Below are positions 1 through 64,000 of a DNA stretch of 64,000 bases, piece after piece. The notes below the pieces were generated by a model that was not told the DNA's origin, did no database searches, and saw only the letters and a list, made by a program, of their open reading frames with translations. Positions within the stretch are counted from its first letter, which is position 1. Each line of letters begins with the position of its first letter. The stretch is taken from assembly GCF_057098645.1 (NCBI RefSeq), contig NZ_CM169472.1; one strand, 5' to 3'. Made by a program: the position numbers and the translations under genes.

Positions 1-1
1 C

Positions 2-289
2 TACTGGACGCACCCAGAATACGCCAACCTGTTTGGGGATAGAGAGGCAATTTCAGCTGATGAGTTCAGATCTTTCTGCAAGCAGCATGGCATTGAATCA
101 TCAATTGTTGAAATGGAAAACGACAACAATCAAACGGTAATTGACGCGTATTTTGAAGATGGGAATCCAAACATCAGTGGATGGGAGCCAAGCATGCCAG
201 ATGGAAAAGGATGGTTTGTCGGTTCGATTCACGATACAGAAGACGGTCCGATCTGCGTTTGGTTCAGGAATGTAGATAAGGCCGCATAG
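2..289 (+). CDS. Phage early-region protein, C-terminal fragment (5' end outside window)
   Basis: Open frame from the window edge to TAG at 287..289 (about 95 codons), same strand as the downstream phage operon. No start codon in window. Confidence 0.35.
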   Translation, partial: YWTHPEYANLFGDREAISADEFRSFCKQHGIESSIVEMENDNNQTVIDAYFEDGNPNISGWEPSMPDGKGWFVGSIHDTEDGPICVWFRNVDKAA

Positions 290-352
290 TCGGCCTTTAT
301 TTTTGGCATAAACAAGAGAATAAACACTGCACTGAATTATTTGAGGTGAGAT

Positions 353-823
353 ATGACAAAATCATGGAGCGTACCTTTTCCTGAATCAGAAACTGAACAT
401 GATGGAATGCCTGTTTTCTGGAGATTCCAAGCGACAGTTGAAGAAGATGGAATCAAAATATTCGCACTTCAATATATAGCTTTTCATCAGACAGAGCATT
501 ATGCATGGTTGGTTCCTTCGCATTGGATTGTTAATTTTAAACCAGCACCAAATCAGTGGTTACAGGAATGGAAACAAAGGAGAAATAGATATGCAATTAA
601 GAAAGTAGCAAAAAATGCAGAAAGATCTTTTGCATTCCCGACGAAGAAACTTGCCATTGAAAGTTTATTGCGCCGGAAGAAATACCATTTGATGAGAATC
701 AAACAAGATTTGGCTGTTGTATCAACTCTTGTTGATGGGATGAAGAATATTGATACATCAACACCAGATATTGAATATAACTTTGGACACAACCAAGAAA
801 CAGAAAATTGGGTGTTTTATTAG
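353..823 (+). CDS. Hypothetical phage protein (156 aa), function unknown
   Basis: ORF with a GAGGTGA Shine-Dalgarno-like sequence just upstream of the ATG. AT-rich codon usage typical of phage accessory genes. No family recognised. Confidence 0.55.
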   Translation: MTKSWSVPFPESETEHDGMPVFWRFQATVEEDGIKIFALQYIAFHQTEHYAWLVPSHWIVNFKPAPNQWLQEWKQRRNRYAIKKVAKNAERSFAFPTKKLAIESLLRRKKYHLMRIKQDLAVVSTLVDGMKNIDTSTPDIEYNFGHNQETENWVFY

Positions 824-973
824 TACGAATAAGCACTGTATATTCATTCCAACGAGTGAATACACGGAGCAATGTCGCTCGTAACTAAACAGGAGCCGAC
901 TTGTTCTGATTATTGGAAATCTTCTTTGCCATCCAATGTGAGGGCGTTTTTTTATCTATGAGGATATGAATAG

Positions 974-1342
974 ATGTCAAACATCAAAAAATACATCATT
1001 GATTACGACTGGAAAGCATCAATAGAAATTGAAATCGACCATGACGTAATGACAGAGGAAAAACTTCACCAGATTAATAATTTCTGGTCAGACTCTGAAT
1101 ACCGACTCAATAAACACGGCGCTGTATTAAATGCTGTATTAATCATGCTGGCGCAACATGCTCTGCTTATAGCAATTTCGAAAGACTTAAATGCATATGG
1201 TGTTGTTTGTGAGTTCGACTGGGATGATGGAAATGGTCAGAAAGGATGGCCTCCAATGGATGGTAGTGAAGGAATAAGAATTACCGATATCGATACATCA
1301 GGAATATTTGATTCAGATGATATGACTATCAAGGCCGCCTGA
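974..1342 (+). CDS. ea10: Lambda Ea10-like protein
   Basis: 122-aa translation matches my recollection of lambda Ea10 and sits immediately upstream of cIII, as in lambda. Confidence 0.7.
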   Translation: MSNIKKYIIDYDWKASIEIEIDHDVMTEEKLHQINNFWSDSEYRLNKHGAVLNAVLIMLAQHALLIAISKDLNAYGVVCEFDWDDGNGQKGWPPMDGSEGIRITDIDTSGIFDSDDMTIKAA

Positions 1343-1414
1343 GTGCGGTTTTACCGCATACCAATAACGCTTCACTCGAGGCGTTTTTCGTTATGTATAA
1401 ATAAGGAGCACACC

Positions 1415-1579
1415 ATGCAATATGCCATTGCAGGGTGGCCTGTTGCTGGCTGCCCTTCCGAATCTTTACTTGAACGAATCACCCGTAAATTACGTGACGG
1501 ATGGAAACGACTTATCGACATACTTAATCAGCCAGGAGTCCCCAAAAATGGATCAAATACTTATGGCTATCCAGACTAA
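1415..1579 (+). CDS. cIII: CIII (FtsH inhibitor, stabilises CII)
   Basis: 54-aa translation [54 protein letters not shown], recognised as lambda CIII. Internal ATG at 1415 with AAGGAG RBS upstream. Confidence 0.8.
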   Translation: MQYAIAGWPVAGCPSESLLERITRKLRDGWKRLIDILNQPGVPKNGSNTYGYPD

Positions 1580-1691
1580 ATTCACTATCGCCACTTTTAT
1601 TGGCGATGAAAAGATGTTTCGTGAGGCCGTCGACGCTTATAAAAAATGGATATTAATACTGAAACTGAGATCAGGCAAAAGCATTCACTAA
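1548..1691 (+). CDS. kil: Kil (host-killing / cell division inhibitor)
   Basis: 47-aa translation [47 protein letters not shown], lambda Kil-like. Overlaps the cIII 3' end in another frame as in lambda. Confidence 0.75.
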
Positions 1692-1766
1692 TCCCCTTTC
1701 CTGTTTTCCTAATCAGCCTGGCATTTCGCGGGCGATATTTTCACAGCCATTTTCAGGAGTTCAGCC

Positions 1767-2063
1767 ATGAACGCTTATTACATTCAGGATCGTCTTGAGG
1801 CTCAGAGTTGGGCGCGTCACTACCAGCAGATCGCCCGTGAAGAGAAAGAGGCAGAACTGGCAGACGACATGGAAAAAGGCCTGCCCCAGCACCTGTTTGA
1901 ATCGCTATGCATCGATCATTTGCAACGCCACGGGGCCAGCAAAAAAGCCATTACCCGTGCGTTTGATGACGATGTTGAGTTTCAGGAGCGCATGGCAGAA
2001 CACATCCGGTACATGGTTGAAACCATTGCTCACCACCAGGTTGATATTGATTCAGAGGTATAA
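1767..2063 (+). CDS. gam: Gam (RecBCD inhibitor), 98-aa form
   Basis: Translation [39 protein letters not shown]... recognised as lambda Gam. Directly upstream of bet. Confidence 0.9.
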
Positions 2064-2068
2064 AACGG

Positions 2069-2854
2069 ATGAGTACAGCACTCGCAACGCTGGCTGGGAA
2101 GCTGGCTGAACGTGTCGGCATGGATTCTGTCGACCCACAGGAACTGATCACCACTCTTCGCCAGACGGCATTTAAAGGTGATGCCAGCGATGCGCAGTTC
2201 ATCGCATTGTTGATCGTCGCCAACCAGTACGGCCTTAATCCGTGGACGAAAGAAATTTACGCCTTCCCTGATAAGCAGAACGGCATCGTTCCGGTGGTGG
2301 GCGTTGATGGCTGGTCCCGCATCATCAATGAAAACCAGCAGTTTGATGGCATGGACTTTGAGCAGGACAATGAATCATGTACATGCAGGATTTACCGCAA
2401 GGACCGTAATCATCCGATCTGCGTTACCGAATGGATGGATGAATGCCGCCGCGAACCATTCAAAACCCGCGAAGGCAGAGAAATCACCGGACCGTGGCAG
2501 TCGCATCCCAAACGGATGTTACGGCATAAATCCATGATTCAGTGTGCCCGTCTCGCCTTCGGATTTGCTGGTATCTATGACAAGGATGAAGCCGAGCGCA
2601 TTGTCGAAAATACTGCATACACTGCAGAACGTCAGCTGGAACGCGACATCACTCCGGTTAACGATGAAACCATGCAGGAGATTAACACTCTGCTAATCGC
2701 CCTGGATAAAACATGGGATGACGACTTATTGCCGCTCTGTTCCCAGATATTTCGCCGCGACATTCGCGCATCGTCAGAACTGACACAGGCCGAAGCAGTG
2801 AAAGCTCTTGGATTCCTGAAACAGAAAGCCACTGAGCAGAAGGTGGCAGCATGA
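2069..2854 (+). CDS. bet: Bet (Red beta single-strand annealing protein)
   Basis: 261-aa translation [48 protein letters not shown]... recognised as lambda Bet. Confidence 0.92.
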
Positions 2855-3531
2855 CACCGGACATTATCCTGCAGCGTACCGGGATCGACGTGAGAGCTGT
2901 CGAACAGGGGGATGATGCATGGCACAAATTACGGCTCGGCGTCATCACCGCTTCAGAAGTTCACAACGTGATAGCAAAGCCCCGCTCAGGAAAGAAGTGG
3001 CCTGACATGAAAATGTCCTACTTCCACACCCTGCTGGCTGAGGTTTGCACCGGTGTGGCTCCGGAAGTTAATGCTAAGGCGCTGGCCTGGGGAAAACAGT
3101 ACGAGAACGACGCCAGAACCCTGTTTGAATTCACTTCCGGCGTGAATGTTACTGAATCCCCGATCATCTATCGCGACGAAAGTATGCGTACCGCCTGCTC
3201 TCCGGATGGATTATGCAGTGACGGCAACGGCCTTGAGCTGAAATGTCCGTTTACCTCCCGGGATTTCATGAAATTCCGGCTCGGTGGTTTCGAGGCCATA
3301 AAATCAGCTTACATGGCCCAGGTGCAATTCAGCATGTGGGTGACTCGAAAAGATGCCTGGTACTTTGCCAACTATGACCCGCGCATGAAGCGTGAAGGCC
3401 TGCATTATGTCGTGGTCGAGCGGGATGAAAAATACATGGCTGGTTTTGACGAGATGGTGCCGGAGTTCATCGAAAAAATGGACGAGGCACTGGCTGAAAT
3501 TGGTTTTGTATTTGGGGAGCAATGGCGATGA
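2851..3531 (+). CDS. exo: Exo (Red alpha 5'-3' exonuclease)
   Basis: 226-aa translation [40 protein letters not shown]... recognised as lambda Exo. Start overlaps the bet stop (ATGA). Confidence 0.92.
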
Positions 3532-3710
3532 AGCATCCTCACGATAATATCCGGGTAGGCGCGATCACTTTCGTCTACTCCGTTACAAAGCGAGGCTGGG
3601 TATTTCCCGGCCTTTCTGTTATCCGAAATCCGCTGAAAGCCCAGCGGCTGGCTGAGGAGATAAATAATAAACGAGGGGCTGTATGCACAAAGCATCTCCT
3701 GTTGAGTTAA
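3522..3710 (+). CDS. Small phage ORF (62 aa), lambda orf61/orf63/orf60a-region equivalent
   Basis: Start overlaps the exo 3' end. Position matches the small ORFs downstream of exo in lambda. No function known. Confidence 0.45.
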
Positions 3711-3874
3711 GAACGAGCATTGAGATTGCACATAGCCTTGCTCAAATTGGAGTCAGGTTTGTGCCAATACCAGTAGAAACAGACGAAGAATTTCATACGT
3801 TAGCCGCATCCCTTTCACAAAAGCTGGAAATGATGGTGGCGAAAGCAGAAGCAGATGAGAGAGACCAGGTATGA
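3683..3874 (+). CDS. Small phage ORF (63 aa)
   Basis: Overlaps the preceding ORF, which is typical phage gene packing. Acidic C-terminus. Confidence 0.45.
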   Translation: MHKASPVELRTSIEIAHSLAQIGVRFVPIPVETDEEFHTLAASLSQKLEMMVAKAEADERDQV

Positions 3875-3954
3875 CAACCACTGAATGCATTTTTCTGGCA
3901 GCGGGCTTCATATTCTGTGTGCTTATGCTTGCCGACATGGGACTTGTTCAATGA
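3871..3954 (+). CDS. Putative 27-aa hydrophobic micropeptide
   Basis: ATG at 3871 overlaps the upstream stop (ATGA). Translation MTTTECIFLAAGFIFCVLMLADMGLVQ is one predicted transmembrane helix. Its stop overlaps the next ATG (3951). Confidence 0.3.
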   Translation: MTTTECIFLAAGFIFCVLMLADMGLVQ

Positions 3955-4166
3955 CACCTCAGCAAGAAAACGCCCTTCGCAGTATTGCCCGTCAGGCTAA
4001 TTCTGAAATCAAAAAAGCCAGACAGCAGTTTCCGGATAAAAACGTCGATGACATTTGCCGTAGCGTACTGAAGAAGCACCGCGAAACGGTAACGCTGATG
4101 GGATTCACACCGACTCACTTAAGTCTGGCAATCGGTATGTTAAACGGCGTCTTTAAGGAACGGTGA
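3951..4166 (+). CDS. Small phage ORF (71 aa)
   Basis: Internal ATG of ORF 3885..4166, chosen because it is translationally coupled to the upstream micropeptide. Translation MTPQQENALRSIARQANSEIKKARQQF... Confidence 0.4.
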   Translation: MTPQQENALRSIARQANSEIKKARQQFPDKNVDDICRSVLKKHRETVTLMGFTPTHLSLAIGMLNGVFKER

Positions 4167-4264
4167 ACATGAAAAGCAAAATCATCAGGGAGCTACAGGC
4201 TCCTTTTTTATTATTCGCATTCACCCTCAAGCGTATTAACCAACAATTCAGGGATTAATGAAAG

Positions 4265-4486
4265 ATGGCAGATATCATTGATTCAGCATCAGAAATTGAA
4301 GAATTACAGCGCAATACAGCAATAAAAATGCGTCGCCTGAACTACCAGACTGTATCCGCAACTCATTGTTGTGAGTGTGGCGATCCGATAGATGAACGAA
4401 GACGCCTGGCAGTTCAGGGTTGTCGGACTTGTGCAAGTTGCCAGGAGGATCTGGAGCTTATCAGTAAACAGAGAGGTTCGAAGTGA
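4265..4486 (+). CDS. TraR/DksA-family C4 zinc-finger protein (lambda orf73-like)
   Basis: 73 aa with CxxC...CxxC (CCECGDPIDERRRLAVQGCRTCASC), the DksA/TraR zinc-ribbon signature. Confidence 0.7.
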   Translation: MADIIDSASEIEELQRNTAIKMRRLNYQTVSATHCCECGDPIDERRRLAVQGCRTCASCQEDLELISKQRGSK

Positions 4487-5169
4487 GCGAAATTAATTAT
4501 CAGGCACTGCGTGAAAAGGCAGAGAAAGCAACTAAAGGAAGCTACATCGTAGGGCATACATCTGTTAACCAGCACGGCAATTTAACAGGAGTTTTTGTTT
4601 GCCAAAAATGGAAAGGAGAACCCGGTGGTGTGATTGCGGAATGTCATGTTAACTGCCTGGTTGAAACAGATGTTCAGGCTTATGCAAACGCTGAATTTAT
4701 TGCTGCTTTTAATCCAAATGTTGCGCTGGCACTACTGGATGAACGGGAAAGAAACCAGCAATACATCAAACGCCGCGACCAGGAGAACGAGGAGATTGCG
4801 CTTACGGTTGGGAAGCTGCGCGTTGAGCTGGAAGCCGCAGAGAAGCGCAACGCAAAATTACAAAGCGAGAATGCATACATCCGCAACCGGTACAAAGAAC
4901 TGGACCTGTTAATCGGGAAAAACATTCTGGTCATGCAGGCTGCCATTATCGAATGGCAATCGACTGGCGACGCTAAAAGCGGACTGGCATGGATTTATAA
5001 CACACTGTTTGGCCCAGGCGAATTGCCGGACGAATCTGAGAAAGATGCTCAGGCCTACTTTAATCGCAAATATGCACCGATTGACGAAAAGCTTATGGCG
5101 CTTCACAAGTGGTTTTGGGAACAAAGTGAAGCCGAGCGCGCCGCTGGCATTTGCATCAAAGGAGAGTGA
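4483..5169 (+). CDS. Ea22-like coiled-coil accessory protein (228 aa)
   Basis: Central heptad-rich segment (ALTVGKLRVELEAAEKRNAKLQSENAYIRNRYKELD). Position between exo and xis as for lambda ea22. Function unknown. Confidence 0.5.
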   Translation: MSEINYQALREKAEKATKGSYIVGHTSVNQHGNLTGVFVCQKWKGEPGGVIAECHVNCLVETDVQAYANAEFIAAFNPNVALALLDERERNQQYIKRRDQENEEIALTVGKLRVELEAAEKRNAKLQSENAYIRNRYKELDLLIGKNILVMQAAIIEWQSTGDAKSGLAWIYNTLFGPGELPDESEKDAQAYFNRKYAPIDEKLMALHKWFWEQSEAERAAGICIKGE

Positions 5170-5170
5170 T

Positions 5171-5674
5171 ATGACCACTATTACCAAAGAGCGACTACTG
5201 ACAATCAAGCAGTGGCGCGAAACATACGGACCTGGTAGCAACGTTGTACTGCCAGCAGAAGAAGCGGAAGAACTGGCACGAATTGCTCTGGCATCGCTGG
5301 AAGCAAAACCAATAGCGTGGGAATGCGGCGAAAACATAATCCTGTTTAATCCTGACACAGTTGAAGCATACGCAAAACGTGCGGAGATATCACCTAAACC
5401 ACTATATGCCGCGCCGCCAGTTCCGGTAACTCCGGATGGTTGGATAAGCTGTAGTGAGCAAATGCCAGAAATGGGAGAGCGACAATGCTATGTGTTAGCG
5501 GCTGACTTTAAAAACAACTACCCGCCAAACATCCCCAACACTCAGGTCGGCGTATATGGCGACTGGTTTAATGATGGCAATCCCACTTGGGATGACGGTG
5601 ATGGCGAAGACCTGTATCTCAAAGAGGTAACCCACTGGATGCCGCTACCGGAACCGCCGCAGGAGGTGAAGTGA
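5171..5674 (+). CDS. DUF551-like phage protein (167 aa)
   Basis: Internal ATG at 5171 immediately after the Ea22-like stop, preceded by AAAGGAGAG. C-terminal W/D/G-rich region (GDWFNDGNPTWDDGDGEDLYLKEVTHWMPLP) resembles DUF551 proteins common in prophage accessory regions. Confidence 0.55.
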   Translation: MTTITKERLLTIKQWRETYGPGSNVVLPAEEAEELARIALASLEAKPIAWECGENIILFNPDTVEAYAKRAEISPKPLYAAPPVPVTPDGWISCSEQMPEMGERQCYVLAADFKNNYPPNIPNTQVGVYGDWFNDGNPTWDDGDGEDLYLKEVTHWMPLPEPPQEVK

Positions 5675-5757
5675 TGAATTGGCCTGAAGCATTCACCGCT
5701 GTAGGAGTTGCAATAGCGGTGGCATTTATTCTGTATTCGCTTTTCCGCTGGGGATAA
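5674..5757 (+). CDS. Putative 27-aa hydrophobic micropeptide
   Basis: ATG overlaps the upstream TGA (5672..5674), with AGGAGGTGA RBS. Translation MNWPEAFTAVGVAIAVAFILYSLFRWG is one predicted transmembrane helix. Confidence 0.3.
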   Translation: MNWPEAFTAVGVAIAVAFILYSLFRWG

Positions 5758-5761
5758 AGGA

Positions 5762-6004
5762 ATGTTCGCTCTGATTCAACGTGGTCAGATATACACCGAT
5801 AGCGCCGGCTATCCGATAAAAATTCTTCGCTGCATAAACAACACTGTGTTGTACAGAAGAATGGATGGGCGAACACAGTCGGTAAAAATAAACGATTTTA
5901 ATGAACTGTTTGAACGGATTGATCACCAGGAATACCGACAAATTCTGGCAGAAACAGAGCAGGAAGCTCATCTGAAAAAATTACGAGCCATGAAAAGGAA
6001 GTAA
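5762..6004 (+). CDS. Hypothetical phage protein (80 aa)
   Basis: ORF begins 5 nt after the micropeptide stop, same operon orientation. No family recognised. Confidence 0.45.
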   Translation: MFALIQRGQIYTDSAGYPIKILRCINNTVLYRRMDGRTQSVKINDFNELFERIDHQEYRQILAETEQEAHLKKLRAMKRK

Positions 6005-6007
6005 AGA

Positions 6008-6142
6008 ATGAATAAAGCATTTGAACGATGGGTCCACCAGCGTTACGGCAATCGCTATGACCTGACGCGAGGTGGTGACGGTTTCTACTGTCGTGAAGTT
6101 GTGAAGCGAATGTTTGAAGTGTGGTGCCACTGCCGTGGATGA
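6008..6142 (+). CDS. Putative 44-aa Cys/His-rich small protein
   Basis: ATG 4 nt after the preceding stop. Translation MNKAFERWVHQRYGNRYDLTRGGDGFYCREVVKRMFEVWCHCRG. Not in the supplied ORF track, which has a 60-aa cut-off. Confidence 0.3.
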   Translation: MNKAFERWVHQRYGNRYDLTRGGDGFYCREVVKRMFEVWCHCRG

Positions 6143-6160
6143 AAATTTTATGAGGTTGGC

Positions 6161-6415
6161 ATGCAGACAATCATCTATCAGATAACCCCCAGCAAATGGT
6201 GTACGGAGAGAGTCCTCATTGCATCAACAGGGCTAAAGCCTGGCACCATCGAGCGAGCCAGAAGAAAGTCATGGATGCAGGGAAAAGAATACCGCCATTA
6301 CGCTGTAGAAGGTGATCCGGGGCATTACAGTGAATGCCTGTACAACATCGAAGAAATTATGCGATGGATCGAAAACCAGAAACAACCAGGTGCCAAAAAT
6401 GCAAGTTCCGGTTAA
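6161..6415 (+). CDS. xis: Excisionase-like DNA-binding protein
   Basis: 84-aa basic protein immediately upstream of int, as expected for a phage Xis. Assignment is by position and composition, not by strong sequence recognition. Confidence 0.5.
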   Translation: MQTIIYQITPSKWCTERVLIASTGLKPGTIERARRKSWMQGKEYRHYAVEGDPGHYSECLYNIEEIMRWIENQKQPGAKNASSG

Positions 6416-6448
6416 CCTGTTAATGCTCCTGGACGTCTGGGAGGTTTT

Positions 6449-7735
6449 ATGAGTAACGCATCATACCCGACAGGCGTTGAAAACCATGGAGGATCACTCC
6501 GTATATGGTTTCACTATAATGGCAAACGTGTCAGAGAAAACCTCGGTGTTCCTGACACCGCCAAAAACCGGAAGATCGCTGGTGAGCTTCGCACTTCTGT
6601 TTGTTTTGCAATCAGAATGGGGAGTTTCGACTACGCCGCGCAGTTCCCTAATTCCCCTAACCTGAAACACTTTGGTCTGGGAAAAAGAGAGATAACCGTT
6701 AAGGCACTTTCGGAAAAATGGTTGGACCTTAAGAAAATTGAGATTTGTACGAATGCACTTAACCGTTACCAGTCAGTAATTAAAAACATGTTACCAATGT
6801 TAGGTGAAAAAAAACTGGTTTCATCCATAACAAAAGAGGATTTACTTTTCGTAAGGAGAGATTTGTTGACCGGTTACCAAAAGCTTTCTAATGGAAAGAC
6901 TTCTTCCATAAAAGGGCGCTCAGTGGTCACGGTAAACTACTATATGACAACCATAGCTGGAATGTTTCAATTTGCAACAGATAATGGTTATACCTCAGGA
7001 AACCCATTTAACGGTCTGGCTCCCTTAAAAAAGTCCAAGGTAAAACCAGATCCTCTCACCCGTGACGAATTTATTCGTTTTATTGAGGCTTGCCGTCATC
7101 AACAAACAAAAAACCTGTGGATTCTCGCTGTATACACGGGTATTCGTCACGGGGAGTTGGTATCGCTGGCATGGGAAGATATAGACCTTAAAGCAAGGAC
7201 TATAACCATCCGTAGAAATTATACAAAACTTGGCGAATTCACTCCACCAAAAACCGATGCTGGCACCGGAAGGACAATTCATCTGGTTCAACCAGCTATT
7301 GATGCTCTTAAAAGCCAAGCGGAAATGACCATGCTTGGAAAGCAACATTCTGTAGAGGTAAAGCAGAGGGAATATGGGAGAACTGCTGTGCATAAATGTA
7401 CTTTTGTTTTTAGCCCTCAGGTAATAAAACAGCAGCTGTTGTCTGGACCTCACTACAAAGTTGACTCCATCAGGGAGTCATGGACAAGTATCTTAAAACG
7501 CGCAGGTCTGAGACACAGAAAATCGTACCAATCCAGGCATACTTATGCATGCTGGTCACTTGCCGCTGGAGCTAATCCTAGTTTTATCGCAAGCCAGATG
7601 GGCCACACAAACGCACAAATGGTATTCAATGTTTACGGAGCATGGATGAAAGACAACAATCACGAACAGATAGAACTCCTTAACAAAAGACTATCTGAAA
7701 GTGTCCCATGTATGCCCCATAAGAAAGTGGGGTAA
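6449..7735 (+). CDS. int: Phage integrase, tyrosine recombinase family
   Basis: 428 aa. C-terminal catalytic region with conserved Arg/His and terminal Tyr (RHTYACW...GHTNAQMVFNVYGAW). Last phage gene before the host junction. Confidence 0.9.
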   Translation: MSNASYPTGVENHGGSLRIWFHYNGKRVRENLGVPDTAKNRKIAGELRTSVCFAIRMGSFDYAAQFPNSPNLKHFGLGKREITVKALSEKWLDLKKIEICTNALNRYQSVIKNMLPMLGEKKLVSSITKEDLLFVRRDLLTGYQKLSNGKTSSIKGRSVVTVNYYMTTIAGMFQFATDNGYTSGNPFNGLAPLKKSKVKPDPLTRDEFIRFIEACRHQQTKNLWILAVYTGIRHGELVSLAWEDIDLKARTITIRRNYTKLGEFTPPKTDAGTGRTIHLVQPAIDALKSQAEMTMLGKQHSVEVKQREYGRTAVHKCTFVFSPQVIKQQLLSGPHYKVDSIRESWTSILKRAGLRHRKSYQSRHTYACWSLAAGANPSFIASQMGHTNAQMVFNVYGAWMKDNNHEQIELLNKRLSESVPCMPHKKVG

Positions 7736-7773
7736 AATAAAAACTTGTAAAATCAGTTAGTTTACCCTTAATC

Positions 7774-8373
7774 CCTGTCACGTTACGCGCGTGGCAGAGG
7801 CGTTACGGATTGCTGAAACCGCAACGGACAGACGGCGGTCATCGGCTGTTCAACGATGCCGATATTGACCGGATCCGCGAGATCAAACGCTGGATCGACA
7901 ACGGCGTGCAGGTCAGCAAAGTTAAAATGCTGCTCAGTAATGAAAATGTTGATGTGCAGAACGGCTGGCGCGATCAGCAAGAAACATTACTGACTTACCT
8001 GCAAAGCGGCAATCTACATAGCCTGCGAACGTGGATCAAAGAGCGCGGTCAGGATTACCCCGCCCAGACACTCACCACACATCTGTTTATTCCTCTGCGC
8101 CGACGGCTTCAGTGCCAACAACCGACTCTCCAGGCGCTGCTGGCGATCCTCGACGGCGTACTGATCAACTACATCGCCATTTGTCTGGCTTCGGCACGTA
8201 AAAAACAGGGTAAAGATGCGCTGGTGGTTGGCTGGAATATTCAGGATACCACCCGTCTGTGGCTGGAGGGCTGGATTGCCAGTCAACAAGGATGGCGCAT
8301 TGATGTCCTCGCCCACTCGCTCAATCAACTACGCCCTGAACTATTCGAAGGCCGTACATTGCTGGTGCGGTGA
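7774..8373 (+). pseudogene. mlrA: mlrA (yehV) MerR-family curli regulator, 3' fragment lacking N-terminal HTH codons
   Basis: In-frame translation from about 7774 reads PVTLRAWQRRYGLLKPQRTDGGHRLFNDADIDRIREIKRW..., which matches MlrA from roughly residue 17 onward. Upstream sequence is phage (int). The ORF-track start at 7810 is a TTG. Confidence 0.8.
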
Positions 8374-8511
8374 AAATCGAACCTCCGCCCAACAGCAGCA
8401 ACTCACCAGTTGGCAAGAACAAGGCCATGATATTTTCCCACTCGGCATTTAATGATTCGTTAACAAATGCGCTTTACTGTACAATCCTTTCGTTAACATA
8501 AGGAGTGCATT

Positions 8512-8619
8512 ATGCGCATAGCTAAAATTGGGGTCATCGCCCTGTTCCTGTTTATGGCGTTAGGCGGAATTGGTGGCGTCATGCTCGCAGGTTATACCTT
8601 TATTTTGCGTGCTGGCTAA
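8512..8619 (+). CDS. yohO: Small membrane protein YohO (35 aa)
   Basis: ATG preceded by AAGGAG. Translation [35 protein letters not shown] is a single transmembrane helix. Conserved position between mlrA and yehW. Confidence 0.6.
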
Positions 8620-9331
8620 GCGCCTGCACCAGCCTTTCAAACAGGCGGTCTGCGATGATCGCCGCCAGTGCCACCAGTAACGCCCCCTGGATCACATACG
8701 CGGTATTAAATCCGCTAAGCCCGATGATGATGGGCGTACCCAGCGTGCTGGCCCCTACCGTTGAGGCGATCGTCGCCGTACCAATGTTGATAATCACCGA
8801 AGTTCGCACGCCCGCCAGAATCACCGGAGCCGCCAGCGGTAGCTCGACCTTACGCAGTCGCTGACCACGACTCATTCCCATACCTTTCGCAACTTCTGTC
8901 ACGCTGGCATCAATCGCTCCCAGCCCGGCAAGTGTCGCCTGCAGGACGGGCAGCACACCGTAAAGGATCAAGGCGATAATCGCTGGTTGCAGACCAAAGC
9001 CGATCACCGGAACGGCGATCGCCAGCACTGCGACGGGCGGAAAAGTCTGTCCAACGGCGGCAATAGTTTCCACCAGTGGGCGAAATTCCGCGCCCCACGG
9101 GCGAGTGACAGCAATTCCGGCACCAGTGCCAATGATCACCGCAAACAAACTCGAAATTCCCACCAGCCAGAAATGAGCCAGTGCCAGAGCTGCAAAACTT
9201 TCTTGCTGATAAACGGGTCGTGGCAGTTGTGGGAACAAGGCAGCAAACAGCGGCTGGCTGTAAGGCAGCCAGAAAATCAGCGCCACAAACAGAGCAATGA
9301 GCCAGAACAGCGGATCGCGCAACATCTTCAT
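8600..9331 (-). CDS. yehW: Glycine betaine/osmoprotectant ABC transporter permease
   Basis: 243-aa polytopic membrane protein, first (promoter-distal) gene of the yehZYXW cluster. Confidence 0.85.
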
Positions 9332-9335
9332 ACGC

Positions 9336-10262
9336 TTACGCCTCCACCAGCAGATCCTGAAAATGCAGCGTGCCGCAAGGCTGGCCCTGCATGTTCACCA
9401 CCGGCAGCACCTCGCATCCCCGCGCAACAAACAGAGAGAGCGCATCGCGTAGCGTCATCTCTTCTGCCAGTGCCTCACCATCTGCTCGTTCTTCGCGACG
9501 CACGTAATCCGCCACACTACGTAACGAAAGCAGGCGCACACCCAGTTCACTACGTCCAAAAAACTGGCGGACAAAATCATTCGCCGGACGAGTCAGCATC
9601 GTCAGCGGATTGCCCTGCTGCACTACTTCACCGTGATCCATCAATACCAGATGTTCTGCCATCCGTAGCGCCTCATCAATATCATGAGTGACCAGCACAA
9701 TGGTACGCCCCAGCAAACGGTGAATGCGCGTCATCTCTTGTTGCAACGCGCCGCGCGTTACCGGGTCCAGTGCGCCAAAAGGTTCATCCATTAGTAAGAC
9801 TTGCGGATCGGCAGCCAGTGCACGCGCCACTCCCACACGTTGCTGCTGACCACCGGAAAGCTGATGCGGATAACGCTCACGCAAATTTGACTCCAGCCCC
9901 AGTAGCGCCATTAATTCGTCGATACGATCGTCAATCCGCGCCCGCGACCATTTTTGTAATTGCGGCACGGTAGCGATGTTTTGCGCCACGCTCCAGTGGG
10001 GGAACAGGCCAATAGATTGAATGGCATAGCCCATCCGGCGGCGCAACTCCAGTACTGGCAGCGAGCGAATTTCTTCTCCGGCAAAGCGGATCTCTCCGCT
10101 GTCATGCTCCACCAGGCGGTTAATCATTTTCAGGGTGGTGGATTTGCCGGAGCCAGATGTGCCAATCAGCACCGAAAAACTCCCTTCCTGAAAATTGAGA
10201 TTGAGATCGTTAACGGCTTTTTGTGCGCCGAACAGTTTGCTGACATGGCTAAATTCAATCAT
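9336..10262 (-). CDS. yehX: Osmoprotectant ABC transporter ATP-binding protein
   Basis: Walker [10 protein letters not shown] and ABC signature LSGGQQQRV in the translation. Confidence 0.88.
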
Positions 10263-11412
10263 TACGTTTCACCTTCAGCAGTGCGATAAGCAAATCGAAC
10301 AGCGCGTCGGTAAGCACCGCCAGAACAATTACCGGGATCACCCCCAGCAACACTAAATCAATGGCGCTGCTTAGCAGCCCCTGGAAAACCAGCGCACCAA
10401 AACCGCCTGCGCCGATTAACGCCGCAATCACCGCCATACCTACAGTTTGCACCATCACCACCCGCAGGCTGCGCAGAAATACCGGTAACGCCAGCGGTAA
10501 CTGAACATGCAGGAAACGCTGCGCCCCGCTCATCCCCATCGCTCTGGCGCTTTCCAGCACATCGCGCGGGATCTGGTTCAAACCGACTACCACGCCGCGC
10601 ACCAGCGGCAGCAAGGCATAGAGCACCAGCGCAATCAGTGCGGGTGTCATTCCGGTTCCTGCTATGCCGAGCGTCCCCAGCCACGGAAAGGCCGTAACCA
10701 GCGCGGCAAGCGGCGCAATCAACAGGCCAAAGAGCGCCACCGAAGGCACGGTCTGAATCACATTGAGCAGAGAAAAAATTGCCCCCTGCCGAGCAGTGGA
10801 AAAGTAGCACCAGATGCCCAACGGCACACCAATCACTAACGCAGGCAGCACCGCACCAAACAGCAACGTCAGATGTTGTGCCAGCGCGTCGTCAAACACA
10901 TCCTGACGGTTGGCGTATTCTTTCATTAGTGAGAGATCGTTAAGCGTGCCGGAGTACAGCAACCACAGCGGAATAATGGCAATCTGCATATGCAACAACC
11001 AGCGCCACAGCGGATGCGTGGAGATTCGGCGGATGGCATCGCTACAGGCCAGCAATGCCAGCGCCGCAGCCAGCCAGAAACCACTGCCGAGGCTGGTACG
11101 CGCCAGCGCACTGCCATTTTGCGCCAGTTGGGTCGCCGCCTTTCCAGCTCCCCACACCAGCAATACGAAGACGAATTGCGCCAGAATGAGTGCACAAATG
11201 CTGCCTTTTTTACCGGGAATAAAACAGGCCGTCAGCCAGGCGCAACCAACGCCCACCAGCATCCAGATCGTTTGCGGCCACAGCTGCCAGAGATGACGCC
11301 CCTCACCCGAAACTAAACGATTAGGCGCGTAACTGATAAACGGCAGCGCCGCTGCGATTGCCGTCAGCAACAGCAGCAGCGCCAGAACAGGATTAATACG
11401 GAAATAAGTCAC
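10255..11412 (-). CDS. yehY: Osmoprotectant ABC transporter permease
   Basis: 385-aa polytopic membrane protein between the ATPase and the binding protein. Confidence 0.85.
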
Positions 11413-11418
11413 GGGAAA

Positions 11419-12336
11419 TTACTTCGTCCACCCTTTTTGTTTCAGGTAGTCGGCAGCCACTTTTTTGGCATCCAGTCCTTCCACAGCAATGCTGGCATTC
11501 AGTTGCTGCAATGTTTTTGCATCGAGGCTGGCGAAGACTGGCTGTAGCCACTGTGCCATTTGCGGATACTCCCTCAACACCGACTCACGCACCACTGGTG
11601 CAGGCGCGTAGATAGGTTGCACACCTTGCGGATCGCTTAAGGTTTGCAGCCCCAGCGCCGCTACCGGGCCGTCAGTGCCGTAAGCCATTGCAGCATTAAC
11701 GCCAGAGGTTTGCTGGGCAGCGGCTTTGATCGTCACCGCCGTGTCGCCACCAGCCAGTGACAGCAACTGATCCTGACCGAGCTTAAAGCCATAGGCTTTT
11801 TCAAACGCGGGTAACGCATCGGCGCGTTCGATAAACTCTGCCGAGGCTGCCAGTTTGAAGGTGCCGCCCTCTTGCAGATAACGACTCAGGTCGGCAAGCG
11901 AAGTGAGTTTATTTTTCTCTGCCACATCCTGACGCACGGCGATAGTCCAGGTGTTATTTGCAGGCGCGGGCGTCAGCCAGATTAACTTGTTGTGCTCCGA
12001 ATCGAGCTTTTTGACTTTCTCGTAACCTTGCTGCGCGTTTTTCCACGCTGCATCGTTTTCATCTTTAAAGAAGAAAGCGCCATTGCCGGTATATTCCGGA
12101 TAGATATCCAGTTCACCGGAAGTAATCGCCCCGCGCACCACAGGAGTCGTTCCGAGTTGCACTTTATTCACCGTCGGTACGCCGTGGCTTTCCAGCACCT
12201 GCAAAATGATATTGCCGAGTAGCGCACCTTCGGTATCGATTTTTGAACCGACTTTAACGGGGGAAGCCGCCTGTAGCGGCAGGCTCACGGCTGCCAACAT
12301 AACCAGTGAACCTGCCCAGAGCTTTAAGAGTGGCAT
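11419..12336 (-). CDS. osmF: Osmoprotectant (glycine betaine) periplasmic binding protein
   Basis: 305 aa with N-terminal signal peptide. Operon position ahead of yehYXW. Confidence 0.85.
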   Translation of the reverse strand: MPLLKLWAGSLVMLAAVSLPLQAASPVKVGSKIDTEGALLGNIILQVLESHGVPTVNKVQLGTTPVVRGAITSGELDIYPEYTGNGAFFFKDENDAAWKNAQQGYEKVKKLDSEHNKLIWLTPAPANNTWTIAVRQDVAEKNKLTSLADLSRYLQEGGTFKLAASAEFIERADALPAFEKAYGFKLGQDQLLSLAGGDTAVTIKAAAQQTSGVNAAMAYGTDGPVAALGLQTLSDPQGVQPIYAPAPVVRESVLREYPQMAQWLQPVFASLDAKTLQQLNASIAVEGLDAKKVAADYLKQKGWTK

Positions 12337-12465
12337 GATGCTTTCCTCATTCTTTTACTGTTGTTTTCAGCGAATTAAGAGAAAAGCATAGTTGATAATG
12401 GCGGGGTTAGCTTGAGCGGAAGGATTCAGTTGCAGAATCAGATAAATACTTAAGAGGCATATTCG

Positions 12466-12538
12466 GTCCGGCGTTTCCTGCCGGATGCGGCGCGAGCGCC
12501 TTATCCGGCCTACAAAGGGCGCAAACGTCGCGCCCTTA
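12466..12538. repeat. REP (repetitive extragenic palindrome) element
   Basis: gcctgccggatgcggcgcgagcgccttatccggcctacaa followed by a gggcgc...gcgccc palindrome in the osmF-bglX intergenic region. Confidence 0.7.
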
Positions 12539-12546
12539 CTAAAGCA

Positions 12547-14844
12547 TTACAGCAACTCAAACTCGCCTTTCTTAACGCGTGCGGAATCAGTGCCGATAAA
12601 GACATTGAACTTGCCAGGCTCGGCGTCATATTTCATCTGTTGATTCCAGAACTTCAGCGCCTCAATATCGATCGGGAAGCTGACAGTCTGAGTTTCGCCC
12701 GGTTTCAGGGTGATTTTCTCAAAGCCTTTCAGCTGTTTCACAGGGCGACTCATGGAAGCCGTCACATCCTGCAAGTACATCTGCACTACCGTGGCACCCT
12801 CGCGCTTACCGGTGTTCGTCACCTGCACGCTGGCAGTCACTTTGCCGTCACGCTTCATGGTCGGCGCAGAAAGTTTCACATCAGAGACGGTGAAAGTGGT
12901 GTAGCTCAGCCCATAGCCGAACGGATACAACGCCCCGTTAGCTTCATCAAAATAACGCGAAGTGTATTTGTTCGGCTTGTCGGCATTATACGGGCGACCG
13001 GTATTCAGATGGCTGTAGTACACCGGGATCTGCCCGACAGAACGCGGGAAGGACATTGGCAGCTTGCCGGACGGGTTGTAATCGCCAAACAATACATCGG
13101 CAATTGCATTACCGCCTTCAGTCCCCGCAAACCAGGTTTCCAGAATCGCATCAGCCTGCTGATCTTCTTTCACCAGCGCCAGCGGACGCCCGTTCATCAG
13201 CACCAGCACCAGCGGTTTACCGGTGGCTTTCAGCGCCGCAATCAAGTCACGTTGGCTTTGCGGAATAGTGATATCGGTCCGGCTGGAGGCTTCGTGCGCC
13301 ATCCCCTGTGCTTCACCGACTACAGCCACCACCACATCAGATTGTTTCGCCGTCTGCACCGCTTCATCAATCATCTCTTGCGGCGAACGCGGATCGACTT
13401 TGACCGCTTCTTCATACTGATTCAGGAAATCGATAATGCCTTTGTCACTGGTAACGTTCGCCCCTTTGGCATACAGCACTTTACCGTTTTCACCGACGGC
13501 ATTTTTAATCCCGGTCAGTACGGTCACGGATTGATCGGCAACACCGGCTGCGGACCAGCTGCCCATCACGTCACGTTTACTGTCCGCCAGTGGCCCAACC
13601 ACCGCAATGGTGGCCGATTTTTTCAGCGGTAACGTTTCGAGACGGTTTTTCAGCAACACCAAGCTTTCGCGCGCCACTTCACGCGCTTCTTTACGGTGCA
13701 GGCGGCTTTCGGCATTGGTATCCACCGGGTCAGACTCTTTCGGCCCCAAATGGCTGTATGGGTCGTTAAACAACCCCATATCATATTTAACGTTCAGTAC
13801 ATGGCGGGCAGCATCGTCCAGCTCTGCCATCGTCACTTTGCCGGATTTAATCAACCCAGGCAGATACTTCGAGTAGTACTCGTCGCTCATGCTCATGTTG
13901 ATTCCGGATTTCAGCGCCACGCGCACCGCATCTTCCGGGTCTGCCGCCGTGCCATGTTTAATCAGCTCTTTGATTGCACCGTGATCGGAAACGGTGATGC
14001 CTTTAAAGCCCCACTGGTCGCGCAGAACATCTTTCAGCAGCCAGGAATCGGAGGTGGCTGGCGTGCCGTTCAGCGAGTTCAGCGCCACCATCACCGCGCC
14101 GCTGCCTGCGTCCAGCCCCGCTTTGTACGGCGGCATATAATCATTAAACAGGCGCTGCGGACTCATATCGACGGTGTTGTACTCTTTACCGCCTTCTACC
14201 GCGCCGTATGCGGCAAAGTGTTTGACGCTGGTCATCACCGAGTAGCGATCTGCCGGGCTTTTACCCTGCATCGCTTCCACCATGGTTTTACCCATTGTTG
14301 AGGTGAGATACGTATCTTCGCCAAAACCTTCGGAAGCACGTCCCCAGCGCGGATCGCGCGAGACATCGACCATCGGTGCCCAGGTCATATTCAGGCCATC
14401 ATCTGCCGCTTCATAAGCAGAGACACGTCCGACCGTTTTCACTGCATCGAGGTTAAAAGACGAGGCCAGACCGAGGCTAATCGGGAACACCGTGCGCTGA
14501 CCGTGCAGCACGTCGTAAGCAAAGAAAAGAGGAATTTTCAGGCGGCTTAATTCCATCACCTGATCCTGCATGGCGCGGATATCCTGACGGGTTACGGTGT
14601 TGAAAATCGCCCCAACCTGACCGTCTTTGATCATCTCGCGGATCGCCTCTTTCGGGTTATCCGGGCCGACGCTGATTAAGCGCAGCTGACCAATTTTCTC
14701 ATCAACTGTCATTTTCTTAAGCAGTTCGGTGACGAACGCATCCCGCGCTTCGGGCGTTAATGGATGGTTGCCGAATAAATCATCCGCCAGTGCTGGCTGC
14801 AGGGCCAGACTCACCGCGATTCCTACTGAACATAGCCATTTCAT
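12547..14844 (-). CDS. bglX: Periplasmic beta-glucosidase (GH3 family)
   Basis: Start set at the internal ATG giving MKWLCSVGIAVSLALQPALA signal peptide (765 aa), preceded by AGGAAG. GH3 domain architecture recognised. Confidence 0.9.
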   Translation of the reverse strand: MKWLCSVGIAVSLALQPALADDLFGNHPLTPEARDAFVTELLKKMTVDEKIGQLRLISVGPDNPKEAIREMIKDGQVGAIFNTVTRQDIRAMQDQVMELSRLKIPLFFAYDVLHGQRTVFPISLGLASSFNLDAVKTVGRVSAYEAADDGLNMTWAPMVDVSRDPRWGRASEGFGEDTYLTSTMGKTMVEAMQGKSPADRYSVMTSVKHFAAYGAVEGGKEYNTVDMSPQRLFNDYMPPYKAGLDAGSGAVMVALNSLNGTPATSDSWLLKDVLRDQWGFKGITVSDHGAIKELIKHGTAADPEDAVRVALKSGINMSMSDEYYSKYLPGLIKSGKVTMAELDDAARHVLNVKYDMGLFNDPYSHLGPKESDPVDTNAESRLHRKEAREVARESLVLLKNRLETLPLKKSATIAVVGPLADSKRDVMGSWSAAGVADQSVTVLTGIKNAVGENGKVLYAKGANVTSDKGIIDFLNQYEEAVKVDPRSPQEMIDEAVQTAKQSDVVVAVVGEAQGMAHEASSRTDITIPQSQRDLIAALKATGKPLVLVLMNGRPLALVKEDQQADAILETWFAGTEGGNAIADVLFGDYNPSGKLPMSFPRSVGQIPVYYSHLNTGRPYNADKPNKYTSRYFDEANGALYPFGYGLSYTTFTVSDVKLSAPTMKRDGKVTASVQVTNTGKREGATVVQMYLQDVTASMSRPVKQLKGFEKITLKPGETQTVSFPIDIEALKFWNQQMKYDAEPGKFNVFIGTDSARVKKGEFELL

Positions 14845-15039
14845 ATGGATTTTTCTTCCTTTGTTGCCCGACGTGGCAGCGAAAATGGTGCAAAAACCGT
14901 AGTTTGCCATAAGCATGATGGAGAGAGAAAAAGAATGCTCAGTTTATTGTCTGAATTTTCAAAATATTCACTCGCTGAATTGTTATACAAGGCGCTATTC
15001 TAGTTTGTGATATTTTTTCGCCACCACAAGGAGTGGAAA

Positions 15040-16755
15040 ATGTCTTCCATGACAACAACTGATAATAAAGCCTTTTTGAATGAACTTGCTCGTCTGGTGG
15101 GTTCTTCACACCTGCTCACCGATCCCGCAAAAACGGCCCGCTATCGCAAGGGCTTCCGTTCTGGTCAGGGCGACGCGCTGGCTGTCGTTTTCCCTGGCTC
15201 ACTACTAGAATTGTGGCGGGTGCTGAAAGCCTGCGTCACCGCCGACAAAATTATTCTGATGCAGGCCGCCAATACAGGCCTGACCGAAGGATCGACGCCA
15301 AACGGTAACGATTATGATCGCGATGTCGTTATCATCAGCACCCTGCGTCTCGACAAGCTGCACGTTCTTGGCAAGGGCGAACAGGTGCTGGCCTATCCGG
15401 GCACCACGCTCTATTCGCTGGAAAAAGCCCTCAAACCGCTGGGACGCGAACCGCACTCAGTGATTGGATCATCGTGTATAGGCGCATCGGTCATCGGCGG
15501 TATTTGTAACAACTCCGGCGGCTCGCTGGTGCAACGTGGCCCGGCGTATACCGAAATGTCGTTATTCGCGCGTATAAATGAAGACGGCAAACTGACGCTG
15601 GTGAACCATCTGGGGATTGATCTGGGCGAAACGCCGGAGCAGATCCTTAGCAAGCTGGATGATGATCGCATCAAAGATGACGATGTGCGTCACGATGGTC
15701 GTCACGCCCACGATTATGACTATGTCCACCGCGTTCGTGATATTGAAGCCGACACGCCCGCACGTTATAACGCCGATCCTGATCGGTTATTTGAATCTTC
15801 TGGTTGCGCCGGGAAGCTGGCGGTCTTTGCAGTACGTCTTGATACCTTCGAAGCGGAAAAAAATCAGCAGGTGTTTTATATCGGCACCAACCAGCCGGAA
15901 GTGCTGACCGAAATCCGCCGTCATATTCTGGCTAACTTCGAAAATCTGCCGGTTGCCGGGGAATATATGCACCGGGATATCTACGATATTGCGGAAAAAT
16001 ACGGCAAAGACACCTTCCTGATGATTGATAAGTTAGGCACCGACAAGATGCCGTTCTTCTTTAATCTCAAGGGACGCACCGATGCGATGCTGGAGAAAGT
16101 GAAATTCTTCCGTCCGCATTTTACTGACCGTGCGATGCAAAAATTCGGTCACCTGTTCCCCAGCCATTTACCGCCGCGCATGAAAAACTGGCGCGATAAA
16201 TACGAGCATCATCTGCTGTTAAAAATGGCGGGCGATGGCGTGGGCGAAGCCAAATCGTGGCTGGTGGATTATTTCAAACAGGCCGAAGGCGATTTCTTTG
16301 TCTGTACGCCGGAGGAAGGCAGCAAAGCGTTTTTACACCGTTTCGCCGCTGCGGGCGCAGCAATTCGTTATCAGGCGGTGCATTCCGATGAAGTCGAAGA
16401 CATTCTGGCGTTGGATATCGCTCTGCGGCGTAACGACACCGAGTGGTATGAGCATTTACCGCCGGAGATCGACAGCCAGCTGGTGCACAAGCTCTATTAC
16501 GGCCATTTTATGTGCTATGTCTTCCATCAGGATTACATAGTGAAAAAAGGCGTGGATGTGCATGCGTTAAAAGAACAGATGCTGGAACTGCTACAGCAGC
16601 GCGGCGCGCAGTACCCTGCCGAGCATAACGTCGGTCATTTGTATAAAGCACCGGAGACGTTGCAGAAGTTCTATCGCGAGAACGATCCGACCAACAGCAT
16701 GAATCCGGGGATCGGTAAAACCAGTAAACGGAAAAACTGGCAGGAAGTGGAGTAA
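15040..16755 (+). CDS. dld: FAD-dependent D-lactate dehydrogenase (membrane-associated)
   Basis: Start at ATG 15040 after AAGGAGTGG (the ORF-track start is an upstream GTG). 571-aa translation MSSMTTTDNKAFLNELARLVG... recognised as Dld. Confidence 0.9.
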   Translation: MSSMTTTDNKAFLNELARLVGSSHLLTDPAKTARYRKGFRSGQGDALAVVFPGSLLELWRVLKACVTADKIILMQAANTGLTEGSTPNGNDYDRDVVIISTLRLDKLHVLGKGEQVLAYPGTTLYSLEKALKPLGREPHSVIGSSCIGASVIGGICNNSGGSLVQRGPAYTEMSLFARINEDGKLTLVNHLGIDLGETPEQILSKLDDDRIKDDDVRHDGRHAHDYDYVHRVRDIEADTPARYNADPDRLFESSGCAGKLAVFAVRLDTFEAEKNQQVFYIGTNQPEVLTEIRRHILANFENLPVAGEYMHRDIYDIAEKYGKDTFLMIDKLGTDKMPFFFNLKGRTDAMLEKVKFFRPHFTDRAMQKFGHLFPSHLPPRMKNWRDKYEHHLLLKMAGDGVGEAKSWLVDYFKQAEGDFFVCTPEEGSKAFLHRFAAAGAAIRYQAVHSDEVEDILALDIALRRNDTEWYEHLPPEIDSQLVHKLYYGHFMCYVFHQDYIVKKGVDVHALKEQMLELLQQRGAQYPAEHNVGHLYKAPETLQKFYRENDPTNSMNPGIGKTSKRKNWQEVE

Positions 16756-16785
16756 AAATTACGGATGGCAGAGTATCGCCATCCG
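16754..16785 (-). terminator. Hairpin terminator between convergent dld and pbpG
   Basis: Perfect stem cggatggc/gccatccg (16762..16785) with an A-run on the + strand, which is a T-run for the minus-strand pbpG transcript. Confidence 0.5.
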
Positions 16786-16792
16786 AATTCAC

Positions 16793-17725
16793 TTAATCGT
16801 TCTGTGCCGTCTGCCCCGCCGCCGCCATTTGGGCGGCTTTTTGTTTTTTATAGCTCAACGCTGCTGCCGGCACAGGCATCACTTTACCGGTTTCAATCCA
16901 GGTACGCAGGCGGCTGGCATCGGCAAAATGGGTATATTTGCCAAACGCGTCCATCACTACCAGCGCCACCGGTTTATTATTGATAACCGTACGCATCACC
17001 AGACAATGGCCCGCCGCATTGGTAAAGCCGGTTTTGGTTAACTGAATATTCCAGTTATCGCGATACACCAGATGATTAGTATTGCGGAACGGCAGCGTAT
17101 ACGTCGGATTAGAGAAGGTTGCCATATCTTCCCGGGTAGTACTTAACTGCCCGATCAACGGATATTGTTTGCTGGCAATGAGCAGTTTGGTTAAGTCACG
17201 GGCAGTTGAAACGTTATGCACCGACAATCCGGTAGGTTCAACAAAGCGCGTGTTGTTCATTCCGAGCGATTTCGCTTTCGCATTCATTGCCTTAATAAAG
17301 GCTTTGTAACCACCGGGATAATGGTGCGCAAGGCTTGCCGCCGCGCGGTTTTCTGAAGACATCAGCGCCAGCAACAGCATATCTTTACGGCTGATTTCGC
17401 TATTCAGTCGTACGCGCGAATAGACCCCTTTCATCTCCGGCGTCTGGCTGATATCCACTTTTAGTTTTTCATCCAGCGGCAGTCGTGCATCCAGCACAAC
17501 CATCGCGGTCATTAATTTGCTGATAGACGCAATCGGACGCACCAGATCCGGGTGGTTCGAATAGATCACTTTGTTGGTATTCAGATCAACAATCATCGCG
17601 CTACCGGAGGCAATTTCCGGTTGTGAAGCGGTGGTAGCGGCTGCCGTTTTCGCAACGGCCTGCGGTGCAAAAGGCACAGCCAGCATCAGGGCCAGGCTAA
17701 ATAAAGAAACTCGAAATTTCGGCAT
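16793..17725 (-). CDS. pbpG: D-alanyl-D-alanine endopeptidase (PBP7)
   Basis: Signal peptide [25 protein letters not shown] and SxxK active-site motif (SISKLMT). Confidence 0.9.
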
Positions 17726-17898
17726 GATGAGCATTCAGATAGTGGTTCACGCGCACGGGTTGCGCACCGCCGGAGTAAGGATTTACTGAGGCTAGCGACG
17801 CCATCATAACGAGCAAAAAGTGCGATCGTCAAAGGAGAATCGTGAGGAAATGCTGCATTGCTGACATTTACGCCAGCAATGCAACGTCAAAGAACTTT

Positions 17899-18486
17899 CT
17901 AGAACAAACGATAACCGTAGCCCCATAGTATAACGGTTAGGGCGAGCAGCACTTCCAGTACCAGCACGCCAATCGCCAGCGTCGAACTAGAGAAGCTAAG
18001 GCCTTCCTCTTTGTTGATATTCAGGAAGCTCGGAATACCAAGGTAAAGCAGGTAGCCGGTGTAAAACAGCGCCACCGTGCCGACCAGCGCACACAACCAG
18101 ACCAGTGGATAAAGCGCCACCAGACCGCTTAAAAACAGCGGAGTTGCAACGTAGCCCGCGAAGACCATGCAGTGCGCAAGTGACGGACGCTGCGGATAAT
18201 TACGCGCCATCCACCAGATGACCCGCCCCATCACCGCGACCCCAGCCAGCATAACGCCGTAAAACAAGACAGCCAGCGCCAGTCCGGTAAACCAGGATAA
18301 CTTCAGGATAGTGCCATCGCCAAAATTCCAGCCAATCTGTGTAGTGCCAATGAAGGCGCAAATCACCGGAATCGCCGCCATCAGCAAAACGTGGTGGGTG
18401 TAATGGTGAGAAATCGTTTCGTTTTCGCGATTAATCACCTGCATTTCACGATCGGGATGGGAAAACAGTCCCCAGACATGGCTCAT
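17899..18486 (-). CDS. yohC: Yip1-family inner membrane protein
   Basis: Polytopic membrane protein. Start set at internal ATG (MSHVWGLFSHP...), 195 aa. Confidence 0.8.
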   Translation of the reverse strand: MSHVWGLFSHPDREMQVINRENETISHHYTHHVLLMAAIPVICAFIGTTQIGWNFGDGTILKLSWFTGLALAVLFYGVMLAGVAVMGRVIWWMARNYPQRPSLAHCMVFAGYVATPLFLSGLVALYPLVWLCALVGTVALFYTGYLLYLGIPSFLNINKEEGLSFSSSTLAIGVLVLEVLLALTVILWGYGYRLF

Positions 18487-18655
18487 ACCGCCCCCTTGTT
18501 GTGAGTTCATGAACCTGACAGTTCAAGTATAAGTCAGCTTGTGATTATTTTTTGTTCGCCCATGTAATTTTCACTGTCTGATGAACGTCCTTTTTCAGCG
18601 TGAATGATTCACAGGGTGTATGCTTACTGGCAACCAAAGGGAGACAGACTGGCCT

Positions 18656-19234
18656 ATGGATCTCAATACACTTATCTCACAATATGGTTATGCCGCGCTG
18701 GTGATCGGTAGCCTGGCGGAAGGTGAAACCGTGACTTTGCTGGGAGGCGTTGCGGCGCATCAGGGGCTATTAAAGTTCCCGCTGGTGGTACTTTCTGTGG
18801 CGCTTGGCGGCATGATTGGCGACCAGGTGCTCTATCTGTGCGGGCGGCGGTTTGGCGGCAAGCTGTTACGCCGTTTCTCGAAACATCAGGATAAAATTGA
18901 GCGGGCGCAGAAACTTATCCAACGCCATCCGTATCTGTTTGTCATTGGTACGCGCTTTATGTATGGCTTTCGGGTGATTGGCCCGACGCTGATTGGTGCC
19001 AGCCAGCTGCCGCCGAAAATCTTTCTGCCGCTGAATATTCTCGGCGCATTTGCCTGGGCGTTGATTTTTACCACTATTGGTTACGCTGGTGGTCAGGTGA
19101 TTGCGCCGTGGTTGCACAATCTCGACCAGCATTTGAAGCACTGGGTCTGGTTGATTCTGGTCGTGGTTCTGGTGGTGGGCGTGCGCTGGTGGCTGAAACG
19201 ACGCGGGAAGAAAAAGCCGGATCATCAGGCGTAA
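18656..19234 (+). CDS. yohD: DedA-family inner membrane protein
   Basis: Start set at internal ATG (MDLNTLISQYGYAALVIGSLAEGE...), 192 aa, DedA-like. Confidence 0.8.
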   Translation: MDLNTLISQYGYAALVIGSLAEGETVTLLGGVAAHQGLLKFPLVVLSVALGGMIGDQVLYLCGRRFGGKLLRRFSKHQDKIERAQKLIQRHPYLFVIGTRFMYGFRVIGPTLIGASQLPPKIFLPLNILGAFAWALIFTTIGYAGGQVIAPWLHNLDQHLKHWVWLILVVVLVVGVRWWLKRRGKKKPDHQA

Positions 19235-19363
19235 AACCATTGCCCTGGATAAGGCGTTCGCGCCGCATCCGACATCCGGAGTACCATGCCTGATACGACG
19301 CTTGTGCGTCTTTTCATGCCGACCAAAATATTACCCAATGAAATATCCACGCACCTCACTGCG

Positions 19364-20125
19364 CTATTCTGGGTTGAACTGTGGATTCGCCAACATAAAG
19401 CCGCCATCCACTATCAACGACTGCCCGGTGGTGTAATTTGCGCCCTCCGAACAAAGCCACACCACCAGGCTGGCAATCTCATGCGTTGCGCCAAAACGCC
19501 GCAAGGGAATCGAAGGCTCCGCGTCGGGCTTCACGTCGCTGTCATCCATGCCATTCATTGGCGTGGCGATCGCCCCAGGCGCGACTGCGTTCACCAAAAT
19601 CTTATGCCTGACCAGCTCCAGCGCCATCGCTTTGGTTAACCCACCGAGCGCATGTTTAGCGGCTGTGTAGGCGCTGGCATCCGGCAGCGGCGTATGTTCA
19701 TGTACCGACGTAATGTTGATGATGCGACCGCCCTGCCCTTGTTTCACCATCTGACGAGCCGCAATTTGCGAGCATAAGAATGCACCATCGACATCAACGG
19801 TAAAAATCTTGCGCCACTCATCAAAAGCCATATCAAGAAACGGCGCTTTGGTCATTGCACCCGCATTATTCACCAGCACATCAATGCGCCCCAGCCGTTG
19901 AATGAGTTTCTCCAGCGCCAGTGCCCCTTCTGGTAGATTGCCGAGATCCAGCTGCACGATCTCCGCACGTACGCCGTGGCTAACTACCTCACGCGCGGTA
20001 TCTTTTGCCCCTTCTTCATCTGAGTGCCAGGTAATACCAATATCAAACCCCTGCTGCGCCAGTAATAACGCGCACTCTTTGCCGATCCCCGAATCGGAGG
20101 CGGTAATAATCGCAACCTGTGCCAT
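19364..20125 (-). CDS. yohF: Short-chain dehydrogenase/reductase (SDR)
   Basis: N-terminal Rossmann motif TASDSGIGKE. 253 aa from internal ATG. Confidence 0.85.
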   Translation of the reverse strand: MAQVAIITASDSGIGKECALLLAQQGFDIGITWHSDEEGAKDTAREVVSHGVRAEIVQLDLGNLPEGALALEKLIQRLGRIDVLVNNAGAMTKAPFLDMAFDEWRKIFTVDVDGAFLCSQIAARQMVKQGQGGRIINITSVHEHTPLPDASAYTAAKHALGGLTKAMALELVRHKILVNAVAPGAIATPMNGMDDSDVKPDAEPSIPLRRFGATHEIASLVVWLCSEGANYTTGQSLIVDGGFMLANPQFNPE

Positions 20126-20177
20126 CGAGTTCTCCACTTAACGCTGAATAAACGTTAAGTATAGAAGGCGCATATCA

Positions 20178-21614
20178 TCAGCGTTTGTAACCCCCGCCCA
20201 ACGCACCAGTGAGTTGAATGGAGGCATCCAGCCACTGCCCTTGCAATAACAGGCCATTGGCCCGCTCACGCAGCGCGGGGATTCTGGCTTCGCTGACGCG
20301 GGAACCAGCAATGATGCCCGCGTTAAAGCGCGCCTGCGCAAGACCTACCACACGCAAGGCATCGCGCTCAATTTGCGCCTGATGCTGGTTTTTCTCCGCC
20401 AGTGTCTGAACCTGACTGGCTGCCCGCGCCACGTCATTCACCGCTTCAACCACCGCTTTGTTGTAGCTGGCGATAGACAAGTTGCTTTCGGCTTTTGCGA
20501 TATCGAGATTGGCGTTAAGACGACCACTATCGAAAATGGGTAGCGTCAGGCCTGCCGTAACGCCCATTTGCTGCGCGGAATGACGGAACAGATCGCTTAA
20601 GTGCAACGCATCCTGTTGCAGGAAGGCCATCAGGTTGATGTCAGGATAAAATGCCGCTTTTGCCGCATCAATGGTGCTTAGCGATGACTCAACGTACCAG
20701 TGCGCCGCCTGCAAATCTGCCCGCCGGGCCAGTAAGGAGTACCCCAGTTCATCAGGAAGCTGGCTTGCCACTTTCGGCAACGCGACCGGTTTAAGCTTCA
20801 ATGACTTTGTCTGGTTATTTGTAAGTGCGCTTAACCGTGCCTCAATAATTTTCATTTTCCCCGCGACATCGTTGAGCTGCTGCCGGGTTTTGCTGGCATT
20901 AATATCGGTTTCCACACCTTCAACTGAAGAAGTAATCCCGTTCTGATATAGCTGGCGATCGGTCGCGATAATGGTGTTCTGCTCTTTTTCTATTTGCTGC
21001 AAGACCGTGTTTAACGCCGCCTGGGTTTGCCACTCCCAGTACAGGCGGGCTACGCTGCCAGCCAGCAATTGGCGGGTTTGCTCGCGTTCCGCCGCCCGTG
21101 CTTTAACCGTACCCAAGCGGGCAGTAACCTCCGCCCGATTCTTTCCCCAGATATCGAGATGCCAGCCCGCCGTTAAGCCAAAAGTACCGTTGGTGTACCA
21201 CGGGCCGGTCGTACCTGCGGCCGGATCGTTCAGAGCAAACGGCCCCATTAAGCCTTCTGCCGACATTTTTTGCCGCTCCATATCCGCCGAAAAGTCGATC
21301 TGCGGACCATCCTGAGTGGCAACTGCCTTCGCCTGGGCTTCAGCTAGCTGAATGCGCTGTTCAGCCACCTGCATATCCGGTGCGTTCTGTAGTGCATTGT
21401 TAATTAAGGAAGTGAGTTGATTATCGTGATACTCCAGCCACCATTGGCTGTCTGGCCAACCATTTTTCAGCGCCGTGGGTAATGCGGTGTCAACTTGTGC
21501 AGCGGGCGTTTGCTGGCTTAACGCCTGGCGGGTTTCATGCATAGGCGCACACCCGGCCAGCATCAGTAACAGCGGAAAACAGGCGATGGCTGGATAAAAG
21601 GAATCACGATTCAT
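20178..21614 (-). CDS. mdtQ: Outer-membrane efflux lipoprotein (OMF/TolC-like family), apparently intact
   Basis: Start set at ATG giving MNRDSFYPAIACFPLLLMLAGCAP with lipobox LAGC. 478-aa uninterrupted frame. Confidence 0.8.
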   Translation of the reverse strand: MNRDSFYPAIACFPLLLMLAGCAPMHETRQALSQQTPAAQVDTALPTALKNGWPDSQWWLEYHDNQLTSLINNALQNAPDMQVAEQRIQLAEAQAKAVATQDGPQIDFSADMERQKMSAEGLMGPFALNDPAAGTTGPWYTNGTFGLTAGWHLDIWGKNRAEVTARLGTVKARAAEREQTRQLLAGSVARLYWEWQTQAALNTVLQQIEKEQNTIIATDRQLYQNGITSSVEGVETDINASKTRQQLNDVAGKMKIIEARLSALTNNQTKSLKLKPVALPKVASQLPDELGYSLLARRADLQAAHWYVESSLSTIDAAKAAFYPDINLMAFLQQDALHLSDLFRHSAQQMGVTAGLTLPIFDSGRLNANLDIAKAESNLSIASYNKAVVEAVNDVARAASQVQTLAEKNQHQAQIERDALRVVGLAQARFNAGIIAGSRVSEARIPALRERANGLLLQGQWLDASIQLTGALGGGYKR

Positions 21615-21837
21615 GGGGGAATAATCAGGTAAGAAAAGGTGCGCGGAGATTACCGTGTGTTGCGATATATTTTTTAGTTTCGCGTGGCAATACATCAGTG
21701 GCAATAAAACGACATATCCAGAAAAATATACACTAAGTGAATGATATCTTCCGATTTATCTTAATCGTTTATGGATAACGGCAAAGGGCTTCGTTTTTTC
21801 CTATACTTATTCAGCACTCACAAATAAAGGAACGCCA

Positions 21838-21921
21838 ATGAAAATTATACTCTGGGCTGTATTGATTATTTTCCTGATTGGGCTACTGGTGGTGACTGGC
21901 GTATTTAAGATGATATTTTAA
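21838..21921 (+). CDS. yohP: Small membrane protein YohP (27 aa)
   Basis: ATG preceded by AAAGGAACG. Translation MKIILWAVLIIFLIGLLVVTGVFKMIF is a single transmembrane helix. Confidence 0.55.
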   Translation: MKIILWAVLIIFLIGLLVVTGVFKMIF

Positions 21922-22019
21922 AATTAATTAATGTCATCAGGTCCGAAAATAACGAGAATATTTCAGTCTCTCATCCTGTTGCGCTCCTGTCATGTGCATT
22001 GCTTCATATAATCACTGGC

Positions 22020-22235
22020 GCAAGGAGCGCGCAGGGGGCGGCCAATCGCCGCCGCCCCCTGCACCCCCGGGCTCTGGCGAACAAAATCGCCGCTGCGCGG
22101 TGCCCTCGGCTTATCCCTTACGGCTACCGGGTCGGGCGCGAGGTAACATCCCTGTAAAACGCGCCCTCAGCCCACATCCATGTGGGCTGCCCCGGCCTTC
22201 AGGGAACGCCTCGGCAATTTTGACGCCACCAAACA
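22020..22235. repeat. GC-rich structured intergenic element with multiple perfect hairpins
   Basis: Perfect 11-bp stem cagggggcggc/gccgccccctg (22032..22061) and 10-bp stem cagcccacat/atgtgggctg (22168..22189). Local GC is far above the flanks. The overlapping 86-aa Pro/Arg/Gly-rich ORF is probably not coding. Confidence 0.4.
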
Positions 22236-22293
22236 ACCGTGCGGCCTATTGATAAAGAGCTAACACATTGTCAAAAAACATCACTATGGTTTT

Positions 22294-23241
22294 TTAGAGT
22301 TTCTCGATATCAATTGCCTGAATAGCCCTTGCAATATCAGGGGAATTATTCAACACCCGAACATGCTGAAATAATTCCGTTGCTTCATCGTATTCTTTAC
22401 GCAAATAACTCAACCACTGTTTAATCCGCGCAACGTGATATAACCCGGTATCGCCCTGCTTTTCCAGACGGGTATATTTTTGCAGCAAAGCAACCACCTC
22501 CGGCCACGGCATTCGCGGTTCGTTATATTTTACCACCCGGCTCAGGTTGGGAATATTGAGCGCCCCGCGACCAATCATCACTGCGTCGCAGCCGCTGATC
22601 GCCATGCATTGTTGCGCGCTCTGCCAGTCCCAGATTTCACCGTTGGCAATCACCGGAATATTCAGCCGCTGGCGAATATCGCCAATCGCCTGCCAGTCAA
22701 TATGCTCCGCGCGGTAACCCTGCTCTTTCGTCCGCCCATGCACCACCAGCTCCGTAGCGCCAGCCTGTTGAACCGCATCGGCGATTTCAAATTTCTTCTC
22801 ACCGCTGTCCCAGCCCAGACGCACTTTCACGCTGACGGGCAAATGCGCCGGTACAGCTTCACGCATCGCTTTTGCACCCTGGTAGATGAGTTCAGGATCT
22901 TTGAGTAACGTCGCCCCGCCGCCGCTACCGTTAACCGTTTTCGACGGGCAGCCGCAATTGAGATCCACGCCCCAGGAACCTAACTCCACCGCACGGGCGG
23001 CGTTCTCTGCCAGCCATTGTGGGAACTGACCTAACAACTGCACGCGCACCAGCGTACCAGATGGTGTCCGGCTGGCGTTTTGTAGCTCAGGGCAAATGCG
23101 ATGAAAGACTTTTACCGGCAGCAGTTGATCCACCACGCGGACAAACTCGGTGATGCACAGATCGTAGTCGTTAACTTCGGTCAGCAATTCACGCACCAGA
23201 GAGTCAAGCACTCCCTCCATCGGTGCCAGTAACACACGCAT
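22294..23241 (-). CDS. dusC: tRNA-dihydrouridine(16) synthase
   Basis: TIM-barrel Dus family translation starting [22 protein letters not shown] (315 aa from internal ATG). Confidence 0.9.
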
Positions 23242-23443
23242 ATCATCACCCGCAAAAAAATGAGGCGCTATGTTAGCGCCTATGGTCAGCGGATTAAAGG
23301 TCTGCAAAGAGGGATTGCTGCAAACTGCAATCCCTCTCTATGCTTGATGTATGCCTGAGTTCGCTGCGCATTGCGTAATGCCGGGGAGCGAAAAAATAAG
23401 CGCTGATTTCTTAATGTGATCGGTAGCACGTTTTACGAATTAA

Positions 23444-24570
<1,127 letters not shown>

Positions 24571-24699
24571 AATTTGCGATGCGTCGCGCATTTTTGATGT
24601 ATGTTTCACGCGTTGCATAATTAATGAGATTCAGATCACATATAAAGCCACAACGGGTTCGTAAACTGTTATCCCATTACATGATTATGAGGCAACGCC

Positions 24700-26695
<1,996 letters not shown>

Positions 26696-26888
26696 TATTC
26701 CCCTCTCCAGTTAATTATTGAGAATAATTATTACTTCACCTGATAAGCTGCGGATATCACATTCCTAACCGCAGCTATTTGTGAATCTTTTCACAGTTTA
26801 AATTCCCCCGCACGCTTAGCCTTAATATCAGTACATTATTATTTACTAAACGCTCGCCTTAATTACCTATAGCATTAAGGAAGATCAC

Positions 26889-28127
26889 ATGCCGCAACAA
26901 AATTATCTGGATGAACTCACTCCGGCTTTTACGTCTTTACTGGCGATTAAAGAAGCCTCTCGCTGTTTATTATGTCACGACGCTCCCTGTAGTCAGGCTT
27001 GCCCGGCACAGACCGATCCGGGGAAATTTATTCGCTCAATCTACTTTCGTAATTTTAAAGGCGCTGCCGAGACAATTCGCGAAAATAATGCCCTCGGTGC
27101 CGTTTGTGCCAGAGTGTGCCCGACGGAGAAATTATGCCAAAGCGGTTGTACCCGTGCCGGTGTTGATGCTCCCATTGATATCGGCCGCTTACAGCGTTTT
27201 GTTACTGATTTTGAACAACAAACCGGAATGGAAATTTATCAGCCCGGTACTAAAACGCTCGGCAAAGTCGCGATTATTGGCGCAGGTCCTGCCGGATTGC
27301 AGGCCAGTGTGACACTGACAAACCAGGGTTATGACGTCACGATTTATGAGAAAGAAGCGCACCCCGGTGGCTGGTTGCGTAACGGTATTCCGCAATTCCG
27401 GTTACCGCAATCAGTGCTGGATGCAGAGATCGCCCGTATTGAAAAAATGGGCGTGACCATTAAGTGCAACAACGAAGTCGGTAACACACTCACCCTTGAG
27501 CAGCTGAAAGCAGAAAACCGCGCGGTACTGGTCACCGTGGGGTTATCAAGCGGTTCCGGGCTACCGCTGTTTGAGCATAGTGACGTTGAGATTGCCGTCG
27601 ACTTCTTGCAACGTGCACGACAGGCGCAAGGCGATATCAGCATTCCACAAAGCGCATTAATTATCGGCGGCGGTGATGTCGCGATGGACGTAGCCAGCAC
27701 GCTGAAAGTTCTCGGCTGTCAGGCGGTAACTTGCGTAGCGCGTGAAGAGTTAGATGAGTTTCCGGCAAGCGAAAAAGAGTTTACCAGCGCCCGGGAGCTG
27801 GGCGTTTCGATCATCGATGGATTCACGCCAGTAGCCGTGGAAGGCAATAAAGTCACGTTTAAGCATGTACGGTTATCGGGCGAACTGACGATGGTGGCAG
27901 ATAAAATTATTCTCGCCGTCGGTCAGCATGCCAGACTGGATGCCTTTGCGAAGTTAGAGCCGCAGCGTAACACCATCAAAACACAAAATTATCAGACCCG
28001 CGATCCGCAAGTCTTTGCTGCTGGCGATATTGTTGAGGGTGACAAAACCGTGGTCTATGCCGTGAAAACCGGGAAAGAAGCCGCCGAGGCGATTCATCAC
28101 TATTTAGAGGGAGCTTGCTCATGTTAA
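26889..28127 (+). CDS. preT: NAD-dependent dihydropyrimidine dehydrogenase subunit PreT
   Basis: N-terminal Fe-S cysteine cluster and GAGPAGL dinucleotide-binding motif. Confidence 0.9.
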
Positions 28128-29356
28128 CGAAAGATCTTTCGATTACTTTTTGCGGCGTGAAGTTTCCCAACCCGTTCTGCCTCTCTTCTTCGCCGGTAGG
28201 CAACTGCTATGAGATGTGTGCCAAAGCCTACGACACAGGTTGGGGCGGCGTGGTGTTTAAAACGATCGGCTTTTTTATCGCCAACGAAGTCTCGCCGCGT
28301 TTTGATCATCTGGTGAAAGAAGATACCGGTTTTATCGGCTTCAAAAATATGGAGCAGATTGCTGAACATCCGTTGGAAGAGAATCTGGCCGCCCTGCGTC
28401 GGCTGAAGGAAGATTACCCGGACAAAGTATTGATCGCTTCGATCATGGGGGAAAATGAGCAGCAATGGGAGGAGCTGGCGCGCCTGGTGCAAGAAGCTGG
28501 CGCGGATATGATCGAGTGTAACTTCTCCTGTCCGCAAATGACTTCTCATGCGATGGGTAGCGATGTCGGGCAAAGCCCGGAGCTGGTAGAAAAATATTGT
28601 CGAGCAGTGAAACGGGGTTCCACGCTGCCAATGCTGGCGAAGATGACGCCGAATATCGGTGATATGTGCGAAGTGGCGCTGGCGGCGAAGCGCGGCGGCG
28701 CAGATGGCATTGCGGCGATTAACACCGTTAAATCCATCACCAATATCGATCTTAATCAGAAAATCGGTATGCCGATCGTTAACGGAAAATCGAGTATTTC
28801 CGGATATTCCGGTAAAGCGGTAAAACCGATCGCCCTGCGCTTCATTCAGCAAATGCGCACCCATCCAGAACTGCGCGATTTCCCAATCAGCGGTATCGGC
28901 GGCATTGAAACCTGGGAGGATGCGGCGGAGTTTTTATTGCTCGGCGCAGCAACGTTACAGGTCACCACCGGCATTATGCAGTACGGCTATCGCATCGTAG
29001 AAGATATGGCGAGCGGGTTGTCGCATTATCTCGCCGATCAGGGATTTGATTCGTTGCAGGAGATGGTAGGTCTGGCGAATAACAATATTGTCCCGGCGGA
29101 AGATTTAGACCGCAGTTATATTGTCTATCCCCGTATCAATCTTGATAAATGTGTTGGCTGTGGACGCTGTTATATTTCCTGTTACGACGGCGGTCACCAG
29201 GCGATGGAATGGAGCGAGAAAACCCGCACACCGCATTGTAATACCGAGAAATGTGTGGGTTGTCTGCTTTGTGGTCACGTCTGCCCGGTGGGTTGTATTG
29301 AGCTCGGGGAAGTGAAGTTTAAGAAAGGCGAGAAAGAACACCCGGTAACGTTGTAA
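28121..29356 (+). CDS. preA: NAD-dependent dihydropyrimidine dehydrogenase subunit PreA
   Basis: Dihydroorotate-dehydrogenase-like TIM barrel plus C-terminal 2x[4Fe-4S] ferredoxin motifs ([23 protein letters not shown]). Start overlaps the preT end. Confidence 0.9.
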
Positions 29357-29365
29357 AACCAGAGA

Positions 29366-29560
29366 CGCATCCGGCATTTGGTTCCTGTCGCCGGATGCGG
29401 CTTGAACGCCTTATCCGGCCTACAAAACCATACAAATCAGTATGTTGAGCTCATTGTAGGCCGGATAAAACGCGCCAGCGTTGCATCCGGCATTTGGCTC
29501 CTGTCGCCGGATGCGGCGTGAACGCCTTATCCGGCCTACAAAACCACACAGATCATGATG
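29366..29560. repeat. BIME: cluster of 3-4 REP elements in alternating orientation
   Basis: Repeated gccggatgcggc(g/t)tgaacgccttatccggcctacaaaacc units and an inverted copy, between the convergent preA and mglC. Confidence 0.8.
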
Positions 29561-29598
29561 TTATGTGCGTTTATGACCGAATGCGGACCACAATCATT

Positions 29599-30609
29599 TC
29601 ACTTCTTACGCGCGTACTTCAGTGAATCCAGCGCTACGGCGAAGATAATAATCGCCCCTTTGATGATGTACTGCCAGTATGGGTTTACGCCGATATACGT
29701 CAGGCCATAGTTGATGACGGTAAAAATAATTACCCCGGTCACCACGCCAATCACCGTCCCCACACCGCCGCTGAACGATACACCGCCTACCACGCACGCC
29801 GCGATAGCATCCAGTTCATACATAAAGCCGAGGTTGTTGGTGGCAGAGCCGATACGTCCGGCTTCTAACATCCCGCCAAAGGCATAGAACACGCCAGACA
29901 ACGCGTAGATCATCAGCAGGTTCAGGCCGACGTTGACACCAGATACTTTTGCCGCTTCCGGGTTACCGCCAATGGCAAAAATGTTCTTACCGAAGCGGGT
30001 TTTGTTCCACAACACCCAGACGAACGCCACCGCAATCAACGCGTAGAAGGTGATGTAAGAGAGACGGAAACTCCCCAGCGCGACAAAGCCCTGAGCAAAG
30101 GTAGAGAAGCCACTGTCAAAACCAGAAATTGGCGACGCCCCGACAAAGTCGTAATAGAGCGAGTTGATGCCATAGACGATGATCATCGTGCCGAGCGTGG
30201 TAATGAACGGCGTCACGTTGAGATAAGCGATAATCAGACCGTTGATCAAACCGATCACCGCACCAATGGCACAGACAATCAGAATAACCAGCGCAATCGG
30301 CATCGTCGCCATTTCCGGGAACACTTTGTTGGCGTTATCCATGGACTGCAATAACGTCGCCGCTACTACTGCCGCCAGCCCCACCTGGCGACCTGCAGAA
30401 AGGTCGGTCCCCTGGGTGACAATTAACCCTGCCACGCCGAGCGCGATAATAATACGCACCGATGACTGGGTGAGAATATTACTTAAGTTCAACAGACTTA
30501 AAAATGTTGGGTCCTGGAAAATAATAATCGCCAGCAAAACTAAAAGAACGACGTAAATACCGCCCTCTTTCAGGTAAGTAAGAAAACTTTTCTTATTTAA
30601 CGCACTCAT
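29599..30609 (-). CDS. mglC: Galactose/methyl-galactoside ABC transporter permease
   Basis: 336-aa polytopic permease, last gene of mglBAC. Confidence 0.9.
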   Translation of the reverse strand: MSALNKKSFLTYLKEGGIYVVLLVLLAIIIFQDPTFLSLLNLSNILTQSSVRIIIALGVAGLIVTQGTDLSAGRQVGLAAVVAATLLQSMDNANKVFPEMATMPIALVILIVCAIGAVIGLINGLIIAYLNVTPFITTLGTMIIVYGINSLYYDFVGASPISGFDSGFSTFAQGFVALGSFRLSYITFYALIAVAFVWVLWNKTRFGKNIFAIGGNPEAAKVSGVNVGLNLLMIYALSGVFYAFGGMLEAGRIGSATNNLGFMYELDAIAACVVGGVSFSGGVGTVIGVVTGVIIFTVINYGLTYIGVNPYWQYIIKGAIIIFAVALDSLKYARKK

Positions 30610-30624
30610 GGGAAGCCCCTAATC

Positions 30625-32145
30625 TTAAAGGTGCAAAGACGCAAGACGCAGAATTTCGTTTTGCGTTGTTGTTTTTGTATCGACAATTCCGGAAACGAGA
30701 CCATTGCTCATGACCAGAATACGGTCTGTTATCCCTAACAACTCAGGCATTTCAGAGGAGATAATAATAATCCCCTTGCCTTTCTTCGCCAGTTCGGCAA
30801 TTAACTGATAGATCTCAAACTTCGCCCCGACATCAATACCGCGCGTCGGTTCATCGAGCATTAATATTTCTGGTTGCGTTAGTAGCCAGCGACCAATAAT
30901 CACCTTTTGCTGATTACCACCGGAGAGCGAACCAATTTGCGTCCGATGACCCGGCGTTTTTACCCGCATCGAATCAATCACCCACTGGGTATCGCTTTTC
31001 ATCCGCGAGTTATCCAGTAAACCAACTTTATTTTTGTAGTTGCGAATATTGGAAATTAACGAGTTAAAACCGATATCCAGATAGGCATAAATTCCCGTTG
31101 AGCGGCGCTCCTCAGTTACCAGTGCAAATCCGTGGTTTATGGCTTCGTTGGCATTATGGTTATTGATCTTTTTGCCGTGCAACGTAATTGTGCCAGCCGA
31201 TTTCTCGCGAATACCAAATAACGTCTCAACAATATCGGTACGTTTCGCCCCCACCAGACCGGCAATACCGAGGATCTCCCCTTTATGCAGATCAAACGAG
31301 ACATCGCGAATCGACGGCTGGCGCAGTGACGTCAGGTTACGCACCTCGAGGATGACTTCGCCCGGCTTGTTTTCTTTGTCAGGAAAACGCTGGTTAAGAG
31401 AACGCCCAACCATCATGGCGATAATCTTGTCCATCGTCAGCCCTGCCAGCGGTTCGGTGGCGATCCACTGACCGTCGCGCAATACGGTAACTTCATCACA
31501 TAACTGGAAGATTTCTTCCATTTTATGCGAGATATAAACAATACCGCAGCCGCGCTCTTTTAATTTACGAATAATAGTGAACAGATGATTGACCTCTTTT
31601 TCGGTTAACGAAGAAGTCGGTTCATCCATAATCACAATTTTCGCGTTATAGGAAAACGCTTTGGCGATTTCGATCATCTGCATTTGCGAAACAGATAATG
31701 TGCCGACGCGCGCACGCGGATCGATATCAATATCCAGTTCATCAAAAATCGCTTTGGTTTCGCGGTACATTTTGTCCTGGTCGACAAACATGCCTTTGGT
31801 GGGGTATCGCCCAAGCCACATGTTGTCCATCACCGAACGTTGTAATACCAGGTTTAACTCCTGGTGTACCATCGAAATACCATTTTCCAGTGCTTCTTTG
31901 GCCGAATGGAAATCGATCTCTTTACCCTGGAATAAAATGGTGCCGGAGTCTTTTTGATAAATACCAAACAGGCATTTTAATAATGTTGATTTTCCTGCGC
32001 CGTTTTCCCCCATTAATGCATGGATAGAATGTGGCCGGACTTTTAAATTAACGTTATCAAGTGCCTTAACACCAGGAAAAGACTTGTTGATACCGCTCAT
32101 TTCCAACAAGTATTCCCCGGAAGACGGAGTCGTTGAGCTGACCAT
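30625..32145 (-). CDS. mglA: Galactose/methyl-galactoside ABC transporter ATP-binding protein
   Basis: Duplicated ABC ATPase with Walker [13 protein letters not shown] and two ABC signatures. Confidence 0.92.
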
Positions 32146-32205
32146 ATAATTTTACCTTGTTGGCCATACAATAAGGGCGCAGTAATAGACTGCGCCCAAT
32201 CAGTC

Positions 32206-33204
32206 TTATTTCTTGCTAAATTCAGCCAGGTTGTCTTTATCTACGCCAACATAAGGTACGCGGACCACTTTGTTGTCGATTTTCCAGTTGGTGCCATCAG
32301 CCGCACCTTTACCATCGGCCAAGTTTTTCGCCAGATCAAAGGTCGCTTTCGCCTGGTTGTTAGCATCGTTCAGTACGGTGCCCGCCAGTGCACCGGATTT
32401 CACCAGCGCCAGCGCTTCTGGCAGAGCATCGACGCCAAACACCGGAATGCTGGACTTGTTGTGTGCTTTCAGTGCTTCTACCGCGCCCATTGCCATCGCA
32501 TCGTTGTTGGCGATAACCACTTCGATTTTGTTGGCGTTCGGGCCAGACAGCCAGGCGTCCATCTTATCTTTCGCCTGAGCGGTATCCCACATAGCGGTAT
32601 CTAACTGTAACTGTTCAGTTTTGATGCCTTTATCGTTCAATTCTTTAATCACGTAAGTGGTACGTGCTTCTGCATCCGGATGGCCCGGTTCACCTTTCAG
32701 CAGTACGAACTGAATCTGACCGTCTTTGTTCAGATCCCAACCCTGATTCGCCGCCCAGTGTTTAGCAATCAAATCGCCCTGAATAATGCCGGACTCTTTG
32801 GAGTCAGTGCCAACGTAGTAGGCTTTGTCGTAGCTATCCAGCGCCTTACGAGACGGTTCTTTGTTGAAGAAAACCACCGGCACGTTTTGCCCACGCGCTT
32901 TCTCAATCACCGTACCCGCAGCTGCCGGGTCAACCAGGTTGATTGCCAGTGCCTTCACCCCTTTCGCCAGCAATACGTCGATCTGATCGTTCTGCTTGGA
33001 CTGGTCATTCTGAGAATCATTCATCAGCAGCTGAACATCTGGCGCGGCTTTCGCATCTTGCTCAATAGCCTTGCGCACTACAGACATAAAGTTATCGTCG
33101 TACTTATAGATTGTTACACCAATGCGAGTTTCAGCAGCGTGTGCAGCGGCACCGAATAACATGCTGGCCATCACAGCAGACAGGGTTAACACCTTCTTAT
33201 TCAT
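32206..33204 (-). CDS. mglB: D-galactose/D-glucose periplasmic binding protein
   Basis: 332 aa with signal peptide [23 protein letters not shown]. Confidence 0.92.
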
Positions 33205-33455
33205 GGTATCTCCGGTTTTTCTTATGCAGGGTAGTGCTTGAGATAAATGCTCGGCGGGGCAGTAGAGTTAATGAAGTGTTACTGAACGCCGAAGCTCACT
33301 TTTTAAAATTCGTTCTTCCATGCCCGGTAACGCTCCAGAAAACGGCTTTAATTGTTGTTGTGACGCTATTACCTCGGTGAAAGTGATTATTCACTGTTAC
33401 ATACGGGTTACAACGTTAAAACGGTGCAATCATAGCTATCACATTGTTAAGATAC

Positions 33456-33471
33456 TGTGAAATCACTCACA
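33456..33471. promoter_or_regulatory. CRP binding site in the mglBAC promoter region
   Basis: TGTGAaatcacTCACA is a near-perfect match to the CRP consensus TGTGA-N6-TCACA, upstream of mglB and abutting a gal-operator-like sequence at the galS 3' end. Confidence 0.55.
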
Positions 33472-33483
33472 GATTGAAAGCGG

Positions 33484-34524
33484 TTACATCGCCTGATTTG
33501 TTGAGTTAGTGATCGCCGCCGCATTCTGGCGTGTTGCGACAGAATGGCGACGCACTAACGTCGGCATAAAACAGTGGCTGGCACGAGGATCAATATTGCC
33601 TGCTGCCCCCTGCAAGGCCAGTTCGGTGGCTAATTTCGCCATTGAAGCAATGGGATAACGCACGGTCGTTAATTGCGGGTCGGTGTAACGGGCGATGGGA
33701 ATATCATCGAAACCGATGATTGAGAGATGTAACGGAATCGCAATGCCATTATCTTTTAATGCTGTCAGTGCGCCAGCAGCCATATTGTCGTTATAAGCAA
33801 ATACAGCGGTAAGTTGTAGATTGCGCCCCAGCAGTTCAACCATCGCCGCCTCACCGCCCGGCATGTCCGGCGTACCAGTGCCAATCCAGCTTTCCGGCGG
33901 AATAATATCCTGCTCTTTCAACGCACTCATCCAGCCTGCTTTACGCATGGCGTCATCTTCAATGCCGTGGCTGGAAGAAAGATAACCAATACGTTGATGA
34001 CCGTTATTCAGCAACATGCGCGTCGCCATTCTGGCACCGCTGAGATTATCCAGGCAAACGCAACGATGGGCGTACCCCGGCACAATGCGGTTGATTAACA
34101 CCATACCGGGAATGTTATCCATAAATTGCGCCAGTTCATCGTCACTCAATGCTTTTGAGTGAACAATCAACGCATTACAACGCTGGCGAATTAACACCTC
34201 AATGGCGTGACGCTCTTTTTCCGCTTCATGATAGCTATTGCCGATTAGCACGTATTTCTGATGCTGCTGAGCGACCAGATCCACCGCTTTTACCAGCGCG
34301 CCGAAAAACGCATCAGAAACGTCCATCACCACCACGCCAATGGTGTCGCTAACCTGAGTTGCCAGCGCCTGGGCATTGGCGTTTGGCCGATAATCCAGCT
34401 CACTCACGGCTTTCATTACTGCTTCACGCGTGTCGGCACTGACCAGCGTGCTGTTATTGAGCACCCGGGAAACCGTTGCCACAGAGACGCCAGCCTGACG
34501 CGCTACATCACGAATGGTGATCAT
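33484..34524 (-). CDS. galS: LacI-family galactose isorepressor
   Basis: N-terminal [26 protein letters not shown] (346 aa from this ATG). Confidence 0.9.
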
Positions 34525-34665
34525 ATTCACTACCTGTTATGAGATTGCAGTAAATGACTGCTTGCTGGCGGCTATTTTGTCAGCACTGAATACAGGACTT
34601 CGTGAATCGAGTCACAGCAATGGAAACGGTTACAGCCGTTTTGTTAACGAATGTGATCCAGATCG

Positions 34666-35823
34666 TTATCTTGATGTTTTAGATATTGCCGGTCCGGCAG
34701 CACGCAAAGTTAACTGACGCCAGAGCCATTCCACCGGCCCCTGGCGGAAGTAACGCAGCCAGATAACAGAGAAGAGAATATTCGCCAGCCATACCGGAAT
34801 AACAAACGCCAGCAATTCCAGACGGTCAAACTGCATAAACAAACCGAGGTGATAAAAAAGCGTGGTACAAATCAGCGTTTGCAATAGATAGTTGGTCAGC
34901 GCCATCCGTCCGACGCAGGCGATCGCCAGCACCAGCTTAAAGCGGCTCAATTGCGGCCAGAAACCATAAAACAGCGACGCATAGCCAATCGCCTGAAACG
35001 GTGCACTCAGTTCCCGCGGCATCTGAAGTAAGAAGGCGCACCAGCGATATGCCCAGTCCAGCCGCCATTGCAGGGCGATGGCAGGAAGGTTAATGATCAC
35101 CCCAATCGCCACCAGCACAAAACCAGTACGACGATAGTGACGTAAGCTGAACTGCCCTTTCAGCCAGCCACTGCGCATCAATGCGGCACCAATGAGCATC
35201 ATCCCAGCCAGTTGCCAGCCATACTGTGCGCCCAGTGCCAATAAACTGTTCCCAACACCATCGGCACGATTACTGATCGCTTCAACGCCGCCGTGAAGCT
35301 TCCAGTATTTTTCATACAAAATAGCCGATGCATCCGGCGTCCAGGCGCGGCTGGTCTCGCTGTCGGAAATCAGCCCCAATAACAGCAAAACGCCAAGCCC
35401 CACCAGATAAAGCATGACGCCTGTATTAAACAGGCTTTTTACCGATGGCGCATCGCGCACCAGCCGCCAGCAGATTAAGCCCACCAGCCCGTAAGCCAGC
35501 AGAATATCGCCGTCCCAGAACAATAAACCGTGAATAAAGCCCAGCAAGACTAACAGCGTTAACCGCGACTGGATCCAGCGTCTGCCACGGGGCAGCAACA
35601 TTTGCAGGCCAGCACCAAACAGCAGCGCAAAAAGCGTGAGGAATTTCACCTGGCCGATGAGATCGAGAAATGCCCAGGTCCATGCATCCTGCGGCGTAAT
35701 AGCGCCGTACCAGGCGGGATTAAGATAAGCCGCCTTTGGTAGCCCAAAGGCGCTGATGTTTAATAGCAGGATCCCCAGAATGGCGACGCCGCGAACAAAA
35801 TCGAGCGTGACGTTGCGCTCCAT
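34666..35823 (-). CDS. yeiB: DUF418-family inner membrane protein
   Basis: 385-aa polytopic membrane protein upstream of folE on the same strand. Confidence 0.8.
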   Translation of the reverse strand: MERNVTLDFVRGVAILGILLLNISAFGLPKAAYLNPAWYGAITPQDAWTWAFLDLIGQVKFLTLFALLFGAGLQMLLPRGRRWIQSRLTLLVLLGFIHGLLFWDGDILLAYGLVGLICWRLVRDAPSVKSLFNTGVMLYLVGLGVLLLLGLISDSETSRAWTPDASAILYEKYWKLHGGVEAISNRADGVGNSLLALGAQYGWQLAGMMLIGAALMRSGWLKGQFSLRHYRRTGFVLVAIGVIINLPAIALQWRLDWAYRWCAFLLQMPRELSAPFQAIGYASLFYGFWPQLSRFKLVLAIACVGRMALTNYLLQTLICTTLFYHLGLFMQFDRLELLAFVIPVWLANILFSVIWLRYFRQGPVEWLWRQLTLRAAGPAISKTSR

Positions 35824-35839
35824 GGTTCCTGCCTTTTAA

Positions 35840-36508
35840 TCAGTTGTGATGACGCACAGCGCGCAGAAACTCGTGGCGCGTATTCTGACTGGATTTGAAC
35901 AATCCACCAAGAGAGGTCGTTGTCGTGGCACTGGTTGCATCGCGGATGCCACGCGCCTTCACGCAATAATGCACCGCGTCGATAGAGACAGCCACGTTAT
36001 TGGTGCCCAGCAGCGTTTGTAGCGCAATGAGAATTTGCTGCGTCAGACGTTCCTGTACCTGCGGACGCTGGGCAAAGAATTGCACGATACGGTTAATTTT
36101 TGACAGACCGATCACCGAATCTTTCGGGATATAAGCCACCGTCGCTTTGCCATCGATGGTAACAAAATGGTGTTCACAGGTACTGGTCAGAGTGATATCG
36201 CGCACGGTGACCATTTCATCGACCTTCATTTTGTTTTCAATGAGGGTGATTTTCGGGAAGTTGGCGTAATCCAGACCGGAGAAAATTTCATCGACATACA
36301 TTTTAGCGATGCGATGCGGCGTTTCCATCAAACTGTCATCAGCCAGGTCGAGATTCAGCAGCTGCATGATTTCGGTCATATGACCAGCAATAAGGCTTTT
36401 GCGCGTTTCGTTATCCATTTCATGCACGGGCGGGCGCAGCGGTGTTTCCAGTCCTCGCGCAACTAACGCTTCATGAACCAGGGCCGCTTCTTTACTGAGT
36501 GATGGCAT
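35840..36508 (-). CDS. folE: GTP cyclohydrolase I
   Basis: 222-aa translation recognised as FolE ([24 protein letters not shown]...). Confidence 0.92.
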
Positions 36509-36732
36509 TTATGATTTCTCCTGCAGGTGTGACGCCTCCGCCCTGCGTGGGGGCAAAGTTATTAAGCTGATTTACAGCCTGATTATTGTGCGTGAGGCGG
36601 CGCACATAATCCAGTATTCACAGCGATAATTATTGTAATTGCCGCTGCCTTTCATCAGCAGATGTTAAAACATCGTTATGCAAATACGGAAGTGAAAGTT
36701 ACTCACAGCACATTGAATAAACGGTATGATGA

Positions 36733-37602
<870 letters not shown>

Positions 37603-37633
37603 AAGTCCGCCCGGTTCGCCGGGCATCTTCTCA

Positions 37634-39625
37634 TCAGAAGCGATAATCCACTGCCATAAAGTAACGACGTCCGTCTTCGTTATAGCTGTAGTCGTCACGA
37701 CTGAGATCCTTGTCGCCAAGGTTCAGCACGCCTGCGCGCAGTTTGACGTCTTTAGTCACCTGCCAGGCCGCGCCGGTATTCCAGATGGTATAACCGCCCG
37801 GTGTTTTAGCCGTCGCGCTGTCGGCTCGTTTCTGCCCGGTATAGTGACCAGAAACATAGAATGACCAGTCTTCCAGCGCCAGCGGTTTCCAGTCCAGCGT
37901 ACCGTTAGCGGTATGGAACGGCAGATCGGATAGCGGTTTGTTTTCGCCGTTGCTGACATCACGACCATCGTTGTAGGTGTAGTTGAGTGACAGTTTCCAT
38001 TCATCGTTGAACGGAATTTTCAGTTCGGTTTCCACGCCCTGAATACGAGCTTTGTTAACGTTGTAGTAGCTAAATACCGGTATGCGCCGTCCGTTAGCGC
38101 CCGTCTCAAAACCGACAAAGTTTTGGTAGCCCGGTGCAGCATTGACGTCAGACGTACGGCTGATGCTGATGCGATCTTTCACATCGTTACGGAAAACGGT
38201 AACGCTGGATTCAACCCCTTCCAGCCAGCCTTCTTCACCCATGTAGTACAGCCCCAGCTCCCAACTTTCGCTGGTTTCTGGTTTCAGATCCGGGCTACCC
38301 ACAATCTTACATGCGCCACGGCAGGAATTGCTCGTCCAGTCAGGGCTAAGTTGCAACAGAGAAGGTGCTTTAAATGCCGTCGCCCAGCCCCCTTTCACCG
38401 TTACGGTGTCGGTGGCGTTATAAACCAGGTAGGCACGCGGACTCCAGTGTTCACCGTAGGTTTCATGATCGTCCATACGTACGCCGGTCGTCAGCGCCAG
38501 CGGCTCGAAGATCCGCCATTCATCTTCCACAAACAGCGCGTACTGGCTGGCAGACGTTTTGGAGCTGGTTCCCCCGGTCAGGTTCACCGCATCGCTAAGT
38601 TTGTCGTGACGCCATTCACCGCCAACCGTGAGAAACTGATTAATCGCCGTCAGCGGCAAGGTGTATTTGCCGTCGACCGTATTGCTTTCGGAAGTTATCG
38701 GGCTGCTGTTGCCAGGGTTTTTGTTCTCGACTTTCTCACCGTAGTATTTCAGTTCGCTGGTGCCGTAATCCCAACGCCCATTATGGCTGACGGAGTAGTT
38801 CTGGCGTTCCAGGCGGTTTTTGTCCAACGAGTCGGAATCACGATCCTGACGGTCGAAACCGTATCCGGCAGTAAAATCGTGATTTTGATTCGGTGTCCAG
38901 GCAAATTCGATATTGCCGTCGCGGCTGGAGAATCCTTCAATACGCGGCGTTTCTCCGGTATCGGTGGTCGTTGAGTTTTGCGGGTCATCCTTTTCACGTT
39001 TTGCCAGGCTGCCGTAAGCTTTCATTCCCAGCACACCATCAATTAATGGTCCACTGGTAAAGAACTGACCGTTATAGGTATCACCGCGATCGCGATGTTC
39101 CTGAATGGTGGTATCGACGGTAACGGTACCCGACCATTTCTGACCGATTTTTTTGGTGATGATATTCACTACACCGCCGAGCGCATCGGAACCGTACAGC
39201 GACGACATCGGGCCACGGACCACTTCAATACGTTCGATGGAATCGACCGGGATCCAGTTCAGATCGAAATCATTGTGGCGGAAGACGGCATTGCGGGAGT
39301 TAACGCGTTTACCGTCGACGAGAATCAGGGTGTAGCTGCTGTCAAGACCACGAATACTAACGCCCTTACGGTTATCCCCTTCGTTCGTCAGTTGTACGCC
39401 AGGCACTTCTTTGAGGACATCCTTCAGATTCTGTACCGGTTTTCGCTGCAGGTCTTCCTGGGTAATGACGCTGATACTGGCGGGTGCATCTTTAAGGTTT
39501 TGTTCAACGGAAGATGCAGTGACAACCATCGTTTCGCCATCATCATCGACCGCTAACACAGGCCATGCACAAGAAATAGCGGACAAACACAGCCCGACCC
39601 GTACGAAAGGGTTCAACCTAAACAT
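37634..39625 (-). CDS. cirA: TonB-dependent colicin I / catecholate siderophore receptor
   Basis: 663 aa with signal peptide, TonB-box region and C-terminal beta-barrel ending in aromatic ...DYRF. Confidence 0.92.
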
Positions 39626-39792
39626 TCCATATCTCCATGAGGTAACTACGAAAATAAAATGGGTTATCGCTCACATCTTCTTCACGTCCCCTTGCGTACG
39701 GCAGCATCGCGGTGGACTTATTTGTATGCAGGTGATCATCCCAGCAAGCCGGACCAGCCTCTGATTTGTCAGCCTTTTTTGATTGCGGCGTA

Positions 39793-39822
39793 ACGATAAT
39801 GCAAACGATAACAATTATCAAT
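39793..39822. promoter_or_regulatory. Fur box(es) in the cirA promoter
   Basis: gataatgcaaacgataacaattatca, an AT-rich GATAAT/ATTATC-type array upstream of the cirA start. Confidence 0.45.
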
Positions 39823-39870
39823 CCAAATGTTAAATTTTATATCCGCATGATTTGTCAGGGAAATGAAATT

Positions 39871-39898
39871 GAAAAAGCCCTCTCGGTTGAGAGGGCTT
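39871..39898 (-). terminator. Rho-independent terminator of lysP
   Basis: Perfect stem agccctctc/gagagggct with ggtt loop. The A-run on the + strand is a T-run on the minus-strand transcript, about 20 nt after the lysP stop. Confidence 0.7.
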
Positions 39899-39917
39899 AG
39901 CAAGGAAGGGAGGAAAC

Positions 39918-41387
39918 TTATTTCTTATCGTTCTGCGGGAACTTCATTTCGCTGTAGCGTACGAAGTGAGTTCCTTTAATCAGCTTGTAGCCGAACCAAA
40001 TAATCAGGAACAGCGGGATACCAATATACGTTGCCGCTACGCCGCCCCAGTCAATGGTATCTTTCAGGAACGCTTCGTAGTTCTGGCCCAAAGTGATAAT
40101 CAGACACAGAATGAATGCGAAGATCGGCCCCAGTGGGAAGAAACCTGAACGGTACGGCAGATCGTTAATGTCGTGTCCCTGCAATACGTAACCGCGACGG
40201 AAGCGATAGTGGCTAATGGCAATCCCCAGCCAGGCGATAAAACCGGTCATCCCGGAGGTATTCAGCAGCCACAGGTATACCGTCTGGTTGCCAAACATGG
40301 AGGTCAGGAAGCACAGACCGGCAATCACCGTCGTCGCATACAGCGCATTACGCGGCACGCCACCACGCGACAGTTTAGCGAAAATGCGCGGCGCTTTACC
40401 GTCACACGCCAGGGTGTACAGCATACGAGTAGACGCATACATACCGGAGTTACCCGCTGACAGCACCGCCGTCAGAATAACTGCGTTCATCACCGCCGCC
40501 GCAGAGAGCAGACCCGCATGCTGGAACACCAGGGTGAACGGACTGACGCTGATGTCTTTAACATCGTTACGCAGCAGGCTCGGATCGGTGTACGGAATAA
40601 TCAGGCTGATAATCAGGATCGCGAACACATAGAACAACAGGATTCGCCAGAACACCTGACGTACCGCACGTGGAATGTTTTTCGCCGGATCTTCGGACTC
40701 GCCTGCAGCAATACCGATCAGCTCGGTTCCCTGGAAAGAGAAGCCGACAATCATAGCTACGCCGATCATCGCCGCAAAACCACCAGCAAACGGCGCTTCG
40801 CCGATTGTCCAGTTGCTCCAGCCCGCAGGCTGCGCGCCTTTGAAGATACCGATAATCATCAGCACGCCAACGATGATAAAGACAATAACTGTCGTGACTT
40901 TGATCAGTGAGAACCAGTATTCCGCTTCACCAAAGCCGCGAACTGAGATGTAGTTCAGCAGGAAGATAACACCGAGGAACAACGCACTCCAGATCCAGCC
41001 CGGTGTATCCGGGAACCACCAGCTCATGACCAGCTGAGCTGCAACCAGGTCAACGGCGATAGTCACCGCCCAGTTGTACCAGTAGTTCCAGCCCAGCGCG
41101 AAGCCAAAGCCTTCTTCAACATAGTTCTGACCATAAGTGGCAAACGAACCGGAAACCGGCATATATGCAGCCAGTTCACCGAGACTGGTCATCAGGAAGT
41201 AAACCATCAGGCCAATCAACATATACGAGAGCAATGCCCCGCCCGGACCTGCCTGAGAAATCGTTGCGCCAGAGGCAACAAAAAGACCTGTACCGATGGA
41301 ACCACCAATGGCAATCATCGTCAGGTGACGCGCCTTTAATTCACGGCGTAAGCCCGGCGCTTCTGTGGTTTTAGTTTCGGAAACCAT
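39918..41387 (-). CDS. lysP: Lysine-specific permease (APC family)
   Basis: 489-aa 12-TM amino-acid permease (MVSETKTTEAPGLRRELKARHLTMIAIGGSIGTGLF...). Confidence 0.92.
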   Translation of the reverse strand: MVSETKTTEAPGLRRELKARHLTMIAIGGSIGTGLFVASGATISQAGPGGALLSYMLIGLMVYFLMTSLGELAAYMPVSGSFATYGQNYVEEGFGFALGWNYWYNWAVTIAVDLVAAQLVMSWWFPDTPGWIWSALFLGVIFLLNYISVRGFGEAEYWFSLIKVTTVIVFIIVGVLMIIGIFKGAQPAGWSNWTIGEAPFAGGFAAMIGVAMIVGFSFQGTELIGIAAGESEDPAKNIPRAVRQVFWRILLFYVFAILIISLIIPYTDPSLLRNDVKDISVSPFTLVFQHAGLLSAAAVMNAVILTAVLSAGNSGMYASTRMLYTLACDGKAPRIFAKLSRGGVPRNALYATTVIAGLCFLTSMFGNQTVYLWLLNTSGMTGFIAWLGIAISHYRFRRGYVLQGHDINDLPYRSGFFPLGPIFAFILCLIITLGQNYEAFLKDTIDWGGVAATYIGIPLFLIIWFGYKLIKGTHFVRYSEMKFPQNDKK

Positions 41388-41591
41388 ACAAAAATGCTAT
41401 CCATCTTAAAAATGAGGCGCGATTGTAGCAGACGATTGGCAATCCTTCCGGCAGAAATACACGGTTATAAGACACCTTCATGATCGCCCAGGGATTATAA
41501 GTAAAGCAGCCAATCTCTTTTCTGGCGAATGCATGCTGAGGGCGCTGCGTCACGAAATCGACACAGCACCAGCATGTTCTTGTACAGCAAC

Positions 41592-42473
41592 TTAACGCGG
41601 TACATTCGCGGGATCGCAATAGTCCAGAAAGCGCCGTAGCGCGTTGGAAAGGTGTTTTTGCCGATGATGTATACGCCACAACGTACGCATCAGGCGCGGC
41701 AGAGGGACCGCAACTTCACTTAATGTGCCTGCCTGCAATTGATCTTCAATCACACGTCGCGACAGGCAACTAATTCCCAACCCATGACGCACCGCATGTT
41801 TGATTGCCTCGGAGTTACCTAATTCCATCGCCATCTCAAACTTCGGTAAATGTGACAGCAACAGATAATCGACAATCTCCCGCGTGCCGGAACCGCGTTC
41901 ACGCAGGATCCACGGCGCAGCGGCCAGCTGTTCTAAGGTGACCGGGCCACGGGCCAACGGCGAAGTCGGTGCGGCGAAAACCACCAGCTCGTCTTCCAGC
42001 CACGGTTCAGAAATGATTTCAGTGCTGTGGCACGGTCCTTCAATAAAGCCAATATCAACGCGGAAATCCAGCACCGCTTGCATCACGTCCTGGCTATTCC
42101 CAACGCTAAGTTCAATCGGCAACTGCGGATAATCATGGCGATAACGGGCGATAACTGCAGGCAGAATGTAGTTACCGATGGTACTACTGGCATAGATACG
42201 AATCGCGCCGTTGTCTTCGCGAAACAGTTGTTCGATTTCAACCGCCTGTTCAAGCAATGCCAACGCACGCGGATAGAGCAGCCGCCCGTGTTCATTAACA
42301 ACCAGTCTTTTCCCCACGCGATCAAACAGTTGCACGCCAAGCTGCCCTTCCAGGTCGGTCAAGGCTGCGCTCACTGCTGATTGCGACAACGCCAGCATCA
42401 CCGACGCCTGGGTGGTTGATCCACTTTTCAATACTTCTGCAAAAACTTCCAACTGCCGGAGGGTGATGTGCAT
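41592..42473 (-). CDS. yeiE: LysR-family transcriptional regulator
   Basis: N-terminal LysR HTH ([35 protein letters not shown]). Divergent from yeiH. Confidence 0.88.
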
Positions 42474-42571
42474 AGTCGCTTACCACTTATAAAGATTAAT
42501 TATAAATATATAATCAATTTTATTTTTAAACCAGTTAGTCGTAACCTTATGCCCGGTTAAAGGAGAGGGTT

Positions 42572-43621
42572 ATGACGAATATCACCTTACAGAAACAACA
42601 TCGTACACTGTGGCATTTTATTCCGGGGTTAGCCCTGAGTGCAGTTATCACCGGGGTCGCCCTGTGGGGTGGTTCCATTCCCGCGGTTGCGGGTGCCGGG
42701 TTTAGTGCCCTCACCCTCGCAATCTTGTTGGGGATGGTTTTAGGCAACACCATCTATCCGCACATCTGGAAAAGCTGTGACGGTGGTGTGCTGTTTGCCA
42801 AGCAATATTTATTACGTCTGGGTATCATTCTTTATGGCTTCCGTCTGACGTTCTCGCAAATTGCCGATGTCGGTATCAGTGGGATCATCATTGACGTGTT
42901 GACGCTGTCCAGTACCTTCCTGCTGGCTTGCTTCCTGGGGCAGAAAGTGTTTGGTCTGGATAAGCACACCAGCTGGTTGATCGGTGCCGGTAGCAGTATC
43001 TGTGGTGCTGCCGCGGTACTGGCGACTGAGCCGGTAGTGAAAGCGGAAGCCAGTAAAGTAACCGTGGCTGTTGCAACCGTTGTTATCTTCGGGACCGTCG
43101 CGATTTTCCTCTACCCGGCGATATATCCGCTGATGTCTCAATGGTTTAGTCCGGAAACTTTCGGTATCTACATTGGTTCTACTGTGCACGAAGTGGCGCA
43201 GGTGGTGGCGGCAGGTCATGCCATCAGCCCAGATGCGGAAAACGCAGCAGTTATTTCCAAAATGCTGCGCGTGATGATGCTGGCTCCGTTCCTCATCCTG
43301 CTGGCGGCGCGTGTTAAACAGCTGTCTGGGGCGAACAGCGGCGAGAAAAGCAAAATCACTATTCCGTGGTTTGCCATCTTGTTCATCGTAGTTGCCATCT
43401 TTAACTCGTTCCACCTGTTACCGCAGAGCGTGGTGAACATGCTGGTAACGCTGGATACCTTCCTGCTGGCAATGGCGATGGCGGCGCTGGGTCTGACCAC
43501 TCACGTCAGCGCGCTGAAAAAAGCCGGGGCGAAACCTCTGCTGATGGCACTGGTACTGTTTGCCTGGCTGATTGTTGGTGGTGGTGCGATTAACTATGTG
43601 ATTCAAAGCGTCATCGCATAA
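42572..43621 (+). CDS. yeiH: UPF0324-family inner membrane protein
   Basis: 349-aa polytopic membrane protein, divergent from its probable regulator yeiE. Confidence 0.85.
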
Positions 43622-43694
43622 ACCACTACATCTTGCTCCTGTTAACCCGCTATCATTACCGTTTTCCTCCAGCGGGTTTAACAGGAGTCCTCGC

Positions 43695-44552
43695 ATGAAA
43701 TACATTGGAGCGCACGTTAGTGCTGCTGGCGGTCTGGCAAATGCCGCAATTCGCGCCGCCGAAATCGACGCAACCGCGTTTGCCTTGTTCACCAAAAACC
43801 AACGTCAGTGGCGTGCCGCACCGCTCACGACGCAAACCATCGATGAATTCAAAGCCGCCTGTGAAAAATATCACTACACATCGGCGCAAATTCTTCCCCA
43901 CGACAGCTATCTGATTAACCTCGGACATCCGGTCACTGAAGCTCTGGAAAAATCGCGCGATGCCTTTATAGATGAAATGCAGCGTTGCGAACAGCTGGGG
44001 CTTTCTTTGCTCAACTTCCACCCTGGCAGCCATCTGATGCAGATTTCAGAAGAGGATTGCCTTGCGCGTATTGCCGAATCCATCAACATTGCGCTGGATA
44101 AAACTCAAGGTGTGACCGCGGTGATTGAAAACACCGCCGGTCAGGGCAGTAACTTAGGGTTTAAATTCGAACATCTCGCGGCGATTATCGACGGCGTGGA
44201 AGATAAATCCCGTGTCGGCGTCTGCATTGATACCTGCCATGCTTTCGCTGCCGGGTATGATTTGCGTACTCCAGCCGAATGCGAGAAAACGTTCGCTGAT
44301 TTTGCCCGTATTGTCGGCTTTAAGTATCTGCGCGGGATGCACCTTAACGATGCGAAAAGCACCTTTGGCAGCCGCGTTGACCGCCATCATAGCCTCGGTG
44401 AAGGCAATATCGGTCATGATGCGTTCCGCTGGATCATGCAGGACGACCGTTTCGACGGCATTCCGCTGATCCTCGAAACCATCAACCCGGATATCTGGGC
44501 AGAAGAGATCGCCTGGCTGAAAGCGCAACAAACTGAAAAAGCGGTAGCCTGA
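43695..44552 (+). CDS. nfo: Endonuclease IV (AP endonuclease)
   Basis: 285-aa translation [39 protein letters not shown]... recognised as Nfo. Confidence 0.92.
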
Positions 44553-44554
44553 AG

Positions 44555-45643
44555 ATGAATAACCGGGAAAAGGAGATCCTTGCAATTTTACGGCGTAACC
44601 CGCTGATTCAGCAGAACGAAATTGCGGACATGCTGCAAATCAGCCGTTCGCGCGTTGCGGCGCATATTATGGATTTAATGCGCAAAGGCCGGATTAAAGG
44701 CAAAGGTTACATTCTCACCGAGCAGGAATACTGCGTAGTGGTGGGGGCAATCAATATGGATATTCGCGGGATGGCGGATATCCGTTACCCGCAATCGGCT
44801 TCTCATCCCGGTACAATTCATTGCTCAGCGGGCGGCGTGGGACGCAACATCGCCCACAATCTGGCGCTGTTAGGCCGCGACGTCCATTTGCTTTCAGTGA
44901 TTGGCGATGACTTTTATGGCGAAATGCTCCTGGAAGAAACGCGCCGCGCCGGCGTGAATGTCTCCGGCTGCGTTCGTTTACATGCTCAAAGCACATCGAC
45001 GTATCTGGCAATTGCCAATCGAGACGATGAAACCGTGCTGGCGATTAACGATACCCATCTGCTGGAACAGTTATCGCCGCAATTATTGAACGGGTCGCGC
45101 GATTTACTTCGTCATGCGGGCGTGGTACTGGCTGATTGCAACCTGACAGCCGAGGCGCTGGAATGGGTCTTTACCCTCGCTGATGAGATCCCGGTGTTTG
45201 TCGATACCGTTTCAGAATTCAAAGCGGGCAAAATCAAACACTGGCTGGCGCATATTCACACCCTGAAACCCACTTTACCGGAGCTGGAAATTTTATGGGG
45301 ACAGGCGATCACCAGCGATGCTGACCGTAATGCTGCAGTGAATGCGTTGCATCAGCAAGGTGTTCAGCAACTGTTTGTTTATTTGCCCGATGAGTCAGTT
45401 TATTGCAGCGAAAAGGATGGAGAACAATTTTTGCTGACCGCACCAGCGCATACGACAGTAGACAGTTTTGGTGCTGACGATGGTTTTATGGCGGGCCTGG
45501 TATATAGCTTTCTGGAAGGAAACAATTTCCGTGACAGCGCCCGTTTTGCGATGGCCTGCGCGGCAATTTCACGCGCCAGCGGCAGCTTAAACAACCCTAC
45601 CTTGTCTGCCGATAACGCGCTGTCATTAGTGCCAATGGTGTAA
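44555..45643 (+). CDS. yeiI: PfkB-family sugar/nucleoside kinase with N-terminal HTH domain
   Basis: 362 aa with N-terminal winged-helix region followed by a ribokinase-like fold. Paralogous to psuK. Confidence 0.85.
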   Translation: MNNREKEILAILRRNPLIQQNEIADMLQISRSRVAAHIMDLMRKGRIKGKGYILTEQEYCVVVGAINMDIRGMADIRYPQSASHPGTIHCSAGGVGRNIAHNLALLGRDVHLLSVIGDDFYGEMLLEETRRAGVNVSGCVRLHAQSTSTYLAIANRDDETVLAINDTHLLEQLSPQLLNGSRDLLRHAGVVLADCNLTAEALEWVFTLADEIPVFVDTVSEFKAGKIKHWLAHIHTLKPTLPELEILWGQAITSDADRNAAVNALHQQGVQQLFVYLPDESVYCSEKDGEQFLLTAPAHTTVDSFGADDGFMAGLVYSFLEGNNFRDSARFAMACAAISRASGSLNNPTLSADNALSLVPMV

Positions 45644-45648
45644 CAATG

Positions 45649-45686
45649 TTGCCGGATTCGACGCTTGACCGCATATTATCCGGCTC
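45649..45686. terminator. Hairpin between convergent yeiI and nupX
   Basis: Stem gccggat/atccggc with an acgctt-containing loop. Homologous to the hairpin 3' of psuT. Confidence 0.45.
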
Positions 45687-45698
45687 ATAAATCGCACA

Positions 45699-46949
45699 CT
45701 ACGCTAAACCAATAAAGAACCCGGCAATGGTGGCACTCATCAGGTTAGAAAGTGTCGCCGCCGCCAGCGCGCGTAAACCAAGCTGGGCGATTTCCGGCGC
45801 ACGGTGTGGCGCAACCGCAGAAAACGCCCCCACCACCACCCCGATAGAACCAAAGTTAGCGAAACCGCACAACGCGAAGGAAATAATCGCCACGGTTTTA
45901 GCATCCAGAGTGCCAGCCGTTTGCAGATAGGGTGAGAAATTGAGATAAGCGACAAATTCATTTATTGCCAGTTTCTGTCCAATCAAACTCCCGGCAAGAT
46001 TCGCATCACTCCAGTCAACACCCATCACCCACGCCAGTGGAGCCAACAGGTAACCTAAAATGGACTCCAGCGAGGCATGTTCAAAACCAAACCAGCCGCC
46101 AACGCCGCCGATAATACCGTTAATTAACGCAATGATGGCGACAAATGCCATCACCACTGTCGCCACACCTGCGGCGATTTTCAGCCCGGTCATTGCCCCT
46201 GTCGCAGCGGCTTCAATAATGCTTTTTGGCGGTGTTTCGGTGAAAGAGAGGTTATTAAAAGAAACCTGCGAAGATTCCGTAGCCGGGCTTAACAGGCGGG
46301 CAAACAAGATTCCGCCTGGGATCGCCATTAACGATGCCGCCAGCAAATATTCCACAGGTACGCCCAGTGCGGCGTAACCAATCATTGTCGAACCAGCAAT
46401 CGAGGCCATGCCACTACAAATCGCTGTAAATAATTCATTGCGATTCAGCCGATCGATAAAGGGTTTGACGATTGCCGGAATTTCGTTTTGCCCGAGGAAA
46501 ATGGTAGTGACCGCGACGAATGACTCGATCTTGCTGATATTTAATGCTTTCTGGAATATACCGCCGAGAATGCGAATTAAGATCCCCATCACACCGATGT
46601 AATAGAGAATACTCACCAGCGCGGTGACGAAGATAATTGCCGGTAACACTCTGAAACCAAAGATAAATCCTGCGCCATCAAACAGCGTGTCCATTTTCGG
46701 CCCGACCAGCGAACCGAAGATAAATGCGCTACCTGCATCGCTGTACGCCATCACTTTATGCACGCCAAAAGCGACTTTTTCAGCGACCCAACGCCCTGGC
46801 GGTAACCAAAGCATAATCCCGCCAATCACAACCTGTAACACTAACGCCGCGCCAACGGTACGCAGGCTGATCTTCTTCTTGTTTACTGACAGTAAAAACG
46901 CAATCGTCAGCAATACCACCATTCCCAGAACACTTCTCATGACATCCAT
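45699..46949 (-). CDS. nupX: Concentrative nucleoside transporter (CNT family)
   Basis: 416-aa polytopic transporter, highly similar to psuT in this window. Confidence 0.9.
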   Translation of the reverse strand: MDVMRSVLGMVVLLTIAFLLSVNKKKISLRTVGAALVLQVVIGGIMLWLPPGRWVAEKVAFGVHKVMAYSDAGSAFIFGSLVGPKMDTLFDGAGFIFGFRVLPAIIFVTALVSILYYIGVMGILIRILGGIFQKALNISKIESFVAVTTIFLGQNEIPAIVKPFIDRLNRNELFTAICSGMASIAGSTMIGYAALGVPVEYLLAASLMAIPGGILFARLLSPATESSQVSFNNLSFTETPPKSIIEAAATGAMTGLKIAAGVATVVMAFVAIIALINGIIGGVGGWFGFEHASLESILGYLLAPLAWVMGVDWSDANLAGSLIGQKLAINEFVAYLNFSPYLQTAGTLDAKTVAIISFALCGFANFGSIGVVVGAFSAVAPHRAPEIAQLGLRALAAATLSNLMSATIAGFFIGLA

Positions 46950-47048
46950 AGTTATTATCTCTTCATGTCATATTGGGCGACGGCTTTCTGCCCCTCAGAA
47001 ATAGCCGGGCCTGCATCTTGCGATACTGACCCGGCTTGTTATCAACAC

Positions 47049-47990
47049 TTAATGGGTTTTGATGTAGCCGCGCACGCACTCTTCGACTAAGCCCCAGAAC
47101 CAGTCGGTATCAATAGTGATGCCGACTTTGGTATTAGCGGGCTTGCCAAGAACGCCCAGCTCGTCGCAGACGGTACGCCCATAGCAAGGGCCACTGTTGA
47201 CGTCCACTTCGACGTACATCTCCTGGGTTTTAATGCGATCAGGGTTAATCAGATAACCGATGCAGGTGGCGTCGTGCACCGGGCCGCCAGCCAGGCCGTA
47301 GTTTTCGAACTGGGTTTTGAGAGTGAAGTTCATGATGTCGCTGAACAGCTCTCCGGCAGGGCCGCCTGCCCTTTCCATTCGTGCAATCACGTCCGGGGTG
47401 CAAACGGTCTGGTTGGTGAGATCGAGGCCCATCATCACTAATGGAACGCCAGAGGTGAACACCACGCGTGCGGCTTCCGGGTCAGCAAAGATGTTGAACT
47501 CGGCAGATGGCGTGAAGTTGCCTGTACCGTAAGCGCCGCCCATTAGCACAATTTCACGGATTTTGGGCAGGATCGCGGGTTGCATACGCATTGCCACCGC
47601 GATATTTGAAAGCGGACCAACCGGCACCAGAGTGATATCGCCATCGCTTGCCATCAGGGTATCAATGATGTATTTCACCGCATGAGTGCTTTCTGCCTGG
47701 CGGGTCAGCGGCTCGAATACCGGGCCATCCAGTCCGGTTTCACCGTGAATATTATCGGCAACGATTTGTTGACGCATAATGGGCTGCGGCATCCCCGCAT
47801 AAACCGGAACATTAATCTCCAGTTTCTGGCAAACATTCAGGCCATTAATTAATGTTTTATCAAGCGTCTGATTACCCGCTACAATAGTGATGCCTAATAA
47901 ATCTATTGCCGGATGTTTCGCTGCCATCATCATTGCAATAGCATCATCATGACCCGGATCACAATCCAGAATAATTTTTCTCTTTTCCAT
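47049..47990 (-). CDS. rihB: Pyrimidine-specific ribonucleoside hydrolase
   Basis: N-terminal nucleoside hydrolase signature DCDPGHDDA. 313 aa. Confidence 0.9.
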
Positions 47991-48158
47991 TGTTTATTTC
48001 CTCTGTTTCCAGTTGCGTTATTTTTTCTACAGCAAAGAAATTTCGATCGGGCGGATGATTGAATCTTAACAACAGCGTACGTATGCTAAATATGAGAAAT
48101 CTCATAGCGGATAAACATCGTGAAAGAAATCCACAATAATGATCTTAAGCAGCAATTG

Positions 48159-48818
48159 ATGAGTGAATCCGCGTTTAAGGATTGCTTTTTAACGGATGTT
48201 TCAGCCGATACGCGGCTGTTTCATTTTTTAGCGCGTGACTACATTGTGCAGGAAGGGCAACAGCCGTCCTGGCTGTATTACCTGACGCGAGGCCGCGCCA
48301 GGCTTTACGCCACGCTAGCTAATGGTCGCGTGTCGCTGATCGATTTCTTTGCTGCCCCCTGTTTTATTGGCGAGATTGAGTTAATCGATAAAGACCATGA
48401 ACCGCGTGCAGTACAGGCGATTGAAGAGTGTTGGTGCCTTGCGCTCCCTATGAAACATTACCGTCCGCTGTTATTAAACGACACCCTATTTTTACGAAAA
48501 CTTTGCGTCACCTTAAGTCATAAAAATTATCGTAATATTGTTTCTTTAACTCAGAATCAATCATTTCCGTTAGTGAATCGCCTGGCAGCATTTATATTAC
48601 TCTCACAAGAAGGTGATCTTTATCACGAAAAGCATACGCAAGCGGCAGAGTATTTAGGCGTTTCTTATCGACATCTTTTATATGTTCTCGCGCAATTCAT
48701 TCACGACGGTTTATTAATTAAAAGCAAGAAAGGATATCTCATTAAAAACAGAAAGCAGTTGTCAGGGTTGGCGCTGGAGATGGACCCGGAGAATAAATTC
48801 TCCGGGATGATGCAGTAA
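48159..48818 (+). CDS. yeiL: CRP/FNR-family transcriptional regulator
   Basis: cNMP-binding-like N-terminus and C-terminal HTH. Start ambiguous: GTG at 48120 (ORF track) or ATG at 48159. Confidence 0.75.
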
Positions 48819-48837
48819 AAATTATTTGCAATAGCGC

Positions 48838-48881
48838 GATTGCCGGATGCAACGCTTAATAAGCGAGTACATCCGGCAATG
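48838..48881. terminator. Hairpin between convergent yeiL and psuT
   Basis: Perfect 10-bp stem ttgccggatg/catccggcaa. Homologous to the hairpin 3' of nupX. Confidence 0.45.
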
Positions 48882-48885
48882 AAAC

Positions 48886-50136
48886 TCAAGCTAAACCAAT
48901 AAAGAACCCGGCAATGGTCGCGCTCATCAGGTTGGAAAGCGTTGCTGCTGCCAGCGCCCGTAAACCAAGCTGGGCGATTTCCGGAGCACGTTTTGGCGAA
49001 ATAGCCGAAAATGCCCCAACGACAACACCGATAGAACCAAAGTTAGCAAAACCACAAAGCGCAAAGGAGATAATCGCAATGGTTTTCACTTCCAGCGTGC
49101 CGCCCGTTTGCAGGTATGGGGAGAAACTCAGGTAAGCGACGAATTCGTTAATCGCCAGTTTCTGCCCAATCAGGCTACCCGCAAGGTTGGCATCACTCCA
49201 GTCCACACCCATGATCCACGCCAGCGGTGCCAGCACATAGCCAAAAATACTTTCCAGAGAGGCATTGGCAAAACCAAACCAGCCGCCAATTCCGCCAATA
49301 ATGCCATTAATCAGCGCAATAATTGCGACAAACGCCATGACCACCGTCGCCACACCGGCGGCGATTTTCAACCCGGTCATCGCACCGCTCGCCGCCGCTT
49401 CGATAAAGCTTTTTGGCGGCGTTTCGCTGAACGACAGATTTTCAAACGTGACCTGCGAAGGCTCGGTTGCCGGACTAAGAATACGTGCAAACAAAATACC
49501 GCCGGGGATCGCCATCAGCGATGCCGCCAACAGGTAGTCAATTGGTACGCCCATTCCGGCATAACCAATCATCATCGAACCCGCAATGGACGCCATCCCG
49601 CTACAAATAGCCGTAAACAACTCGTTGCGATTCATGCGATCGATAAACGGTTTAACGATCGCCGGGATCTCATTTTGCCCGAGGAAAATAGTGGTAACCG
49701 CAACAAAAGATTCGATTTTGCTGATGTTGAGGGCTTTCTGGAAAATGCTGCCAAGGATGCGAATCAGCAGCCCCATCACGCCAATGTAGTACAGCAGACT
49801 AATGAGCGCAGTGACGAAGATAATCGCCGGGAGTACGCGAAAGGCGAAGATAAAGCCTGCGCCATCAAACAGGACATCCATTTTCGGCCCGACCAATGAA
49901 CCAAAAATAAAGGCACTGCCGGCGTCACTGTAAGACATCACTTTATGAACGCCTAATGCCGCCTGTTCTACTGCCCATTTTCCCGGCGGAAAATAGAGCA
50001 TGATGCCACCAATAGCGATTTGCAGCAGCAGTGCGGCTCCAACCGTGCGCAAACTGATGCTCTTTTTATTTACCGACAACAGAAATGCTATTGCCAGTAA
50101 CACCACCATCCCCACAACACTTCTCATTATATCCAT
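48886..50136 (-). CDS. psuT: Putative pseudouridine/nucleoside transporter (CNT family)
   Basis: 416 aa, paralogue of nupX. First gene downstream of psuG/psuK on the same strand. Confidence 0.88.
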   Translation of the reverse strand: MDIMRSVVGMVVLLAIAFLLSVNKKSISLRTVGAALLLQIAIGGIMLYFPPGKWAVEQAALGVHKVMSYSDAGSAFIFGSLVGPKMDVLFDGAGFIFAFRVLPAIIFVTALISLLYYIGVMGLLIRILGSIFQKALNISKIESFVAVTTIFLGQNEIPAIVKPFIDRMNRNELFTAICSGMASIAGSMMIGYAGMGVPIDYLLAASLMAIPGGILFARILSPATEPSQVTFENLSFSETPPKSFIEAAASGAMTGLKIAAGVATVVMAFVAIIALINGIIGGIGGWFGFANASLESIFGYVLAPLAWIMGVDWSDANLAGSLIGQKLAINEFVAYLSFSPYLQTGGTLEVKTIAIISFALCGFANFGSIGVVVGAFSAISPKRAPEIAQLGLRALAAATLSNLMSATIAGFFIGLA

Positions 50137-50229
50137 AATGATTTTCCCTTCATGCCAGTAAACCCGGCGTCAGCGCCAGGTTTCGGTATGTATGATCAGT
50201 ACGGGCGACGGCTTTCTGCCCGTCAGAAA

Positions 50230-51168
50230 TTAACCCGCGAGACGCTGATATTCTTTGGCAATTTCGCTCGCCAGAATGGCGTTGTTGAACACCAGCTGGA
50301 TGTTGGATTTCAGGCTGTCACCGCCGGTCAGCTCAGCAACGCGCGCCAGCAGGAATGGCGTACTTTCTTTACCAATAACACCCTGCGCTTCAGCTTCAGC
50401 TACCGCCTGATCGATCGCCGCATTGATAGTGTGTTCCGGCATAGCAAACTGTTGCGGGATCGGGTTCGCTACCACGAGGCCACCGTTCAGCCCGCTTTGC
50501 CATTTCACCGCCATTGCACGGGCAATTTCGCTGGCGCTGTCGAGACGAATGCTGACGTCAAACGGGCTGGTGCGGCAGAAAAACGCAGGCAGCGCTTTAG
50601 TCTGATAGCCAATTAACGGCACACCGAAGGTTTCTAAATACTCAGTGGTTAATCCTAAATCGAGAATAGATTTCGCCCCGGCACAAACAACGGTGACATT
50701 AGTATTTGCCAGTTCTTGCAAATCGGCAGAAATATCGAAGGTATGTTCCGCCCCGCGATGCACACCACCAATTCCCCCGGTGGCAAATACTTTAATTCCG
50801 GCAAGCGCCGCAATAATCATCGTTGAAGCCACAGTGGTTGCGCCATTTTTTCCGGCGGCAACAACAAAAGGTAAATCGCGACGACTAACTTTGGTCACGT
50901 TATGCCCTTCACGACCCAGTAATTCAATTTCTTCTTTGCTTAAACCCACTTTCATCACGCCGCCAATAATGGCGATAGTGGCAGGTACTGCGCCCTGTTT
51001 ACGAATAGTTTCTTCTACTTCAATTGCGGTCTGGGCATTTTGTGGGAACGGCATCCCGTGAGAAATAATGGTCGATTCCAGCGCCACAACCGGTTTTTTG
51101 TTTTTTAAAGCGTCCTGCACTTCCGGGGAAATTTGTAATAATTCAGGGGAAATTTTTAATTCAGACAT
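50230..51168 (-). CDS. psuG: Pseudouridine-5'-phosphate glycosidase
   Basis: 312-aa translation MSELKISPELLQISPEVQDALKNKKPVVALESTIISHGMP... recognised as the IndA/PsuG family. Confidence 0.9.
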   Translation of the reverse strand: MSELKISPELLQISPEVQDALKNKKPVVALESTIISHGMPFPQNAQTAIEVEETIRKQGAVPATIAIIGGVMKVGLSKEEIELLGREGHNVTKVSRRDLPFVVAAGKNGATTVASTMIIAALAGIKVFATGGIGGVHRGAEHTFDISADLQELANTNVTVVCAGAKSILDLGLTTEYLETFGVPLIGYQTKALPAFFCRTSPFDVSIRLDSASEIARAMAVKWQSGLNGGLVVANPIPQQFAMPEHTINAAIDQAVAEAEAQGVIGKESTPFLLARVAELTGGDSLKSNIQLVFNNAILASEIAKEYQRLAG

Positions 51169-52097
51169 TCTGCGTTCTCCACTAACGATATAACGTTGGC
51201 AATCGATAAATCGGGGTTATTGGTGTATTCACAGGAGAGCGCCATTGACGAACATCCCTGTGCGAAACGAACAGATTCGGCAAACGGCATTCCGTCTACC
51301 CAACACGAAGCAAGTCCCGCCATCATGGCATCGCCCGCTCCGGTAACATTAATAACATTGGTTTTGATCGAGCCAGACCAGCCACTTTCACCGCTGATTT
51401 CACTGTAATAAACGCCATCGCCGCCCATGCTCAATACCAGTCGGTTCAGGCCATGTTGATGGAACCAGGCAGCAACTTTTGCCACATCTTCACGCCCTGA
51501 CAGCGCAATCCCACTCAGGGTTTCCGCTTCAAGGCGGTTTGGCTTCAGAGTGTGGATCTGATTTAGACGGTCGCGCACTTTGACACATTTCCACGCTGAA
51601 ACCGGATCGACAAATACGGGTACGTTGGCAGCATTATCCAGAATCCATGCCAGTGCCTCTTCACTGATATTACAGTCCGCGACAATGACCTTTGCCCTCT
51701 GAATAAATTCACGGTGCTGTGCGAGATATTCAGCTGTAATAGCGTTGCTAATATTCATGTCATTTATAGCAACCAGCATTTCACCGGTATTATCGAGTAA
51801 TGATAAATAGCTCGACGTATTTTCTCCCGGCACAATCAGGCATTTATCGACATAAACGCCAGATTGATTGGTTTGCGTTAGCAGCGATTGTCCATAAAAA
51901 TCACTGCCTACGGCGCTCAGTAGCCAGGCTTTATTACCCAGCAACGCCAGGTTTTGTGCAATATTGCGCCCTACCCCACCAGGCGTAAATTTTATTTTAC
52001 CTGGATTTGAATCCGCATAATTTAATGATTCATGTGAATATCCGGCGACATCAATATTCGCCGAGCCTATAATTACGACATAATCCTTTTCGCGCAT
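51156..52097 (-). CDS. psuK: Pseudouridine kinase (PfkB family)
   Basis: Ribokinase-like fold with C-terminal GAGDA motif. Overlaps the psuG start. Confidence 0.9.
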   Translation of the reverse strand: MREKDYVVIIGSANIDVAGYSHESLNYADSNPGKIKFTPGGVGRNIAQNLALLGNKAWLLSAVGSDFYGQSLLTQTNQSGVYVDKCLIVPGENTSSYLSLLDNTGEMLVAINDMNISNAITAEYLAQHREFIQRAKVIVADCNISEEALAWILDNAANVPVFVDPVSAWKCVKVRDRLNQIHTLKPNRLEAETLSGIALSGREDVAKVAAWFHQHGLNRLVLSMGGDGVYYSEISGESGWSGSIKTNVINVTGAGDAMMAGLASCWVDGMPFAESVRFAQGCSSMALSCEYTNNPDLSIANVISLVENAECLN

Positions 52098-52336
52098 AGC
52101 ACGTCCTCTGGTAAAAAATTACCAACCCTGTCAATCCACAAGAATATAGATACTGCAAAGACGGTTTAAACATGTGTTCATATTTAAACATGTGCTCATA
52201 GTATGCATGTTTTACGTAAAGTAAATTGCCGCCAGAGAGGCAAAGCGGGCAGATTTGAGCAGGCTCACAAAATGCGATTAAATGCCTGAATTACAAAAGC
52301 GAGGAATTTGTGACGGGATGCACAGAACATGAACAC

Positions 52337-52363
52337 TAAAAAAGGGCAGAAAAGAATCTGCCC
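52337..52363 (-). terminator. Rho-independent terminator downstream of fruA
   Basis: Stem gggcaga/tctgccc with a 6-A run on the + strand (T-run on the minus transcript). A second hairpin lies at 52483..52507. Confidence 0.5.
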
Positions 52364-52520
52364 TTGAGGAAATAACCTTAGTGTTTGATGAACGTTTCAG
52401 GTTTCTACTGAAAGATAAAACCATTTAAATTCATAAAATTACATTCACAAACCGGTCATTCTCTTTGCGCTCATCCAATGATACAGGGCAGTAAATTTCT
52501 GCCCTGTAACACACCTTTTA

Positions 52521-54212
52521 TTACGCGGCTTTCACTACTGCGTCCACTTCCGGACGTTTCAGGAAGGCATAGGCCAAACCCGCCACCAGCGTACCGGCAA
52601 TAATTGCTACCAGGTAACCCAGTACCGGCGTAATAGCGCCAGGGATCAGCAGAACAAACAGACCACCGTGCGGTGCCATCAGTTTCGCACCAATCGCCAT
52701 TGAGATTGCGCCAGTCAGCGCCCCACCAACGATACAACACGGCAGCACACGCATCGGATCACGAGCAGCAAACGGAATTGCACCTTCCGAAATAAAGCAC
52801 AGACCAAGAACCAGAGCGGCTTTGCCACCTTCCTGCTGCGCTTTGTCGAATTTGCGACGCGCCACCATTGTTGCCAGACCCATTGCCAGCGGTGGCACCA
52901 TACCTGCCGCCATAATCGCCGCCATCGGGCCATAGGTTTGAGTACTCAGCAGACCCACACCGAATGCGTACGCTGCTTTATTTACCGGACCGCCCATGTC
53001 AGTACACATCATGCCACCGAGGATCGCCCCCAGCAGAACCGCATTCGCAGTCCCCATGGTCTGCAGCCAGTGAGTCAACCCTTCGAGAATGCCAGCAACC
53101 GGTTTACCGATCAGGTAGATCATCGCCAGACCGACCACCAGACTGGAAATTAGCGGAATGATCAGGATCGGTTTCAGCGCCTCCATACTCTGTGGCAGTT
53201 TCAGTTGCGTACTGATTAACTTCGCAATGTAACCAGCCAGGAAGCCCGCAATAATACCGCCAATGAAGCCAGAACCGGTGCTGACCGCCAGCATACCGCC
53301 AATCAGACCCGGCGTGAGACCCGGACGATCGGCAATGGAGAAGGCAATGTAACCTGCCAGTACCGGCACCATCAGCGCAAAGGCTGAACCACCACCAATC
53401 TGCATCAGCGCCGCTGCCAACGTACCCGGCTCTTTAAACGCTTCGATACCAAAAGCAAAAGAAAGCGCGATACACAGACCACCTGCTACGACCATCGGCA
53501 GCATGTAAGAGACGCCCGTCAGCAAGTGACGGTATGCGCCTGCACTCTCTTTCTTACCTTCAGAGGTCGCCGTTTGAGCTTTGCCCGCCGGTTCATACGG
53601 CGTTGCTTCAGCAACCGCTTTATCCAGTTCCTGCGCGGTTTTCTTCAGCGCCAGACCGGTAGAGGTACGATACATCGGTTTACCAGCAAATTTCGCCAGA
53701 TCCACTTCGATATCTGCCGCCACAATCACCAGATCCGCTGCGGCTACTTCTTCGGGGGTGATTGCATTACCCGCACCAACAGAACCACGGGTTTCAACTT
53801 TCACCCACCAGCCACGTTTTTTCGCTTCGGTTTCAATGGCTTCAGCCGCCATAAAGGTGTGTGCTACGCCAGTCGGGCAAGCAGTCACCGCAACTACGCG
53901 TTTCGGACCGCTGGCGGCAACCGGTGCTGTCGCAGCGACCGGCGCAGTGTAAGGTTTCGCATGGCCTTTGGCTTCACTCAGGAACAGCTCAGGGTGCGCA
54001 ACTGCCCGGGAAATATCGCCCAGCCAGACATTTTTACCGTTCAGCGCGCTGTCATTCGGGATGGAATCACCGAGAACAATCGCCATTTCTGCGTCGTTCG
54101 GATTGTCGATGATTTCCAGTTTTGCTTTTCGCGCCGCCGCGCCCAGCAGGGTCTTCGCCATATAGGCGCGTGCCTGACCGAGATTAGCGTCAATAATCAG
54201 CAGCGTTTTCAT
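52521..54212 (-). CDS. fruA: PTS fructose-specific EIIB'BC component
   Basis: 563 aa with N-terminal IIB-like domains and C-terminal polytopic IIC domain. Confidence 0.92.
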   Translation of the reverse strand: MKTLLIIDANLGQARAYMAKTLLGAAARKAKLEIIDNPNDAEMAIVLGDSIPNDSALNGKNVWLGDISRAVAHPELFLSEAKGHAKPYTAPVAATAPVAASGPKRVVAVTACPTGVAHTFMAAEAIETEAKKRGWWVKVETRGSVGAGNAITPEEVAAADLVIVAADIEVDLAKFAGKPMYRTSTGLALKKTAQELDKAVAEATPYEPAGKAQTATSEGKKESAGAYRHLLTGVSYMLPMVVAGGLCIALSFAFGIEAFKEPGTLAAALMQIGGGSAFALMVPVLAGYIAFSIADRPGLTPGLIGGMLAVSTGSGFIGGIIAGFLAGYIAKLISTQLKLPQSMEALKPILIIPLISSLVVGLAMIYLIGKPVAGILEGLTHWLQTMGTANAVLLGAILGGMMCTDMGGPVNKAAYAFGVGLLSTQTYGPMAAIMAAGMVPPLAMGLATMVARRKFDKAQQEGGKAALVLGLCFISEGAIPFAARDPMRVLPCCIVGGALTGAISMAIGAKLMAPHGGLFVLLIPGAITPVLGYLVAIIAGTLVAGLAYAFLKRPEVDAVVKAA

Positions 54213-54228
54213 TATGCCTCTCCTGCTG

Positions 54229-55167
54229 TCAGTTAAAAGGTTGTAAGTCGACGCGCGCCATCATTGCGGCCAACTGCGGACGATCGGTAATACCCACATT
54301 GCTTTGACTTACCGCCAGGGCTGCAACAGCAGTCGCCAGACGCAGTGTGTGTTCACTGGATTCACGCATTAGCAAGCCATAAATCAGGCCACCAACCATA
54401 GAATCCCCTGCGCCAACGGTGCTTACGACATCGACTGACGGTGGTTTGGCGATCCATTCGCCGGAGGCATTAACCCAAAGCGCGCCTTCGGCACCCAGTG
54501 AAATAACGACATGCGCAATACCTTGTTCACGCAGCGCATGCGCAGCTTCAATCACATCTTTCATTTCAGGCAGTTTACGGCCTGCCCAGATTTCCAGCTC
54601 GCGGCGGTTAGGTTTCACCAGCCACGGTGCCGCTTTCAAACCTGCTACTAACGCTTCACGGCTACTATCAAAGATAATGCAAGGGCACTGACTACGCAGG
54701 CGAGTCATCCAGTCGGTGAACGCTTCCGGGCTGACGCCTGACGGTAAGCTTCCGCTGACACAGACCATATCGAACTGACCGAGCCAGCTCAGAGAATCAG
54801 TCACAAAGCGTTCCCAGTCGGCGGGAGTGACTTCAAAACCCGAGAAGTTGAAGTCGGTCACTTCGCCGTCTTTTTCCGTCAGCTTAACGTTAATTCGGGT
54901 GCGCCCCTGTACAACCTGGAAACGGTTGGCAATGCCCAGCTCGCTGAACAGTTGCTGAAAACCATCCTGATTGTCTTTACCCAGGAAGCCGCCAACGGTG
55001 ACATCAATTCCCAGGTCTTTTAATACTTTGGCCACGTTGATGCCTTTACCCGCCGCATGCAGACCGGTGGTTTTCACCAGGTTCACTTCGCCGCGTTCAA
55101 TTTCCGGGCAGAAACCAACAAGGTCATAAGCCGGATTAAGGGTGATAGTAGCAACACGTCTGCTCAT
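54229..55167 (-). CDS. fruK: 1-phosphofructokinase
   Basis: 312-aa PfkB-family kinase between fruB and fruA. Confidence 0.92.
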   Translation of the reverse strand: MSRRVATITLNPAYDLVGFCPEIERGEVNLVKTTGLHAAGKGINVAKVLKDLGIDVTVGGFLGKDNQDGFQQLFSELGIANRFQVVQGRTRINVKLTEKDGEVTDFNFSGFEVTPADWERFVTDSLSWLGQFDMVCVSGSLPSGVSPEAFTDWMTRLRSQCPCIIFDSSREALVAGLKAAPWLVKPNRRELEIWAGRKLPEMKDVIEAAHALREQGIAHVVISLGAEGALWVNASGEWIAKPPSVDVVSTVGAGDSMVGGLIYGLLMRESSEHTLRLATAVAALAVSQSNVGITDRPQLAAMMARVDLQPFN

Positions 55168-56297
55168 TATGCGCCCTCCCCAAGACCAGCAGCGATAGCG
55201 TCGCCGATTGCTTTCAGCGCCTGTTCAGCATCTGCACCCTGGGCGGTAAAGCGTAGGCGATGACCTTTCTTAACGCCAAGTGCCACAACTTTCATCAGAC
55301 TACGTCCGTTTGCCGGTTTGCCGGTGCCATCAAGATTTGTCACGGTAATATCACTGTTAAATTGTTTAATGGTATTGACCAGCATGGTACCTGGACGAGC
55401 ATGCAAGCCGTGTTCATTGCGCACCACAAACTCCGCGCTTAACACGTCGTCGGTCGGCGCATCATCGCTGGTCAGCAGCGCCAGCAACGTTGCCGCATCC
55501 GCTTTCAGCAAGCGGTCAGCTTTATTGTCGAGCAACAAATCAGCGAGACGCTTAAGAACCGCAATGGGCTGATCGTCATTCATCGCCACACTCACCAGCA
55601 TGGCTGCCGTTTCGCCGTCCACATCAAAAGCATTTGCCGCACGGCTTACCGCAATCGCGCTACGCAGATTGCCTTCGGCGCTATCGCTCAGCCAGATACC
55701 CTGTCCGAGATTCAGCGGTTGTTCATTGATGGCTTTGGTGACGAAAGAGGCGTCAACTGCCCCCGCCTCTTTCAGACGCGCAGCGTTCAGCGCCTGAAGA
55801 GTCAGCAGATCGCTGGCGACGATATCCAGCGTCAGCATTTCGTTGTCGAGCTTCAACTGCTCACTCTGCTTTTCGCCCATCAGCAATGCGCGAAGTTCTT
55901 CTGCTGTTGTTGCTGACTTCAGTTGTTCAGCAACGGAATCATCGCTCAGTACGTGGGTCAGCTGGCGTAGCAGGCCCAGATGCTCATCCGAGCTGGCAGC
56001 AATACCGATCGCTACGTACGCTACCTGACCGTCACCCCAGGTGACGCCTTCCGGGAACTGAAATACCTGAACGCCGGTTTTCAGCACCTGATCGCGGGTG
56101 TCGGTAGTGCCGTGTGGAATAGCAATACCATTGCCGAGGAACGTTGAGGTTTGCTGTTCGCGCGCCAGCATGCCATTGACGTAGCCTTCTGCTACATTAC
56201 CGGCCTGCACCAGCGCCGCAGCGACCTGGCGAATCGCCTCTTCTTTGTCTCCGGCCTTTTCGCCCGGATGGATGTCCTGTACGGATAACTGGAACAT
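55167..56297 (-). CDS. fruB: PTS fructose-specific EIIA/FPr (HPr-like) multidomain protein
   Basis: 376 aa with C-terminal HPr-like domain carrying the phospho-His motif GLHARPG. Confidence 0.92.
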
Positions 56298-56311
56298 AGT
56301 TCTCCTCTCCT

Positions 56312-56332
56312 GCTGAATTGAAACGATTCAGC
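56312..56332. promoter_or_regulatory. Cra (FruR) operator, promoter-proximal
   Basis: Palindrome gctgaattgaaacgattcagc 15 nt upstream of the fruB start codon. Confidence 0.55.
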
Positions 56333-56385
56333 TTCTATGAGAAAAAAAGCGCCAACCTGGCTTAGGGTTAAAGACAAGATCGCGC

Positions 56386-56397
56386 TGAAACGTTTCA
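56386..56397. promoter_or_regulatory. Cra (FruR) operator, distal
   Basis: Perfect palindrome TGAAACGTTTCA in the fruBKA upstream region. Confidence 0.6.
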
Positions 56398-56664
56398 AGA
56401 AAGCATAATACTTCTGTTTCAGCACGCAAGGAAAGCCGTAAAGTTATGAGCAAAAGTTTGATGTGCTGCACAATTTTTTGTCATTTTTCCGAATTGCTGA
56501 TGGGAAAATCCGTTATCAGCAATTTCATTTCAGCAGCGTCAGCAGCCAATCAGCAACAGTGAAATGGCATTTTGATTATTCGTGGCGCTTTTGATTTCGC
56601 TGTCTGTTTATTTTCTGACAAGCAGCGTAAACTCCGCGTCTTCCTCTTCCAGTGATCGACCAGC

Positions 56665-57846
56665 ATGCATAACTCCCCCGCAGTCTCCAGCGCGAAATCG
56701 TTTGACCTGACCTCGACGGCGTTTTTAATCGTTGCCTTTCTCACCGGTATTGCGGGCGCTCTGCAAACCCCGACACTCAGTATTTTTCTTACCGATGAAG
56801 TACATGCCCGTCCGGCGATGGTGGGATTCTTCTTTACCGGCAGCGCTGTCATTGGGATTCTGGTGAGTCAGTTTCTCGCCGGGCGCTCTGATAAGCGCGG
56901 CGATCGCAAATCGCTGATTGTCTTTTGCTGCCTGTTAGGCGTGCTGGCCTGCACCCTTTTTGCCTGGAATCGCAACTACTTTGTTTTGCTATTCGTTGGC
57001 GTCTTTCTTAGCAGCTTTGGCTCGACCGCTAACCCGCAAATGTTTGCCCTTGCCCGTGAACATGCCGACAAAACCGGACGTGAGGCGGTGATGTTCAGCT
57101 CTTTTTTACGCGCTCAGGTTTCACTGGCATGGGTCATTGGCCCACCGCTGGCTTATGCCTTAGCGATGGGTTTCAGCTTTACGGTAATGTATCTGAGCGC
57201 AGCGGTAGCGTTTATTGTTTGCGGCGTGATGGTGTGGCTGTTTTTACCGTCGATGCAAAAAGAGCTTCCGCTGGCGACCGGCACGGTTGAAGCGCCGCGC
57301 CGTAACCGTCGCGATACGCTGCTGCTGTTTGTCATTTGTACATTGATGTGGGGCTCGAACAGTCTGTACATCATCAACATGCCGCTATTTATAATCAACG
57401 AACTGCATCTTCCCGAGAAACTGGCCGGTGTGATGATGGGGACCGCCGCCGGGCTGGAAATCCCGACCATGTTGATTGCCGGATATTTTGCCAAACGTCT
57501 GGGTAAGCGTTTCTTAATGCGCGTTGCTGCCGTGGGTGGCGTCTGTTTTTACGCAGGAATGCTGATGGCGCATTCACCTGCCATTCTGTTGGGCTTGCAG
57601 CTGCTAAATGCTATTTTTATTGGCATTCTGGGCGGCATCGGGATGCTCTATTTTCAGGATTTGATGCCCGGTCAGGCAGGTTCAGCCACCACGCTCTATA
57701 CCAACACGTCGCGCGTGGGCTGGATCATCGCAGGATCTGTAGCGGGCATCGTCGCCGAGATCTGGAATTATCACGCTGTGTTCTGGTTTGCGATGGTGAT
57801 GATTATCGCCACTCTGTTTTGCTTACTGCGGATTAAAGATGTTTAA
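56665..57846 (+). CDS. setB: MFS sugar efflux transporter
   Basis: 393-aa 12-TM MFS transporter, divergent from fruBKA. Confidence 0.88.
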
Positions 57847-58097
57847 GGCGCGGTCAGCATTTCCAGATCGATAAGCCAGGTCATTGCCTGCTGACGCGAG
57901 TTACCGCACATTTCAGCGCTGGCTTGTAAGCCTGCACAGACTTTCGGCCGCAGTGGCGAGGTGAAAATTTTACAGCGTTGCTGTTCATCAAGCTGAATGC
58001 AGGGCGTATTGGCGGGCTTGCCATCTGGCATGCCGGGAATAGGGCTGGAAATTGAAGGGGCAGTGCAACACGCCCCGCAACCCGGACGGCATTCCAT
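57843..58097 (-). CDS. yeiW: Cysteine-rich small protein (84 aa)
   Basis: Internal ATG giving [26 protein letters not shown]... with 8 Cys. The ORF track extends it to 128 aa, so the start is ambiguous. Confidence 0.55.
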
Positions 58098-58251
58098 ACG
58101 TTGTTCTCTTAAGGTTAACCACCGGATTGATGAGCGCGCACAGTACCACCTTTTTTGCACCAGCAAAAGTGCGAATACCACTTGCCCGAAAGGCCCGTCG
58201 CGAGTACTTTGTCGCGATATTTTTGACATTTTCGACTACAGGAATTTTTCG

Positions 58252-58824
58252 ATGCCAAGAGCGAACGAAATTAAAAAAGGTATGGTACTGAATTACAACG
58301 GCAAACTGCTGCTGGTTAAGGACATTGATATTCAGTCGCCCACTGCCCGCGGTGCCGCTACGCTGTACAAAATGCGTTTTTCTGATGTCCGTACCGGGCT
58401 GAAAGTAGAAGAGCGTTTCAAAGGAGATGATATCGTTGACACCGTGACGCTGACCCGCCGTTACGTTGACTTCTCCTATGTCGATGGCAACGAATATGTC
58501 TTTATGGATAAAGAAGACTATACCCCGTATACCTTCACCAAAGATCAGATTGAAGAAGAGTTGCTGTTTATGCCAGAGGGCGGCATGCCGGACATGCAGG
58601 TGCTGACCTGGGACGGTCAACTGCTGGCGCTTGAGCTGCCGCAGACCGTTGATCTGGAAATCGTTGAAACTGCACCAGGCATCAAAGGGGCATCTGCCAG
58701 CGCCCGTAACAAACCGGCGACATTGAGCACTGGTCTGGTGATTCAGGTACCAGAATACTTAAGCCCGGGCGAAAAAATTCGTATCCATATCGAAGAACGC
58801 CGTTATATGGGGCGTGCTGACTAA
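58252..58824 (+). CDS. yeiP: Elongation factor P paralogue
   Basis: 190-aa translation [30 protein letters not shown]... is EF-P-like. ATG at 58252 fits the known length. Confidence 0.88.
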
Positions 58825-58844
58825 CTTCAGCCGCATGCAGAAAA

Positions 58845-58870
58845 GGGATAGCTCAGGCTGTCCCTTTTTT
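58845..58870 (+). terminator. Rho-independent terminator of yeiP
   Basis: Stem gggatagc/gctgtccc (one mismatch) followed by TTTTTT about 20 nt after the stop. Confidence 0.5.
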
Positions 58871-59046
58871 AATTTATTATACCAATCTTCTATTTTGCGC
58901 TTCCTGAACACCTTACGCCCGCAATATTCACTCGTTGATTGATCGCCCTCACACTTCATCACATTAACAATCCAGACCAATTTCAATTGCTGTCATATAA
59001 CTTTACACTGTCATTGTTAATTAATCGTTACTAAGACGTGACTCCT

Positions 59047-60513
59047 ATGAATACAATCGCCTCCGTTACGCTCCCGCATCATGTACACGCTCCACGCTAC
59101 GATCGCCAGCAGTTGCAATCACGTATCGTTCATTTTGGCTTTGGAGCCTTTCACCGCGCACATCAGGCGTTACTGACCGATCGTGTGCTGAATGCCCAGG
59201 GCGGCGACTGGGGGATCTGTGAAATCAGCTTGTTCAGCGGTGATCAACTGATGAGCCAGCTCCGCGCACAGAACCATTTATATACCGTGCTGGAGAAAGG
59301 GGCGGACGGCAATCAGGCGATAATTGTCGGTGCCGTTCACGAATGCCTGAATGCAAAACTGGATTCCTTAGCGGCAATTATTGAGAAGTTTTGCGAGCCA
59401 CAGGTGGCAATTGTTTCCCTGACGATTACCGAAAAAGGCTATTGTATTGACCCTGCCACCGGTGCACTCGACACCAGCAATCCGCGGATTATTCACGATC
59501 TACAAACCCCTGAAGAACCTCACTCCGCGCCAGGTATTCTCGTCGAAGCACTGAAACGCCGCCGTGAGCGCGGCCTTACACCGTTTACCGTGCTCTCCTG
59601 CGACAATATTCCCGACAATGGCCATGTGGTGAAAAACGCGGTGCTGGGAATGGCAGAAAAACGTTCGCCAGAACTCGCCGGGTGGATAAAAGAACACGTC
59701 AGTTTTCCGGGAACCATGGTCGACCGCATTGTTCCGGCTGCAACCGACGAATCACTGGCAGAAATCAGCCAGCATCTGGGGGTGAATGATCCCTGCGCGA
59801 TTAGCTGCGAACCGTTTATCCAGTGGGTGGTGGAAGATAACTTCGTCGCTGGGCGTCCTGCCTGGGAAGTCGCAGGTGTACAAATGGTGAATGATGTCCT
59901 GCCATGGGAAGAGATGAAGCTGCGTATGCTTAATGGCAGCCACTCTTTTCTCGCTTATCTGGGTTACCTCTCAGGATTCGCCCATATCAGTGATTGCATG
60001 CAGGATCGCGCATTTCGCCATGCCGCCAGAACATTAATGCTGAATGAGCAAGCGCCGACACTGCGAATTAAAGATGTCGATTTAACACAATATGCGGATA
60101 AGTTAATTGCACGTTTTGCTAACCCGGCGCTGAAACATAAGACCTGGCAAATCGCAATGGATGGCAGCCAGAAATTACCGCAACGCATGCTGGCAGGTAT
60201 TCGCATACATCTGGGGCGCGAAACGGACTGGTCGTTGCTGGCATTAGGCGTTGCAGGCTGGATGCGTTACGTCAGCGGCGTTGATGATGCCGGAAATGCC
60301 ATTGATGTTCGCGATCCGCTTAGCGATAAAATTCGCGAACTTGTTGCGGGCAGCAGCAGTGAACAACGCGTAACCGCCCTGCTTTCCCTGCGTGAAGTTT
60401 TCGGTGATGATCTGCCAGATAACCCGCATTTTGTGCAGGCCATCGAACAAGCCTGGCAACAAATCGTACAATTCGGCGCACATCAGGCGCTATTAAACAC
60501 CCTCAAAATTTAA
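59047..60513 (+). CDS. yeiQ: Mannitol-dehydrogenase-family oxidoreductase
   Basis: 488 aa from ATG 59047 (ORF track starts at an upstream GTG). Long-chain polyol dehydrogenase fold (HFGFGAFHRAHQA). Confidence 0.88.
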   Translation: MNTIASVTLPHHVHAPRYDRQQLQSRIVHFGFGAFHRAHQALLTDRVLNAQGGDWGICEISLFSGDQLMSQLRAQNHLYTVLEKGADGNQAIIVGAVHECLNAKLDSLAAIIEKFCEPQVAIVSLTITEKGYCIDPATGALDTSNPRIIHDLQTPEEPHSAPGILVEALKRRRERGLTPFTVLSCDNIPDNGHVVKNAVLGMAEKRSPELAGWIKEHVSFPGTMVDRIVPAATDESLAEISQHLGVNDPCAISCEPFIQWVVEDNFVAGRPAWEVAGVQMVNDVLPWEEMKLRMLNGSHSFLAYLGYLSGFAHISDCMQDRAFRHAARTLMLNEQAPTLRIKDVDLTQYADKLIARFANPALKHKTWQIAMDGSQKLPQRMLAGIRIHLGRETDWSLLALGVAGWMRYVSGVDDAGNAIDVRDPLSDKIRELVAGSSSEQRVTALLSLREVFGDDLPDNPHFVQAIEQAWQQIVQFGAHQALLNTLKI

Positions 60514-60630
60514 CGATTTCTGCGGTTAAAGCGGATGAAGCTCGCCTTCGTCCGCTCTCCCCTTCTCTTTTCTGCCGTTTTTAGCCAGGATTAACGCTCA
60601 GTTAACTTATCAGAGTATTGCGGAGCCGTT

Positions 60631-61617
60631 GTGACCAGGACCAACCTCATCACCGGTTTTCTCGGCAGCGGGAAAACTACGTCGATTCTTCATCTGTTAG
60701 CCCATAAAGATCCCAACGAAAAATGGGCGGTACTGGTTAATGAATTTGGGGAAGTCGGAATTGATGGTGCTTTGCTCGCCGATAGCGGCGCATTGCTGAA
60801 AGAGATCCCCGGCGGCTGCATGTGCTGCGTTAATGGTTTACCCATGCAGGTAGGGTTGAATACCTTACTGCGTCAGGGAAAACCAGACCGCTTGTTGATA
60901 GAGCCGACCGGGCTGGGCCATCCGAAACAGATCCTCGATCTCTTAACCGCACCAGTCTATGAACCGTGGATAGATCTACGCGCCACGTTGTGCATTCTCG
61001 ATCCACGCCTGCTGCTGGACGAAAAAAGCGCCAGCAATGAAAACTTCCGTGACCAGCTGGCTGCCGCAGACATCATTGTCGCCAATAAATCCGACCGTGC
61101 GACACCTGAAAGCGAGCAAGCGCTACAGCGCTGGTGGCAGCAAAATGGTGGCGATCGGCAATTAATTCACAGTGAGCATGGGAAAGTTGACGGTCATCTT
61201 CTGGATTTGTCGCGTCGCAATTTAGCCGAGTTGCCCGCCAGCGCCGCGCATTCTCATCAGCATGTCGTGAAAAAAGGGTTAGCAGCGTTAAGCCTGCCAG
61301 AGCATCAACGCTGGCGTCGCAGTCTGAACAGCGGGCAAGGATATCAGGCCTGCGGCTGGATATTCGACGCTGATACGGTATTCGACACCATTGGCATTCT
61401 GGAATGGGCGCGACTTGCACCGGTGGAACGCGTCAAAGGCGTGCTGCGTATTCCCGAAGGGCTGGTGCGAATCAACCGTCAGGGCGATGACCTGCACATT
61501 GAAACGCAAAACGTTGCGCCACCGGACAGCCGTATTGAGCTGATTTCCAGCAGCGAAGCTGACTGGAATGCCTTGCAGAGCGCGCTGTTGAAGCTTCGTT
61601 TAGCGACTACCGCGTAA
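60631..61617 (+). CDS. yeiR: CobW/G3E-family metal-binding GTPase
   Basis: GTG start. P-loop GFLGSGKTT and the CobW-type GCMCC motif. Confidence 0.88.
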   Translation: MTRTNLITGFLGSGKTTSILHLLAHKDPNEKWAVLVNEFGEVGIDGALLADSGALLKEIPGGCMCCVNGLPMQVGLNTLLRQGKPDRLLIEPTGLGHPKQILDLLTAPVYEPWIDLRATLCILDPRLLLDEKSASNENFRDQLAAADIIVANKSDRATPESEQALQRWWQQNGGDRQLIHSEHGKVDGHLLDLSRRNLAELPASAAHSHQHVVKKGLAALSLPEHQRWRRSLNSGQGYQACGWIFDADTVFDTIGILEWARLAPVERVKGVLRIPEGLVRINRQGDDLHIETQNVAPPDSRIELISSSEADWNALQSALLKLRLATTA

Positions 61618-61655
61618 GGTTGCCTGCGTTTTTCAGTAAGATAATTAGAGAAAAT

Positions 61656-62369
61656 ATGATTAAAAATTTGCCGCAAATAGTGTTGTTGAATATTGTCGGC
61701 CTCGCGCTGTTTCTTTCCTGGTATATTCCCGTTAATCATGGATTCTGGTTGCCGATTGATGCGGATATTTTTTATTTCTTTAATCAGAAACTGGTCGAAA
61801 GTAAGGCCTTTTTATGGCTGGTTGCATTGACCAACAATCGCGCTTTCGACGGTTGTTCACTGCTGGCGATGGGAATGTTGATGCTGAGTTTCTGGCTGAA
61901 AGAAAACGCTCCAGGCAGACGACGTATCGTGATTATTGGTCTGGTCATGCTATTAACTGCAGTGGTATTAAACCAGCTGGGTCAGGCATTAATTCCTGTA
62001 AAACGGGCCAGCCCAACATTGACTTTTACCGATATTAACCGCGTCAGCGAACTGCTCTCTGTCCCCACGAAAGATGCCTCACGAGATAGCTTTCCCGGCG
62101 ATCACGGCATGATGCTGCTTATTTTTTCGGCATTCATGTGGCGTTATTTCGGCAAAGTTGCAGGTCTTATCGCCCTTATTATTTTTGTGGTTTTTGCGTT
62201 TCCCAGAGTAATGATTGGCGCACACTGGTTTACTGACATCATTGTCGGTTCGATGACCGTGATATTGATCGGTTTGCCCTGGGTGTTGCTGACGCCATTA
62301 AGTGATCGATTAATCACCTTTTTTGACAAATCACTACCGGGAAAAAACAAACATTTCCAAAACAAATAA
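61656..62369 (+). CDS. lpxT: Lipid A 1-diphosphate synthase (PAP2 family)
   Basis: 237 aa from ATG 61656. Polytopic membrane protein with PAP2-like motifs. Confidence 0.85.
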   Translation: MIKNLPQIVLLNIVGLALFLSWYIPVNHGFWLPIDADIFYFFNQKLVESKAFLWLVALTNNRAFDGCSLLAMGMLMLSFWLKENAPGRRRIVIIGLVMLLTAVVLNQLGQALIPVKRASPTLTFTDINRVSELLSVPTKDASRDSFPGDHGMMLLIFSAFMWRYFGKVAGLIALIIFVVFAFPRVMIGAHWFTDIIVGSMTVILIGLPWVLLTPLSDRLITFFDKSLPGKNKHFQNK

Positions 62370-62780
62370 CTCACAGTAATTAACATCATCAGGTTTATTT
62401 TTATAGTGAGGATAATCCTGATGATGCGCACCGTGCTTTCATCTATCGAACGCAAAAATCATTCTCTAAGTAAATGAATGGATTGCATGCGTTTCACTCA
62501 ATCGTACTTTAATTGACCAATCCCGCTTATTAACTTTCTGTATCACTTTTTCTTATAAAAAATCATGTAAAACCGCTCGCCAAGACCGCACCAATCGGGT
62601 AATCTCGAACTCGTTTTGCCTCGGCGGTAGATTATCCTCACAGCATATAATTTTGTGCGTTAGTCCACAGATTTGGCCTTAAGGAATTGTTTCAACATGC
62701 CCAGGTAATTAGTCTCGTGTCGCTTGGCATTTTTTTATAACGATATTTGTCGTTAAGGACTTCAAGGGAAAACAAACAAC

Positions 62781-63347
62781 ATGGTCAAATCTCAACCGAT
62801 TTTGAGATATATCTTGCGCGGGATCCCCGCGATTGCAGTAGCGGTTCTGCTTTCTGCATGTAGTGCAAATAACACCGCAAAGAATATGCATCCTGAGACA
62901 CGTGCAGTGGGTAGTGAAACATCATCACTGCAAGCTTCTCAGGATGAATTTGAAAACCTGGTTCGTAATGTCGACGTAAAATCGCGAATTATGGATCAGT
63001 ATGCTGACTGGAAAGGCGTACGCTATCGTCTGGGCGGCAGCACTAAAAAAGGTATCGATTGTTCTGGTTTCGTACAGCGTACATTCCGTGAGCAATTTGG
63101 CTTAGAACTTCCGCGTTCAACTTACGAACAGCAGGAAATGGGTAAATCTGTTTCTCGCAGTAATTTGCGTACGGGTGATTTAGTTCTGTTCCGTGCCGGT
63201 TCAACAGGACGCCATGTCGGTATTTATATCGGCAACAATCAGTTTGTCCATGCTTCCACCAGCAGTGGTGTTATTATTTCCAGCATGAATGAACCGTACT
63301 GGAAGAAGCGTTACAACGAAGCACGCCGGGTTCTCAGCCGCAGCTAA
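62781..63347 (+). CDS. mepS: NlpC/P60 murein DD-endopeptidase lipoprotein
   Basis: Lipobox LSACS and catalytic Cys region DCSGFV. 188 aa. Confidence 0.92.
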
Positions 63348-63393
63348 TAAACCGTTTGGATGCAATCCCTTGGCTATCCTGACGAGTTAACTG

Positions 63394-63424
63394 AAAGCAC
63401 TGCTTAGGCAGTGCTTTTTTGTTT
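63394..63424 (+). terminator. Rho-independent terminator of mepS
   Basis: Stem aaagcactgc/gcagtgcttt with ttag loop, followed by a T-run. Confidence 0.75.
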
Positions 63425-63527
63425 TCATTCATCAGAGAAAATGATGTTTCCGCGTCTTGATCCAGGCTATAGTCCGGTCATTGTTATCTTTTAAATGTTG
63501 TCGTAATTTCAGGAAATTAACGGAATC

Positions 63528-64000
63528 ATGTTCATACGCGCTCCCAATTCTGGACGTAAGCTCCTGCTTACCTGCATTGTTGCAGGCGTGATGATTGCGA
63601 TACTGGTGAGCTGCCTTCAGTTTTTGGTGGCCTGGCATAAGCACGAAGTCAAATACGACACACTGATTACCGACGTACAAAAGTATCTCGATACCTATTT
63701 TGCCGACCTGAAATCCACTACTGACCGGCTTCAGCCGCTGACCTTAGATACCTGCCAGCAAGCTAACCCCGAACTGACCGCCCGCGCGGCGTTTAGCATG
63801 AATGTCCGAACGTTTGTGCTGGTGAAAGATAAAAAAACATTCTGTTCATCTGCGACCGGTGAGATGGACATTCCACTCAATGAATTGATTCCGGCGCTCG
63901 ACATTAATAAAAATGTCGATATGGCGATCTTACCCGGCACGCCGATGGTGCCGAACAAACCCGCAATCGTCATCTGGTATCGCAACCCTTTGCTGAAAAA
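63528..64000 (+). CDS. rtn: Rtn protein, N-terminal fragment (continues beyond window)
   Basis: ATG at 63528. Translation MFIRAPNSGRKLLLTCIVAGVMIAILVSCLQFLVAWHK... runs open to the window end. Confidence 0.8.
   Translation, partial: MFIRAPNSGRKLLLTCIVAGVMIAILVSCLQFLVAWHKHEVKYDTLITDVQKYLDTYFADLKSTTDRLQPLTLDTCQQANPELTARAAFSMNVRTFVLVKDKKTFCSSATGEMDIPLNELIPALDINKNVDMAILPGTPMVPNKPAIVIWYRNPLLK

Follow-up and report, generated by a model that had tools for sequence, protein, structure and literature searches.

What does the small protein encoded between N and cIII in the early-left operon of many lambdoid prophages do? The window analyzed here, by which we mean the whole stretch of 64,000 nucleotides, starts inside such an operon, in a lambdoid prophage located beside mlrA (yehV). 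The left arm of the prophage occupies positions 1..~7731, with the int end near 7731, and from ~7752 onward the DNA is that of the E. coli chromosome, carrying mlrA, yohO, yehW/X/Y, osmF, and bglX. The original prediction, made from the letters alone, had singled out an open reading frame at 353..823 on the + strand, here called ORF156, as lying in the anti-restriction or exclusion slot of the operon, and had asserted of the frame itself that it was well formed and preceded by a good ribosome binding site.

That assertion was borne out. The ORF list and translation place the ATG at 353 and the end of the stop codon at 823, giving a product of 156 amino acids and 18.6 kDa. A Shine-Dalgarno sequence, GAGGTGA, is found at 343..349 on the same strand, and its GAGG core (343-346) lies 6 nt before the ATG. 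The frames that overlap ORF156 are each shorter and lack support. Full-length homologues with 54-99% identity were found in Escherichia, Pectobacterium, Cronobacter, Brenneria, and Rosenbergiella, and they align with few gaps. The alignment has 39 invariant columns, which include the N-terminus, and since the homologues begin with the conserved MTKSW, MSKSW, or MSESW, the start at position 353 is confirmed. Codon comparison with the HK97 gene gave pN 0.005, pS 0.088, and dN/dS 0.057, and comparison with homologues of 62-83% identity gave pN 0.10-0.24 and pS 0.78-0.90, indicating that synonymous sites are saturated. These values are those of a gene under purifying selection. A chance ORF or a pseudogene making no product would account for the lack of annotation and for nothing else; the low dN/dS, the synonymous saturation alongside a conserved protein, the full-length conservation across genera, and a confidently predicted fold (pLDDT 96, described below) refute that reading and leave it with practically no probability.

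The identity of the protein is equally well established. A profile search matched PHROG 1636 with an E value of 7.3e-112 over residues 1-156 of 156. The protein is 99.4% identical over all 156 residues to L0079 of phage 933W (AAD25424), and 98.7% identical both to Gp45 of HK97 (NP_037731) and to the copy in H-19B. Copies of 933W L0079, to which ORF156 is likewise 99.4% identical, are carried by many Stx1 and Stx2 phages, among them phi24B, BP-4795, Min27, and Stx2-86, in which the gene is orf57. We consider it near-certain that ORF156 is a genuine gene and that it is HK97 gp45/933W L0079. It is also very common: the DNA of window positions 1-900 was matched in 2228 of 5426 complete E. coli genomes (41%). 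The sources nonetheless call the product a "hypothetical protein" or "Prophage protein," with "Gp45" used for HK97 only, and no function is assigned to it in PHROG, Pfam, NCBIfam, PADLOC, PDB, or the phage records. A literature search with L0079, AAD25424, WP_000167599, phrog_1636, NP_037731, and HK97 gp45 found no paper on the protein. The earlier statement that ORF156 matches nothing therefore holds for function and fails for identity. By its sequence, ORF156 is the long-catalogued HK97 gp45/933W L0079/Stx2-86 orf57 and hence is not new; what was observed was correct and concerns a known, uncharacterized gene, a candidate for experiment and not yet a discovery. Three features give it interest: it is very prevalent, it stands at the head of the early program in Shiga-toxin phages, and its predicted fold has no match.

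The genes downstream of ORF156 are as lambda-like as originally described. On the same strand follow ea10 (DUF2528, PHROG 646) at 974..1342, the next gene of the early-left operon, then the lambda cIII thermoregulator RNA (Rfam RF01804, 88.5 bits) at 1402..1460, which as expected lies upstream of and extends into cIII, and then kil, gam, bet, and exo. The order in related prophages is cI, N, a 107-aa ORF, ORF156, ea10, cIII, kil, gam, bet, and exo, which places ORF156 downstream of N and upstream of cIII in the early-left region. Lambda has sieB, orf28, and ral between N and ea10, so the slot is indeed the ral/sieB position of lambda. The same slot holds an 83-aa ORF unrelated to Ral in PA27, and ORFs of 74, 107, and 322 aa in mEp213.

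Similarity to other phages begins and ends sharply at mosaic junctions, found in the window at 279/280, 337, 832/833, and 953-967. Many phage records align from 337 onward, whereas lambda, 21, HK544, and others align only from 832/833 onward. Because similarity starts and stops at these junctions, ORF156 is a discrete mobile cassette, 337..832 (+), set between conserved linkers within the hypervariable interval from N to ea10/cIII. The further claim that this interval is a swappable hotspot agrees with the unrelated cassettes found there in lambda, PA27, mEp213, and HK97/933W. Lambda, PA27, and many Stx phages lack ORF156 and have unrelated genes instead; for the lambdoid life cycle, the gene is dispensable.

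ORF156 is preceded in the slot by another cassette, distinct from its own. The frame at 2..289 (+) encodes the C-terminal 95 residues of a 107-aa acidic protein, which is present in full at 8966..9289 of the related prophage of E. coli PEC240. This partial frame had likewise been said to match nothing, which is correct as to function, whereas the protein itself is known as PHROG 1372. It has no Pfam match and is very acidic, with a pI of 4.2 and 22 D/E versus 7 K/R. Because of this charge, the protein could be regarded as a candidate anti-restriction protein of the DNA-mimic type. Some prophages have the 107-aa ORF between N and ORF156, and it occurs in mEp213 as well; HK97 and 933W lack it. 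A consensus scan revealed a terminator-like hairpin with a T-run at 278..305 (+), separating the 107-aa ORF from ORF156. The hairpin (stem at 278-297) folds with -12.7 kcal/mol and a z score of -2.65; the segment 279-334 is common to other phages.

Downstream of ORF156 is a conserved linker, 833..953 (+), which contains a hairpin (833-870) as well as an intrinsic terminator (928-953). It is common to lambda, where it lies downstream of ral, and to 21, HK544, Sf101, and many other phages. Folding of 824-900, which contains the strong hairpin, gave a z score of -4.56. The terminator stem, GCCCTC-loop-GAGGGC followed by a T-run, is perfect in HK97 and 933W and has one C-to-A mismatch in the window, and the HK97 record annotates this structure as a terminator. 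The linker is probably both a recombination linker and a terminator of the pL operon, although some function as an RNA is conceivable. An sRNA encoded in the linker was also considered and rejected, as there was no Rfam match and the prophage sRNAs AgvB/AsxR and Pas map to other places.

A consensus-only scan of window positions 1-1500 found no sigma-70-like promoter on the + strand. Because no promoter of its own was found, ORF156 is probably transcribed from pL and would be made early after infection or induction. Phages HK97 and 933W have the same protein in the same early-left orientation, followed by the same linker and terminator; HK97 differs from the window in having no ea10 downstream of gp45. 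The homologue directly follows N in HK97 and in the Stx phages 933W, phi24B, BP-4795, and H-19B, whereas in the window the 107-aa acidic ORF and the terminator-like hairpin intervene. The location of gp45 in HK97 and 933W, after N and before the terminator, would have it cotranscribed with N on the first pL transcript. Since the hairpin at 278-297 lies upstream of ORF156 in the window, expression here would require N-dependent read-through.

The ORF156 protein is predicted to be soluble and basic. Its pI is 9.07, residues 76-130 have a net charge of +11, and the GRAVY score is -0.60; the maximum hydropathy over 19 residues is 0.56, and there is no hydrophobic segment. We compared 43 sequences from the wider family, all of which have a pI between 7.65 and 10.1. 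A101 is the sole invariant residue, G33 and T47 are nearly invariant, and a basic motif, KKVxKxxxRxFAF...RK, is conserved. The close Enterobacterales family additionally has a highly conserved N-terminal extension (V7, P8, P10) and C-terminal FGHNxETxxWxF. No residues of catalytic type are conserved among the 43 sequences; apart from the basic patch, conservation is confined to structural residues, a pattern that indicates a protein that binds and is not an enzyme. An HUH or 2H-phosphoesterase reading of the "HxT" motif was rejected, as H45 is replaced in several members and there is no fold match. The basic character of ORF156 and of all 43 family members, together with the lack of a structural match, likewise led us to reject a DNA mimic of the Ocr or ArdA type.

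Database searches did not connect the protein to any established family. There was no Pfam or NCBIfam match to ORF156 at an E value of 1e-3 or better and no Pfam match for any of the 43 members. PADLOC-DB v2 returned only Cas1_II (E 0.017, 12.5 bits), which we treated as noise, and sequence and profile searches of the PDB gave only noise as well, such as a reticulocyte-binding protein (E 0.1) and the GIY-YIG protein UPF0213 (E 0.29). No recognized DNA- or RNA-binding domain was found with the family libraries or by structure search. Taken together, the family, PDB, structure, and Ral/SieB searches revealed no homology to characterized anti-defense, defense, or regulatory families. Domain fusions were also sought, and none were found in the loci examined, where seemingly long matches were start-codon over-extensions, or in large database searches.

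The original prediction had called for a structure prediction, which was run and which yielded a confident alpha/beta fold with no solved counterpart. With the deeper alignment, the AlphaFold2 model of ORF156 had a pLDDT of 96 and a pTM of 0.83; with close homologues only, the same topology was obtained at a pLDDT of 61. The model has strands at residues 19-30, 33-46, and 50-55, helices at 56-59 and 66-74, a strand at 83-86, a helix at 98-130, and an ordered C-terminal tail that is aromatic and conserved. The predicted fold thus consists of a long beta-hairpin with a third strand, two short helices, a short strand, and a 33-residue helix. Our search for a solved structure resembling it found none, and ORF156 is predicted to have a new fold. 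Small beta domains of the Tudor/SH3-like kind (PipX, PWWP, the UvrD/PcrA C-terminal domain, and KOW) were considered and dropped, as they scored below threshold and covered less than half of the protein.

Foldseek searches of BFVD and AFDB50 matched solely uncharacterized phage and prophage proteins, with hosts that include Erwinia, Tenacibaculum, Cellulophaga, Rhizobium, Delftia, Pseudomonas, and Pantoea. One match was a protein of Erwinia phage phiEa2809, a member of the Ackermannviridae (E 4.4e-06, TM 0.59-0.64). The Ackermannviridae are virulent phages. An exhaustive search of 1.84 billion representative sequences gave 48 matches, of which several were fragments of close homologues and three were repetitive junk. 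The remainder include relatives of 130-160 aa with 20-30% identity that belong to PHROGs 13631 and 25384. These relatives and those from BFVD and AFDB, for example in phiEa2809, Tenacibaculum phage Gundel_1, Pantoea phage Nafs113, and Pseudomonas prophages, share with ORF156 its fold, its basic character, an early-region location, and the core motif Y-[YK]-R...G-[ILV]-x-[IV]...E-T...K-K-V-x-K-x-x-x-R-F-A-F-x-x-K-x-x-A-x-x-S-L-x-x-R-K. Unlike ORF156, they are without the N-terminal 18-residue extension of the enterobacterial clade; they too are uncharacterized.

The early regions that hold distant relatives are those of temperate phages and of an Ackermannviridae phage. The relatives sit in runs of small early genes on the same strand. 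One adjoins RecT/YqaJ, another in a Vibrio phage adjoins RecE and a replication initiator, and NinB is also among the neighbors. The homologue in Salmonella phage NX263 heads a same-strand run, with a ParB-like gene coming after it. The relatives found in prophages of Pectobacterium and in marine prophages lie just upstream of xis and int, and those in 33 further viral contigs are ~2 kb upstream of int. To judge by the phiEa2809 match, the Nafs113 homologue (genus Lietduovirus), and the NX263 run, the family is not tied to lysogeny.

Apart from integrase, the commonest recurring neighbor with an assigned function is a DNA methyltransferase, from several unrelated families. A phrog_757 methyltransferase is one gene away in Nafs113, in Klebsiella phage phi_KPN_H2, and in one metagenomic phage, and a phrog_116/23072 methyltransferase is 1.3-3.3 kb upstream in the int-proximal lineage of viral contigs (IMG/VR). 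Two loci, L014 and L015, have a C5 methylase and an Acb2/Tad1-hairpin gene upstream of the relative and on its strand. Coordinates of the methyltransferase and Acb2-like neighbors are 3922..4209 and 4988..5908 in L014, 2465..3166 in L016, 3090..3782 in L008, 7902..8648 in L012, and 2653..4710 in L064. The neighbors in L012 were also considered as tandem paralogues, a possibility discarded when they did not match the ORF156 family profile. A methylase is found within 4 kb in 7/16 family sub-clusters at 50% identity and in 10/26 at 70%, as raw counts without a base rate; the E. coli lambdoid sub-cluster has no methylase neighbor. The methyltransferase co-location may reflect a shared address only, because orphan methylases and accessory genes both favor early-left regions.

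The reading of these data that we favor, at a rough probability of 0.35, is that ORF156 is an early, stoichiometric binder acting in counter-defense or host takeover, the foremost specific guess being restriction alleviation. The protein would act without catalysis, with the predicted patch formed by K84, K87, R91, and R107-K110 contacting either nucleic acid or an acidic host protein, and would serve the incoming phage genome. Counter-defense is suggested by the ral address and by the methyltransferase and Acb2-like neighbors of relatives. Restriction alleviation leads the specific guesses because ORF156 replaces ral and because the distant relatives are often beside phage DNA methyltransferases. 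Lambda Ral resembles ORF156 in being a small, dispensable, early, and cytoplasmic protein encoded on the pL strand between N and the conserved linker preceding ea10. The two differ in length (66 aa versus 156 aa) and do not resemble each other in sequence or profile; aligned with lambda Ral by hhalign, the family profile scored a probability of 0.1% with 1 aligned column, and relatedness to Ral was rejected. The argument for an anti-defense role is circumstantial, as it is composed of the slot position, the methyltransferases of the relatives, and one Acb2/Tad1-like gene in the same run. A DefenseFinder run on phages including phi315, phi345, and phi419 reported only methyltransferases, Ral, and Gam (PMC12502783). 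We found that these three phages carry the ORF156 gene, and it follows from their presence in the set and from the genes reported (PMC12502783) that ORF156 was not flagged in that run. Against counter-defense stands the location of many relatives among recombination, replication, and nin-type genes (RecT/YqaJ, RecE, ParB-like, and NinB).

A more specific version would make ORF156 the founding member of a counter-defense family with a new fold, a basic non-catalytic binder that protects the DNA of the incoming phage against restriction-type immunity or modulates the restriction-modification of the host. Such a family would be analogous in function but unrelated to Ral and would occur widely in phages that infect Proteobacteria and Bacteroidota. 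In Shiga-toxin phages it would be expressed alongside N as development begins. In this full form we regard the proposal as unlikely.

The neighbors that weigh against counter-defense are those expected if ORF156 were instead a nucleic-acid-binding accessory, that is, a helper in recombination, replication, or transcription or a small regulator, whose basic patch would bind DNA or RNA of phage or host, with no link to host immunity. Relatives adjoin RecT/YqaJ, RecE and the replication initiator, ParB-like proteins, and NinB, the lambdoid gene is located between N and the Red/Erf recombination module, and all family members are basic and share a conserved K/R patch; a basic protein of this kind would fit a DNA- or RNA-binding regulator just as well. 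However, ORF156 has no recognized DNA- or RNA-binding domain, it is dispensable to the extent that unrelated genes take its place in lambda, PA27, and many Stx phages, and no neighbor family stays with it from lineage to lineage, the commonest being a methyltransferase in 3 of the first 16. An accessory role is the main rival, only a little less probable than the preferred reading. Host takeover could also take the form of a Kil-like growth inhibitor, which would bind an essential or stress-related host protein and favor lytic growth. The early position right after N and the non-enzymatic character of the family are in keeping with this, and the conserved V7, P8, and P10 and the FGHNxETxxWxF motif are as expected of an epitope for specific protein binding. 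Such a toxic activity would be compatible with stable carriage in 41% of complete E. coli genomes, defective prophages included, only if the gene were tightly repressed, and we consider it fairly unlikely.

The other function named for this slot, superinfection exclusion or defense of the SieB type, in which the prophage would express ORF156 to protect the lysogen, fits poorly. ORF156 does lie where lambda has sieB, it occurs very frequently in prophages, and the record of phage PA28 annotates a "superinfection exclusion protein" beside it. SieB, however, is annotated on the strand opposite to N, whereas ORF156 follows N on the pL strand with no promoter-like site upstream of it. The pL strand is kept silent by repressor in the lysogen. 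The protein has no membrane segment and no similarity to SieB (hhalign probability 0.2%, on which relatedness to SieB was rejected), the PADLOC match mentioned above is not meaningful, and the structural relatives include a protein of an Ackermannviridae phage. An exclusion role is accordingly very unlikely, and functions outside all of the readings given here have little probability between them. If the preferred role in counter-defense or host takeover is correct, ORF156 would add a new protein family to the arms race between phages and hosts and could bear on the efficiency with which Stx phages establish themselves in new hosts; as a minor DNA-binding accessory protein, it would be an ordinary finding.

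Two of the prophages related to that of the window carry insertions or damaged genes. The prophage of E. coli PEC240 (locus L002), whose sequence is identical to the first 900 bases of the window, has an IS1 element at 10089..10783, between ORF156 and ea10, and a second IS1 near cII. In strain USDA5905, the matching prophage has a truncated N and a frameshifted bet, and this copy is therefore probably defective.

Follow-up and report, generated by a model that had tools for sequence, protein, structure and literature searches.

Lambda is the reference temperate phage, and exo-xis is among its last poorly understood regions; this region influences the lysis-lysogeny decision and prophage induction, Shiga-toxin phages included. 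The question raised by the locus described here is whether the stretch annotated as orf61 in this region hides a further, very short gene. An original prediction, made from a 64,000-nt stretch of DNA (the window), had placed a chain of four coupled small ORFs, starting at 3522, 3683, 3871 and 3951, after exo, and had singled out the third as a hydrophobic helix too short for usual annotation cut-offs. The chain and its neighbours, in window coordinates, are as follows.

2851..3531, plus strand: exo (lambda exonuclease), a 226-aa ORF labelled exonuclease in matching records; the upstream anchor of the chain.
3528..3710, plus strand: orf60a (DUF1317), 60 aa; PHROG 1998 at E 1e-33; start as in the PGAP and lambda annotations.
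3683..3874, plus strand: orf63 (DUF1382), 63 aa, so named in the lambda annotation; PHROG 292 at E 1e-35 and PDB 8DSB (NMR structure) at E 8e-33.
3871..3954, plus strand: the 27-codon ORF, 27 aa, MTTTECIFLAAGFIFCVLMLADMGLVQ, a candidate single-span membrane peptide from its conservation, synonymous excess and hydrophobicity.
3951..4166, plus strand: the orf61-family gene, 71 aa, three helices predicted; delimited by distant homologs, AlphaFold2 and the PGAP start.
4163..4258, plus strand: a 31-codon ORF, which some phage records annotate; its start overlaps the stop of the 71-aa gene as GTGA (as ATGA in lambda).
4265..4486, plus strand: orf73 (TraR/DksA-type zinc finger); TIGR02419 at E 8e-15 and PHROG 54; the downstream end of the small-gene block.

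The block is 97% identical to lambda at the DNA level, and the order orf60a-orf63-orf61-orf73-ea22 directly after gam-bet-exo on the pL strand is that of the lambda reference. The products of the block match PHROG 1998, 292, 303 and 54 at E 1e-26 to 1e-36, and an exo-xis conserved block of matching order has been described for lambdoid phages (PMC8614690). By gene order and product homology, the locus is thus the lambdoid exo-xis conserved block. The four predicted ORFs all lie on the plus strand with stop/start overlaps, although the first start is more likely at 3528: the exo stop overlaps the orf60a start as ATGA at 3528, not at 3522, where an alternative in-frame ATG (3522-3710) would give 62 aa. 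Both ATGs and the exo/orf60a ATGA are invariant among 225 sequences, and orf60a and orf63 overlap by 28 nt. The four ORFs overlap as proposed, but the chain is longer, with similar overlaps between bet and exo (ATGA at 2851), between the 71-aa gene and the 31-codon ORF (GTGA at 4163) and between orf73 and an ea22-like gene (GTGA at 4483). Furthermore, the three companions of the third ORF, which had been taken for small effectors, are not unknown genes: they are the exo-xis genes orf60a, orf63 and an orf61 homolog, with published phenotypes. The reading as co-translated small effectors was drawn from the ATGA overlaps and stays a suggestion.

The 27-codon ORF itself is missing from the lambda reference and from every RefSeq annotation inspected, as expected of an ORF below the usual cut-offs; PGAP treats the segment as intergenic. 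It does not appear in the literature searched, and the peptide string occurs in no paper there, while some GenBank submissions carry the ORF as a "hypothetical protein". In Donaldson's summary of Liu et al. 2013, the only extra ORFs given for the block are of 7 aa and 31 aa, with none of 27 aa, and no other paper in the literature searched names the extra ORFs of that study. What is new at this locus is a conserved, almost never annotated, probable 27-codon gene, and what was already known is orf60a, orf63 and the orf61 homolog.

The frame of the ORF is kept among related phages, with no disrupting variation except in two indel-ridden assemblies: of 277 related loci, 275 have it undamaged, and the remaining two are those assemblies. 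The proteins P0104 and P0110 had appeared as divergent homologs of "51-52%" identity and were rejected as such, being the same module read through assembly indels. The identical 27-aa peptide is encoded by 239 of the 275 sequences, and not one indel falls in the 80-nt segment among them. Of 176 phage records, 175 contain the ORF at full length and 138 encode an identical peptide; the ORF is also present in 3,141 of 5,426 complete E. coli genomes, at 4,252 places in all. Searches with blastn in distant mode and tblastn against all phages found no divergent copies; the module never fell below about 94% DNA or 92.6% peptide identity. A scan of species-representative genomes gave five loci; two were in MAG bins, probably contaminated ones, and the others were all from Escherichia. 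The 428-aa members of a protein cluster were also set aside, since the one inspected, P0006, is an unrelated glycosyltransferase and the grouping looks like a clustering quirk.

Within the 27-codon frame, the changes are 14 synonymous, 10 non-synonymous and one stop, and eight of the ten variants present in at least five sequences are synonymous. A permutation test gave P values of 0.005 for all variants, 0.002 for those in at least three sequences and 0.00075 for those in at least five; the test draws on shallow polymorphism, namely 25 mutations among Escherichia sequences that are at least 94% identical. By the same test, the two other sense frames across the ORF gave P > 0.67. The strength of the signal matches that of the accepted neighbours orf60a (P 0.024-0.0016), the 71-aa gene (P<=0.0005) and orf73 (P<1e-4). 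The replacements in the peptide are mostly conservative (T3A, F8L, A10V), and Q27stop, in two sequences, shifts the stop 2 nt upstream of the ATGA.

The same test does not favour the next small ORF of the chain. The 31-codon ORF, which by length and position is probably the lambda "orf2313" of ribosome profiling, is short and coupled by ATGA or GTGA like the 27-codon ORF, but it shows no synonymous excess (P 0.41) and contains a terminator-like hairpin (4187-4205), where a terminator has also been predicted (PMC4195576). The 27-codon ORF, in contrast, is constrained at the amino-acid level and has no RNA structure.

Since a synonymous excess could be shared with an opposite strand, the constraint might instead belong to an antisense ORF of 61 codons (3753-3938, minus strand), which shares its third codon positions with the 27-codon ORF. 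This ORF is open with its ATG in all 244 sequences of the orf63 context, and within 3874-3950 it has a synonymous excess of its own (P 0.047 and 0.031), weaker than the sense signal. Antisense frames of such phase, however, tend to stay open behind real genes. Over the other two-thirds of the antisense ORF (3753-3870) there is no excess (P 0.52 and 0.19), and in loci where a methyltransferase gene stands upstream, its C-terminal two-thirds are replaced and its ATG is ATA in some, with no change to the sense peptide. The most frequent variant, at 3942, falls outside the antisense ORF and yet is synonymous in the sense ORF, and transcription against pL would be required. We give this explanation practically no credence.

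A non-coding spacer kept as a cis element, either a weak promoter or an RNA structure, with the open frame incidental, would agree with the intergenic status of the segment in PGAP and with the weak promoter p2 that BPROM predicted inside the ORF (-35 ATGCAT, -10 TCATATTCT, score 0.59; PMC4195576). The variation, however, has a three-base periodicity that fits the 27-codon ORF and not a promoter footprint, and a promoter scan at a 9-of-12 threshold was negative for this strand. Shuffled versions of the RNA fold more stably than the RNA itself (z +1.74), which rejects an RNA structure, and the absence of indels from 80 nt in 275 sequences also stands against a spacer. Thus, a cis element appears quite improbable.

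Another possibility is that the segment codes for the N-terminus of a longer Orf61, which would be either a 93-aa protein with its ATG at 3885 or the lambda form of 61 aa, starting 16 nt upstream of 3871. The features that bear on it are the following.

3885..3950, plus strand: the 5' extension in the 93-aa "Orf61" annotation (Phi24B/933W type), probably non-coding in that frame; the N-terminal stretch of the long form reads MHFSGSGLHILCAYACRHGTCS.
4010, plus strand: a run of A, where lambda has one extra A that frameshifts the 71-aa gene and gives the 61-aa "orf61".

Many records annotate the long form, PHROG 303 is built on it, and the literature models Orf61 as a 93-aa protein. In the frame of the extension, however, 6 changes are synonymous and 18 non-synonymous, and all ten common variants change the residue (P = 1.0). 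Directly ahead of the ATG at 3885, the in-frame codon at 3882 reads as a stop in 130 of 275 sequences but as sense in all others; therefore, the annotated lengths of Orf61 vary (71, 93 and 95 aa, others up to 102 aa). All distant homologs, which are 69-75 aa long, begin their alignment at residue 1 of the 71-aa protein and thus at residue 23 of the 93-aa form, and the 71-aa protein alone is confidently folded in the AlphaFold2 model (pLDDT 88.9). The lambda 61-aa product is a chimera of three frames that ends at a lambda-specific frameshift, and the annotated orf61 ORF was insoluble when overexpressed. We therefore regard a longer Orf61 as very improbable; from homolog alignment, synonymous excess and the predicted fold, the 71-aa form looks like the true orf61-family protein and appears to stand alone.

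The relationship between the 27-codon ORF and the annotated genes, lambda orf61 (NP_040613), Phi24B vb_24B_7c and 933W L0070, is consequently one of shared DNA: they have the same operon, the same early expression and the same published mutants. The ORF lies wholly within the annotated lambda orf61, and all but 14 nt of it lie within the 93-aa form of the Stx phages. In lambda coordinates it runs from 31008 to 30925, while the annotated orf61 starts at 31024 and the 71-aa gene at 30928. It differs from them in reading frame and product and is a separate upstream gene. Both annotated forms, the lambda one of 61 aa and the Stx-phage one of 93 aa, run through it out of frame, and only their last 71 codons look like a real orf61-family protein. 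As for the name of that protein, ZapA (PF05164), given by PGAP, was rejected: the Pfam i-E is 0.018, none of 21 family members matches at E<=0.001, and there is no NCBIfam match. A Foldseek search of the PDB returned a best match at E 1.4, not ZapA; since no PDB match is significant, the fold lends support neither to the name ZapA nor to the proposed homeodomain.

Further evidence comes from the junctions at the two ends of the ORF, each of which carries one copy of a direct repeat.

3871..3876, plus strand: ATGACA, left copy, at the start of the 27-codon ORF, overlapping the upstream stop as ATGA.
3951..3956, plus strand: ATGACA, right copy, at the stop of the 27-codon ORF, overlapping the start of the 71-aa gene.

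The ATGA at 3871-3874 is invariant in 225 of 225 sequences, and the junction at 3951-3954 is ATGA in 209 of them and GTGA in 16. Both junctions are kept across nine different upstream sequence contexts. In 22 loci a Dam-type methyltransferase gene takes the place of orf63, and homology to the window begins exactly at 3871; the new stop again makes ATGA, with GGAGG 4 nt upstream (GGGAGG 6 nt, counting the G of the preceding codon). The 27-codon ORF looks real because its frame is intact, changes in its own frame are preferentially synonymous and both ATGA junctions are kept after replacement of orf63.

Distant homologs of the 71-aa gene join methyltransferase genes directly via the same GGAGGCYGC-ATGA junction without the 27-codon ORF, and the E. 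coli module carries precisely 80 additional nt between its two ATGACA copies. The ORF therefore looks like an 80-nt insertion, flanked by the ATGACA repeat, that took over the ribosome-binding site and start of the 71-aa gene. The weak ribosome-binding site now left to the 71-aa gene would follow from this, as the ancestral GGAGG serves the 27-codon ORF. As a source of the insert, match H180 (a 31-nt partial match beside a Q gene) was discarded; it is a prophage deletion junction and uninformative on origin. A programmed frameshift that fuses the peptide to the 71-aa protein was also considered; inspection by eye found no slippery heptamer near the junction. The arrangement resembles known termination-reinitiation coupling at ATGA, in that overlaps at both ends are conserved behind different upstream genes and the downstream ribosome-binding site is weak. 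It differs in that the coupled unit is a 27-codon gene apparently inserted into an existing ATGA junction, which duplicated the junction.

This architecture would also serve a mere relay, in which translation of the 27 codons does no more than bring ribosomes from the stop of the upstream gene to the start of the 71-aa gene, much as an upstream ORF does, and the peptide is irrelevant and degraded. The strongly conserved ATGA at both ends, the weak ribosome-binding site of the 71-aa gene with its GGAGG now at the 27-codon ORF, and the recent insertion, missing from distant relatives, all agree with it. A relay, however, needs an open frame but no particular sequence, yet changes are preferentially synonymous, the peptide is identical in 239 of 275 sequences with mostly conservative replacements elsewhere, and the product is a clean hydrophobic helix, not a random sequence. 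We consider a relay unlikely, although it retains some weight.

As predicted, the peptide is a single hydrophobic helix, with a GRAVY of 1.62 and a 19-residue Kyte-Doolittle maximum of 2.33. By the latter measure it ranks third of the 263 ATG-ORFs of 20-40 aa in the six frames of the window, and its hydrophobic stretch of about 21 residues (C6-V26) suffices to cross a bilayer. Neither Lys nor Arg occurs in the peptide, which thus has none of the flanking positive charges of the positive-inside rule; E5 and D22 are acidic and the net charge is -2, an unusual composition in a membrane anchor. Short ORFs of E. coli and its phages are known to encode small single-span membrane proteins, such as AcrZ, MgtS, KdpF and CydX. 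The 27-codon ORF is like these in the size of its product (27 aa), the single hydrophobic helix and the failure of annotation pipelines to find it, and is unlike them in having no similarity to NCBIfam, PHROG or PADLOC families, no flanking positive charges and no known partner. A second class to consider is that of the type I toxin peptides (Ibs, TisB, Hok, DinQ). Here too, the product would be very short and strongly hydrophobic, with the potential to disturb the membrane, and it is encoded on a prophage in an operon with host-killing functions. However, the 27-codon ORF is coupled within a long operon and does not stand alone with an antisense RNA; searches of NCBIfam, PHROGs and PADLOC gave no significant match to the peptide, and no minus-strand promoter-like site adjoins the ORF. 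Overall, the ORF is probably a real small membrane-peptide gene.

Given the observed conservation, codon-level constraint, junction architecture, insertion relationship and misframing of the annotated orf61, we favour, with somewhat better than even confidence, the view that 3871-3954 is a real coding gene on the early leftward (pL) transcript of the lambdoid prophage, whose 27-residue product would be almost entirely one hydrophobic helix. Ribosomes that end orf63, or the Dam-type methyltransferase gene in mosaic relatives, would terminate at the TGA within ATGA and begin again at the ATG that overlaps it; where the methyltransferase gene is upstream, the GGAGG could also recruit ribosomes directly to the 27-codon ORF. 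Ribosomes that end the peptide would then stop in the second ATGA and restart on the 71-aa gene. With such a restart and the weak ribosome-binding site of the 71-aa gene, the ORF would both make a peptide and gate the translation of the next gene. Early in infection or induction, the peptide may enter the inner membrane, and it may underlie part of the mild pro-lytic, host-survival phenotype credited to orf61.

The published genetics of orf61 bear on this last point, and one mutation could be placed exactly.

3922, plus strand: the C (lambda 30957) that is deleted in the published "orf61" frameshift of lambda, mapped from the primer in PMC4195576, Table 1.

This 1-bp deletion was constructed to frameshift orf61, and after induction it caused a delay in phage development (PMC4195576). 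It maps to codon 18, position 1, of the 27-codon ORF, and the published orf61 deletions remove the ORF. The 71-aa gene of lambda is already frameshifted without this mutation. The published frameshift also breaks the annotated 61-aa frame, and the phenotype is therefore not specific to the 27-aa peptide. A bolder explanation, which we hold to be doubtful but worth stating, is that the 27-codon ORF is a young gene that arose from the 80-nt insertion in an ATGA junction ahead of an older phage gene, whose ribosome-binding site and start codon it took over, then came under purifying selection as a membrane peptide and is now in more than half of complete E. coli genomes; this gene, and not "Orf61", would set the orf61 phenotypes of lambda, where the 71-aa gene would be a frameshifted pseudogene.

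With a probable 27-codon gene hidden within the so-called orf61, orf61 and its published mutants need to be re-read. If the gene is real, the phenotypes of orf61 frameshifts and deletions could not be assigned to Orf61, because these mutants also destroy the 27-codon ORF and the coupling. The annotated orf61 would be mis-framed at its 5' end, and models and expression trials on the 61-aa and 93-aa forms would have used the wrong protein, which may explain the insolubility. The locus would also illustrate clearly the insertion of a short gene at a stop/start overlap, and a gene would be missing from the maps of lambda and of thousands of E. coli prophages.

On the plus strand, window positions 1-7,800 look like the early leftward operon of a lambdoid prophage (gam, bet, exo, small ORFs and integrase). 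The features concerned are listed below.

2069-2854, plus strand, bet
2851-3531, plus strand, exo
3528-3710, plus strand, orf60a (DUF1317, PHROG 1998), lambda exo-xis region
3683-3874, plus strand, orf63 (DUF1382, PHROG 292, NMR structure 8DSB), lambda exo-xis region
3871-3954, plus strand, 27-codon ORF
3951-4166, plus strand, 71-aa gene of the orf61 family (PHROG 303), lambda exo-xis region
6449-7735, plus strand, integrase gene, after a run of small ORFs

Four overlapping ORFs after exo, starting at 3522, had been proposed in the original prediction. All four and their overlaps are present, but the ATGA at the exo stop lies at 3528; 3522 is an in-frame ATG two codons 5' of it, and both ATGs are invariant (225 sequences). 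From 3528, orf60a encodes 60 aa, the form found in PGAP and the lambda reference. It overlaps orf63 by 28 nt, and the ATGA at 3871 and that at 3951 join orf63 to the 27-codon ORF and the latter to the 71-aa gene. Similar overlaps occur at bet/exo (2851), the 71-aa gene/a 31-codon ORF (GTGA, 4163), and orf73/ea22 (GTGA, 4483); thus, the small-gene chain is longer than four.

In a search with a 901-nt query (window 3400-4300, the four ORFs plus flanks), 233 phage records gave matches, as did 3,672 of 5,426 complete E. coli genomes; identity was 95-99% in almost all cases. By sequence comparison, three of the four ORFs are already known lambda exo-xis genes. Such genes were studied by the Wegrzyn and Donaldson groups, and their deletion modestly shifts lysogenisation and induction (PMC8614690, PMC6213356). 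In the RefSeq genome L002, whose segment is identical to window 3400-4300, PGAP annotates orf73 (TraR/DksA-type; window 4265-4486) as an "incomplete pseudogene" (1166-1384); in the window it is an intact 73-codon frame overlapping the ea22-like start.

As predicted, the 27-codon ORF escapes annotation: 3871-3954 was uncovered in every annotation inspected (lambda NC_001416, phage 434, Stx phages, and RefSeq genomes including a 100% identical one). In PGAP the segment is intergenic and the following gene begins at 3951 (71 aa); other annotators place the start at 3885 (93 aa), and in the lambda annotation it lies 16 nt 5' of 3871 (61 aa). Across complete E. coli genomes the 84-nt sequence has 4,252 occurrences, spread over 3,141 genomes; among 30 listed matches annotation covers only the two flanking genes. 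The exact peptide is a "hypothetical protein" in some GenBank submissions (UniProt A0A0A2SGE8, on 981 contigs), belongs to no described family in NCBIfam, PHROG or PADLOC, and was not found in the literature searched. As far as that literature shows, the small-gene chain has been described, but neither the 27-codon gene nor the re-reading of orf61 has. A lambda profiling study, as far as a secondary source relates it, gave only 7-aa and 31-aa extra ORFs in this block, but an ORF lying out of frame within an annotated gene is easily overlooked. The 31-codon ORF (4163-4258), coupled to the 71-aa gene stop by GTGA here and by ATGA in lambda, probably corresponds to "orf2313", a 31-aa ORF reported by lambda ribosome profiling. 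It contains a terminator-like hairpin (4187-4205) followed by a T-run, probably the terminator predicted between orf61 and orf73 (PMC4195576).

Conservation of the micropeptide frame across related prophages was borne out. We pooled 289 related loci, 277 of which cover the ORF; 275 do so without an indel, and the two exceptions are assemblies riddled with indels. The identical peptide is encoded by 239 of the 275 sequences, and the recurrent replacements (T3A, F8L, A10V) are conservative. In tblastn, the full-length frame was found in 175 of 176 phage records (identical peptide in 138). Among 92 haplotypes, 25 mutations fall in the 77 nt outside both ATGA overlaps.

Mutations by sense reading frame
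27-codon frame: 14 synonymous, 10 non-synonymous, 1 stop-related (Q27stop)
93-aa frame (ATG at 3885): 6 synonymous, 18 non-synonymous, 1 stop-related (polymorphic stop)
Third frame: 5 synonymous, 19 non-synonymous, 1 stop-related

The excess of synonymous changes was assessed by a permutation test in which the mutation type was kept and the position shuffled.

P for synonymous excess
27-codon frame, all variants: 0.005
27-codon frame, variants in at least 3 sequences: 0.002
27-codon frame, variants in at least 5 sequences: 0.00075
Other two sense frames across the 27-codon ORF: >0.67
71-aa gene: <=0.0005
orf73: <1e-4
orf60a: 0.024-0.0016
31-codon ORF: 0.41
orf63: about 0.2-0.28

The signal comprises 25 shallow polymorphisms, many from draft prophage contigs in which singletons may be sequencing errors, and dropping singletons strengthens it. 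The test was positive for three accepted neighbours and negative for the 31-codon ORF and orf63. The negative result for the adjacent 31-codon ORF shows that a positive outcome is not trivial in this block; that for orf63, despite its solved structure, shows that the test is not fully sensitive. At 3711-3870, orf63 has 13 synonymous polymorphisms against 10.9 expected (P about 0.28, no excess), and its final codons before the ATGA vary (...DQV, ...DPA, ...ELA), a pattern that suggests relaxed or diversifying evolution.

The substitution pattern in the 93-aa frame and a polymorphic stop at 3882 (T in 130 of 275 sequences) contradict the idea that the segment extends a 93-aa Orf61 at its N-terminus. 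Furthermore, annotated lengths are inconsistent (71-102 aa), homologs begin at the 71-aa Met, and the 71-aa form alone is confidently modelled as three helices (pLDDT 88.9). A 61-codon antisense ORF (3753-3938, minus strand) could also own the constraint, as it has a synonymous excess (P 0.047 and 0.031). This excess arises because its third codon positions coincide with those of the 27-codon ORF; none is seen along its remaining length, and in the methyltransferase context described below two-thirds of it is replaced and its ATG is ATA in some loci, with the sense peptide unchanged. A structured RNA is unlikely, since shuffled versions of the region fold better than the region itself (z +1.74). 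Within the ORF, BPROM had predicted a weak promoter, p2 (score 0.59; PMC4195576), but our promoter scan did not recover it, and the three-base periodicity of variation is unlike a promoter footprint.

The junctions suggest how the 27-codon ORF arose. In 22 loci a Dam-type methyltransferase gene replaces orf63, and homology to the window starts exactly at 3871; the methyltransferase stop again forms ATGA with the ORF start, with GGAGG 4 nt upstream. Sixty relatives of the 71-aa protein emerged from an exhaustive HMM search. Those at greater distance (32-65% identity, 69-75 aa) align from residue one, and their genes directly follow methyltransferase-type genes from different families, coupled to them by ATGA at the junction GGAGGCYGC-ATGA(CA), without a small ORF between. 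Alignment with this junction shows the E. coli module to be longer by exactly 80 nt, flanked by repeated ATGACA. Thus, on this evidence, the 27-codon ORF appears to be an insertion into a pre-existing stop/start overlap, which would have taken over the RBS and ATG that belonged to the 71-aa gene and supplied that gene with a new ATGA. The module is essentially confined to Escherichia. Genes of three methyltransferase families (Dam-like, N6_N4-like and MT-A70) keep GGAGGCYGC-ATGA at their 3' end wherever they precede the 71-aa family (loci L029 1400-1425, L290 400-425 and L292 1485-1505); hence the final ~13 nt of the upstream gene travel with the downstream module. In one E. coli genome (L301, 601-631) a prophage deletion has its junction within the ORF, and only the last 31 nt remain, fused to a truncated antiterminator Q gene.

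The hydrophobicity noted in the original prediction is also borne out, with a 21-residue core (C6-V26; Kyte-Doolittle maximum 2.33) that ranks third highest among 263 short ORFs in the window. The peptide has no Lys/Arg and a net charge of -2, atypical for membrane anchors. Of the short ATG-ORFs in the window, the one at 21838-21921 is the most hydrophobic (MKIILWAVLIIFLIGLLVVTGVFKMIF, 27 aa, maximum 2.96). A second short hydrophobic ORF on the same strand (5671-5757, MNWPEAFTAVGVAIAVAFILYSLFRWG), whose GTG overlaps the stop of a 221-aa ORF (5009-5674), was found by tblastn in 90 phage records at 48-100% identity, a spread placing it in a more diverse small hydrophobic peptide family of lambdoid phages. 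A 35-aa hydrophobic ORF (8512-8619), just beyond the prophage and adjoining an opposite-strand host membrane-permease-like gene, presumably resembles the host small membrane protein YohO.

In kind, the peptide would be comparable to ATGA-coupled operon genes and to the numerous short single-helix membrane proteins known from bacteria and phages. Termination-reinitiation at the first ATGA would start translation of the ORF, and in the methyltransferase context GGAGG would assist this step; where orf63 precedes the ORF, a weak purine-rich tract is all that lies upstream. The second ATGA would hand ribosomes to the 71-aa gene, and the peptide may insert into the inner membrane. Junction architecture agrees with a pure relay ORF, but amino-acid conservation does not; a dual role as relay and peptide is likely.

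In lambda the 27-codon ORF is intact. The 61-aa orf61 starts in the last orf63 codons, runs out of frame through the small ORF, follows the 71-aa frame for 26 codons, and terminates downstream of an additional A, flagged by PGAP as a frameshift, in the A-run at window 4010. Donaldson earlier remarked that lambda Orf61 seems truncated and unfolded and that the 93-aa model places its residues 1-23 poorly (PMC8614690). For the 71-aa protein, the PGAP name "cell division protein ZapA" lacks significant support (Pfam ZapA i-E 0.018, no NCBIfam match), and the published homeodomain comparison was not reproduced (Pitx2 homeodomain at rank 9, E 4.4); the fold search gave no PDB match with E below 1.

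The published lambda "orf61" frameshift, which delayed phage development after induction (PMC4195576), deletes C in CTTCATATTCTGTGTG[C]TTATG. This C, at window 3922 (lambda 30957), is position 1 of codon 18 in the 27-codon ORF, and the mutant peptide is MTTTECIFLAAGFIFCV plus 25 unrelated residues, with the stop at the ATGA lost. Later deletions replaced the whole annotated ORF and thus also removed the small ORF; overexpressed annotated ORFs formed insoluble aggregates. Thus, these results are unassignable among Orf61, the 27-aa peptide and the coupling that the small ORF provides. The mild pro-lytic effects ascribed to orf61 may come in part from the peptide acting early in infection. The value of the finding is a corrected gene map of the reference temperate phage, and one that is cleanly testable.

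Follow-up and report, generated by a model that had tools for sequence, protein, structure and literature searches.

The window is a stretch of 64,000 nucleotides from contig NZ_CM169472.1 (assembly GCF_057098645.1), and it begins within a prophage. The genes follow the order gam, bet, exo, orf60a (DUF1317), orf63 (DUF1382), orf61, orf73, ea22-like, DUF551, DUF4222, xis, int, and mlrA. The gene under study is orf73. The main features are:

1767..4166, + strand: upstream genes of the leftward (pL-type) operon, gam, bet, exo, orf60a, orf63, and orf61 (ORFs and near-identical annotated loci)
4265..4486, + strand: coding sequence of the lambda Orf73 orthologue, including the TGA stop (ORF list, PF01258, identity with lambda, WP_000763383.1)
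4483..5169, + strand: ead/Ea22-like gene, 228 aa (ORF list, RefSeq arrangement, lambda)
6161..7735, + strand: excisionase and tyrosine integrase at the end of the prophage, followed by the interrupted mlrA (ORFs, RefSeq annotation)

The synteny exo-orf60a-orf63-orf61-orf73-ea22, upstream of xis/int, is the same in lambda, in O55:H7, and in the annotation of phi24B. Likewise, phi24B and 933W, where Orf73 is called a 'putative C4 zinc finger protein', present the gene order of the window. A conserved exo-xis block has been described for lambda, phi24B, and 933W (PMC8614690). Judged from its sequence, this locus is that block in a lambdoid prophage which has integrated into mlrA (yehV). The original prediction described orf73 as carried among accessory genes, and the exo-xis genes are those accessory genes.

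The GTG start of the ea22-like gene overlaps the stop of orf73 (GTGA, 4483-4486). This overlap suggests a translational coupling of the two genes. In lambda, orf73 is likewise found between orf61 and ea22, with the t2 hairpin upstream and the same 4-base GTGA overlap with ea22. The ea22-like protein has 228 aa, versus 182 aa in lambda. DUF551 and DUF4222 stand where lambda has ea8.5 and orf55.

In the window, gam, bet, exo, xis, and int all have intact ORFs. More precisely, bet encodes 261 aa (2069-2854, + strand), and it is frameshifted in the annotation of the 98.8%-identical prophage of O55:H7 USDA5905 (L002:2069-2850). The mlrA remnant (7736-8457) lacks 5 bp at about 8362/8363 compared with O55:H7 USDA5905, which corresponds to one unit of the direct repeat TGGTG. 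It is this remnant that adjoins the integrase, and the deletion causes a frameshift near the 3' end. The first 360 bases of the window show no meaningful similarity to the N region of phi24B before the shared downstream ORF.

The Rfam search of the window gave no match bearing on orf73. It found the thermoregulator of the cIII mRNA (Lambda_thermo, 1402-1460, + strand, 88.5 bits), where the cIII gene of the same operon begins. The matches in the host chromosome are naRNA4 (nucleoid-associated, REP-derived; 29459-29536, - strand) and a Peptidase-S11 cis-regulatory motif (17730-17810, - strand). The tRNA scan of the window found none.

We then describe the signals for expression around orf73:

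3592-3614, + strand: terminator-like hairpin within orf60a, equivalent to the predicted t1 (consensus scan)
4182-4187 and 4206-4214, + strand: boxes of the BPROM-predicted promoter 'p1', TCATCA and TTTTATTAT (identical to the table of PMC4195576 and to lambda)
4187..4215, + strand: terminator-like hairpin (4187-4205) and T-run in the gap between orf61 and orf73, equivalent to the predicted t2 (consensus scan)
4250..4254, + strand: possible Shine-Dalgarno AGGGA, 10 nt upstream of the ATG (identical in lambda; inferred from the sequence)

The intergenic DNA upstream of orf73 is nearly identical to that of lambda, with the hairpin and T-run and a purine-rich stretch before the ATG. The purine-rich GAAAG lies immediately 5' of the start codon. 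Both hairpins have exactly the sequences of t1 and t2, the terminators predicted in lambda and phi24B (PMC4195576). An own promoter for orf73 was considered as well. The p1 boxes are present, but they overlap the t2 hairpin, and the consensus scan detected neither p1 nor any other sigma-70-like site upstream of orf73 on the + strand. We treat p1 as unproven.

By analogy with lambda, orf73 would be expressed from pL with antitermination; pL, N, and nutL lie beyond the window. For lambda orf73, ribosome profiling (where the protein appears as 'Orf2310') and early pL-driven expression are cited in PMC9239242 and PMC8614690. In lambda, the orf73/ea22 mRNA is lower than that of the upstream ORFs; in phi24B it is high, especially after H2O2 (PMC4195576).

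The ORF at 4265-4486 (+ strand) has an ATG start, 73 codons, and a TGA stop, and it is intact. Its product is MADIIDSASEIEELQRNTAIKMRRLNYQTVSATHCCECGDPIDERRRLAVQGCRTCASCQEDLELISKQRGSK. Reading the sequence again bore out the position, the length of 73 aa, and the CxxC...CxxC zinc ribbon that the original prediction gave for this gene. The elements of the coding sequence are:

4271..4288, + strand: DxxDxA motif at the N-terminal tip, codons 3-8, a tip that in TraR extends to the active-site region of the RNA polymerase (read from the sequence; conservation in the clade, lambda mutants)
4367..4441, + strand: C4 zinc ribbon, codons 35-59, with C36, C53, and R46-R47 (alignment with TraR of PDB 5w1s/6n57, Pfam, conservation, pLDDT)
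4370-4372 and 4421-4423, + strand: codons 36 and 53 of the two extra cysteines

The zinc ribbon consists of C35-E-C-C38, 17 residues, and C56-A-S-C59 (CxxC-17-CxxC). In the alignment with TraR of the F plasmid, C35, C38, C56, and C59 pair with the zinc ligands C37, C40, C58, and C61. Loss of these four ligands on realignment had been named beforehand as the result that would tell against the TraR/DksA reading, and all four align with the ligands of TraR. Two further cysteines, C36 and C53, were absent from that earlier description. They correspond to positions 38 and 55 of TraR and are the two extra cysteines of lambda Orf73. The N-terminal DxxDxA motif is D3-I-I-D6-S-A8, and R46-R47 are aligned to R48-R49 of TraR.

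The comparison with F TraR shows the same size, the same three-element architecture, the DxxDxA tip, the CxxC-17-CxxC spacing, and the arginine pair. However, the identity is only about 33%, TraR is encoded on a conjugative plasmid and the protein of the window on a phage, and TraR does not have the two extra cysteines. The window protein and lambda Orf73 also present the variant ExxRL in place of the ExxRK of TraR. Like lambda Orf73, the window protein would be expected to share with TraR the site on the RNA polymerase (RNAP) and the independence from ppGpp.

DksA and YbiI have in common with the window protein the PF01258 zinc finger and, by analogy, probably the binding to the secondary channel of the RNAP. 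[quoted passage not shown] In contrast, the window protein has half this size and a single N-terminal helix, and it is predicted to be independent of ppGpp, as is lambda Orf73.

The searches of family models agree with this comparison. The Pfam model PF01258 (zf-dskA_traR) matched residues 33-64 with 37.8 bits, which passes the gathering cut-off of 24.9 (E = 1.9e-9). PHROG 54, 'DksA-like zinc-finger protein', matched residues 1-71 (E = 6e-26). When phmmer was run against proteins of known structure, E. coli YbiI (2kgo) and F TraR (5w1s, 6n57) were the sole credible matches in sequence; the alignment with the TraR chains of the RNAP complexes 5w1s/6n57 covers residues 1-64. The scores of the DksA-type NCBIfam models were far under their cut-offs, and the 73-aa protein lacks what defines DksA proper, that is, about 150 aa and an N-terminal coiled coil with a DxxDxA tip. 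It has the features of the TraR type. These are a length of about 70-75 aa, one N-terminal helix that replaces the coiled coil of DksA, the zinc domain, a C-terminal helix, the DxxDxA motif (defined as a motif of this type in PMC9239242), and an arginine pair equivalent to R48/R49 of TraR. The sequence thus supports a TraR-type member of the DksA/TraR family.

The model TIGR02419 (C4_traR_proteo) gave 55.1 bits, 4.6 bits short of its trusted cut-off of 59.7. We considered this miss as an argument against membership in the TraR type. As a control, with the same NCBIfam library, lambda Orf73 also failed (54.7 bits), and F TraR passed (81 bits). Since the validated lambda Orf73 fails too, this cut-off shuts out the whole Orf73 clade and is uninformative on function. 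The argument was discarded. On the other hand, NF010268, the equivalog model of F-plasmid TraR, gave 24.4 bits and its cut-off is 108. By sequence comparison, the 73-aa protein is a homologue of TraR and not TraR itself.

We obtained an AlphaFold2 model from an alignment of 46 sequences and compared it with the PDB using Foldseek. The mean pLDDT is 77.9. It reaches about 89-93 over residues 31-70 and is low (55-70) at the two ends, the N-terminal tip and the final residues. The modelled helices span residues 8-27, 44-49, and 57-71. The best PDB matches were YbiI and TraR (6n57_M, TM 0.57 over 72 columns; 5w1s_M), then DksA and DksA2. Beneath them, the matches have low probability. The model differs from RNAP-bound TraR by an rmsd of 4.2-4.7 Å. 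This agrees with the 4.02 Å of the published AlphaFold model of lambda Orf73, which the authors attribute to helix angles that differ between the free and the bound state (PMC8614690). A TraR-like fold is therefore what the model predicts.

A short CxxC...CxxC pattern occurs in many unrelated proteins, and the weak tail of the Foldseek matches includes ribosomal zinc-ribbon proteins. For this reason, one may ask if this is a small zinc-ribbon protein of a generic kind, with no binding to the RNAP, for instance, a DNA- or RNA-binding zinc finger. This explanation is scarcely tenable. The match to TraR is full-length and goes beyond the ribbon, the DxxDxA tip and the arginine pair are conserved, and the protein shares 94.5% identity with lambda Orf73, for which RNAP binding has been demonstrated. 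Moreover, the PF01258 and PHROG 54 matches and the dN/dS value given below place the cysteine pattern beyond chance. We consider the generic zinc ribbon effectively refuted and continue with the TraR-type protein.

The closest relatives come from phages. We searched 50,697 phage records with tblastn, and 447 of them match the 73-aa protein. The lambda copy (30395-30613, - strand) is 94.5% identical (69/73) over the full length of 73/73. The comparison with lambda orf73, suggested beforehand, thus revealed a direct orthologue. It has the same length, the same DxxDxA tip and C4 ligands, and both extra cysteines. From the window to lambda, the four substitutions in the translated locus are Y27H, T29A, V30I, and A49V, and they are located in helix 1, the linker, and the globular domain. 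The window allele is 100% identical to the copies of several records of Stx1- and Stx2-converting phages (H26-H29). The phi24B copy is 95% identical, with the differences I4L, Y27H, T29A, and V30I. We found no second copy of orf73 in the 64-kb window by tblastn, versus two in phage 933W.

In bacterial genomes, the protein WP_000763383.1, 'TraR/DksA family transcriptional regulator', from the RefSeq annotation of E. coli O55:H7 USDA5905, is identical (100%). The 222-base gene was matched in 3,295 of the 5,426 complete E. coli genomes (about 61%), and a single genome has as many as 6 copies. Nearly all these copies carry the annotation 'TraR/DksA family transcriptional regulator'.

The closest complete genome is that of strain 14EC001, with 99.8% identity over the first 12 kb. 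Its copy of orf73 (L003:3287-3505) is flagged by PGAP as an incomplete pseudogene. In the alignment, this results from a single change, TGA to TGG, with loss of the stop. A pseudogene reading was therefore considered for the window copy and rejected. The stop loss is specific to 14EC001, and both the window and O55:H7 USDA5905 retain the TGA, so the window copy of orf73 is intact. In the 14EC001 prophage, the portal and tape-measure genes are frameshifted, and there is an IS3 insertion. The region from Q to the holin (L003:21725-25612) has no annotated stx; it contains tRNA-Ile, TerB-family, DUF3927, and SASA esterase genes.

We made two analyses of constraint on the protein. First, conservation was computed over 92 full-length members of the clade. 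The residues of the DxxDxA motif are highly conserved (D3 98%, D6 97%, A8 99%), and so are the zinc ligands (C35 100%, C38 97%, C56 93%, C59 92%) and the arginine pair (R46 97%, R47 97%). The four differences between the window and lambda fall in columns that rank with the most variable ones of this alignment. Second, the Nei-Gojobori comparison with lambda counted 8 synonymous and 4 non-synonymous differences (dS 0.188, dN 0.024). The ratio of 0.13 indicates purifying selection.

These values bear on the possibility that orf73 is an intact but silent passenger, that is, that the prophage is defective or never induced and the protein at present does nothing for the host or the element. The window covers just the left end of the prophage, with pL and N beyond it. 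In addition, there is decay in the lineage, seen in the frameshifted portal and tape-measure genes, the IS3, and the stop-loss orf73 of 14EC001. However, the start, stop, and motifs of the window orf73 are intact, the dN/dS is 0.13, and gam, bet, exo, xis, and int are intact. We consider a silent passenger improbable.

Previous work studied lambda Orf73 directly (Gopalkrishnan et al., mBio 2022; PMC9239242). The protein complements a dksA-null strain on minimal medium. Purified, it competes with labelled DksA for the RNAP, with half-maximal competition at 0.65-1 µM. For the inhibition of rrnB P1, the IC50 without ppGpp was about 50 nM; rpsT P2 is inhibited too. The variants D3N and D6N are much less active, and D3A/D6A is also impaired. 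Expressed from pL in a single-copy defective prophage, lambda Orf73 reduces the pre-rRNA to 29% and the rpsT mRNA to 45%. It slows growth, and the plating efficiency goes down about 10^4-fold. The lambda lytic promoters tested in that work were unaffected by Orf73 (all in PMC9239242).

The effect on rRNA promoters had been proposed as the test for the gene of the window. Such a test has already been performed on the 94.5%-identical lambda protein (PMC9239242). The window allele differs from the assayed protein at 4 of 73 positions, all of them non-critical, and from the sequence we infer that it behaves in the same way.

Activation is a different matter. TraR activates thrABC, argI, and rpoH P3, whereas the activation of these promoters by lambda Orf73 is weak if any; the authors tentatively invoke the extra cysteines (PMC9239242). 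The proposed likeness to TraR holds in that the protein is a homologue at the DksA/TraR site of the RNAP. It does not extend to a full functional copy of TraR, because lambda Orf73 barely activated these three host promoters.

Taken together, the gene is very probably the orthologue of lambda orf73 carried by a lambdoid prophage in mlrA, expressed from pL, whose product binds the secondary channel of the RNAP and inhibits rRNA and r-protein promoters. The steps would be the following. After prophage induction or infection, orf73 would be transcribed within the long leftward early pL operon, 3' of gam-bet-exo-orf60a-orf63-orf61. N-type antitermination would read through t1 and t2, and translation is probably coupled to that of the ea22-like gene. 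The protein, predicted to consist of the N-terminal helix, the C4 zinc ribbon, and the C-terminal helix, would enter the secondary channel of the host RNAP at the DksA/TraR site. There, the DxxDxA tip (D3, D6, A8) may come near the active-site region. R46 and R47 would touch the rim helices and β'Si3, and the C-terminal helix would touch the βSi1 insertion. These residue-level contacts are carried over from the structures of TraR. Strong inhibition would then strike promoters whose open complexes are short-lived (rRNA P1, r-protein), host growth would slow, and resources could go to phage production.

This biochemical mechanism has no serious competitor; what is in dispute is the physiology. 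With the same binding to the RNAP, the main role of Orf73 might be to bias the phage toward lysogeny and host survival, and not toward lytic yield. In PMC8614690, Zdrojewska et al. (2019) are cited for a deletion of orf73 in lambda and phi24B that lowered host survival after infection and the efficiency of lysogenisation. The same authors reported a lower phage yield with orf73, an opposite result acknowledged in PMC9239242. Moreover, orf73 is co-transcribed with cIII and with the int/xis functions. However, after mitomycin C, the phage yield of wild-type lambda lysogens is 3-4 times that of D3A/D6A or in-frame deletion mutants (PMC9239242). Since D3A/D6A is non-polar and the deletion is in frame, this 3-4 fold cut in yield speaks against a mainly pro-lysogenic role, as does the early lytic expression of orf73. 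The two roles are compatible, and which of them applies may differ between infection and induction. A main role in lysogeny is possible but doubtful in our view.

The main target could also be host replication. Here, Orf73 would block initiation at oriC, directly or through a lowered transcription of dnaA, as a member of the cluster orf73-ea22-ea8.5-orf55. Earlier work, as it is quoted in PMC9239242 (its reference 21), ascribes inhibition of the initiation of host replication to this cluster. In vitro, lambda Orf73 inhibits dnaA P2 and P1 at high concentration (IC50 of about 0.42 and 1.7 µM, respectively; PMC9239242). Nevertheless, these values are about 10-40 times those for rrnB P1, and the dnaA mRNA fell weakly if at all with orf73 in a single-copy prophage (PMC9239242). 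An effect on replication may be indirect, via the shutdown of rRNA transcription. [quoted passage not shown]

One point is mildly unexplained, the clade-specific conservation of C53. This cysteine is kept in 90% of the 92 members of the clade, versus only 29-36% for the flanking Q51 and R54. TraR and YbiI carry a valine at this position. C36 is conserved in just 41% of the clade. The conservation of C53 may be relevant to the capacity of Orf73 to inhibit without activating. A bolder explanation is that C53 is a functional fifth ligand, forming an alternative or redox-sensitive zinc site (C53-x2-C56-x2-C59), and that Orf73 is perhaps inhibition-only or responsive to oxidative stress. We consider it very unlikely. 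If true, such a redox site would tie in with the H2O2-specific rise of the orf73/ea22 mRNA and with the exo-xis-dependent induction of phi24B by H2O2.

Nothing in this feature is new. The gene is an ordinary copy of a phage regulator that has been characterised before, and the NCBI pipeline gives it the correct name. The reading as a TraR/DksA-like zinc finger stands, given the PF01258 score above the cut-off, the alignment with TraR, and the orthology to lambda Orf73. The reprogramming of host transcription, proposed for the gene as a candidate host-takeover factor, has been shown for the orthologous lambda Orf73 (PMC9239242). However, the gene is not a new candidate, as it is known, named, and very common.

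For annotation, orf73 is a useful marker of the conserved exo-xis block in a lambdoid prophage of mlrA; Stx-converting phages belong to this type of prophage. The reports conflict on whether Orf73 pushes the phage toward lysis or lysogeny. In Stx-converting phages, the shutdown of host transcription by Orf73 could affect the yield of phage and toxin after induction.

Follow-up and report, generated by a model that had tools for sequence, protein, structure and literature searches.

A conserved, mostly unannotated 27-residue membrane peptide gene predicted downstream of Ea22 and EaA/DUF551 genes in a lambdoid prophage of Escherichia coli

The region between exo and xis influences the lysis-lysogeny decision of EHEC phages and hence the release of Shiga toxin. 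Deletion of ea22 in lambda and phi24B results in a shorter latency, a larger burst size and a lower survival of the host, while the effect of the phi24B deletion on lysogenisation depends on the MOI and is not simply pro-lysogenic (PMC7093339). A tetrameric state and a role in lysogeny and host survival have been described only for the proteins of lambda, phi24B and P27, an acidic C-terminal domain has been reported for all Ea22 variants, and a beta-rich insert has already been described as an Ea22 segment specific to Stx phages (PMC7093339, PMC10834534). The structure of the C-terminal domain of lambda Ea22 was determined by NMR (PMC10834534). Among proteins with a DUF551 domain, overexpression and deletion phenotypes are available for YfdS of E. 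coli, which acts genetically with YfdR, an HD-domain protein that binds DnaA (PMC4776307).

The window analysed here, by which we mean the whole stretch of 64,000 nucleotides, carries an E. coli lambda-like prophage integrated at mlrA/yehV. Its gene order is bet, exo, orf60a, orf63, orf61-like, orf73/TraR, the cassette under study (Ea22, EaA/DUF551 and a 27-amino-acid peptide), DUF4222, a 44-amino-acid protein, xis and int. All the operon genes are on a single strand, with stops and starts that overlap or adjoin, and both the ORF list and the raw sequence place the three cassette ORFs at the coordinates given in Table 1. The region is probably a run of three translationally coupled genes within the N-dependent leftward early (pL) operon of a lambdoid prophage; kil sits in the same early operon, according to the RefSeq annotation. 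At the upstream border, the TGA of the orf73/TraR gene, whose product is named TraR/DksA family regulator in RefSeq, overlaps the GTG start of Ea22 (GTGA), and the same TraR-Ea22 order is present at the right end of 933W. The placement of Ea22 between exo and xis, after orf60a/orf63/orf61/orf73, is found here and in the identical RefSeq locus; BP-4795, 933W and lambda also have Ea22 between exo and xis, and BP-4795 has the same downstream order (DUF4222, 44-amino-acid protein, xis and int).

Table 1. Window coordinates of the cassette, its parts and the neighbouring genes
Feature	Position	Strand	Basis or remark
orf73/TraR-DksA-type C4 zinc-finger protein, 73 aa	4265..4486	+	PHROG 54 (E=6e-26); TIGR02419 (E=8e-15)
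Ead/Ea22-family protein, 228 aa, GTG start	4483..5169	+	Pfam PF13935; RefSeq WP_001289950.1
Ea22 inserted N-terminal segment, ~residues 18-77	4534..4713	+	BLASTP gap versus lambda Ea22
Ea22 predicted coiled-coil helix, residues 78-161	4714..4965	+	AlphaFold2; heptad analysis
Ea22 variable C-terminal domain, ~residues 162-222	4966..5151	+	Alignments to 933W L0069; AlphaFold2
Junction Ea22/EaA	5152..5173	+	Tail codons I-K-G-E-stop contain AGGAG (5160-5164)
EaA/DUF551 mosaic protein, 167 aa, ATG start	5171..5674	+	Pfam PF04448; RefSeq WP_000208043.1
Junction DUF551/peptide GGAGGTGAAGTGATG	5662..5676	+	Last codons E-V-K-stop with putative ribosome-binding site, overlapping the peptide ATG
Predicted 27-aa single-pass membrane peptide MNWPEAFTAVGVAIAVAFILYSLFRWG	5674..5757	+	Conserved ORF; hydropathy
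DUF4222 protein	5762-6004	+	PHROG 285/PHROG 3871 matches for the downstream pair; RefSeq annotation
44-aa protein	6008-6142	+	PHROG 285/PHROG 3871 matches for the downstream pair; RefSeq annotation
xis	6161-6415		Downstream of the 44-aa protein gene
int	6449-7735		Downstream of xis

Promoter-like and terminator-like sites were no commoner in the cassette than in shuffled sequence, and an Rfam scan of positions 3400-6600 found no RNA family. Four alternative-frame or antisense ORFs were rejected because the plus frame has strong Pfam and RefSeq support. Two of them (4909-5358 and 5619-5876, both on the minus strand) belong to no family, and the other two (4680-4946 on the minus strand and 4634-4912 on the plus strand) match tiny PHROGs, which themselves most likely stem from ORFs miscalled over the conserved coiled-coil DNA. 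The two large genes of the cassette are ordinary, already catalogued members of known families, both named in RefSeq, and the new part of this analysis is the 27-codon ORF, which appears to belong to a gene family that is conserved and mobile yet for the most part unannotated.

The 228-residue protein is a true member of the Ead/Ea22 family. Its residues 2-130 match positions 1-122 of the 139 in Pfam PF13935 (IPR025153; E=7.4e-35), which bears out the term Ea22-like used in a preliminary description of this DNA, and an identical CDS exists in RefSeq (WP_001289950.1). That description had also proposed a central coiled coil, in agreement with the AlphaFold2 model, in which residues 78-161 form one predicted helix (pLDDT above 90 for approximately residues 80-125), and with the best heptad register, which has hydrophobic residues at 62% of the a/d positions. 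It was mistaken in considering the N-terminus unlike that of lambda Ea22 (NP_040612), since the two proteins agree at 13 of the first 16 residues and have the coiled-coil core in common, with 65.6% identity over a 61-residue local alignment and the LLDERERNQQYIKRRDQENE.IALTVGKLRVELE stretch nearly unchanged. Both proteins have a GTG start, a terminal IKGE and a location between exo and xis. They differ in that lambda lacks an inserted segment of ~47 residues and has an unrelated C-terminal domain of mixed alpha/beta type: the BLASTP alignment ends at residue 132, with no similarity past it, and the C-terminal domain of the window protein is not homologous to residues 102-182 of lambda Ea22.

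For the inserted segment, AlphaFold2 predicts three beta strands (residues 21-26, 36-43 and 51-57, with a low pLDDT of 52-59) and a helix. The C-terminal domain is helical and acidic (pI 4.9), of the kind present in 933W L0069, and the same module is also found as stand-alone proteins of 125-132 amino acids in the nin region of Citrobacter prophages. The Ea22 model has a pLDDT of 69, with low values in the N-domain and in the C-terminal domain. A Foldseek comparison of this model with the PDB gave nothing at E<=0.001, and the sequences of Ea22 (searched at E<=1) and of the 167-residue protein retrieved only coiled-coil noise from all PDB chains.

The protein is 84% identical over its full length to 933W L0069 and BP-4795 ORF7, with a single 28-residue gap. 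It shares with them the N-terminal helix, the beta-rich insert, the coiled-coil core, the C-terminal domain, the ...IKGE tail and the position after the orf73/TraR gene. Unlike these two relatives, it lacks 28 residues of the coiled coil (NNLIDSECHVAELEEALRDKQALLEASE), which correspond to exactly four heptads removed in frame; both length forms, including the 228-residue one, are common in E. coli. The window protein apparently corresponds to the class 'Ea22_V1' of Tariq et al. 2024 (PMC10834534), because 933W carries both V1 and V2 and the DUF551 signature that defines V2 is found in its L0140, which assigns the L0069 type to V1.

The 167-residue protein is a mosaic of EaA and DUF551 modules, and it too has an identical CDS in RefSeq (WP_000208043.1). 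Residues 90-164 match Pfam PF04448 (IPR007539; E=4.9e-20) along all of the model (positions 1-68 of 68), and the DUF551 region (residues 90-167, 78 residues) contains four W, seven D, seven G and nine P, with a pI of 4.05 and a net charge of -10, so the earlier characterisation as a W/D/G-rich DUF551-like protein was correct. The complete protein has a pI of 4.4 and a mean AlphaFold2 pLDDT of 74. The mosaic alignment divides it into a conserved EaA N-module (residues 1-50; MTTITKERLLTIKQWRETYG...ARIALASLEA), a variable middle and the DUF551 domain (residues 90-164). Compared with EaA of the virulent phage TH18, the identity is 88% over residues 1-50; compared with BP-4795 ORF5, it is 95% over residues 85-167. 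The first 98 residues, middle included, align with VT1-Sakai H0067 at 53% identity.

As in 933W L0140, P22 EaA and E. coli YfdS, the DUF551 domain opens with WISCSE.MP and closes with HWMPLPEPPQEV, and the gene that often comes next is that of the 27-residue peptide. In 933W L0140 a single polypeptide combines an Ea22 N-terminus, a coiled coil and DUF551, whereas in the window DUF551 does not form the C-terminus of Ea22 but belongs to a different polypeptide, which starts with an EaA-type N-module. Its identity to the DUF551 domains of 933W L0065, 933W L0140 and VT1-Sakai H0068 is only 35-43%. Both window proteins match the profile of PHROG 60, in adjoining parts of it. Representative homologues with DUF551 number 1615 at E<=0.001. 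Fusions of PF04447 and PF04448 occur among the homologues, and elsewhere DUF551 is fused to DUF550/MazZ-like dNTP pyrophosphohydrolases.

The third gene of the cassette had been proposed to code for a coupled transmembrane peptide of 27 residues, and the details of the locus support this. Its ATG shares the A with the TGA of the 167-residue protein gene (TGATG), a GGAGG is located 7 nt before this ATG at 5674, and in 105 of 114 non-redundant contexts the stop of the preceding gene and the start of the peptide overlap, as ATGA or TGATG. The core of the predicted peptide comprises 19 residues with a mean Kyte-Doolittle hydropathy of 2.3. The family is described by the motif M-[NST]-W-P-[ED]-A-(hydrophobic x18)-R-W-[GR], in which the conservation of the termini is overstated, since part of the alleles were ascertained with a pattern that fixes both ends.

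Among the 175 occurrences, in which the sequences from related prophages are not independent, 33 intact alleles can be distinguished at the nucleotide level and 23 variants at the peptide level. Damage is limited to two frameshifted copies and one 25-amino-acid in-frame deletion. The variants have a fixed length and differ by conservative hydrophobic replacements. In 98.7% of the allele pairs pN is lower than pS, and the variable sites number 16, 13 and 22 at the first, second and third codon positions, the third being the most variable. Between the two main alleles dN/dS is ~0.28, and the median pN/pS over the central 18 codons is 0.47. Judging from these patterns, with length and frame kept and purifying selection on the peptide, the ORF has the properties of a protein-coding gene. 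A lipoprotein was considered and rejected because the sequence has no lipobox and the window allele carries phenylalanine in place of the cysteine.

A tblastn search located the peptide in 88 phage records, and the window allele (allele A) is present, unannotated and 95-100% identical, in 484 of 5426 E. coli genomes. It is located after genes of the EaA/DUF551 type not only in lambdoid phages but also at the right end of 933W and in virulent phages of the Vequintavirinae. Gene callers skip the ORF, and it is omitted from RefSeq (PGAP) and from the records of the reference phages. We found no PHROG, NCBIfam or Pfam family for it (Pfam, applied to the padded peptide, returned noise), and a literature text search did not find the peptide string in any paper. 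The supplementary tables of the Sakai ribosome-profiling study do not contain the peptide; pL genes are repressed in uninduced lysogens.

It is possible, at slightly less than even odds, that the peptide founds an undescribed family of small phage membrane proteins. Its gene and an EaA/DUF551-type gene would form a coupled pair that is mobile among both temperate lambdoid phages (the Stx phages 933W, VT1-Sakai and BP-4795 among them) and virulent phages of the rV5-like kind, and the peptide would have a specific envelope target, affecting early phage development or lysogen physiology. A different possibility is that the 27 codons are conserved as DNA or RNA and not as a functional protein, either as a relay ORF passing ribosomes from DUF551 to DUF4222 or as young shared DNA. 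The stop of the ORF is indeed only 4 nt before the ATG of DUF4222, with AGGA in between, many copies are near-identical (such as those of allele A in the 484 genomes), gene callers and PGAP pass over the ORF, and it matches no family of PHROG, NCBIfam or Pfam. However, alleles that are only ~50-70% identical at the protein level keep the 27 codons, the start, the stop and the hydrophobic core, and the codon-position and pN/pS patterns described above are those of selection on a protein. Besides, the ORF also occurs without DUF4222 downstream: it lies next to hok/sok in 933W, IMG/VR loci have terminator-like or other sequence after it, and virulent phages carry it as well. We regard this explanation as unlikely. 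Small hydrophobic peptides include type I toxins (TisB, DinQ, ShoB, ZorO and Hok) and membrane regulators (AcrZ, MgtS, KdpF and YohP), which the peptide resembles in being 27 residues long, in having a single hydrophobic helix and in carrying a charged residue close to the C-terminus. It is unlike them in having no sequence similarity to the catalogued families but a motif of its own (M-x-W-P-[ED]-A ... R-W-G), and in being coupled inside a phage early operon instead of standing alone with an antisense RNA. The size and hydrophobicity shared with TisB, DinQ, ShoB, ZorO and Hok-type peptides, the presence of kil in the same operon and the position of the 933W copy directly upstream of hokW/sokW would agree with a membrane-damaging toxin (type I or Kil-like) that acts independently of DUF551 in host shut-off, abortive infection or superinfection exclusion. 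Such a toxin seems improbable, though, considering that Rfam contains no antisense RNA family for the locus (an uncatalogued antisense RNA is possible), that no dedicated promoter rises above chance, and that the gene has no long leader and is coupled to the preceding gene in nearly all contexts, unlike known type I toxins.

A further interpretation concerns the whole cassette, which could be a defence or counter-defence module with a DpdH-related domain at the C-terminus of Ea22 and an acidic DUF551 protein that mimics DNA or inhibits host immunity. The PADLOC model PDLC02890, labelled 'DpdH', matches residues 117-215 of Ea22 (E=1.2e-36) as well as 933W L0069, and the acidity of the DUF551 domain and its fusion to MazZ-like enzymes would suit this interpretation. 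However, DpdH/I in its canonical form is a large factor resembling BrxC (bioRxiv 10.1101/2025.09.15.676423), and the PDLC02890 model has only 127 positions. The C-terminal domain of Ea22 has no NCBIfam match even at E<=10, its stand-alone homologues in the nin region of Citrobacter prophages have no dpd genes within 10 kb, and PADLOC matches neither the DUF551 protein nor the peptide, all of which makes a defence module very unlikely. Membership in DpdH (of the 7-deazaguanine Dpd restriction system) was rejected, PDLC02890 being probably a mislabelled model. None of the three cassette proteins has a match in NCBIfam.

Returning to the main explanation, in which the ORF codes for a small membrane protein, the three genes can be placed in a provisional scheme. 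By homology to its characterised relatives, Ea22 would be an oligomeric, probably tetrameric, coiled-coil scaffold displaying an acidic and exchangeable C-terminal domain to a partner, and, going by ea22 of lambda and phi24B, it would delay lytic development and promote lysogeny and the survival of the host. Since DUF551 is fused elsewhere to the Ea22 scaffold or to MazZ-like enzymes, and YfdS works genetically with YfdR, the DUF551 protein would most likely be an adaptor that binds a partner and acts on host replication or on nucleotide metabolism, sharing a pathway with Ea22. The 27-codon ORF is predicted to be a genuine gene, translated by ribosomes that have just finished the EaA/DUF551 gene, and to encode a peptide spanning the inner membrane once. 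Soon after infection or induction, this peptide probably targets a host envelope protein or affects membrane integrity. The preliminary description had stated that none of the three proteins has an assigned function. This remains valid in that no biochemical function could be assigned here, but deletion phenotypes of ea22 and YfdS have been published.

These results do not overturn the current understanding of the region. They do indicate that the annotations of reference Stx phages, and of ~9% of complete E. coli genomes, lack a conserved, predicted membrane micropeptide; hence, studies based on deletion of the 'exo-xis region' may have removed it unknowingly. Considering that Ea22, DUF551 and the peptide recur fused or adjacent in varied genome positions and types of phages, they should be studied as one functional unit.

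Of 5426 complete E. coli genomes, 3050 contain parts of the cassette but only 15 have it whole; an identical one occurs in six complete genomes. Together with the at least 10 different Ea22 C-terminal domains among the loci fetched, these figures confirm that cassettes between exo and xis are shuffled, and heavily so, as had been suggested. The junctions may be what makes this possible, since coupled tails would allow shuffling module by module with translation coupling preserved. The ATG at 5171 is one base past the stop of Ea22, and the AGGAG within the IKGE codons, 6 nt before it, is the predicted ribosome-binding site. The same arrangement is widespread: in 35 of 43 non-redundant contexts, the ATG of an ORF of at least 30 amino acids lies exactly 1 nt past the stop of the Ea22 tail, and the ATG at this position belongs to at least 8 different downstream genes. 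The ends ...IKGE and ...PPQEV[K/NQ], each followed by the stop, would be kept because their codons are both the ribosome-binding site and the splice point for the next module. The terminal 'R/K-G-E motif of unknown significance' of Ea22 would thus have a simple nucleic-acid explanation: its codons would supply the next gene with a ribosome-binding site and serve as the joint between modules. In lambda, however, the IKGE tail is present although no coupled ORF comes after it, which speaks against a ribosome-binding site as its only role, and the tail may therefore carry an additional role at the protein level.

The window starts within a lambdoid prophage whose leftward early genes lie on the + strand, and the host genes mlrA (yehV), yohO and yehW/X/Y follow past int. 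The three consecutive ORFs of the preliminary description, here called the cassette, were recovered in the ORF list and the raw sequence exactly as described there. All cassette genes are co-oriented and tightly coupled, and promoter and terminator scans found no internal signal above chance within the cassette; therefore, its expression should come from pL. The pL operons of lambdoid phages are expressed upon infection or induction, under N antitermination. At 4187-4205 (+), between the orf61-like gene and orf73/TraR, a terminator-like hairpin with a T-run behind it would put orf73, ea22, the DUF551 gene, the peptide ORF, xis and int under such antitermination. An Rfam search of 3400-6600 found no RNA family. 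The prophage adjoins mlrA (yehV) at 7736-8460 (+). In the identical locus, RefSeq annotates a 233-aa MlrA ORF starting about 20 nt past int (window 7756-8457); therefore, the insertion has left this curli/biofilm regulator gene with a changed or substituted 5' end.

Features of the leftward early region around the cassette, in window coordinates
Feature	Position	Strand	Remarks
bet	2069-2854	+	ORF list / RefSeq annotation of identical locus
exo	2851-3531	+	ORF list / RefSeq annotation of identical locus
orf60a, orf63, orf61-like gene	between exo and orf73/TraR, in that order	+	
orf73/TraR	4265-4486	+	directly before Ea22-like ORF
Ea22-like ORF, 228 aa	4483-5169	+	GTG start overlapping TGA of orf73
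DUF551 ORF, 167 aa	5171-5674	+	ATG 1 base past previous stop
Peptide ORF, 27 aa	5674-5757	+	ATG overlapping preceding TGA
DUF4222 gene	5762-6004	+	downstream of peptide ORF
44-aa gene	between DUF4222 gene and xis	+	
xis	6161-6415	+	upstream of int
int	6449-7735	+	last prophage gene before host genes

The identical 1275-bp cassette was found in six complete E. coli genomes, including O55:H7 USDA5905; RefSeq annotates its two larger products as "ead/Ea22-like family protein" and "DUF551 domain-containing protein", with no entry for the 27-aa ORF. Cassette fragments are widespread (3050 of 5426 complete E. coli genomes; 411 phage records), but only 15 of the 5426 genomes carry the full combination. 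The modules are therefore ubiquitous and the arrangement rare, in line with the earlier suggestion that cassettes between exo and xis are shuffled. Such shuffling is already well documented, and the Ea22-like and DUF551 genes are both ordinary, belonging to known families and having names already.

The 228-aa protein is Ea22-like, as previously described, matching Pfam Ead_Ea22 (PF13935) over residues 2-130 (E=7.4e-35). Its N-terminus had been considered unlike that of lambda Ea22, yet 13 of the first 16 residues are identical; it looked unfamiliar because a segment is inserted (residues ~18-65, missing from lambda Ea22) and not because the N-terminus differs. Both proteins also have the coiled-coil core in common (65.6% identity over a 61-residue local alignment) and the stretch LLDERERNQQYIKRRDQENE.IALTVGKLRVELE, nearly unchanged, but are unrelated past residue 132. 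The inserted segment and the variability of the C-terminal domain have already been published for Stx-phage Ea22 proteins (PMC7093339; PMC10834534). The closest characterised relatives, 933W L0069 (257 aa) and BP-4795 ORF7 (256 aa), are each 84% identical to the 228-aa protein, the only large difference being 28 residues missing from the coiled coil of the window's protein. Since this is exactly four heptads, the gap leaves the coiled-coil register intact. Databases contain many examples of both length forms, and this four-heptad polymorphism is new here. In the AlphaFold2 model, a helix at the N-terminus is followed by three strands of low confidence and by one long helix at residues 78-161 (pLDDT >90 for ~80-125), which agrees with the central coiled coil proposed earlier; the C-terminal region is modelled as helical, with modest confidence. 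This C-terminal part has a pI of 4.9, and an acidic C-terminal part has been reported for every Ea22 variant (PMC10834534). No solved structure related by sequence or fold was found by PDB search or by Foldseek with the AlphaFold2 model. Among the loci fetched, N-terminal regions of at least three kinds and at least 10 different C-terminal domains are combined in the Ea22 homologues. Out-of-frame or antisense ORFs within ea22, at 4680-4946 (-) and 4634-4912 (+), match the small PHROGs 13760 and 27631, which probably arose from ORFs miscalled across the strongly conserved DNA of the coiled coil.

The PADLOC model PDLC02890, labelled DpdH, matches residues 117-215 of the Ea22-like protein (window 4831-5127; E=1e-36) and also 933W L0069, with no match to lambda Ea22 or to the DUF551-bearing 933W L0140. 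We rejected a link of this C-terminal module to DpdH, since the model is short (127 positions), canonical DpdH/I is large and BrxC-like (bioRxiv 10.1101/2025.09.15.676423), an NCBIfam search of the 228-aa protein gave no match, and stand-alone Citrobacter homologues of the L0069-type module (125-132 aa; fetched loci L209-L212, gene at 10001-10399) have no dpd genes within 10 kb. The label is most likely a mislabel or a prophage-protein contaminant in the model set. These stand-alone genes sit in the nin region, past the replication genes, of Rac-like prophages; therefore, the module is portable and is used in both early operons, rightward included.

The 167-aa protein had been described as DUF551-like and indeed matches the whole DUF551 model (PF04448) at residues 90-164 (E=4.9e-20). 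This family is very large (>7900 close matches in one search, 1615 cluster representatives at 50% identity). The alignment reveals a three-part mosaic of a conserved N-module of ~47 residues (MTTITKERLLTIKQWRETYGPGSNVVLPAEEAEELARIALASLEA), a hypervariable middle and the conserved DUF551 domain. The "EaA" of a virulent Vequintavirinae phage is 88% identical over residues 1-50, VT1-Sakai H0067 is 53% identical to the N-terminal 98 residues, middle included, and BP-4795 ORF5 is 95% identical to residues 85-167. In 933W L0140, DUF551 is fused to an Ea22 scaffold, the two being separate proteins in the window. The PHROG 60 profile spans both window proteins. Elsewhere, DUF551 is fused to DUF550/MazZ-type dNTP pyrophosphohydrolases (PF04447+PF04448). 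In E. coli K-12, multicopy inhibition of replication initiation needs YfdQ, YfdR (a DnaA-binding HD-domain protein) and either YfdS (a DUF551 protein) or YfdT, and yfdS mutants are H2O2-sensitive (PMC4776307). The fusions, the PHROG 60 match and the YfdS data offer indirect hints to function.

According to Dydecka et al., R/K-G-E closes every Ea22 protein, "significance unknown" (PMC7093339). The DNA of this tail, ...ATC AAA GGA GAG TGA, contains AGGAG, and in 35 of 43 non-redundant contexts an ORF with a length of 30 aa or more has its ATG exactly one base past the Ea22 stop; the ORFs coupled in these contexts belong to at least eight different gene families. The tail codons of DUF551 serve the peptide start likewise. 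With AGGAG in the tail and the next ATG so placed, the conserved tails are best read as shared joints carrying the ribosome-binding site of the next module, which would let modules recombine without loss of translational coupling. This explanation is new here. Lambda Ea22 has the tail although no coupled ORF follows, so the ribosome-binding-site reading may be incomplete.

The gene 5' of the 27-aa peptide usually encodes DUF551, and its last codons, P-P-Q-E-V-K/N-Q, hold the peptide's ribosome-binding site; elsewhere this position is taken by a DUF551 remnant that is truncated, or by the gene of an EaA-type protein lacking the domain. The peptide ATG, preceded by GGAGGTGA, overlaps the upstream stop (ATGA or TGATG) in 105 of 114 non-redundant contexts. 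This overlap and the hydrophobic core bear out the transmembrane peptide of the preliminary description, whose observations were confirmed and whose interpretation was partly supported; the remark on the Ea22 N-terminus was not. An unbiased tblastn search of the phage collection found the peptide in 88 records, and the ORF has no CDS in the four records inspected (VT1-Sakai, BP-4795, PhiR12 and 933W). In VT1-Sakai it lies directly past H0068, with no CDS annotated between H0068 and xis. The right end of 933W (L206, NC_000924 57332-60409, reverse complement, 1-1950) carries a second cassette with the order DksA/TraR-like gene, Ea22-DUF551 fusion (L0140), 156-aa ORF, peptide MTWPEAFANVGTVMAVVLVVYSICRWR and hokW/sokW, the last being a toxin-antitoxin locus immediately downstream. 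Virulent rV5-like phages, vB_EcoM_TH18 and Av-05 among them, carry the peptide too (70% identity, overlapping the EaA stop); in vB_EcoM_TH18, a member of the Vequintavirinae (L208, ON075799 26435-29515, 971-1584) the unannotated peptide MTWPEAFTTVGVVMAVAFAVYSVCRWG overlaps the stop of an "EaA" with the same N-module as the window's 167-aa protein but without the DUF551 domain. The window allele occurs in 484 of 5426 complete E. coli genomes, where RefSeq annotates only the overlapping upstream gene.

In 80 IMG/VR loci, the sequence preceding DUF4222 genes contains two peptide alleles that differ at 26 of 84 nt; each is 27 codons long, and they share the ends MNWPEAFTAVGVAIAVAFILYSLFRWG and MSWPDAIVTLGMVFAVAFVVYSICRWG (dN 0.29, dS 1.07). 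In a collection of ~15 billion proteins, the exact window peptide forms a four-member "hypothetical protein" cluster and the second allele is absent; PHROG, NCBIfam and Pfam families gave no match, and the peptide string was not found in the papers searched. Wider sampling, with a degenerate pattern run over IMG/VR and tblastn run on every fetched locus, yielded 175 intact occurrences (33 nucleotide alleles, 23 peptide variants) and as broken copies only two with frameshifts and one with a 25-aa in-frame deletion. Variable sites number 16, 13 and 22 at the three codon positions, variable positions of the core swap hydrophobic or small residues only, and 98.7% of allele pairs show pN<pS (median ratio 0.47) in the 18 central codons. 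Judging from these sequences, the ORF is very probably a real gene for a predicted single-pass membrane peptide, and its acidic N-terminus and basic C-terminal R-W-G suggest an N-out/C-in topology by the positive-inside rule. A non-functional relay ORF is unlikely with substitutions of this kind; a toxin-like peptide could share the hydrophobic core, and we give that reading a similarly low probability. A role of the cassette in defence or counter-defence, to which the DpdH label would have pointed, is very improbable with that label set aside. The conserved, coupled and essentially unannotated micropeptide family tied to EaA/DUF551 genes, in temperate and virulent phages, is new.

By analogy with its homologues, Ea22 would form a coiled-coil oligomer that serves as a scaffold, delays lytic development and raises host survival; ea22 deletions in lambda and phi24B result in shorter latency, larger burst size and lower survival (PMC7093339). 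The DUF551 protein may be an adaptor in the Ea22 pathway, its fusions pointing toward replication or nucleotide metabolism, and the peptide would be made in proportion to the DUF551 protein and act at the membrane.

Another hydrophobic ORF of 27 aa, MTTTECIFLAAGFIFCVLMLADMGLVQ, lies at 3871-3954 (+). Its near-identity across 35 IMG/VR loci leaves too little variation for a coding test, and a PHROG search gave no match. It is at odds with the longer 93-aa annotation (3885-4166) adopted for 933W L0070 and BP-4795 ORF9. Its ATG overlaps the orf63 stop (ATGA) and its TGA overlaps the ATG at 3951, the RefSeq start of the 71-aa orf61-like CDS; presumably, this is the "first" coupled micropeptide to which the preliminary description referred.

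Follow-up and report, generated by a model that had tools for sequence, protein, structure and literature searches.

Gene content at the left end of the prophage

The window, a stretch of 64,000 nucleotides from contig NZ_CM169472.1 (RefSeq assembly GCF_057098645.1), opens with the left end of a lambdoid prophage, which takes up its first 7.7 kb. The prophage is integrated in mlrA, at the 5' end of the gene, and chromosomal genes follow downstream of the integrase, annotated by PGAP as mlrA (5' truncated), yohO, yehW and yehX. A 901-bp query (window positions 5600-6500) was found to be 100% identical to E. coli 14EC001 and 99% identical to phage JLK-2012. The features of this region are listed in Table 1. 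The initial annotation had described two small, tightly spaced ORFs just upstream of xis, and the coordinates proved to be exact. From DUF551 through xis and int, the string is closely packed, as the DUF551 stop overlaps the ATG of a 27-aa ORF (GTGATGA) and the 27-aa ORF, the DUF4222 gene, the 44-aa gene and xis are separated by 4, 3 and 18 nt, respectively. The exo-xis region is known to be transcribed early from pL, and its xis-proximal part varies in the number and kind of its genes (PMC8614690).

Table 1. Prophage features between exo and the integrase gene in the window.
Feature	Position	Strand	Evidence or remark
exo	2851-3531	+	prophage gene
DUF1317 / orf60a-like, then DUF1382 / orf63-like	between exo and the zinc-finger ORF	+	
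TraR/DksA-type zinc-finger ORF, 73 aa (orf73 analogue)	4265-4486	+	Pfam zf-dskA_traR, E=2e-9
Ea22-like gene	4483-5169	+	
DUF551 gene	5171-5674	+	
27-aa hydrophobic ORF MNWPEAFTAVGVAIAVAFILYSLFRWG	5674-5757	+	sequence read
80-aa DUF4222 (RgdR-family) gene	5762-6004 (ATG 5762, stop TAA 6002-6004)	+	Pfam, PGAP
Shine-Dalgarno AAGGAAG of the 44-aa gene	5995-6001	+	in the last K-R-K codons of the DUF4222 gene
44-aa PHROG 3871 microprotein gene	6008-6142 (ATG 6008, stop TGA 6140-6142)	+	phrog_3871, E=1.7e-30; RefSeq CDS WP_001030159.1
DUF1233 / XisR-type excisionase	6161-6415 (ATG 6161)	+	Pfam PF06806, E=2e-29; phrog_539 'excisionase'; PGAP xisR
Tyrosine integrase, prophage end beside the mlrA remnant	6449-7735	+	ORF; PGAP tyrosine-type recombinase/integrase

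The 27-aa ORF carries no PGAP annotation in 14EC001. Variants that keep an M-x-W-P ... RWG pattern were nevertheless found in 20 related loci, while another variant, ending in IFWG, is present in a distant locus (L089), and the exact peptide has been deposited in two NCBI records as 'hypothetical protein'. It is probably a real gene for a small membrane peptide.

Two minor observations concern the flanks of this string. The 73-aa TraR/DksA ORF is intact in the window, its stop overlapping the start of the Ea22-like gene; its counterpart in 14EC001 bears a PGAP pseudogene flag ('missing C-terminus'). Furthermore, the mlrA remnant (7771-8457) carries a frameshift relative to 14EC001 near its 3' end, at approximately 8367, so that its reading frame ends with LLVR and a stop codon in the window, while that of 14EC001 continues as LLVWCGENRT...

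Coding status of the two small ORFs

Both ORFs are genuine genes, carried as accessory ones by a lambdoid prophage of E. coli, and have already been annotated. RefSeq CDSs in 14EC001 coincide with them, namely WP_000457735.1 ('DUF4222 domain-containing protein') and WP_001030159.1 ('hypothetical protein'), and UniProt holds entries for the exact proteins from phage JLK-2012, i.e. H6WZF9 (80 aa) and H6WZF8 (44 aa). The 80-aa gene is preceded by a Shine-Dalgarno sequence (AAGGA) just before its ATG.

The initial annotation had considered that the 44-aa ORF could be spurious, and had pointed to conservation and codon-level selection in related phages as the way to find out, with a frame that is not conserved as the outcome that would speak against a real gene. 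Both frames turned out to be conserved, and that outcome was not encountered. The loci compared comprised 80 viral-contig loci (the best 80 of 490 viral loci, those most similar to the query), diverse phage records and other loci, and gapless alleles only were used for the codon-by-codon comparison, which left 22 distinct alleles of the 44-aa gene and 29 of the 80-aa gene. None of the 22 alleles of the 44-aa gene interrupts frame +1, and 27 of the 29 alleles of the 80-aa gene keep it open. Variable sites at codon positions 1, 2 and 3 number 16, 17 and 35 in the 44-aa gene (p=0.006, 22 alleles) and 30, 25 and 62 in the 80-aa gene (p=3e-5, 29 alleles). The dN/dS ratio of the 44-aa gene is 0.043 against Fels-1, 0.085 against CharmingMan, 0.21 against Klebsiella P18-100 and 0.26 against PhiR5_2; in the same distant comparisons with Salmonella, Klebsiella and other phages dS is 0.75-2.0, i.e. 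saturated, and dN 0.085-0.22. For the 80-aa gene dN/dS ranges from 0.02 to 0.24, with dS up to 1.3. Given the open frames, the variation at third positions and the low dN/dS, both ORFs are protein-coding and under purifying selection, and the 44-aa ORF is therefore a real gene rather than a spurious one.

The antisense ORFs of the region (5898-6170, 5981-6130 and 5726-5971, minus strand) were also considered and were rejected as misfits to the substitution pattern. All three antisense frames contain stops in the 80-aa region in 29 of 29 alleles, and in the 44-aa region the sites with excess variation are the second positions of the 90-aa antisense ORF.

The 80-aa protein belongs to the DUF4222 family

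The 80-aa ORF had initially been left unassigned. Instead, its product matches Pfam PF13973 (DUF4222) with 57.9 bits against a gathering cut-off of 27 (E=7.4e-16, profile positions 2-53 of 53), and it matches phrog_285 as well. The protein is basic (pI 9.66), and its predicted structure joins a Tudor/SH3-like barrel of five strands (residues 10-53) to a basic helix at the C-terminus (residues 55-79). As judged from this predicted model, the five-stranded Tudor-like barrel is shared with the RNA-polymerase-interacting domain of CarD and the C-terminal Tudor domains of UvrD/PcrA. Identity to the CarD/UvrD-type Tudor domains in structural alignments is 4-8%, and the protein gave no Pfam match to CarD or UvrD-type families at E ≤ 1. 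No solved structure related by sequence was found for DUF4222 or for the family of the 44-aa protein.

The only characterized DUF4222 protein is RgdR, which originates from a cryptic prophage or PICI (PMC3378721, PMC10877973). In EHEC O157:H7, RgdR activates the LEE1 promoter and type III secretion, represses motility and raises Congo-red binding (PMC3378721, PMC10877973), and it has been found to bind DNA without specificity in EMSA (PMC3378721). The activities on LEE1, motility and DNA are known only for ECs1581, which is RgdR itself, and C1493 (PMC3378721). RgdR is a protein of 99 aa encoded on OI-51 / CP-933C, a PICI-like element of EHEC O157:H7. It also matches PF13973 (82 bits, E=2e-23), and the two proteins have in common the core G-[DQ]-I-Y-x-D-x-x-G ... 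G ... F-x-x-x-F and the C-terminal helix. Moreover, both are small and basic and are encoded on integrated phage-type elements. However, they are only about 19% identical, and RgdR has an N-terminal extension of 13 residues that is absent from the 80-aa protein. The RGD motif from which RgdR takes its name corresponds to R7-G8-Q9 in the 80-aa protein; since its R varies even within the RgdR branch (NGD, HGD, PGD and KGD), the G is the one residue of the three that both branches always keep. The gene context differs too, as the RgdR gene lies next to a primase gene and no homologue of the 44-aa protein accompanies it.

The 44-aa protein: family, distribution and predicted fold

The 44-aa protein is a member of PHROG 3871, its residues 1-44 aligning with profile positions 1-44 of 48. 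Homologues fall into 86 clusters from at least eight enterobacterial genera (Escherichia, Shigella, Salmonella, Klebsiella, Cronobacter, Enterobacter, Pantoea, Citrobacter and Franconibacter). The family is thus a narrow one, as no more than 28 hits were obtained when 1.84 billion representative proteins were searched exhaustively with a profile. Among complete E. coli genomes, 481 of 5426 carry near-identical copies of the gene (at least 90% nucleotide identity), with 'hypothetical protein' as the annotation of each of the matches listed. No match was obtained in Pfam at E ≤ 1, zinc-finger models included, none in PADLOC and none of weight in NCBIfam; an assignment of the ORFs to defence or anti-defence was therefore not retained, PADLOC being empty and NCBIfam offering nothing of weight. 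A literature search by accession and family identifiers retrieved no papers on the 44-aa protein. One record stands apart, namely OM284015.1 ('Elizabethkingia phage EKP1'), which holds an 80%-identical homologue and would be an odd host, given that the other members of the family all come from Enterobacterales.

The protein is basic (pI 9.35), and its AlphaFold model (pLDDT 85) comprises a helix at residues 2-13, a beta-hairpin at approximately 21-27 and a continuous helix at 30-43; no solved structure was found to resemble this model. In 88 representatives covering the core, R16, Y17, L19, D22, G25, Y27, R29, E30, V32, R34, M35 and W39 are each conserved at 94-99%. The window protein possesses all core residues, D18 included, with the exception of D22: it reads G22-G23 (codons 22-23, positions 6071-6076), while position 22 is D in 85 of the 88 relatives. 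Furthermore, it ends at G44, four codons short of the common form of 48 aa. Most PHROG 3871 members have that length, with an extra L-x-V-V tail and D22, unlike the window allele. The same allele with G22 and the short tail is present in phage JLK-2012, and this allele of the 44-aa protein may be impaired. Among the family members encoded directly upstream of xis, H6WZF8 of JLK-2012 is 100% identical to the window protein, while ORF3 of BP-4795 and STM0895.1n of Fels-1 are 84% identical.

It appears from the alignment and the predicted model that selection keeps the R-Y-D-L hairpin and the Y-x-R-E...W helix of a basic helix-hairpin-helix protein, rather than its Cys/His cluster. A protein of this kind could act as a modulator that binds a conserved protein partner, whether from the host or from the Xis/Int machinery, and would not be a metalloprotein.

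Genomic neighbourhood and the link to the excisionase

The position of the two genes recalls that of Orf55 and Ea8.5 in phage lambda, which lie between ea22 and xis, where they are the final small and non-essential pL-operon genes ahead of xis, and form part of the 'variable set' in the exo-xis region (PMC8614690). Neither Orf55 (MHFRVTGEWNG...) nor Ea8.5 (Pfam Lambda_ea8_5) is related in sequence to either ORF, and the positional analogue Orf55 was thus rejected as a relative of the 44-aa ORF. Orf55 has been modelled as three strands and a helix (PMC8614690), unlike the predicted helix-hairpin-helix of the 44-aa protein. A relation to RcbA, which is encoded upstream of xisR in the Rac prophage of K-12, was also rejected, RcbA being a DUF1187 protein.

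Gene context was counted in 90 sequences, i.e. 89 related loci and the window. A DUF1233 excisionase is the next gene downstream in 80 of the 90, a set that includes the best 80 of 490 viral loci and is therefore biased toward relatives of the query. Such an arrangement, with gaps of -20 to +18 nt between the genes, would suit a 44-aa protein that assists the DUF1233 (XisR-type) excisionase/integrase module, perhaps by tuning excision. The DUF1233 partners span two subtypes, A (46 loci) and B (32 loci, 49% identical to A), as well as the versions of Fels-1 and CharmingMan. In addition, one lineage carries a natural in-frame fusion of a 44-aa-family domain (MQKTPMQISFEVWMSQHHGDRYNL...) to a DUF1233 Xis (P0107, at 3962-4336 of locus L089, Logan contig DRR526068_3821), with no DUF4222 gene upstream. 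However, the Xis fusion was seen on two contigs only, and fusions with upstream ORFs generated by deletion (P0090 and P0098) are common in the family, so that the Xis fusion is weak evidence of a functional link. The family is also found where no DUF1233 xis is adjacent. In four loci it precedes an excisionase of 69 aa that is not of the DUF1233 type, in Klebsiella phages it precedes a small ORF converging on the integrase gene, in PhiR5_2 a member lies in the nin region, fused to an N-terminal extension, and in Citrobacter K1M and Salmonella CF-SP1 it follows DUF551 with no xis beside it. Conversely, XisR of Rac is a DUF1233 protein, yet it is RcbA that is encoded upstream of it. We thus regard an accessory role in the excisionase/integrase module, with the Xis/Int machinery as the partner, as unlikely.

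One of the loci, L051, differs downstream of the 44-aa gene. An ORF lies approximately 146 nt after the gene, with only residues 5-35 of Xis detectable, and its product resembles OrfA of an IS3-family transposase. As only residues 5-35 of Xis remain, xis seems to have been interrupted in this locus by an insertion sequence.

Upstream, a DUF4222 gene with an identical 3-nt gap was found in 78 of the same 90 sequences, again with the best 80 of the 490 viral loci included. This fixed order and spacing, together with a Shine-Dalgarno sequence of the second gene that lies inside the first, would be expected of an obligate two-protein system, i.e. a complex or a toxin-antidote-like pair. On the other hand, the two proteins do not co-diverge, as identity ranges over 68-100% for DUF4222 and 89-100% for the 44-aa protein, and DNA identity breaks at their junction. 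The 44-aa family also occurs behind unrelated genes, as in Fels-1, CharmingMan and the Klebsiella phages, or behind DUF551 in K1M and CF-SP1; the upstream ORFs of Fels-1 and CharmingMan were tested as candidate DUF4222 proteins and are not. Since, moreover, RgdR is followed by a primase gene and PADLOC gave no match, an obligate pair is in our opinion very unlikely.

The Cys/His cluster

The Cys/His-rich end of the 44-aa protein was correctly described in the initial annotation: its last 20 residues, GFYCREVVKRMFEVWCHCRG, hold C28, C40 and C42 in addition to H41. It had been proposed that this cluster could bind a metal, and one may picture a zinc-knuckle-like protein with these four residues as ligands. 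There is a precedent for the idea at this position, as Ea8.5 of lambda is a zinc-binding protein. Nevertheless, neither ORF matches the Lambda_ea8_5 model (Pfam PF20735) at E ≤ 1, while lambda Ea8.5 matches it at 1e-48.

Three cysteines and one histidine within 20 residues, moderately conserved, do speak for a metal site. Among the 88 representatives C28 is kept in 83%, C40 in 75%, H41 in 67% and C42 in 81%, and all four are found together in 37 (42%). This is less than the conservation of the core residues, and none of the residues found in their place (R, Y, A, S, L, F and V) is a metal ligand; the distant members of the family have one Cys or none. The cluster does not exhibit CxxC or similar spacing either. 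In the AlphaFold model, residues 30-43 form one helix, so that C28 and C40/C42 lie at its opposite ends, approximately 18 Å apart, and C40, H41 and C42 are neighbours on the helix. The search against Pfam, zinc-finger models included, points the same way. Low conservation, non-ligand replacements and helix geometry thus leave metal binding without support as a property of the family, and the cluster appears from the alignment and the model to be incidental. A site formed between subunits may still exist in the members that bear CCHC. Overall, a metal-dependent function of the 44-aa protein strikes us as improbable, and the same applies to the zinc-knuckle-like arrangement.

A conserved island between diverged modules

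In the loci where it has the same neighbours, the 44-aa protein remains 89-100% identical (at least 93% in most), while DUF4222 drops to 68-72% and Xis to 49%. This stability of the protein next to diverging neighbours argues that its partner does not change along with them. The pattern is also evident in the DNA, where the 44-aa gene forms an island (approximately 5987-6147) of 92-100% identity between a left flank of 50-82% and a right flank of 30-65% in loci L008, L020, L051 and L064. We read the island as a place where modules are joined by recombination and which exchange between E. coli phages keeps similar, rather than as an element acting at the nucleotide level. This reading relies on synonymous sites being freely substituted in the Salmonella and Klebsiella phages, and on the finding of neither an RNA structure, nor an Rfam family, nor a promoter-like site. 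More specifically, folding z-scores were -0.01 and +0.12 on the two strands, Rfam gave no match at E ≤ 1, no sigma-70-like promoter was detected in 5400-6600, and no lambda-type CII box (TTGC-N6-TTGC, one mismatch allowed) in 5472-9100.

It is therefore hardly credible that the ORF is untranslated and that its 135 bp serve as a DNA or RNA element (a linker, a regulatory site or an antisense gene): the sharpness of the island and the two antisense frames that are open in 20 and 18 of the 22 alleles would agree with it, but the saturated dS at low dN against the Salmonella and Klebsiella phages, the excess of variation at third positions of the + strand, which are second positions of the antisense frame, the conserved Shine-Dalgarno sequence and 3-nt spacing, and the empty searches for RNA folding, Rfam families, promoters and CII boxes all contradict it.

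Proposed roles of the two genes

The explanation that we favour, and that we consider rather probable as a whole, is that of two accessory genes, the first coding for an RgdR-like modulator and the second for a small protein-binder whose gene sits at a joint between modules. Both would lie at the distal end of the early operon that runs leftward (exo-xis region), tightly packed and probably translationally coupled, a coupling that fits the location of the Shine-Dalgarno sequence of the 44-aa gene within the last DUF4222 codons. By analogy with RgdR, the 80-aa protein might be a small pleiotropic modulator of host transcription with low specificity, acting on DNA and/or on the transcription machinery (RNA polymerase); we advance this activity tentatively, as a possibility with somewhat less than even prospects. 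With regard to the 44-aa protein, the conserved hairpin and helix would serve to bind a partner, and a host target is a reasonable candidate, if not yet a probable one. The gene itself would mark the conserved joint at which the early-left and xis-int modules are reshuffled.

A wider generalization can be formulated as well. The phenotypes of RgdR, i.e. increased LEE expression, decreased motility and increased Congo-red binding, resemble those of hns mutants. The DUF4222/RgdR class could accordingly be imagined as global transcription modulators of phages and PICIs, with a barrel that docks on RNA polymerase as in CarD/UvrD or that counters H-NS, and its invariant 44-aa partner gene as the source of a new, host-directed microprotein fold acting together with XisR excisionases as well. 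We deem this generalization quite unlikely.

As a discovery, the finding is an ordinary one, since both genes have already been called in RefSeq and UniProt, within known families (Pfam DUF4222 and PHROG 3871), and the Cys/His cluster is not a conserved metal site. Its interest lies elsewhere. The 80-aa gene ties the variable exo-xis end of mlrA-integrated (Stx1-type) prophages to the EHEC virulence regulator RgdR, and the predicted Tudor-like barrel with its basic helix provides a testable idea of how RgdR-type proteins may act. The 44-aa gene, for its part, is a clear case of a short and highly conserved gene serving as a joint between reshuffled phage modules, and it encodes a predicted fold with no known relative.

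Finally, deletion variants that have lost most of both genes indicate that both are dispensable for prophage carriage. In E. coli O145 RM9872 (locus L090, positions 1407-1566), DUF4222 is reduced to a truncated pseudogene that runs into the final 48 nt of the 44-aa gene, just before the same xisR.

Follow-up and report, generated by a model that had tools for sequence, protein, structure and literature searches.

The question raised by this locus is what is left of mlrA (yehV), and what the gene can still do, when its reading frame follows directly on the end of a phage integrase gene. The stretch of DNA analyzed here (the window) comprises 64,000 nucleotides of contig NZ_CM169472.1 (assembly GCF_057098645.1). 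MlrA is a MerR-like csgD activator whose C-terminal domain binds YdaM/DgcM at its GGDEF domain and YciR/PdeR at its EAL domain (PMC3715855).

The explanation that we favor, and to which we assign a probability of about 93%, is that a prophage has split mlrA by site-specific integration and that the gene has suffered a second lesion of 5 bp. According to this scheme, a lambdoid prophage with an integrase of the BP-4795/VT1-Sakai (Sp15)/CP-933V type would have been integrated by tyrosine recombination into its usual attB, inside codons 15-23 of E. coli mlrA, the host being probably an O145:H28-type strain. The integration would have parted the promoter, the start codon, and the first 16 codons (corresponding to the first helix of the MerR HTH) from the rest of the gene; the remaining piece would be unable to make a DNA-binding MlrA and, judging from the literature, MlrA-dependent csgD activation would be lost. 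In this sublineage, the remnant would also have lost 5 bp by slippage between two adjacent TGGTG copies, truncating the C-terminal domain that contacts DgcM and PdeR.

The mlrA remnant and its possible function

The frame entered at position 7774 reads PVTLRAWQRRYGLL... and corresponds to residues 17-214 of K-12 MlrA, with identity at 198/198 positions, followed by an arginine and a premature TGA (7774..8373, + strand; defined by the ORF, the comparison with K-12, and Pfam). In the K-12 reference, mlrA is intact, comprises 243 codons, and has btsS on its 5' side. The preliminary description of the window had the mlrA frame start in mid-gene after the integrase, with about 16 codons missing at the junction, and both points hold. 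Indeed, codons 1-16 are absent from the entire window, and the sequence of a 5' mlrA primer (primer A, AAGTGGCGTTGCTTTGTGAT) was not found in the whole 64 kb, with up to 3 mismatches allowed. Nor is a complete in-frame N-terminus joined to 7774: past the TAA at 7738-7740, the remnant frame has no ATG, GTG, or TTG until it reaches the TTG at 7810.

The Pfam model MerR_1 aligns along its positions 1-68 with residues 4-72 of K-12 MlrA, and along positions 16-68 only with the remnant; the first helix of the MerR-type HTH (model positions 1-15) is gone. The remnant, then, has neither the complete N-terminal MerR HTH of a functional MlrA nor a canonical start and a promoter of its own, the int gene alone lying upstream. 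A promoter/terminator scan of positions 7300-8600 gave nothing exceeding shuffled expectation and revealed no sigma-70-like site on the + strand (this being a weak test), and the Rfam and tRNA scans of the entire window returned nothing relevant to the junction.

The preliminary description left room for an intact 5' part being restored at the other end of the prophage. In the relatives RM13516 and 14EC017, no such restoration occurs: the far junction holds mlrA codons 1-22 and then a TGA made across the junction itself (GCG TG|A), giving a stub that encodes MALYTIGEVALLCDINPVTLRA before stopping, which RefSeq flags as an incomplete pseudogene. The window does not extend to the far end, and we infer from these relatives that the window's prophage would have the far junction ...GATATTAATCCTGTCACGTTACGCGCGTG|ACGCAACATTTTT with a 22-codon stub, and that the mlrA N-terminus would likewise fail to be restored there. 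The 66-nt 5' mlrA stub also carries a separate RefSeq annotation as an incomplete hypothetical protein.

Insertions of this kind abolish or reduce csgD/curli expression, and intact mlrA restores curli (PMC3874044, PMC5931665), in agreement with the earlier expectation that this one would alter curli and csgD expression. In the account given by PMC5931665, citing Uhlich 2013, 2016, the mlrA prophage breaks the motif for DNA binding and keeps curli and biofilm formation low, its spontaneous or induced excision restores native mlrA in strain PA20, and run-off transcription of distal mlrA fragments is possible. Occupation of mlrA is an established cause of low EHEC curli and biofilm at ambient temperature, which bears on environmental persistence and strain typing. 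By analogy, MlrA-dependent csgD activation would be absent in the strain from which the window derives. In two O145 strains harboring a stx1-negative mlrA prophage, plasmid-borne mlrA did not restore Congo-red binding (PMC3874044); thus, the loss of mlrA may not be the sole or limiting defect in the lineage.

A different outcome can be imagined if the distal fragment were expressed, via int read-through or induction run-off, and acted without binding DNA, e.g., by means of a C-terminal domain titrating PdeR or DgcM. This is in line with the co-orientation of int and the remnant, with the lack of a + strand terminator-like site between them in the scan, and with the 20- to 60-fold increase of “distal mlrA” RNA after SOS induction (PMC5931665); the same paper, citing Uhlich 2016, also relates that recombinant distal fragments changed Congo-red affinity. 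However, csgD did not increase in PA20 when the distal fragment was strongly expressed (PMC5931665), and in the window the interacting domain is itself damaged, 24 of the 77 positions of the MlrA_C model being missing, so we regard such an activity as improbable here.

Far less credit is due to the idea that the gene is still functional, the phage DNA supplying a replacement start for a MlrA of 228-233 aa. This is what RefSeq annotation implies, since PGAP calls the equivalents in 14EC017, 14EC001, and RM13516 “HTH-type transcriptional regulator MlrA” and not pseudogenes, with starts placed 21-36 nt past the int stop. Such starts, however, are ATC (window 7771) or ATT, no in-frame ATG, GTG, or TTG being available; moreover, MerR_1 positions 1-15 are absent from the product, the C-terminus is frameshifted too in the window, and the curli loss of such strains and its reversal by intact mlrA (PMC3874044, PMC5931665) speak against it. 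Labels of intact mlrA with ATC/ATT starts in phage-derived DNA were observed in RefSeq/PGAP at loci L001 (1872-2558), L004 (48931-49632), and L016 (313-999). This labelling of truncated mlrA genes as intact can mislead automated genotype-to-phenotype calls.

The 5-bp deletion in the 3' part of mlrA

The preferred reading, i.e., prophage splitting plus a second lesion, includes a feature that the preliminary description overlooked. The end of the frame at 8373 is not the native stop but a premature TGA due to a 5-bp deletion, the native TAA lying at 8450-8452. K-12, 14EC017, and RM13516 read CTGGTGTGGTGCGGTG where the window reads CTGGTGCGGTG; alignments with these three strains show that one copy (5 bp) of a TGGTG tandem repeat has been deleted and that the other survives at 8363..8367 (+). 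Codon 215 becomes CGG and is followed by the TGA at 8371-8373, which removes the last 29 residues. The native C-terminus (...WCGENRTS...PLGI*) runs on out of frame: the tail with native codons 216-243 and the TAA occupies 8374..8452 (+), and, translated in frame 2, it terminates in ...WCGENRTSAQQQQLTSWQEQGHDIFPLGI*, the same C-terminus as in K-12. On the remnant, Pfam recovers a complete MlrA_helical domain and positions 1-53 of the 77 of MlrA_C, and the remnant has neither the complete MlrA_C nor the native stop of a functional MlrA.

One might ascribe the missing 5 bp to a sequencing or assembly error, in which case the remnant would truly end at the native stop at 8452. In favor of an artifact, the deletion is missing from all 5,121 complete E. 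coli genomes matching this stretch (from a set of 5,426), and the site is a short tandem repeat. Nevertheless, independent NCBI and Logan assemblies provide at least 14 contigs encoding the exact 187-aa product, each preceded by the integrase; one locus (L007) aligns with the window along 14.3 kb without gaps and with a single mismatch; and the same deletion recurs on at least 24 more contigs in which mlrA is unoccupied. Since the exact product is found in many independent assemblies, the deletion is a genuine allele, and an error, effectively refuted by these assemblies, is scarcely credible.

The contigs with an unoccupied mlrA encode what would be the product of excision (residues 1-214 plus R), and btsS lies directly upstream of the gene, as expected of an unoccupied attB; among the loci examined, L017-L020 (2001-2648) have this arrangement. 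At least three mlrA haplotypes can be distinguished among these unoccupied contigs; across 2.58 kb, two of them show 33 and 41 differences from the window, and one of these two has a SNP 10 nt from the deletion. The deletion is thus not confined to prophage-bearing strains, and the comparison points to a rare event that recurs by slippage at TGGTG-TGGTG and truncates MlrA at residue 214. Its presence on unoccupied mlrA in divergent backgrounds led us to reject the possibility that it represents solely the decay of a pseudogene after the insertion. As regards the lineage of the window, the most parsimonious order would be insertion first and deletion afterwards, because in the closest complete genomes the prophage is present but the deletion is not, and because the mlrA prophage is described as conserved in O145:H28 (PMC7067040).

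The deletion also bears on reversibility. Rejoining at the core would give MALYT...LLVR, a protein of 215 aa, and would not regenerate the intact frame. Because of the 5-bp deletion, precise excision would thus yield this truncated MlrA, predicted to be without part of the regulatory domain, versus the 243 aa of the wild type. The remnant has decayed further in one O145:H28-type sublineage, in which curing or inducing the prophage should not return wild-type MlrA. We can tentatively speculate that TGGTG-TGGTG, at mlrA codons 213-216, might be a recurrent slippage hot spot truncating MlrA independently in unrelated E. coli and, in prophage-bearing strains, converting a curli switch that is potentially reversible through excision into a permanent “off” state, although we consider this rather doubtful. 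The idea is based on the three or more unoccupied-attB haplotypes and on the prophage-occupied O145:H28-type sublineage. If the recurrence reflected selection, it would represent a second, convergent route to the loss of curli, beside prophage insertion and rpoS mutation.

The prophage arm and the attachment core

The integrase-proximal arm of a lambdoid prophage occupies positions 1..7767 (no strand assigned), the left edge of the window cutting the prophage, the remainder of which lies outside. The arm corresponds to the early/recombination region and contains cIII, kil, gam, bet, exo, ea22-like, DUF551, DUF4222, xis, and int genes. Over 337-7780, the identity with the Stx1-converting phage BP-4795 is 97%, and VT1-Sakai and YYZ-2008 match the same query at 96% identity over 82% of its length; the phage DNA of the window matches the mlrA prophage of strain 14EC001 at 100% identity, apart from an extra IS3 in the latter. 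An Rfam lambda cIII thermoregulator was detected at 1402-1460 (+, 88.5 bits), consistent with the early-left operon of this prophage being lambda-like.

The intact tyrosine integrase gene (6449..7735, +), whose end at 7735 had been correctly placed from the start, encodes 428 aa, the same length as the BP-4795 int. It is preceded by an xisR-type excisionase ORF of 84 aa (6161..6415, +), and a gene of the same size is annotated as xisR in 14EC017, RM13516, and 14EC001. In L007, the genes identical to the window's xis and int match PF06806 (DUF1233, excisionase) and PF12167 (Arm-DNA-bind_2) plus PF00589 (Phage_integrase), respectively. Both genes adjoin the mlrA junction, in the order xis-int-core-mlrA(17-214), as expected of a lambdoid prophage at the mlrA (yehV) attB. 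The attribution of the upstream DNA to a phage, already made in the preliminary description, is also in agreement with the K-12 arrangement, where btsS and not int lies 5' of an intact mlrA; on the grounds of sequence comparison, the DNA to the left of 7768 is assigned to the phage and that to the right to the chromosome. That the DNA 5' of 7774 is host DNA belonging to a merely diverged mlrA allele can be dismissed, as no point in its favor was found, btsS and the start of mlrA occupy the upstream position in K-12 and at the unoccupied loci L017-L020, and the int, xis, exo, and bet of the window are 97-100% identical to phage and prophage records.

The integrase-proximal copy of the att core, TTAATCCCTGTCACGTTACGCGCGTG, lies at 7768..7793 (+), as defined by the alignment with the K-12 attB, by the two junctions of RM13516 and the far one of 14EC017, and by the ends of the BP-4795 record. 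The earlier prediction of a core within 7740..7780 overlaps it in part, having been placed about 15 bp too far to the left. The core is 25/26 nt long, the phage version having one extra C (7773-7775) compared with attB, so that in the window it reads TTAATCC(C)TGTCACGTTACGCGCGTG. The K-12 attB is GATATTAATCC-TGTCACGTTACGCGCGTG GCAGAGG, the window junction ACCCTTAATCCCTGTCACGTTACGCGCGTG GCAGAGG, and the far junction of RM13516 and 14EC017 GATATTAATCC-TGTCACGTTACGCGCGTG ACGCAACATTTTT. The BP-4795 record ends with ...ACCCTTAATCCCTGTCACGTTACGCGCGTG and begins with ACGCAACATTTTT..., and joining the two ends gives an inferred attP that matches. The terminal 26 nt of this record are identical to window positions 7768-7793, where the homology with K-12 starts; the junction lies at the same core as that of this yehV-integrating phage. 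A copy of the core is found at both prophage ends in RM13516 and at both junctions in 14EC017. The host version is kept at the far junction and the phage version at the int-proximal one, which places the probable strand exchange to the right of the extra C; it would have occurred within the perfectly shared positions 7774-7793. Since the att core of the phage resembles codons 15-23 of mlrA, the similarity to this gene begins at 7768, and not at 7774.

Host background and comparison with known mlrA prophages

Positions 8400-33399 of the window show approximately 100% identity with two E. coli O145:H28 strains, RM13516 and RM12761. Compared with RM13516 along 50 kb of host flank, the window has 10 SNPs, the 5-bp deletion, and a single additional indel, namely a 1-bp intergenic insertion at 23254 between dusC and yohJ. 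Two segments of about 1.27 kb (45703-46967 and 48890-50154) are 79% identical to each other's RM13516 counterparts, and correspond to nupX and psuT, two paralogous genes for nucleoside transporters. Rfam also detected two ordinary chromosomal features, i.e., the REP-derived nucleoid-associated RNA naRNA4 at 29459-29536 (-) and the Peptidase-S11 RNA motif at 17730-17810 (-), upstream of pbpG.

RM13516 and RM12761 have a prophage at mlrA with the same int-core-mlrA junction as the window. RM13516, however, retains TGGTGTGGTG without the deletion and differs in its early region, which is of the yfdP/Q/R type, sharing with the window the int-proximal 5422-7770 only (about 2.3 kb, 96%). Similarly, a locus carrying the deletion (L012) has a visibly different prophage end and a nearly identical host flank, the approximately 125 mismatches being confined to the former (window 5500-7770 compared). 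The prophages residing at mlrA within the same host lineage are mosaic.

The insertion lies at the canonical yehV/mlrA integration site of EHEC prophages, and the phenomenon is already known. The int-mlrA junction is shared by 457 of the 5,426 complete E. coli genomes, and, according to the literature, over 95% of clinical O157:H7 isolates have mlrA prophage insertions. Primers F and B, published for the yehV junction (PMC3874044, where band sizes are also given), match positions 7264-7283 and 8065-8087, and the in silico product of 824 bp is exactly that published. BP-4795 (AJ556162) and its relatives VT1-Sakai/Sp15, CP-933V, YYZ-2008, and JLK-2012 are phages integrated in yehV/mlrA; the BP-4795 group resembles the window in the type and length of the integrase (428 aa), in xis, and in the att core, including the extra C, and 93% of the early region is covered by BP-4795 at 97% identity. 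This likeness to Stx1 phages covers the early region, as the window includes about 7.7 kb of prophage only and the late region lies outside it. No stx annotation is present in the closest complete mlrA prophages (14EC001 and RM13516), and PCR gave negative results for stx1 in O145 strains harboring mlrA prophages (PMC3874044).

As in O157:H7 PA20 and in non-O157 STEC, including O145, the insertion point falls in the proximal coding region, the F/B junction measures 824 bp, and the MerR DNA-binding motif is lost. Unlike PA20, the distal fragment of the window has an additional frameshift at codon 215, and excision would not give the wild-type protein. What this locus adds to the known systems is the exact coordinates of the core, the C-terminal frameshift and its recurrence elsewhere, and the labelling of truncated genes as intact in RefSeq.
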